Assembly: GCA_051294375.1 (NCBI GenBank) | Contig: CM119265.1 | Location: 469,133-481,386, forward strand | Source of the DNA: Paraspadella gotoi | Lineage: Eukaryota; Animalia; Chaetognatha | Reading direction: 5' to 3' | Length of the DNA: 12,254 nt | In this document: positions 1 to 12,254 of the stretch, in pieces | How positions within the stretch are numbered: the first letter of the stretch is position 1 | Layout: every line of letters begins with the position of its first letter | Program-made: the position numbers and the translations under genes | The notes under the pieces: model-generated | Told to the model about the DNA's origin: nothing | Seen by the model: the letters and a program-made list of their open reading frames with translations, nothing else | Database searches by the model: none

Positions 1-1350
1 GTTAACGCCCTGCTCCTTCCTCGGTCCGCCTATCTCGTGGACGCCGACGGCGTCATCATCGATTTGCCGCAGAAGCTCCATGACGCCCTCGACAGCAAAA
101 AGCCACTGTCGCCGAAGGAGGTGAACGCTGCCTTCAAGGACACCCTGCGCATCGTCAACGACTCCGCAAGGGAAATAGCAAACGTCAAGAGCCTCCTACG
201 ACAGCAGACGGCCCGCATCGATACGGTCGTCGCCTCAGTGAATGACGCGAACGCCGCCGTTACCTTGATCAACGCAAAGTTCGACGCCGCTTTCACTGAC
301 CTGAAAGCGATATTCTTAGGCGGCTCCGCNNNNNNNNNNNNNNNNNNNNNNNNNCGCCCCCGACCATACGCTCCGCCCCGTGGCCGTGCCCACGTCAACC
401 ACGACCGCCTCCACCTTAGTGGAACCGCCCAGAAGGCTCTCCGGCCAAGCAATCAAGCTGGAAAAACGCCGCGCGGATGAGAAACCTGAAGAGTTCCTCA
501 TGGGAGTATACAAAACCCTACGCGATTGCGGCGAAGACCCAAAGATCGATGATCAACTCAAGGCCCTTCTCGCCCGCGATGAGGAAGCCAGTGTGTTCAT
601 CGACCCGATAGACGGCAGTCTCTGGCGCGGCCTAAAAGAAATGTGCGAGTCAACGTCGGTTGGGATCTTAGAAGCCTCGGCTAGTATCTCCGTAGTCGTC
701 GACCCCGTCGTCCACTCCAAATTCGGTCTAGCGTTAGTAAACACGGTTTACCGCCACTTCGACTATGTCGCCCGGAAGAACGCCCGGCGATCGCCCGTCA
801 TGTCGCACGCCTACTCACCACGGCGCTGGAACCTTACGCTCCGGGAATCACGGCAGAATCAATGAAGTTCCGCCGCCTTATCGCCGACGGAAATCGACGC
901 GAACTCGGCTCTATCATCGAATGGAAATTGCGCGGCTACCTGAATTCCCGCGGAATGGATGCCTCGTCCCGCCGATTCATCAACTCGGTAAAAGAAGACG
1001 ACCGCCAAGTACTCACGGACTCCCTCCTGAAGAAGGGCCTGTCGGACAAAGATCCCGGCGACAGCGCCAACGCCCTTTACCAAGGCACAATGGTGCAGGA
1101 AGCAAACAACCAAAGGGAGCTCCTGGAAAAGATGGCAAAATCTATGGCAAAGATGGAAAAGGCGATGGCTGAGTCCCGTTCAGCTGAAGAACGGAAATGG
1201 AAACCAGCGCCCTCTCGTGAATTCCGCCGCGAGGACCGCCGCACTGACCGAAGAAATTTTGGCGAGGACAGCCGCTGGACAAACAGGCGTAAAGAACAAC
1301 CTCGAAATGGTAGAACGGGCAGATTTGAAGCGAAGAGGCGTGATTTTCTT
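1..1350 (+). CDS. gag: Gag-like region (fragmented: frame open from base 1, N gap, ORF 380..865, start of ORF 862..2046)
   Basis: Located upstream of the protease; N-terminal coiled-coil-like segment (AREIANVKSLLRQQTARIDTVVASV), helical capsid-like middle, Arg-rich basic segment (REFRREDRRTDRR...GRTGRFEAKRR). No CCHC knuckle. Assignment is mainly positional. Confidence 0.6.
330..354. other. Assembly gap (25 N)
   Basis: Run of 25 N. Confidence 0.99.
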
Positions 1351-2162
1351 GTTGACGCTGACGACGATGATGACATTATTGCTGTGAAAAATAAAAACTG
1401 TGAAAATTACAAATCGTTTTCAGAAGAAAGGGAACAGACAGAACAAAATGTCAAAAGACAAAACAAAATGGCCGAGCTAGCAAAGGAGATGGCCATTAGA
1501 TTACAGAAACTGACTGAAAAGCTCCCTCCGATAAAAAGGATGCCACCCTTAGACGACATCGCGACAAACGCACTGTTGCTAGGCGGTCACAGTGCCCCTA
1601 GCCGAATACGTAAGTTGTTCACACCTTTAAAAACAGTCGCAAAATGCGCCTTAGTTACGGAAATGGCACAAAAAGCAGCTGAAATATGGCCTTCTGCCAA
1701 GGAAGGGAGGAGAAGAGCAATAGTGAAAAGGATCAGATTCTGTGAGAAGCTCTGTACCCCTCCGCCGGAGATTACAGCAACTGTAGAGAAACCGGAAACC
1801 CCTCGTCAAGACGCCGACGCGCTGGCCCGCCTGAGGCAAAAGCCGTCGATGCCACGTCGTGCGTGGCACCGTCTCCGTCCGTCTCCGCACGCACAATCCG
1901 TGCGATGCCGCCGTCTGCTTTACAACCCTACCTACGAGATAGTCGGCACCAGGGATGGCGAGTCTCTGCACAAGGCCACAGTTGACCGAGCTGAAAGAGA
2001 ATGCCATGAGCCAGAAGTATACCCGGCGCCACCTTCGCCCCAATAACCTCCAAAGACGAGGTTCCGCTTCCGCCGCTTCCGGATGCCCCGGTTACGAGCC
2101 CGGCGGCCCCAGGTCCTCCGCCGCCTCGGGACGACACAAATCGCCCAATTGCTTCCGCAAGA
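1351..2162 (+). CDS. Gag-Pol spacer of unknown function (rest of ORF 862..2046 plus Pro-rich linker in the protease frame)
   Basis: ORF 862..2046 stays open; the protease frame is open from 2010 (after TGA 2007-2009) and reads ITSKDEVPLPPLPDAPVTSPAAPGPPPP into the protease. Confidence 0.5.
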
Positions 2163-2435
2163 AACAATTATATTCCAGCGGTTATCAACGGTGCACCCGC
2201 TAGTTGCCTTTACGACACGGGCGCCTCCATAAACACGATTCCCAGTCGTTACGTAGATGAATGGTCGCTCCGCGACAAAATCACCCAAGGCCCGCCGATT
2301 CGAGTCACCACAGGAAATGGAATCGTATTCGTCCGTGATCGCCTAAAGCTAAAAGTCATGTTTCAAAACTGGACCTTAGACACTACCTTTTTTGTGTCCC
2401 CAGACGAAGAAGACCGAGACGTTGTCATCGGCACA
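2163..2435 (+). CDS. pol: Retropepsin-type aspartic protease domain of Pol
   Basis: The frame of ORF 2358..2765 extended upstream reads NNYIPAVINGAPASCLYDTGASINTI...RVTTGNG...DVVIGT. Catalytic DTG at 2214-2222, plus flap and terminal IG motif. Confidence 0.92.
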
Positions 2436-3079
2436 GCAACCACAGACCCAGGCCCACCTCATGAGCTATGGGTCGTCACCCCGTCGGAAAGTGGTCTCCA
2501 AGTCGCCCACATGGCAGGAAAACCAATTACTCACCTCCTCAAAAGAAACAAGCGGCGCTCCGCGCCGCCAGATGGCTGGCCCGTCAATCCGTCGATGCCA
2601 TTTCTGCCATCCCTCTTTTCGCCGAAGCACAAACCCCAGGTCGAGTTTTGGTTAGAGCGGCGAGAGTATATTGGAAAACACTCGCAGATGCGAAATGGAT
2701 CATCGAATCATCAGGCAAGGACGCCGCCTGCTCAGTCGACGGAGCAAACCTCCGCTCAGGCGTAAACCTCCCTGGAACGCCTGGTCGATGGGGCAGCGCA
2801 AAGATCATCATCACAGAAGAGGCCCAGAAACGACTCCAGCTCCCGCCTCAGACACAGCGAAACCAGTCACTGCCGACCTGTCGGGTGAGAAACCAAAATT
2901 AAGGAAAATTAGAAAAACTGATATTCCGCCAACGAAAATAGTAAAACACTCACCCTCAGACACAGAGCTGAGAGCAGTAGAAGAAGCGCGCGACAGACGT
3001 AGACAAAAACATGACGAGCGCGGGAAAGAGGAATTCCTCAGACCGTTTAAGGAGATAGACCCGTCCCTCGCCGACAAAG

Positions 3080-4115
3080 CCCCCATCGTATGGGAGGCCG
3101 TATGGGATTTCCGCGACGTTTTCGGCGATTCCATAAACGACTGCAAAGAAGGTTTTCTAAATTACAAGGTAGATCTAGGCTTCACCATGGATGACTTGCC
3201 TAAGCCACGTTTTGTAAACCAAGGCCCCGTCAAAAAAGCCGCCTTAAAAAGATACCTGGAAGTTTATGAAAAAGCTGGCGTCGTCTCCAGGACATCAGGT
3301 GAGGCTTATTCAAATGCTTTCCTCATAAAGAAGCCAAACCACATCAGCCAAGGGCAAGACAATATGGATGACGAGACTTTCGCGAAACAGTGGCGCTTGA
3401 TCTGCGATTTATCCGCGGTAAATGAAAACATATCGACCTACGCCACAGAACCACAAACGATCTCGGCCATCTTAGAGGAATACAAGCCTCACGAACTCCA
3501 ATGCTCGGTAGACATCCTTGCCTGCTTTCACCAAGTAAACCTGACTGACAACTGTAAACCCATCACCCCTTCGCAGGAGCAGGACATAACTGGGAGATGA
3601 ATAAATTGCCAATGGGCGGAATAAACAGCATAAACGTCCTCCAAGCCATCCTCGATGAAATATTCGCAGACCTCGGCAGAGATGTAAAATCTTTTCTCAT
3701 TTACGTCGATGACCTCATCCTCACAGCTAAAGATCCGGAAGAGATGGCACTCAGACTCCGCGAATTTTTGTCAATTTGTAGAAGAGAAAACGTCGTCCTA
3801 AAGTGGACGAAAAGTGTACTGTTGAGAAAGGACGACATCAAAATACTGGGGTTTAGTATTTCCAAGGATAAATTAAAACCCCAACGTGAAAAGATGGAAC
3901 AGGCCGAACTCAAGTTAAAAGAGTTGAAATCCCAGAAGGACCTACGAGCTCTCCTTGCCTCTCTCAACTACTACCGGTGCTTCACTCACCGCTTTTCCTA
4001 CCTCGCGCAACCACTCCACGCCCTCACCCTGCTTGATAGAAAAGACTTTAAGTTCACCGACGCCCATCGAGCGAGCCTAAACACGTTAATAACTGAAATT
4101 AAATCACCCCAGGCT
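3080..4115 (+). CDS. pol: Reverse transcriptase (split by 1-nt frameshift near 3567)
   Basis: YSNAFLIKKP, WRLICDLSAVN, SVDILACFHQV, (TAF)AGAGHNWEMNKLPMG, IYVDDLI (YVDD 3702-3713), ILGFSI, LNYYRCF: Gypsy RT palm and thumb motifs. Confidence 0.96.
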
Positions 4116-4149
4116 TAAACTTTTTAAACGATGCAAAAATTAAGAATGG

Positions 4150-4526
4150 AGAATACCGTATATATGCTGAGCCAGCACTAGCGCCATGGGCGGCCTCATC
4201 ACAGCCACAGCTGATGGCGTGGAATACCCTTTGTGCTTCCACTCGAAATCCTTCCCCGACGAATACCGCCTCAAACACATAAACATCCTAGAAACTCTCG
4301 CTTTCAACATGATGGTCAGACGCTTTAAGGGATACATATGTGGAAGAAGAGTATCGCTAATTACAGACTCTCAATACTTTAAACGCATCATGGATCTACA
4401 ACATGATAAACAACAGCTCCTACCACCAACGTCCTTCGCTGGATCACGGAAATCCGGCAAGAATGCCACCCACAGGAGATCATACTAGTGAAAAGCGAGG
4501 ATAACCCCGCAGATTTCCTTACCCGC
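4150..4526 (+). CDS. pol: RNase H domain of Pol (frameshifted)
   Basis: Across 1-nt indels: YRIYA(D)ASTSAMGG, FHSKSF, ILETLAF, LITDSQ, LRWITEI, KSEDNPADFLTR: the D-E-D...D RNase H pattern of Gypsy elements. Confidence 0.9.
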
Positions 4527-4639
4527 TTCACTGATCAAGGACAGATCACGCCGCTCGACACCCCCTTTTGGCCAGCAGGATTTGATTGTACAGGACCTAC
4601 GTTCCCGGCTTCTCAGAGTGCCCAATATCCGGAGCGTCG

Positions 4640-5035
4640 TGGCCGGGTCATCTTGAGCTCCACACCGGCGGCGCTCCAACGATAGCCCTCGTCGCCGCCA
4701 CGCTAGGTGTCGATGAAAAATCTTTTCGAAAGAAATTTTTCGAATTTGTACGAAAAGAATTTCCCCAGCGCCAAGCAAACGCCGAACGTTTGTACGGAAA
4801 ACCGAAAACGAAAAATGCAGACGCCTTCATCCGGACGATTTCAGCAAAAGACTGGAACCTGGGACATCCCGAACTCGAATTGCTGGCGGAGATGTCCGGT
4901 ATCTGCATTAAAATATTAGATGAGGATTTCACAGTGCCATCAGGCTGCAAATTCGTTAAAACTTATGGGGAAGAAACAAACCGAACACTCCAGATTTTCG
5001 CACGCTAACGGGTCAGGTCTCCCTCATTCAGGACT
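4640..5035 (+). CDS. OTU-like (ovarian tumour cysteine protease fold) domain inserted in Pol
   Basis: ORF 4586..5008: ALVAATLG...FRKKFFEFVR...FIRTISAKDWNLGHPELELLAEMSGICIKIL...YGE...LQIF, then after a shift HANGSGLPH (His 5025-5027). Matches the OTU layout; the catalytic Cys is not recoverable in frame. Confidence 0.55.
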
Positions 5036-5145
5036 CCCCTCCCGATGCATACCTCCGCGCACTCGCCGGACAAGAAGAATCCGGCGACGAGACCGACGAC
5101 GCCATCGTCGTTACAATAGCGGAGCTCGAGCGACTGAAAAAGGCC

Positions 5146-5169
5146 CCAAAGAAGCGAGGTCGACCAAAA
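5146..5169 (+). other. AT-hook motif (PKKRGRPK) in Pol linker
   Basis: cca aag aag cga ggt cga cca aaa in a frame open from at least 4981 to 5355 that the ORF track does not list; RGRP core flanked by K residues. Confidence 0.65.
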
Positions 5170-5644
5170 ACAATCAAAGCCAAACAAATTGCGGCCGCGA
5201 ATCTCCCTCGAGACACCGTCCTTATTAAATTCAACCCACTTCCGGATGACGAGGAAAACAATGAAAACAGCGAAGAGGCGGCCCCGCTGCCATCACCGCC
5301 CCGCGCCGGCCCTCCGCCTTGCTACAGGACTCGTCACCGCCCTCTCACCAGACCCTAACGCAGCGAGAACCGATATCATCCCAGCCGCCCGCCGCTGGCC
5401 CGCCACGAGGCATCACCGACGACCCCGTCGACCCTCGCCGCACCGCGGGGCCGCCGGCGTCGCCGACCCCGCCATCGGCGAAAAATGACGGCTCGCCTAC
5501 GCCTCGCCCGTCCCAAGTGCCGGATCGGCCAGGAACTCCCCCGCGCAGGATGAAGAGCTTGCTTACGACTCCGCCATCGACGCCTCTCTTGACGTTGACG
5601 CCCGCGATCTCGAAGCCGAGCTCCACGACCCGCTCGATCGCGAC

Positions 5645-6958
5645 GTGCGTCTCCTCCCCCTCCGCTCCAACGTGAAATCCTGGCAACAAAATGAGGAAAC
5701 CATCAAATCCGTTGCAACTATTCTCGCGCACCATGGCACCGACGCCGTCAAGGCCCACTTCCGATCCATCCAAGCCAAGGCGCTAACGAAAATGCAAGCC
5801 TTCCTCGCCGCCATCGCAGATGACTTATCTGTCTCAAACGACGGAATCCTCTGCGTAATCGGTTTCCGCGATGAAACAAGAACTTCGAGATTCATTGTCC
5901 CACAAGACAAATTAAGTGACATAATTCGCCGGATCCATGACTACGTTGGCCACCCAGGGCGCGATCGGACCGCCTACATTGTCGCACAGTACGTGGCGGC
6001 GCCCGGCCTCGTCGCCATGTGCTCAAAAGTCGTCCTAAGCTGCGAACCATGCCGCAAAGCCACCGACGAAATGAGGTTCAACGAAACGGAACCAGGCCCA
6101 ACGCATGCGCTAATCCCTTGGGAGTCCTTGTGTATCGACGTCATGCACCTGCCTCCCAGTGGCGGCTTCCAACACGTCCTCGTTGCATCCGATAAAGCTT
6201 CCGCCTACACGTGGGCGTTGCCGATCCGCCGCGCAGACGCCGCCCATATCATCGGAGCACTCGACAAGGCATCTTCTCCCTTCACGGCTCCTTTCTGGAA
6301 ATAAATTTTGACGGGCAACTTCGCTAAACGGCGCCGAGATGCGCAGCATACTGGATCTACTCAACATGAGCGGGAAGCGTGTCCTCGTCTCGAGAAAGAA
6401 CAGCAACCGCGCAGAGAGAGACATTGGGCGCATCCGACAAGCCCTCAGAAAGGCGCTAAATGACGACCCAAACGGTTGGCTCCCCTCGCTGCCTCACCTC
6501 CTCTTAGCGCTAAACGCCACGCCCATTTCCGGTTGGAAAACTGACATGTCACCTCACGAGCTCCAATTCGCCCACCGACCAAGGATCATCGAACCTCCAG
6601 ACGAAACTCTGTACTCGTCGCTCACCGAGTTCGCCAAACAACGCTCAGATAGACAGGACCACGCCCACGAACGCGTCGCAGCGCAGCGAATCGGCCGCCA
6701 CCGATACACGCACAGGAATAATCGCCTGCGACACCCGAAGCGACTCTCAGTGGGAGACCTCGTGTATGTCCGACGCGACCTCGTCCGCACGGGCGCCGCC
6801 CCCAGCGCGAGCAAGGTAAAATCGGTTTACACCGGTCCACATAAAATCGTCCAGATCGACGGAAACCACTTTAAAGTGGACGTTGGAGGCGCCATTTCGT
6901 TTATCACCGTCGCCGCCTGAAAGCAGTCGATCGCGATTCACAAACTTTCTCTTACTAA
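5645..6958 (+). CDS. pol: Integrase (HHCC zinc finger, DDE core, GPY/F-like C-terminus), frameshifted
   Basis: HDYVGH (5936-5953)...CEPC (6041); CIDVM (D 6137); INFDG (D 6310, alternate frame); NRAER (E 6414); YTGPHKI; after a final shift YHRRRLKAV...stop TAA 6956-6958. No chromodomain seen. Confidence 0.95.
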
Positions 6959-7022
6959 AAGCGTCACCGGCAAATCCTCAAACAGCGAAAGGAAAGCAGA
7001 TAAGAAATGTACAGCAAATCTA

Positions 7023-7069
7023 TCTCTCTCTCTCTCTCTCTCCCTCTCTCCCTCTCTCTCCCTCTCCCC
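7023..7069 (+). repeat. (CT)n-like polypyrimidine tract
   Basis: tctctctctctctctctctccctctctccctctctctccctctcccc. Confidence 0.95.
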
Positions 7070-7070
7070 A

Positions 7071-7077
7071 CTTTCAG
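7071..7077 (+). promoter_or_regulatory. Candidate 3' splice acceptor for an env mRNA
   Basis: CTTTCAG directly after a ~47-nt pyrimidine tract; the next downstream ATG is the env start at 7334. Confidence 0.4.
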
Positions 7078-7216
7078 CCGAACCCTCATCTCTCCTCTTA
7101 ACGCTCAACTCTGACCCACTTTTCCACGAGATACTCTCGCGGCCGGGAAGGGGGTAAGATCCATCAAGCTCTCGCCCCGGCTTATCACTTGCCGGCTGTT
7201 ATCTCAACAACTTTTC

Positions 7217-7239
7217 AAAAAAAAAAAAAAAAAAAAAAA
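7217..7239 (+). repeat. Poly(A) run starting an A-rich leader upstream of env
   Basis: Homopolymer of ~23 A followed by A-rich sequence up to 7333. Confidence 0.9.
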
Positions 7240-7333
7240 GAAACAAAGAGGAAAGATAAATAAGCAAATACAAAAGTTATCGTAAAAACATTTCCAAACA
7301 AAGAAAAGAAAGAAAAGGATTTTCAAAGGAAAA

Positions 7334-8750
7334 ATGTCGATTACTAAAATCCTCGCCATCGCTCTAATCATCGCGAGTATCCACCTACTCGAAACCAACG
7401 CCACCTTACCTTTCGATCGAAAAGTTATCCTGGCAAAAATGAGCTACAGAGACAAGTAGTAGTTTACGACTGCAATCAAACATCTGATCACGCCGCCGTA
7501 GCGATAGACGAAGGAAAATGCGAAGAAGCGGGAAAAGTCGAAGAAAGCTTCAGAGAAATAAAAATTATCTATGTGCCGAAAAATTCAGAAACGACGTCAA
7601 AGGCTGCGATCTCACCATCGTCGCCACGGGGAAATACTGTGGCAGATGGTCAATAACCTATCCAAACATCGACGTCATCGATCATTTTTCCATCCGCGAA
7701 GCCAATGTCTAGATCTGCACGCTGGACGAACCATCTCGCTCGACTCCATCCCGATACGCACGTCTGATGACACGGGAGTCTTCCGCCCCATTCGAATGCG
7801 CGGCGCCATGGGAACAATATCGTCACCCATAGGATCGGCACAAACGACGCGGACGGCGCCTGTACAGGGGAAAAATTCAAATTTCATGATCACGCGTATG
7901 AGAGTGAAAACGCAAAACTAATCTCGAACTTAACGCTATATTCGCTCCAAGGTGAAGATCAGCGGAGATGAAACCTCAAAGAACGGCCGCTGCAACCTTC
8001 GCCCAGCGCCAATGTGTTTACCCGGGCGGCATTCTTTGCCTGGGACGACAGCGGCTGCAGGGCGAAGATTGCTTACGAGGGAGGAATATTTCAAAGTCAT
8101 GACGGTTTCATCCGGACGCCAACGCTAGCAGACAGGCGTCGCGCGCTAGGCAAATGCGCGCCGGCCGAAGGAACCCCTTGCAACGATAACAACATCGCCT
8201 CTTTCGCTGGCAAGCCAGGCTGCTGGTCCCGCTGCGCCATTTTCCTCCACCGAAACAACAACGCAGGCGATCACGCGGAAACCATCGAACGCTGTCGCAT
8301 CGCCTGCGCCCCGCTTCCAAGCGGCGCCTTCACCCTCCGCATCGCAGGCAAAGAAGAAACACTTCGTGGCTGCAGGTCCCGCGCGGCGGCCACCTCGTCG
8401 CCGCATTTCTTTGTGACGTCACAAAGTGCCTCAACGTCGCTCGACGTCGATCCTTCAACACTCAGTTCGCTAGTCGAAATATCATCGAGGCTCGCTGAAC
8501 GCAACCAAGACCGCCTCGACCGACTCACGGACGCCCTGCGCCGCGATTGTGCGTTGCAAAAAACGCAAGCGGCGAGATTGCCGCCGAACGCGCCACCTCT
8601 CGCCCGCCTCCACTACCTTCATTGGCAAAGGCCAATGGCGATCCTCCAGGGGAACTCCTCCTGACGGCGACGTGCGAGCGCACGCTGGCGCTGCGCCGCC
8701 AAACGGACGGCTGTTTACCACGATCTCCCCATTAGCTACAAGGGGTCACG
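7334..8750 (+). CDS. env: Env-like class III fusion glycoprotein (chuvirus G / herpes gB-like), frameshifted, C-terminus missing
   Basis: ATG 7334 gives signal peptide MSITKILAIALIIASIHLLETNA. Stitched frames give VYDCNQT (7465-7473), GKC, GCDLTIVATGKYCGRWS, QCLDLHAG, GTNDADGACTG, GRCNL..QC..FAWDDSGCRAKIAYEG, FTLR...GC...TSSPHFFV, long helix ending RRDCALQK, GELLLTATCER...DGC(Y)HDLPI. N-glycosylation sequons NQT and NLT. No TM segment before the break. Confidence 0.8.
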
Positions 8751-8893
8751 CCGCGTTCCGCATGCCGTGTTCCATCATGTGGTAAATGTCGTCGGGTTTT
8801 AGCTTGGCATGAGATAAAAGGTTAGGGTTAGGGCAAAAAAAATGGCCTGCTGTAAATCATCGCAGAGGAATCAAGACTCCAGAATCGAAATCG

Positions 8894-8918
8894 NNNNNNN
8901 NNNNNNNNNNNNNNNNNN
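8894..8918. other. Assembly gap (25 N)
   Basis: Run of 25 N. Confidence 0.99.
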
Positions 8919-8939
8919 TAATGTCGCACAATGACTCAA

Positions 8940-9075
8940 AACGTTGTGCGCCACGCTCAACCCACGAGATCCGCACTCCGCCTTAGGTTGGAAAATAACC
9001 GCCCAGAAACGGTCTCTCCGGCCAGCAATTAAGCTGGGTAAAAACGCCGCGCGGATGAGAAACCTTGGAAAGACG
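8940..9075 (+). repeat. Insertion-riddled second copy of gag segment ~380-500
   Basis: Shares accgcccagaa, ctctccggcca, aagctgg, aaaaacgccgcgcggatgagaaacct with 424-487, with extra inserted bases. Confidence 0.85.
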
Positions 9076-9165
9076 TTCGCCTCAATTTAAGGTAGTAAGT
9101 AAATATTTCTAAAATTTAACTTTAATTAAACATTCTCAACGAAAGCTGCATTGCCCTTTGAGCAT

Positions 9166-9365
9166 GCACGCCGCGCGTAACTCTGTGTGTCATCTTGGTG
9201 TAGGGTTAAATATACTTTCAGAGTGGTTAAGGTATTTTTAGAATCTCCTTGGATCACTAGAGATAAAAAGTGGTGTAGGAGCCTTAGCGCGCAAAAAAAT
9301 CAATGGCCTGCCTTCACAAATCACTTCGCAGAGAATAGCAAGACTTCCAAGGCAATCGAAACTCG
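9166..9365 (+). repeat. Noisy duplicate of 8746-8893
   Basis: Collinear shared words cacgccgcg, gagataaaa, gcaaaaaaa, aatggcctgc, aaatca, tcgcagag, caagact, aatcgaaa. Confidence 0.75.
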
Positions 9366-9731
9366 GGATCGCCGACGTTCTCGCGCGCAGCGCAAAATCT
9401 CCGCCCGGAGGGAAGTAGAATGGAACAATTCCTCATTTGGTCTGATAAAGACCAATTAAATACAGATGTCACAATGGGCAGATGGCGACTTCTTTCCGGC
9501 TGATAAACTTACCCTTACTGCCGGATTCCGATTTCGCAGGGGGTATTAAATAAGGAACCCAATCTTGTAATTGATTTAACATTTCCTGGCCTCAAGACAA
9601 TTGACACCGTTTGTATATATTGTTCTGTAATTCTGAAGAAACTAAAAATCTCATCTTTTGGGATTTCCCGTAGAAATTCCCTGTCTATTTTACTTAATTT
9701 GTCCGGACAGGTCGGGCACAGGCTGGGATTC

Positions 9732-10393
9732 TGAACCCCACGCTCCGTAAGAGAACTTTGGTAAAGACTTGTTAAAATAAGAATAAATTAATTAGGGTTA
9801 GGGTTTTTATTGGGGTTTATTCTGGGTAAATGGGAAGGCTTATTATATCCCCATTATTCCTGGCCAGTCCCTTTTCAAACCCTAAACTTGGCCAATGCTT
9901 TTTGTCTATCACTTAGTCCGACCTTAATATAAAAAGATTGATAGGATGTTGAATTGATTTATTTCATTCTCTTCATTTAGTTTAATTCATCTTTCTTATA
10001 ATGTACTTATTACATTAGATGATTAAATAAAAACAAGATTTTTGTTGAGAGTGATAAAAGTAATATTTAATTCAAGACGATCGATTTTAGAGATAATCGA
10101 ATTAACAATTTAAGATCTTTGATTTATCTTGAGCTGAGATATCAAGACTGAAATTATTCAGTTAAAGATTCAAAAAGTAAACAAAATCTGTAACAAATAT
10201 AAAAGCTTTTAACAGAGAGCCCTCTGTTGAAAACAGATTAATTCTGAGTAAAACAAAAGATTCGAATCTGTTTTAAAGTTATAAATAGGAGAATTCGAAT
10301 TTGATTTTTCAGTTGTCCGTGTGGAATAGACCGGCTCGAAGTAAGAGGAGAGAGGAAGGGTTTAGAGAGAGAGACCGGTGGTAAGTCGCCTCA
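9732..10393 (-). repeat. Probable 3' LTR of element 2 (start well supported, end tentative)
   Basis: Begins TGAGGCG right after the PPT on the minus strand; TATA-like TATTTATAA (~10279-10287); AATAAA signals near 9805-9821; candidate end ...GGGGTTCA at 9732. The second LTR is not in the window. Confidence 0.5.
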
Positions 10394-10403
10394 TCCCCCC
10401 CTC
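10394..10403 (-). promoter_or_regulatory. Polypurine tract (PPT) of element 2
   Basis: Minus strand GAGGGGGGGA immediately followed by TG, ~210 nt downstream of the pol stop. Confidence 0.75.
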
Positions 10404-10614
10404 AAGTTCGGACCTTAGAGGTTCGAACTGACCATATTTACAGTTGAGGTGACTTGTACTACTAGTTAAGGAACAAAGTACTTTACAATATTTTTCTCCT
10501 TGGGGGAATATTTGGGCAAACAATTGGGGGGACCCACTAAAAAGGGGTTTGTCTTCTACAATAAATATTTACATATATTTCTTCTCAAAAAAAAAAATAT
10601 TTTGCGAAGAAATT

Positions 10615-12252
10615 TTACAAANNNNNNNNNNATCTAGGCTTAGGCCTGACAGCGGGGATTTTGTTTTCTGTTTTTGTGGCGTTGTTGTTTTTTGTTTCTG
10701 TGTCATTAGAGTTAATGTTATTGTTTTCCCCCGCTTGGCGTTTTATCAACTCTTTCAGAACAATGGCGTAGGTCGGGCGATAAGGCTTATTCGAAAAGTT
10801 CTCCGGTGTTGGCCTCGAAAACCTACACGTTGGCTCAATTCTCAGGTTTTCGTTATCGCTCGGTTGAGCTTGTTCTTTAAGCGAATGAGTCGAATTGCTT
10901 GTCGATCGATTTGGCGGTGTTGCTGGAGGCCTAGGTTCCTGAAATGATGGGAGTGGGTCGGGGGGGGGTTGGGGTAGAGGGGAGGAGGGTGAAGGAAGCG
11001 GAGGAGGAATCGACGGAGGAGGAGAGGCCGCTCTCAGGTGCTGCCTATGAGTAGTCGATAGATCTGAAACTTGATTTTTCGATCGAGTAGTTCTTGAAGT
11101 TTGAGGCGGGTTTCTTGTTCTCGGTCCTGGTCGGCGGCCTGGTGGTCTCTCTTCGCGCGGTTCTGGGTCATCAATTTGCCTGTCGTCCTCGCTGACCCAG
11201 GCTGGCTTGACCCTGGCGATATTGACGGTTTCGTGGCCTTTGCTGGGGATGTCGATCGTCATGTTGATGTTGTTGCGGTGTACAACCCGGTAGGGACCTT
11301 CATAGGGGGGAACAAGAGGAGGATTAACGCCGGCCCTTTTAACGAATACATACTTGGCTGTATTTAAGTTTGCAGGTATGTGAATCGCCGGTTGTCGATG
11401 GGCCGATGTCTGAGTAGGCTGGAGTCTTGCTACTTCCACCCGGAGTCTTGAAAGTTGTGCTCTTCTTTGTCGATTGAGGTTTTCGTCGTTGACTTGGGCG
11501 TCACCTAGCATTGAGCCTGGGACGCCAATTCCTTCGCCGAAGACCAGATCAGCTGATGACGCTCCAATGTCTTCCTTCACTGTTGTTCTTATTGCGAGTA
11601 GTGTGAGAGGCAATTTCCAGAACCAATTTTGTTTTTCATCGTTTGCTAGCGCCATTAGGGATTCCTTGAGCCTTCGATGAAATCTCTCTACCATCCCATT
11701 GGATTGTGGATGGTAAGCTGTTGTTGTCTGGTTCTTTATGCCCCAGGTTTTGGTCAGCTGTTGCCATAGATTTGAGGTAAATTGACTACCTCTGTCCGTT
11801 GTTATCACAGATGGAGTCCCGAAGATACTAATCCAATTTAGGCTTAGTGCATCTAGGATGGTCGGGGTTAGAGTATCTTGCAGAGGTATTGCGGCCGGCC
11901 AACGCGAGAATCTGTCAACTATTGTCAACAGATGTGAGAATCCGTTGGATTTGGGCATCTTGACGAGGTCGATGTTGAGATGCTGGAATCTCCGCGCTGG
12001 AACCTTGAAGTCGCCTATCTCTGGGACGGTATGCTTAGAGACCTTGGCGCGCTGGCAGTCTAGACAATCTCTTGCCCAGCGGGAGACGTCTTGGCGCATC
12101 CCGGTCCACACAAACTTGGCGGCGACGGCTTTCCGTGTGGCCTCGACTCCCGGATGGCCGAGGCCATGGATAACGTCGAAGATTTTGCGCCGCCATGAAT
12201 TTGGAACGAATGGGCGTGCCGGTCCATTGGATATGTCCGCGAGCAGTTCCTG
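10615..12252 (-). CDS. pol: Pol C-terminus: Gypsy integrase (CsRN1-like) with Pro-rich tail; ORF continues beyond the window
   Basis: Frame open to the window edge: DISNGPARPFVP..RRKIFDVIHGLGHPG...KFVW...CLDCQRAK, HLNIDLV, DRFSRWPAAIP, TTDRGSQF, YHPQSNGMVER, YEGPYRV. The stop position lies just past a 10-N gap, so it is uncertain. Confidence 0.96.
   Translation of the reverse strand, partial: QELLADISNGPARPFVPNSWRRKIFDVIHGLGHPGVEATRKAVAAKFVWTGMRQDVSRWARDCLDCQRAKVSKHTVPEIGDFKVPARRFQHLNIDLVKMPKSNGFSHLLTIVDRFSRWPAAIPLQDTLTPTILDALSLNWISIFGTPSVITTDRGSQFTSNLWQQLTKTWGIKNQTTTAYHPQSNGMVERFHRRLKESLMALANDEKQNWFWKLPLTLLAIRTTVKEDIGASSADLVFGEGIGVPGSMLGDAQVNDENLNRQRRAQLSRLRVEVARLQPTQTSAHRQPAIHIPANLNTAKYVFVKRAGVNPPLVPPYEGPYRVVHRNNINMTIDIPSKGHETVNIARVKPAWVSEDDRQIDDPEPREERPPGRRPGPRTRNPPQTSRTTRSKNQVSDLSTTHRQHLRAASPPPSIPPPLPSPSSPLPQPPPDPLPSFQEPRPPATPPNRSTSNSTHSLKEQAQPSDNENLRIEPTCRFSRPTPENFSNKPYRPTYAIVLKELIKRQAGENNNINSNDTETKNNNATKTENKIPAVRPKPRXXXXL
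10622..10631. other. Assembly gap (10 N)
   Basis: Run of 10 N. Confidence 0.99.
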
Positions 12253-12254
12253 GT

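What the first reader, a model, noticed from the sequence alone, without database searches (positions are those of the whole stretch)
1..8750. Candidate unusual endogenous retrovirus-like lineage: Gypsy pol with OTU-like and AT-hook modules plus a class III env
Seen: one element combines a divergent Gypsy pol (LPMGGINS where MPFGLxNA is usual; RKNSNRAER where HPQSNGxAER is usual), extra domains inside Pol and a separate secreted Cys-rich ORF3. Known: Drosophila errantiviruses use baculovirus F-like env. Inference: this may be an enveloped, potentially infectious retroelement that also carries a ubiquitin-related accessory domain. I do not recognise this combination from described families, but cannot exclude a prior report.
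Basis: partly seen in the sequence, partly recalled or inferred. Interest (0 to 1): 0.85.

Follow-up and report, generated by a model that had tools for sequence, protein, structure and literature searches.

The report
Enveloped gypsy element with dead deubiquitinase
A retrovirus-like jumping gene, likely of an animal, carries a likely herpes/chuvirus-type membrane-fusion gene, a layout already published, plus an extra domain inside its enzyme protein that is predicted to have a ubiquitin-cutting fold without the cutting residues, which the papers searched do not describe for such elements.

Summary
The element is real: gag, protease, RT, RNase H, an extra domain, one AT-hook, integrase, then a signal-peptide ORF3. 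Contigs of four public runs (three studies) tile it and differ from the window by single-letter gaps at its frame breaks. The breaks are therefore likely errors of this assembly.

ORF3 keeps the cysteine landmarks of chuvirus-G/herpes-gB-type Env. Gypsy plus this Env is published (PMC13524379) and this scan met it before on other DNA. It is not new.

Not shown: LTRs, an Env membrane anchor (ORF3 is cut at 8785), one contig bridging pol and env, expression, infectivity. Verdict: new variant of a known kind.

The parts
1..2040 (+). gag-like region; 5' end not seen, N gap at 330-354; coiled-coil-like start, charged tail, no CCHC knuckle seen
   Evidence: ORFs; no Pfam or PDB hit; assigned as gag by position only
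2172..2435 (+). retropepsin-type aspartic protease, DTG at 2214
   Evidence: Pfam Asp_protease_2 E 8e-7; motif
3100..4120 (+). reverse transcriptase and connection; LPMGGINS, YVDD at 3702; insert before the WRL motif shared with P0001
   Evidence: RVT_1 E 4e-10; P0001 69% and 56% identical over two pieces
4120..4530 (+). single Ty3/gypsy-type RNase H
   Evidence: RT_RNaseH E 1.3e-7; its end matches the start of P0002 at 46%
4640..5030 (+). predicted OTU-fold domain lacking the usual catalytic Cys and His (pseudo-OTU)
   Evidence: 10 relatives; fold searches; motif columns
5149..5169 (+). single AT-hook motif KKRGRPK
   Evidence: GRP absent from 10 of 10 domain relatives, only 4 of which reach into the linker
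5270..5540 (+). proline-rich low-complexity linker (27% Pro over 5325-5534)
5680..6955 (+). pre-integrase helical/mini domain and integrase: HHCC 5897-6061, D 6137, D 6310, E 6414, GPH 6834
   Evidence: Integrase_H2C2 E 2.6e-10, rve E 9e-4; PFV integrase E 1.4e-5; P0003 end matches the pre-integrase part, E 4e-4; spacing
6957..7333 (+). pol-env spacer with a CT microsatellite (7012-7072) and an A-rich tract (7206-7253)
   Evidence: sequence; repeat limits
7334..8785 (+). ORF3, likely class III (chuvirus-G / HSV gB-type) envelope; signal peptide; broken in the window and cut at its 3' end
   Evidence: hydropathy; four landmarks in order and spacing against published rows; contigs run on beyond 8785

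Best explanation
This is an error-ridden, end-truncated copy of a divergent Ty3/gypsy-type retroelement that likely encodes a class III (chuvirus-G/herpes-gB-like) fusion protein and carries, between RNase H and integrase, a domain predicted to be an OTU fold without its catalytic residues, which would act as a binding module rather than a protease. SHOWN: domain order gag-PR-RT-RH-X-IN-ORF3; catalytic motifs of PR, RT and IN; X shared by relatives in the same place; no Cys or His at the aligned catalytic positions. INFERRED from the frame bookkeeping: family copies have one continuous gag-pol frame of about 2,300 codons. INFERRED from known errantivirus biology: the polyprotein is cut by its own protease, RNA is reverse-transcribed in particles and integrated by the DDE integrase; Env is made separately, enters the secretory path by its signal peptide and would fuse particles with neighbouring cells, as from soma to germ line. 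INFERRED and least certain: X stays on RT-RH or integrase and binds ubiquitin or a ubiquitin-like mark, with the AT-hook helping to hold the integration complex on chromatin, much as chromodomains do in chromoviruses. My odds: element identity 0.85, class III env 0.85, OTU fold 0.7, inactive if OTU 0.85, ubiquitin-family binding as its job 0.35.
Confidence: 0.6

Rival explanations
1. Domain X is not OTU-derived. It is a lineage-specific helical/beta spacer in the RNase H-integrase bridge, one more of the 'outlier' bridge structures, with a structural role only.
For: All OTU scores are sub-threshold; models are low-confidence. The eLife study lists five bridges as 'Other' without naming them.
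Against: Two different sequences, two aligners and Pfam all lean to OTU; both the helical half and the strand half align. The W-x-L-G-H-x-E-L..L-A..I segment is kept in 8 of 8 sequences that cover it, with small variations.
Confidence: 0.22
2. Domain X is an active cysteine protease or deubiquitinase that uses a relocated pair: the His of LGH(P/Q)E and the Cys of (G/R)CK. It would strip ubiquitin from element proteins or damp host defence, like viral OTUs.
For: That His is kept in 8 of 8 and that Cys in 7 of 8 sequences covering them. The best structural rows are nairovirus OTU proteases. OTU domains ride on Ginger1 transposases and Helitrons (PMC2836005).
Against: The usual Cys loop holds Pro in 6 of 7 and the His loop Gln/Ser in 5 of 5. 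The conserved Cys lies in a low-confidence part of both models. No coordinates were available to measure the Cys-His distance.
Confidence: 0.1
3. The window is a patchwork assembly and ORF3 belongs to another element (for example a BEL/Pao Anakin-like one), joined to this pol at the simple repeats.
For: The window is visibly patched: three N gaps, insertion-rich duplicates at 8919-9365, a join at 8785. No listed contig bridges 7012-7253.
Against: All 30 bins of 4450-7900 are covered in both runs laid; no joint is listed; contigs run into the repeats from both sides (31 letters from pol, 46-48 from env); word depth of pol and env contigs is alike in 4 of 4 runs (X1 140-217 vs 217; X2 237-332 vs 282; X5 27-34 vs 36-40; X6 124-232 vs 179), though depth is a weak measure.
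Confidence: 0.08

Closest known systems
HSV/gB-type 'errantiviruses' (env-carrying Ty3/gypsy), Chary & Hayashi, eLife 2026, PMC13524379; Env most like their Insecta_C1 and Platyhelminthes_C1a rows
   Same: gag-pol-env order; class III-type Env with signal peptide and the same cysteine landmarks; single RNase H followed by a small pre-integrase domain, as in 'ancient errantiviruses'
   Different: Their bridge classes are RNase H/tether, mini, pseudo-RNase H or 'Other'; the main text has 0 occurrences of OTU, AT-hook or deubiquit-. Three short window Env motifs are not in the seven supplements (gapped rows could hide them). One ctenophore element with gB Env has an unnamed 'Other' bridge (Pbac_errantivirus_5); its Env row does not show this element's landmarks and its Pol could not be seen.
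Anakin (BEL/Pao elements with chuvirus glycoprotein; PMC7642597, listing only; cited in PMC13524379 and PMC12440569)
   Same: same kind of captured glycoprotein
   Different: Pol here has gypsy-type RT_RNaseH, Integrase_H2C2 and a GPY/F-like motif, not BEL/Pao features
Ginger1 DNA transposons and Helitrons/Helentrons with OTU domains (PMC2836005, PMC6431247; passages)
   Same: OTU domain fused to the transposition enzyme of a mobile element; Ginger1 has a gypsy-like integrase
   Different: They are DNA transposons without RT; in Ginger1 the OTU is C-terminal to the integrase; here the domain is inside a retroelement Pol, before integrase, and lacks the usual catalytic residues
Burro giant gypsy elements of planarians (PMC6431247, passages)
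   Same: gypsy element with env and a ubiquitin-related accessory domain in the polyprotein
   Different: Burro has a ubiquitin/SUMO-like fold, BCL-2 and MATH domains and env between gag and pol; no OTU is named
Odin/Lokiretrovirus (PMC9040795) and Troyka (PMC12440569); passages
   Same: divergent LTR retroelements with PR-RT-RH-IN order
   Different: Odin has a tether plus a second RNase H and no env; Troyka has no env and no GPF/Y motif; this element has one RNase H, GPH and ORF3

Membership tests
Ty3/gypsy (Metaviridae) | Pol order PR-RT-RH-IN | tested here: met
Ty3/gypsy (Metaviridae) | single RT_RNaseH-type RNase H directly after RT; H2C2 zinc finger; DD(35)E-like core | tested here: met
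   (P0001), 87: D-x57-D-x34-E
Ty3/gypsy (Metaviridae) | GPY/F motif after the integrase core | tested here: inconclusive
   variant GPH at 6834; SH3_Tf2-1 E 0.19
Ty3/gypsy (Metaviridae) | RT falls within Ty3/gypsy in a phylogeny | not testable with these tools
   no reference set on hand; PDB ranks Ty3 62.4 bits, foamy 57.5, caulimovirus-type 50.9 for P0001
Ty3/gypsy (Metaviridae) | LTRs, PBS, PPT, target-site duplication | tested here: inconclusive
   no long direct repeat; both ends abut other repeats; no genome held
HSV/gB-type errantivirus | separate ORF after pol with signal peptide | tested here: met
   ATG 7334, hydrophobic start
HSV/gB-type errantivirus | domain I-II cysteine landmarks of gB-type Env | tested here: met
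   4 of 4 landmarks within 8 codons of expected spacing; 0 of 3000 shuffles above 1; motifs chosen post hoc
HSV/gB-type errantivirus | profile or structure match to a class III fusogen | tested here: inconclusive
   no hit from broken frames; not folded
HSV/gB-type errantivirus | C-terminal transmembrane anchor | not testable with these tools
   ORF3 cut at 8785; contigs continue 253 letters that were not shown
HSV/gB-type errantivirus | env physically linked to pol | tested here: inconclusive
   continuous cover, like depth, no joint, but no single bridging contig listed
OTU deubiquitinase | OTU fold | tested here: inconclusive
OTU deubiquitinase | catalytic Cys at the start of the first helix | tested here: not met
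   Pro in 6 of 7; a Cys two places earlier only in P0002; register recalled
OTU deubiquitinase | catalytic His before the last strand | tested here: not met
   Gln or Ser in 5 of 5; register recalled
AT-hook | R-G-R-P core with basic flanks | tested here: met
   KKRGRPK at 5149; 0.1% in shuffles
AT-hook | kept in relatives | tested here: not met
   GRP in 0 of 10 relatives, only 4 of which reach the linker
Odin / Lokiretrovirus | tether plus second RNase H | tested here: not met
   one RNase H hit only; the next domain has no RNase H hit and is predicted largely helical

The most novel reading that the evidence does not exclude
An undescribed, deeply divergent errantivirus-like lineage captured an OTU deubiquitinase, lost its catalytic residues and kept it as a ubiquitin-family reader inside Pol, giving retroelements a targeting or shielding module distinct from chromodomains: a pseudo-deubiquitinase in an LTR retroelement.
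Probability: 0.3. Interest if true: 0.72.

Novelty: new variant of a known kind. Interest (0 to 1): 0.46.

Why it matters
Gypsy elements with gB-type Env are now ordinary. The bridge domain is the point. OTU domains are known on DNA transposons and RNA viruses, but the searches here found none reported inside an LTR-retroelement Pol. If the fold holds, it is a pseudo-enzyme kept across sub-lineages 30-50% alike, which points to a binding role. That would offer a testable link between retroelement integration or defence evasion and host ubiquitin marks. The very divergent RT also marks a family poorly covered by current databases: 1 RT relative found among 2118 candidates.

Tried and rejected
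No genome is held, so copy number, LTRs and other copies could not be studied. Homolog searches: integrase piece, 0 of 2789 candidates; env frame read with X, 0 of 7991. Related loci: none in viral contigs or metagenome contigs. Pfam on env and bridge frames: nothing. PDB sequence search: nothing useful for the bridge, gag or env. BFVD fold search: nothing significant. Wide VIA search of the P0003 model: dominated by a long helix, no OTU listed. ESM Atlas gave no answer. No tRNA; only two chance-level Rfam rows. No RNA holder was listed; run X5 is only guessed to be RNA, so expression is open. P0010 dropped as a spurious repeat-protein hit. Alignment A2 dropped because the pre-integrase piece misaligned. 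Troyka and Odin considered and rejected on domain features. 'Decayed copy' rejected as the main cause of the breaks, since contigs of three studies differ from the window at those places with almost no substitutions; copy-specific decay cannot be fully excluded. Literature searches for an OTU or AT-hook in LTR-retroelement Pol returned only Ginger, Helitron/Helentron, adintovirus, Mucor RNAi and review papers. Repbase, GyDB, Dfam, subscription journals, and the figures and GitHub files of PMC13524379 could not be searched, and a prior annotation may lie there.

Full report
1. What is in the window. Bases 1-8785 on the + strand hold a gag-like region, protease, RT, RNase H, an extra domain, an AT-hook, a proline-rich linker, integrase, a 380-base spacer and a third ORF. 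A metagenome protein 56-69% identical to the RT pieces has LPMGGVNS (P0001), so this is a family feature. The family is far from solved RTs: P0001 scores 62.4 bits on Ty3 and 57.5 on foamy virus. The gypsy label therefore rests on domain order and Pfam types, not on a tree.

2. Sequence quality. The window has three N gaps and insertion-rich duplicates at 8919-9365 that look like raw long-read sequence. Nine public runs of one coded organism, from three studies, hold 68-84% of sampled words (11 rows listed, 2 with next to none). I laid four of the nine. Their contigs tile the element with few substitutions. Long contigs show 8, 5 and 1 single-letter gaps over 804-4744, 4745-6536 and 6512-7011. 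That equals the 14 frame switches in the window, all stepping the same way; 10 of the 14 places were listed singly, 4 only as counts. I infer that the breaks are mostly assembly errors and that family copies have one long gag-pol frame. Minority variants and more distant contigs suggest several copies and sub-families, but depth gives no copy number. The best holder may be the source sample.

3. ORF3. It starts at 7334 with a signal-peptide-like stretch. Broken frames give no Pfam, PDB or homolog hit. Published gB-type Env rows (PMC13524379 supplement 2) share a pattern with it. Four short landmarks occur once each, in order, within 8 codons of the spacing of one Insecta_C1 row that I counted by hand; 0 of 3000 shuffles and 0 of 70 control stretches exceeded one landmark. 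The motifs were picked after seeing the match, so the test overstates significance, but the class III reading is likely. ORF3 is cut at 8785, where contigs continue 253 letters unlike the window. 'Secreted' is thus unproven; a membrane anchor is expected from the family.

4. Linkage of pol and env. Over 4450-7900 both runs laid cover all 30 bins, no joint is listed, and contigs enter the simple repeats from both sides. Pol and env contigs have like depth in four runs. No listed contig bridges 7012-7253, where the tool skips repeats. Linkage is likely, not proven.

6. Mechanism. Shown: the parts and their order. Inferred from known errantiviruses: polyprotein processing, reverse transcription in particles, DDE integration, and Env-driven entry into neighbouring cells. 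Inferred and untested: the pseudo-OTU binds a ubiquitin-family mark and, with the AT-hook, helps place or shield the integration complex.

7. Comparison with print. PMC13524379 (seen: abstract, sections 5 part 1, 6, 7, 8, 14, 18, 22, passages; supplement 4 part 1 of 3, supplement 2 part 2 of 114, term searches in the supplements; figures not seen) describes gB-type Env across animals and 114 gypsy elements with chuvirus-like glycoprotein. It does not mention OTU or AT-hook and leaves five bridges as 'Other'. PMC2836005 and PMC6431247 (passages) put OTU on Ginger1 and Helitrons. PMC12440569 (abstract, passages) and PMC9040795 (passages) were read to exclude Troyka and Odin. PMC10886601 (passages) gave nothing usable. 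PMC7642597, PMC8502044, PMC4067079, PMC11943222 and PMC5053271 were seen as listings only. Seven searches found no LTR element with an OTU or AT-hook in Pol; Repbase, GyDB and Dfam were out of reach. Earlier notes of this scan describe gypsy with gB-type Env in other genomes; none of the notes shown names an OTU in Pol.

8. Verdict. Observation partly confirmed; interpretation partly supported. The env pairing is known. The likely pseudo-OTU in the RNase H-integrase bridge makes this a new variant of a known kind. Interest 0.46.

Noticed in passing
window 10615-12252, - strand: A second, unrelated and more typical gypsy integrase frame, open over 545 codons (rve E 3e-17, H2C2 E 2e-16, HPQSNGMVER, GPY), facing the first element tail to tail.
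   Followed up: no
window 8919-9365: Insertion-rich duplicates of 386-508 and of about 8750-8893, like uncorrected long-read sequence; contigs give no cover at 9107-9400.
   Followed up: partly
window 1-38: End of a very abundant repeat: bin depth 18,000-26,000 in three runs, with many contigs leaving at 36-38 into different sequences. It could be an LTR end or another repeat; other notes on this genome describe abundant miniature LTR elements.
   Followed up: partly
window 8786-8893: A moderately abundant repeat joined to the cut end of ORF3; real insertion or assembly join not resolved.
   Followed up: no
window 2440-3100: Long (about 200 codons) unannotated stretch between protease and RT, partly basic and low-complexity; no Pfam hit.
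   Followed up: no
window 2354-4483: Contigs at 85-95% likeness match in patches across PR-RT-RH, pointing to at least one more diverged sub-family in the same organism.
   Followed up: no
P0003 residues 227-275: The relative's linker holds a predicted beta-hairpin and helix where the window has an AT-hook and proline-rich linker, so the linker cargo differs between sub-lineages.
   Followed up: no

What the first reader, a model, noticed from the sequence alone, without database searches (positions are those of the whole stretch)
4640..5035. OTU deubiquitinase-like domain between RNase H and integrase
Seen: ~1.1 kb separates the RNase H end (ADFLTR, ~4526) from the integrase region, far longer than usual. 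Its first part has the OTU layout: helix ALVAATLG, xxRxxxxxFV helix, 'FIRTISAKDWNLGHPELELLAEMSGICIKI' (cf. WGgxxElxaLa....I.V), then 'YGE...LQIF/HANGSGLPH'; restoring one T in cattca would give the typical H-F. No in-frame Cys is readable at the expected nucleophile site (~4665-4690, a frameshifted patch; AGC at 4684 is one base from TGC). Known: OTU domains act as immune-evasion DUBs in nairoviruses and arteriviruses and occur in some Ginger and Helitron-type elements. Inference: an active or pseudo-DUB that protects Pol/IN from ubiquitin-dependent defence or processes the polyprotein.
Basis: partly seen in the sequence, partly recalled or inferred. Interest (0 to 1): 0.8.

Follow-up and report, generated by a model that had tools for sequence, protein, structure and literature searches.

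The report
Dead deubiquitinase fold inside retrotransposon Pol
A virus-like jumping gene carries, between two enzymes of its copying-and-integration protein, a conserved domain predicted to fold like a ubiquitin-removing (OTU) enzyme but lacking both catalytic residues in every relative found, so it likely works as a docking or scaffold module rather than as an enzyme.

Summary
The domain is real and has the OTU fold, but it is a pseudo-enzyme. The window is an error-rich copy of a Ty3/gypsy-type element with an env-like ORF. The stretch 4634-5037 has relatives at 28-55% identity; three also carry the RNase H tail or its end. A model of an intact relative (pTM 0.70) matches only OTU structures: 40 of 40 Foldseek rows, and the top 30 VIA rows with best Z 9.1. 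The catalytic Cys position holds Pro or Leu (0 of 10 Cys) and the His position Val or Cys (0 of 8 His). The domain is about as conserved as RNase H, so it is likely kept for a non-catalytic role, like the dead OTU in adenovirus polymerase. Ubiquitin binding is untested. The scan noted OTU domains in other retroelements before, on other DNA and at other positions.

The parts
685..2046 (+). gag-like ORF region (upstream piece 320-865; element start lost at an N gap)
   Evidence: position before the protease; no Pfam hit under E 0.01; inferred
2170..2435 (+). aspartic protease (DTGA at 2214)
   Evidence: Pfam Asp_protease_2 E 8e-7
3050..4118 (+). reverse transcriptase (YVDD at 3702), broken in the window near 3567; start approximate
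   Evidence: Pfam RVT_1 E 4e-10; contigs differ in length at 3567
4171..4526 (+). RNase H, ending ADFLTR; broken in the window near 4424
   Evidence: Pfam RT_RNaseH E 3e-8
4634..5037 (+). OTU-fold domain without catalytic residues; broken in this copy near 4994 (and upstream near 4594)
   Evidence: 38% identity over 118 aa to P0012; the P0012 model matches OTU structures; Pfam OTU in 5 of 17 relatives, best E 2.3e-4
4676..4678 (+). catalytic-Cys position, occupied by Pro
   Evidence: model residue 18 = OTULIN C129 and OTUD2 C160 by aligned ranges (PMC3705208); global hhalign agrees; 0 of 10 rows Cys
4850..4873 (+). variable-loop block DWxLGHPE, start of the best conserved segment (59% identity, other blocks 26-46%)
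5017..5019 (+). catalytic-His position, occupied by Val
   Evidence: model residue 133 by range ends (His numbers of the solved OTUs recalled, OTUD3 His loop 178-181 from PMC3705208); 0 of 8 rows His at 126-138
5040..5670 (+). acidic / Pro-rich linker with a basic PKKRGRPK motif at 5146-5169; broken near 5320
   Evidence: sequence; 5032-5316 and 5489-5899 have no blastp hit to any relative; no Pfam AT-hook hit
5897..6920 (+). integrase: H2C2 zinc finger, core, C-terminal GPH motif at 6834
   Evidence: Pfam Integrase_H2C2 E 3e-10, rve E 9e-4, SH3_Tf2-1 E 0.2
7334..8785 (+). env-like ORF, Cys-rich with a signal-peptide-like start, broken at many places in the window
   Evidence: no family hit, so env is inferred from position and look

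Best explanation
The element's Pol polyprotein carries, between RNase H and integrase, a conserved domain predicted to have the OTU deubiquitinase fold but lacking the catalytic Cys and His, and it likely acts as a non-catalytic docking or scaffold module. Shown: position, lack of both residues, conservation like that of RNase H. Predicted: the fold, on an intact relative. Inferred: an ancestor of this gypsy lineage captured an OTU deubiquitinase, and catalysis became dispensable because the element's aspartic protease does the processing. The folded domain was then kept because it holds RT-RNase H or integrase to a partner in the particle or integration complex, as proposed for the inactivated OTU of adenovirus and bidnavirus polymerases. 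Which Pol product it stays on after cleavage, and its partner, are unknown.
For: Fold: Foldseek 40 of 40 rows OTU-type, E 1.3e-3 to 0.09. VIA against 48,161 chains: ranks 1-30 OTU-type, best Z 9.1, rmsd 3.7 over 126 of 143 residues; first other fold Z 3.6. Pfam OTU is the top family, 5 of 17 members. Dead: Cys slot Pro 8, Leu 2, Cys 0 of 10; His slot Val 6, Cys 2, His 0 of 8. In frame with Pol: the four frame changes between 4400 and 5500 coincide with length differences in contigs of all 4 runs laid, and P0001, P0014 run from RNase H into the domain in one ORF. Constraint: against P0014 the domain is 44% identical over 111 aa, RNase H core 56% over 68, RNase H tail 41% over 58, while the linker has no hit. 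Precedent: inactivated vOTU is never lost from adenovirid and bidnavirid pPolB and is proposed to be structural (PMC11161782, passages).
Against: No partner or function was tested. The window's own protein was not folded, and its ORF has no Pfam hit. No Foldseek row reaches E 0.001, and Z 9.1 is only just above the tool's stated background of 7-8. A first, shallower model (pTM 0.49) gave weak matches. The relatives fall into only about three independent groups by identity, many on short, possibly decayed contigs. The best conserved block lines the ubiquitin-tail groove in active OTUs (recalled), which also fits the ubiquitin-reader rival. No active ancestor was found.
Confidence: 0.52

Rival explanations
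1. Ubiquitin reader or shield: the dead OTU still binds ubiquitin or a ubiquitin-like tag. It would mask ubiquitinated Pol from host turnover or, with the nearby PKKRGRPK motif, tether integrase to ubiquitinated chromatin.
For: The variable-loop/helix block is the best conserved part (59%). An aromatic residue upstream of the His loop is kept in 5 of 7 relatives; such a residue contacts the ubiquitin tail in OTUs (PMC3705208, passage). Ubiquitin-handling domains recur in transposons (PMC2836005, passages).
Against: That block is also structural core. The Cys loop appears one residue shorter and the His loop is remodelled. The closest viral precedent is read as structural (PMC11161782).
Confidence: 0.27
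2. Neutral relic: a dead captured domain that survives only as an in-frame spacer.
For: Both catalytic residues are gone; the bridge between RNase H and integrase tolerates varied content (PMC13524379, section 7).
Against: Identity to relatives matches that of RNase H while the adjacent linker has diverged beyond detection; 27 positions are kept in at least 90% of covering rows and in the window.
Confidence: 0.12
3. Re-wired protease that uses other residues: the invariant His of the GHPE block (window 4865) and the Cys of the GCK motif (window 4946).
For: His 14 of 14 and Cys 12 of 13 covering rows.
Against: They lie in the variable loop and in a beta-hairpin, not at the helix start and strand where OTU catalysis occurs (secondary structure, register).
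Confidence: 0.06
4. First reader's active DUB, with the Cys hidden by sequencing errors.
For: The window has many indel errors. One relative (P0001) has a Cys two residues before the slot.
Against: No indel or substitution is listed at 4625-4993; 0 of 10 rows have Cys at the slot and 0 of 8 have His; the proposed His is off-frame.
Confidence: 0.03

Closest known systems
Inactivated vOTU domain of adenovirid and bidnavirid protein-primed DNA polymerases (PMC11161782; passages seen)
   Same: OTU fold embedded in a replication polyprotein, catalytic residues replaced across the lineage, domain retained
   Different: Here it lies in a Ty3/gypsy Pol between RNase H and integrase, both residues are lost, and no active ancestor is known
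Ginger1 transposases and Helitron proteins with OTU (PMC2836005; passages seen)
   Same: OTU domain fused to a gypsy-related integrase (Ginger1) in a mobile element
   Different: Those are DNA transposons; in Ginger1 the OTU is C-terminal to the integrase. This is a retroelement, the domain is N-terminal to integrase and is dead
Cellular and viral OTU deubiquitinases (yeast Otu2/Otu1, OTUD1-3, nairovirus vOTU)
   Same: Best structural matches, Z 7.5-9.1 over 120-128 residues
   Different: 7-17% identity; no catalytic Cys or His
FAM105A/OTULINL pseudo-deubiquitinase (PMC3705208, PMC10318531; passages seen)
   Same: OTU fold lacking catalytic residues (Z 6.2)
   Different: Larger OTULIN-type cellular protein; not mobile; no specific relationship shown
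env-carrying Ty3/gypsy elements and their RNase H-integrase bridge domains (PMC13524379; sections 7 and 8, passages, supplements searched)
   Same: gag-pol-env layout; extra folded domains in the bridge
   Different: Bridge domains described there are mini or pseudo RNase H types; OTU is not named in text or 7 supplements. Its Figure 6 outliers could not be viewed

Membership tests
OTU superfamily (fold) | [quoted passage not shown] | tested here: met
   model of relative P0012
OTU superfamily (fold) | Pfam PF02338 profile match | tested here: inconclusive
   window ORF no hit; 5 of 17 relatives hit, best E 2.3e-4; the one score shown is 17.1 bits against a cut-off of 23.3
Active OTU deubiquitinases | catalytic Cys at the start of helix 1 | tested here: not met
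   0 of 10 rows; Pro 8, Leu 2
Active OTU deubiquitinases | catalytic His at the start of the last strand | tested here: not met
   0 of 8 rows have His in model positions 126-138
Active OTU deubiquitinases | isopeptidase activity | not testable with these tools
   needs Ub-AMC or probe assay
OTU pseudo-deubiquitinases | OTU fold with catalytic residues replaced across the family | tested here: met
Ty3/gypsy LTR retrotransposons | domain order protease, RT, RNase H, integrase | tested here: met
Ty3/gypsy LTR retrotransposons | flanking LTRs | tested here: inconclusive
   no long direct repeat; both ends run into N gaps or a junction near 8785
Ty3/gypsy LTR retrotransposons | placement in an RT phylogeny | not tested
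   no reference set held; nearest integrase hit is a mollusc gypsy-type Pol at 35%
env-carrying gypsy (errantivirus in the operational sense) | third ORF for a fusion glycoprotein | tested here: inconclusive
   signal-peptide-like, Cys-rich ORF after pol, no family hit
Ginger1 DNA transposons | no RT; OTU C-terminal to the integrase | tested here: not met
   RT present; domain precedes integrase (PMC2836005)

The most novel reading that the evidence does not exclude
A lineage of env-carrying gypsy elements turned a captured deubiquitinase into a ubiquitin reader built into Pol. It would steer integrase to ubiquitinated chromatin or cloak the element's proteins from ubiquitin-based defence: a new kind of retroelement targeting or counter-defence module, parallel to the chromodomain of chromoviruses.
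Probability: 0.25. Interest if true: 0.8.

Novelty: new variant of a known kind. Interest (0 to 1): 0.5.

Why it matters
OTU domains are known passengers of DNA transposons, polintons and RNA viruses. I found no report of one inside a Ty3/gypsy Pol (paper searches; open-access library only). A lineage-wide dead OTU there extends the adenovirus pattern (capture, loss of catalysis, retention) to retroelements. It gives a small, expressible domain on which to test what pseudo-deubiquitinases do for mobile elements, and names a fold for otherwise unannotated RNase H-integrase bridge sequence.

Tried and rejected
No host genome is held, so copies could not be counted. The ESM Atlas gave no answer. 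Sequence searches of PDB gave no OTU hit. Longer-protein search with the domain: 0 of 199 candidates, so no full-length Pol relative was obtained. Locus scans found none or four chance matches L001-L004 in unrelated ORFs. P0007 and P0010 (repetitive, weak) were dropped from all alignments; the N-terminal part of P0009 was left out of A2 and A4. First model (P0002, pTM 0.49): 27 of 43 Foldseek rows OTU-type but none under E 0.1, and VIA was dominated by helix matches; the viral library gave no significant row. Complex prediction with a viral-contig ubiquitin: no verdict (score 0.00, alignment not used), used neither for nor against. No RNA holder listed. The lack of listed variants at 4625-5042 was considered as a sign of selection and rejected: the longest contig has 18 differences in 3941 bases, so none in about 370 bases is unremarkable. 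The resemblance of the last hairpin to the start of ubiquitin is treated as coincidence, because that hairpin belongs to the OTU match. The FAM105A paper could not be read.

Full report
Context. The window holds a Ty3/gypsy-type element on the + strand: gag-like ORF, aspartic protease, RT, RNase H, a long bridge, integrase and an env-like ORF. The host genome is not held. Nine runs of one organism from three studies hold the stretch; one may be the window's own source. The assembly is error-rich. Between 4400 and 5500 the contigs of all 4 runs laid differ in length from the window at four places (near 4424, 4594, 4994, 5320), and these are where the reading frame changes. The breaks are therefore likely errors or peculiarities of this copy, and the domain is likely part of one Pol ORF. 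Relatives P0001 and P0014 run from RNase H into the domain without a break.

Observation. The spacer and the quoted motifs are there. Two details are wrong. No indel or substitution is listed between 4625 and 4993, and long pieces from all three studies bridge 4665-4690 (76 pieces not shown). So the expected nucleophile site is read correctly and holds G-G-A-P, with Pro at 4676-4678.

Relatives. phmmer over 1.84 billion representatives gave 10 hits; 8 were kept and 2 repetitive ones dropped. A profile search added 8 more. All are unnamed or hypothetical proteins on short JGI or ENA contigs, 28-55% identical to the window, and they form about two groups besides the window. No full-length Pol was retrieved, and no related locus.

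Fold. The window's ORF alone has no Pfam hit. Pfam OTU is the leading family among relatives: 5 of 17, best E 2.3e-4. A profile of 12 canonical OTUs from viral contigs (11 of 12 confirmed by Pfam) ranks the window's ORF first of 104. Ten of 17 rows beat all 200 of their shuffles, and 7 did not. Profile-profile comparison gives E 6e-4 at probability 29%. A first model with 9 rows was poor (pTM 0.49) and matched weakly. The second, of P0012 with 18 rows, reached pTM 0.70. All 40 Foldseek rows shown are OTU-type, with E 1.3e-3 to 0.09 and none under 1e-3. Against 48,161 chains, ranks 1-30 are OTU-type, best yeast Otu2 at Z 9.1, rmsd 3.7, 126 aligned; the first other fold scores 3.6. For a few entries the OTU label is recalled rather than in the title. 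I put the fold at about 95%.

Active site. The aligned ranges place model residue 18 on OTULIN C129 (named in the entry title) and OTUD2 C160 (PMC3705208, passages), assuming no gap in the first 14 residues. Recalled numbers for OTUD1, OTUD3, OTUD5, OTUB1, OTUB2 and the CCHFV OTU give the same position, and global hhalign agrees. That column is Pro in 8 and Leu in 2 of 10 rows. The range ends place the catalytic His on model residue 133 (His numbers recalled; the OTUD3 His loop 178-181 is in PMC3705208). That column is Val in 6 and Cys in 2 of 8 rows, and no row has His from 126 to 138. One invariant His (14 of 14) and one near-invariant Cys (12 of 13) exist elsewhere, in the variable loop and a hairpin; their distance could not be measured.

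Constraint. Against P0014 the domain is 44% identical over 111 residues, RNase H core 56% over 68 and RNase H tail 41% over 58. The linker behind it finds no relative, although P0002 spans that region. The variable-loop/helix block is best kept (59%; others 26-46%).

Mechanism. Best reading (0.52): a captured OTU that lost catalysis and is kept as a docking or scaffold module of Pol. PMC11161782 (passages) describes the same course for adenovirid and bidnavirid polymerases, where the inactive vOTU is never lost and is thought structural. Rivals: ubiquitin reader or shield (0.27), neutral relic (0.12), re-wired protease (0.06), active DUB hidden by errors (0.03). Capture, partner and role are inferred; nothing here tests binding.

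Known and new. OTU domains occur in Ginger1 and Helitron proteins (PMC2836005, passages) and in polinton polymerases. Cellular pseudo-OTUs exist (PMC3705208, PMC10318531, passages). A survey of env-carrying gypsy elements describes only RNase H-like bridge domains and does not name OTU in text or 7 supplements (PMC13524379), but its figures could not be seen. A paper on tunicate Tor elements does not name OTU either (PMC4402516, passages). Seven searches of the open-access library (listings only, except the papers named and PMC9940879, passages, irrelevant) showed no OTU inside a gypsy Pol; subscription papers and Repbase were not searched. Earlier scan notes report OTU domains in other retroelements at other positions (unchecked) and none like this sequence.

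Verdict. A real, conserved, catalytically dead OTU-fold domain in the RNase H-integrase bridge of a gypsy-type Pol: a new variant of a known kind, interest 0.5.

Noticed in passing
window 5146-5169: Basic PKKRGRPK motif in the linker behind the OTU-fold domain; looks like an AT-hook or nuclear localisation signal (recalled pattern); no Pfam hit.
   Followed up: partly
window 7334-8785: env-like ORF with a signal-peptide-like start and a YDC motif recalling gB/chuvirus-type glycoproteins (recalled); broken at many places in the window; contigs continue beyond 8785 with other sequence.
   Followed up: partly
window 2435-3050: About 200 codons without a Pfam hit between protease and RT, a second unusually long spacer in this Pol.
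   Followed up: no
window 10615-12252 (-): Integrase of a second, different gypsy element (Pfam rve E 3e-17) with a Pro-rich tail.
   Followed up: no
window 8921-9065: Noisy second copy of part of the gag region near 400-487 (26-nt exact repeat), beside an N gap; probably an assembly artefact.
   Followed up: no
window 804-1169, 3043-3080, 4273-4471: Contigs 85-90% alike with loose ends show sister families of the element in the same runs; whether they carry the domain is unknown.
   Followed up: no
window 4982-5031: The last hairpin of the domain resembles the first hairpin of ubiquitin; probably a shared turn motif.
   Followed up: partly
window 7012-7072 and 7215-7238: TC microsatellite and A run between pol and the env-like ORF.
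   Followed up: no

What the first reader, a model, noticed from the sequence alone, without database searches (positions are those of the whole stretch)
7334..8750. Hidden env: chuvirus-G/gB-like class III fusogen downstream of a Gypsy integrase
Seen: the ORF track shows only fragments, but an unlisted 41-codon ORF at 7334-7459 encodes a signal peptide, and stitching frames gives an ordered series YDC...C...YCGxxS...C...GxxxxDGxCxG...C..C..W...C...YEG...FxL...C...T..P...helix-C...GE....C......CYxxLP. Known: this order resembles chuvirus glycoproteins; gB/chuvirus-like envs are known from BEL/Pao elements (Ascaris Tas, mosquito Anakin). Inference: a class III fusogen captured by a Gypsy-order element.
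Basis: partly seen in the sequence, partly recalled or inferred. Interest (0 to 1): 0.8.

Follow-up and report, generated by a model that had tools for sequence, protein, structure and literature searches.

The report
Herpes-type envelope gene in Gypsy retroelement
A Ty3/gypsy retrotransposon of a likely animal genome carries, behind its integrase, a gene related to chuvirus glycoproteins and likely to herpesvirus gB fusion proteins; its apparent breaks are likely sequencing errors, so it likely serves as an envelope as already published for other invertebrates, and its one new feature is an extra six-cysteine segment that likely sticks out from the protein.

Summary
The pieces at 7334-8785 follow a Ty3/gypsy pol. 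Read with X at each break they match a profile of 12 natural chuvirus-G-family proteins (21.9 bits, P 2e-9; best of 1000 shuffles 1.3). A blind frameshift-aware alignment agrees. A model of one reference matches herpesvirus gB (E 5e-15). The breaks are likely assembly errors: contigs of 4 public runs differ by a one-letter indel at all 7 frame switches up to 8556. The membrane anchor and both LTRs are outside the window.

New here: a loop of 96 residues with six cysteines where 11 references have 31-39 residues and 0-1. The scan had not noted this env on other DNA.

The parts
356..2046 (+). gag-like ORF, one frame break near 772; may begin in 1-329 before the N gap
   Evidence: Position before the protease and long open frames; no Pfam gag hit, so the name is inferred; one-letter indel in public contigs at 772 in 3 of 4 runs, the fourth has no cover there
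2172..2435 (+). aspartic protease
   Evidence: PF13650 E 8e-7, PF13975 E 1e-6
3597..3860 (+). reverse transcriptase, YVDD half (the domain starts upstream, across a break near 3567)
   Evidence: PF00078 E 4e-10; break
4171..4413 (+). RNase H of Ty3/gypsy type
   Evidence: PF17917 E 3e-8, PF17919 E 6e-6
4598..5896 (+). long RNase H-integrase bridge of unknown content
   Evidence: Open frames; no family hit of note; OTU test not significant
5897..6917 (+). integrase: H2C2 finger, core, GPY/F-like motif and weak SH3-like tail
   Evidence: PF17921 E 3e-10, PF00665 E 9e-4, PF24626 E 0.2; one homologue found, a gastropod polyprotein at 35% over 65% of the query
6921..7333 (+). pol-env spacer with a (CT)n tract (7019-7069) and an A run (~7217-7240)
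   Evidence: Sequence; public contigs stop at both repeats
7334..7429 (+). env start: ATG and predicted signal peptide
   Evidence: Hydropathy 3.15; natural family members start alike
7435..8082 (+). env N-terminal ectodomain (predicted fusion domain I and start of domain II); breaks near 7431, 7590, 7693, 7815, 7941, 7998, 8032
   Evidence: Profile positions 15-208 match at 19.1 bits, E 1.5e-8; family cysteines matched at 7471, 7519, 7605, 7638, 7706, 7861, 8056 and YEG at 8074-8082; indels
8083..8328 (+). enlarged loop with six cysteines (8155, 8179, 8221, 8233, 8293, 8305); net insertion about 60 residues
   Evidence: gap counts of the contig pieces leave no indel between 8033 and 8422; low-confidence helical hairpin
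8329..8556 (+). rest of predicted domain II (Cys 8371, Thr 8392), Ser/Thr linker and predicted central helix ending at Cys 8548
   Evidence: helix in the single-sequence model, pLDDT about 54-72; long helix 319-366 in the reference model
8559..8785 (+). predicted crown region (GE at 8649, Cys 8673, Pro 8728); several breaks (8558, 8633, 8647, 8714, 8740 and unlisted ones); the window leaves the gene at 8785
   Evidence: loose ends at 8783-8785 in 3 runs among the rows shown; no hydrophobic anchor in any + frame of 8560-8893

Best explanation
This is the likely env gene of a Ty3/gypsy retrotransposon (gag-pol-env order); it belongs to the chuvirus-G family, is predicted to have a gB-type class III fusion fold, is likely intact in the organism, and would likely let the element's particles bud with a membrane and fuse into other cells, perhaps germ cells. 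Shown: family membership by profile, position behind the integrase, one-letter differences of public contigs at the breaks, and the six-cysteine insertion. Inferred: signal-peptide entry into the secretory path, a C-terminal membrane anchor beyond 8785, trimer formation, fusion through domain I loops and refolding about the central helix (recalled for gB, VSV G and gp64), and translation from its own, possibly spliced, message. The insertion likely forms a three-disulphide helical module on the surface of domain II, where it may bind a receptor or shield the trimer.
For: X-read-through against the 12-sequence profile: 21.9 bits, P 2.2e-9; best of 1000 shuffles 1.3 bits; 28 of 54 conserved columns identical, with 9 of the 11 conserved cysteine columns matched, one displaced by 4 residues and one at a break. 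Two non-overlapping sub-profiles (8 virus-collection loci; 4 other proteins) each score 14-15 bits, P 2-5e-7. Blind alignment: 7 of its 9 frameshifts lie within 13 nt of a contig indel, chance 0.00045. 12 of 12 references carry PF24664 (8 scanned precomputed). The AF2 model of one reference (pLDDT 73.7) matches herpesvirus gB in all 36 rows shown, best E 4.7e-15. All covering contigs in 4 of 4 runs (3 studies) show a one-letter indel at each of the 7 frame switches up to 8556, and gag-pol shows the same pattern. 8 of 13 letter differences between copies are synonymous and none makes a stop (p 0.004, or 0.037 against a transitions-only expectation). Main-contig depth is alike over pol and env (X1 217 and 217; X4 34 and 40), a weak sign only. 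Precedent: PMC13524379.
Against: The class III fold was shown for a relative, not for this protein: its own fragment folded poorly (pLDDT 47). Single fragments or single frames gave no relevant hit in Pfam, PDB sequences, a 5.8-billion search or a 1.8-billion search (one spurious repeat protein); hhalign of one frame gave probability 0.9. With the first 5-sequence profile the blind score was only 26 against 22, and under the strictest gap setting 27.7 against a shuffle maximum of 25.1. No membrane anchor and no LTR lie in the window. No listed public contig bridges integrase and env; they stop at the spacer repeats, so the link rests on the window's own error-rich assembly. The runs may include the window's source. 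At 8647, 8714 and 8740 the indel is in only part of the depth in some runs.
Confidence: 0.82

Rival explanations
1. A class III homologue that no longer fuses: a shortened or secreted env kept by the element or host as a decoy or receptor blocker, as proposed for solo chuvirus glycoproteins in mosquitoes.
For: No anchor in the window; a large insertion in the ectodomain; the solo-glycoprotein defence idea in PMC7642597 (passages).
Against: Public contigs run on past 8785 (253 letters in one), so the cut is likely the window's; family cysteines kept; the gene sits at the usual env place.
Confidence: 0.08
2. An independent endogenised jingchuvirus glycoprotein that lies next to, or was mis-joined to, a Gypsy pol.
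For: No listed contig bridges the spacer; the window has three N gaps and a degenerate gag copy at 8946-9065; PMC10084718 finds most insect cases beside fragmentary elements.
Against: Same strand, 413 nt behind the integrase stop; same error pattern and like depth over pol and env in 4 runs; only ~20% identity to virus G proteins; no L or N gene seen nearby.
Confidence: 0.07
3. An unrelated secreted cysteine-rich host protein, or a chance motif series made by free stitching of frames.
For: No hit for any fragment alone.
Against: The frame switches are fixed independently by contig indels; P 2e-9 with shuffle, reversed and decoy controls.
Confidence: 0.03

Closest known systems
HSV/gB-type ENV of Ty3/gypsy 'errantiviruses' (Chary and Hayashi, eLife 2026, PMC13524379), by eye closest to the Insecta_C1 and Platyhelminthes_C1a groups
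   Same: Ty3/gypsy pol followed by an env with a signal peptide; same motif order through domains I-II as the Insecta_C1 rows (supplement file 3, parts 2 and 7, compared by eye).
   Different: Six-cysteine insertion after YEG; the planarian rows have a longer, cysteine-free loop there and the order gag-env-pol. About 1.3 kb bridge between RNase H and integrase. Host possibly outside the phyla searched. Parts 3-6 of the sequence sheet were not read.
Jingchuvirus/chuvirus glycoprotein G, Pfam PF24664 Monjiviricetes_fusion
   Same: Significant profile match, conserved cysteines, YEG and GE motifs.
   Different: Only 17.7-23.0% identity; retroelement setting instead of the L-G-N layout seen in L041 and L050; loop of 96 against 31-39 residues.
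Anakin, BEL/Pao elements of mosquitoes with chuvirus-like env (PMC7642597)
   Same: Same env family behind an LTR-element pol.
   Different: The carrier here has Ty3/gypsy-type RNase H and integrase profiles and no BEL-type Pfam hit.
Herpesvirus glycoprotein B (e.g. PDB 5v2s)
   Same: Fold of the family, shown through a reference model.
   Different: About 10% identity to the reference; herpes gB works with gD and gH/gL (PMC13524379, discussion), for which this element shows no gene.

Membership tests
Chuvirus-G / gB-type env family (PF24664-like) | Significant profile match over the ectodomain | tested here: met
   21.9 bits, P 2.2e-9 against an own 12-sequence profile, shuffles at most 1.3; blind alignment. 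PF24664 itself was not hit by single fragments or frames.
Chuvirus-G / gB-type env family (PF24664-like) | Conserved cysteine scaffold in order | tested here: met
   9 of 11 conserved Cys columns identical, 1 displaced by 4 residues, 1 at a masked break.
Chuvirus-G / gB-type env family (PF24664-like) | N-terminal signal peptide | tested here: met
   Hydropathy 3.15 over 11 residues from residue 6; no dedicated predictor was on hand.
Chuvirus-G / gB-type env family (PF24664-like) | C-terminal membrane anchor | tested here: inconclusive
   None in the window (highest 19-residue hydropathy 0.96), but the window leaves the gene at 8785, about two thirds along the profile, and contigs run on.
Class III fusion proteins | gB/VSV-G/gp64-type fold | tested here: inconclusive
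   Met for a reference of the family (E 4.7e-15); this protein's own fragment gave pLDDT 47 and no match above Z 4.7. Transfer is by homology.
Class III fusion proteins | Trimer formation and membrane fusion | not testable with these tools
   Needs bench work.
Ty3/gypsy (Metaviridae) carrier | PR-RT-RH-IN order with gypsy-type RNase H and H2C2 integrase | tested here: met
   PF13650, PF00078, PF17917, PF17919, PF17921, PF00665 in that order; no BEL-type Pfam hit. No RT tree was built.
Errantivirus in the operational sense of PMC13524379 | Uninterrupted gag, pol and env | tested here: inconclusive
   Broken in the window; public contigs differ by one-letter indels at the listed breaks (5 and 11 rows not shown). 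No continuous natural copy was seen.
Errantivirus in the operational sense of PMC13524379 | Flanking LTRs and primer-binding site | tested here: inconclusive
   No LTR pair in the window; both ends run into N gaps or other repeats; no whole genome is held.
OTU-like domain in the pol bridge (side lead) | Profile match to OTU proteins | tested here: inconclusive
   2.2 bits, P 0.011 against a profile of 24 viral-collection proteins with an OTU-type motif; shuffles reached 6.5; no Pfam hit; the catalytic motif is not seen.

The most novel reading that the evidence does not exclude
A still-working enveloped Ty3/gypsy element of arrow worms, the first env-bearing one in that phylum, whose gB-type fusogen has gained its own three-disulphide receptor-binding module in domain II. 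That would be a one-protein answer to how gB-type retroelement envs enter cells without the herpesvirus partners gD and gH/gL.
Probability: 0.15. Interest if true: 0.65.

Novelty: new variant of a known kind. Interest (0 to 1): 0.38.

Why it matters
The main claim is right but already in print for many animal phyla, so it would not surprise a specialist. Two things add value. How gB-type retroelement envs recognise cells is stated as unknown in PMC13524379, and a discrete cysteine-rich module in an otherwise short loop is a concrete candidate. If the host is an arrow worm, the element fills a phylum gap in the test of whether these envs descended with their hosts, the more so as its motif pattern resembles the insect and planarian type. 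It also shows that error-rich assemblies hide likely intact env genes from ORF-based surveys.

Tried and rejected
Direct searches with window pieces found nothing relevant: Pfam, NCBIfam, PDB sequences, homologue search, representatives search (25; the single hit is a bacterial-type repeat protein), related loci in viral and metagenome contigs. The ESM Atlas gave no answer. Pairwise tblastn with two references gave only weak collinear bits; hhalign with one frame gave probability 0.9. Of the motif-scan loci most were chance matches: 1 of 1, 3 of 35, 0, 8 of 13 (62, one a repeat of L001) and 0 of 21 (63) held family members; two of them (L010, L016) were fragments and were left out of the profile. 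A Kunitz-like reading of the insertion (recalled spacing) was dropped: no Pfam hit, and the model is helical. The fold search of the low-confidence fragment model gave only generic helical hits (Z at most 4.7), which neither names nor excludes a fold. OTU in the pol bridge was not supported. Expression: no RNA holder listed. No tree was built, as 12 references at ~20% identity cannot give a direction of transfer. No complex prediction was run.

Full report
Setting. The window holds a Ty3/gypsy-type element on the + strand: protease, reverse transcriptase, RNase H and integrase in that order, with gypsy-type profiles PF17917, PF17919 and PF17921 and no BEL-type hit. It is divergent: the integrase found one homologue among 666 candidates, a gastropod polyprotein at 35%, and the RT found no related locus in viral or metagenome contigs. 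A 413-nt spacer with a (CT)n tract and an A run follows, then the finding. No whole genome is held and no LTR pair is in the window.

Observation. The ORF 7334-7459 and the motif series are present. The start is strongly hydrophobic. The pieces are free of stops between the frame switches.

The breaks are likely assembly errors. Contigs of four public runs from three studies were laid on 6900-8890 (4 of the 9 holders listed). At each of the seven frame switches between 7334 and 8556 (near 7431, 7590, 7693, 7815, 7941, 7998, 8032) every covering contig in all four runs differs from the window by a one-letter indel. Further indels lie at 8558, 8633, 8647, 8714 and 8740, the last three in only part of the depth in some runs, and five rows were not shown. 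Gag and pol show the same pattern (12 rows shown, 11 not). Of 14 listed letter differences between copies, 13 fall in the in-frame pieces; 8 are synonymous and none makes a stop (p 0.004 against all changes, 0.037 against transitions). At 8785 contigs continue with sequence unlike the window's, so the last third of the gene is missing here. Limits: the runs may include the window's source, contigs drop rare variants, and no listed contig bridges the spacer, so the pol-env link rests on the window plus like depth (X1 217 and 217, X4 34 and 40, X2 237-332 and 282, X5 506-654 and 623), which the tool says is no copy number.

Homology test. Window fragments alone found nothing. I therefore fetched natural references by short motif scans and one homologue search: eight virus-collection loci, of which L041 and L050 carry a mononegavirus-type capping domain upstream, and four other proteins. 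All 12 carry PF24664. Against their profile, a blind frameshift-aware alignment of 7301-8893 scored 27.7, 49.3 and 68.3 bits under three settings, with shuffle maxima 25.1, 24.1 and 29.0 (100 each) and real-DNA control maxima 20.2-23.1 (16 each); without frameshifts it scored 26.6 against 21.2. An earlier five-sequence profile gave only 26 against 22. Seven of the nine blind frameshifts lie within 13 nt of a contig indel (chance 0.00045). Read with X at each break, the gene scores 21.9 bits, P 2.2e-9; 372 of 1000 shuffles were reported, the best at 1.3 bits; 28 of 54 conserved columns are identical. Two non-overlapping sub-profiles each score it at P 2-5e-7, and decoy profiles fail. Identity to the references is 17.7-23.0%.

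Fold. An AF2 model of reference L041 G (pLDDT 73.7, pTM 0.47) matches herpesvirus gB in every row shown, best E 4.7e-15, TM about 0.4. The window's longest piece folded alone at pLDDT 47 and gave only generic helical matches. So class III is shown for the family and inferred for this protein.

The insertion. Between the YEG motif and the next conserved cysteine the window has 96 residues with six cysteines; 11 of 12 references cover the stretch, with 31-39 residues and none or one cysteine. The blind alignment places a 60-codon insertion from 8089. The gap counts of the contig pieces leave no indel between 8033 and 8422, so it is in frame and real. It holds two CxxxC pairs on predicted helices (low confidence) and matches no family. 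The site lies inside the domain I-II block of the published alignments; domain II and surface exposure are inferred from the recalled gB domain order and the hairpin at this place in the reference model. The site is not invariant: planarian rows have a longer, cysteine-free loop there and one tardigrade row has a long insert nearby (by eye).

Mechanism. Most likely the env is made from its own message, enters the secretory path, is anchored by a helix beyond 8785, trimerises on budding particles and fuses them with target cells, letting the element pass between cells as Drosophila gypsy does (PMC13524379, discussion). Every step after sequence family and position is inferred. The insertion most likely forms a three-disulphide module that binds a receptor or shields the trimer; that is a guess from position and cysteine count.

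What is known. PMC13524379 (seen: abstract, passages, sections 6, 7 and 13 whole, first parts of 5 and 9; supplement file 3 parts 1, 2, 7, 8 and 114; term searches of all 7 files and of files 2 and 3) reports gB-type env in Ty3/gypsy elements across animals, says cell entry is unknown, and lists phyla searched without Chaetognatha. PMC7642597 (passages) describes Anakin. PMC10084718 (abstract, results) finds such glycoproteins beside Gypsy fragments. PMC2678813 (abstract, passages) reports arrow-worm retrotransposon ESTs and, in the passages seen, no env. PMC12440569 and PMC2836005 (passages) were read for side questions. Searches for an arrow-worm env or chuvirus and for class III env in Gypsy found nothing further; no search was aimed at the insertion itself, figures were not visible, and supplement parts 3-6 were not read.

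Host. I did not test this.

Verdict. A real gB-type env of a Gypsy element, likely intact, of a published kind, with one new structural feature and possibly a new host phylum. Interest 0.38.

Noticed in passing
window 4598-5896: Unusually long bridge between RNase H and integrase: a globular-looking stretch (4598-4993) that resembles an OTU fold by eye but lacks the catalytic motif and does not score, then an AT-hook-like KRGRPK near 5150 (label recalled) and Pro-rich and acidic tracts.
   Followed up: partly
window 8946-9065: Degenerate copy (81% over 121 columns) of the gag-region stretch 386-487, just behind an N gap: a related subfamily or noisy gap fill, not an LTR.
   Followed up: partly
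window 8795-8893 and about 9180-9370: Short repeat with TTAGGG-like units and very high contig depth at 8843-8890; the env is cut by, or mis-joined to, this repeat. A looser version seems to recur near 9200-9370 by eye; blastn did not confirm it.
   Followed up: partly
window 10633-12252 (-): A second Gypsy-type integrase (PF17921 E 2e-16, PF00665 E 3e-17) with a Pro-rich tail, on the other strand, running off the window.
   Followed up: no
window 355-6600: Many contigs at 85-90% identity lie on gag and pol: related subfamilies exist in this organism, useful for testing conservation of the env insertion.
   Followed up: no
L032:320-1951 (also L010, L016): PF24664-family genes with signal peptide in JGI metagenome contigs, partly frame-broken; setting not examined.
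   Followed up: no
L044:8-1690 (-): A divergent PF24664 member (E 3e-45) on a 1.7-kb IMG/VR contig from a metagenome data set.
   Followed up: no
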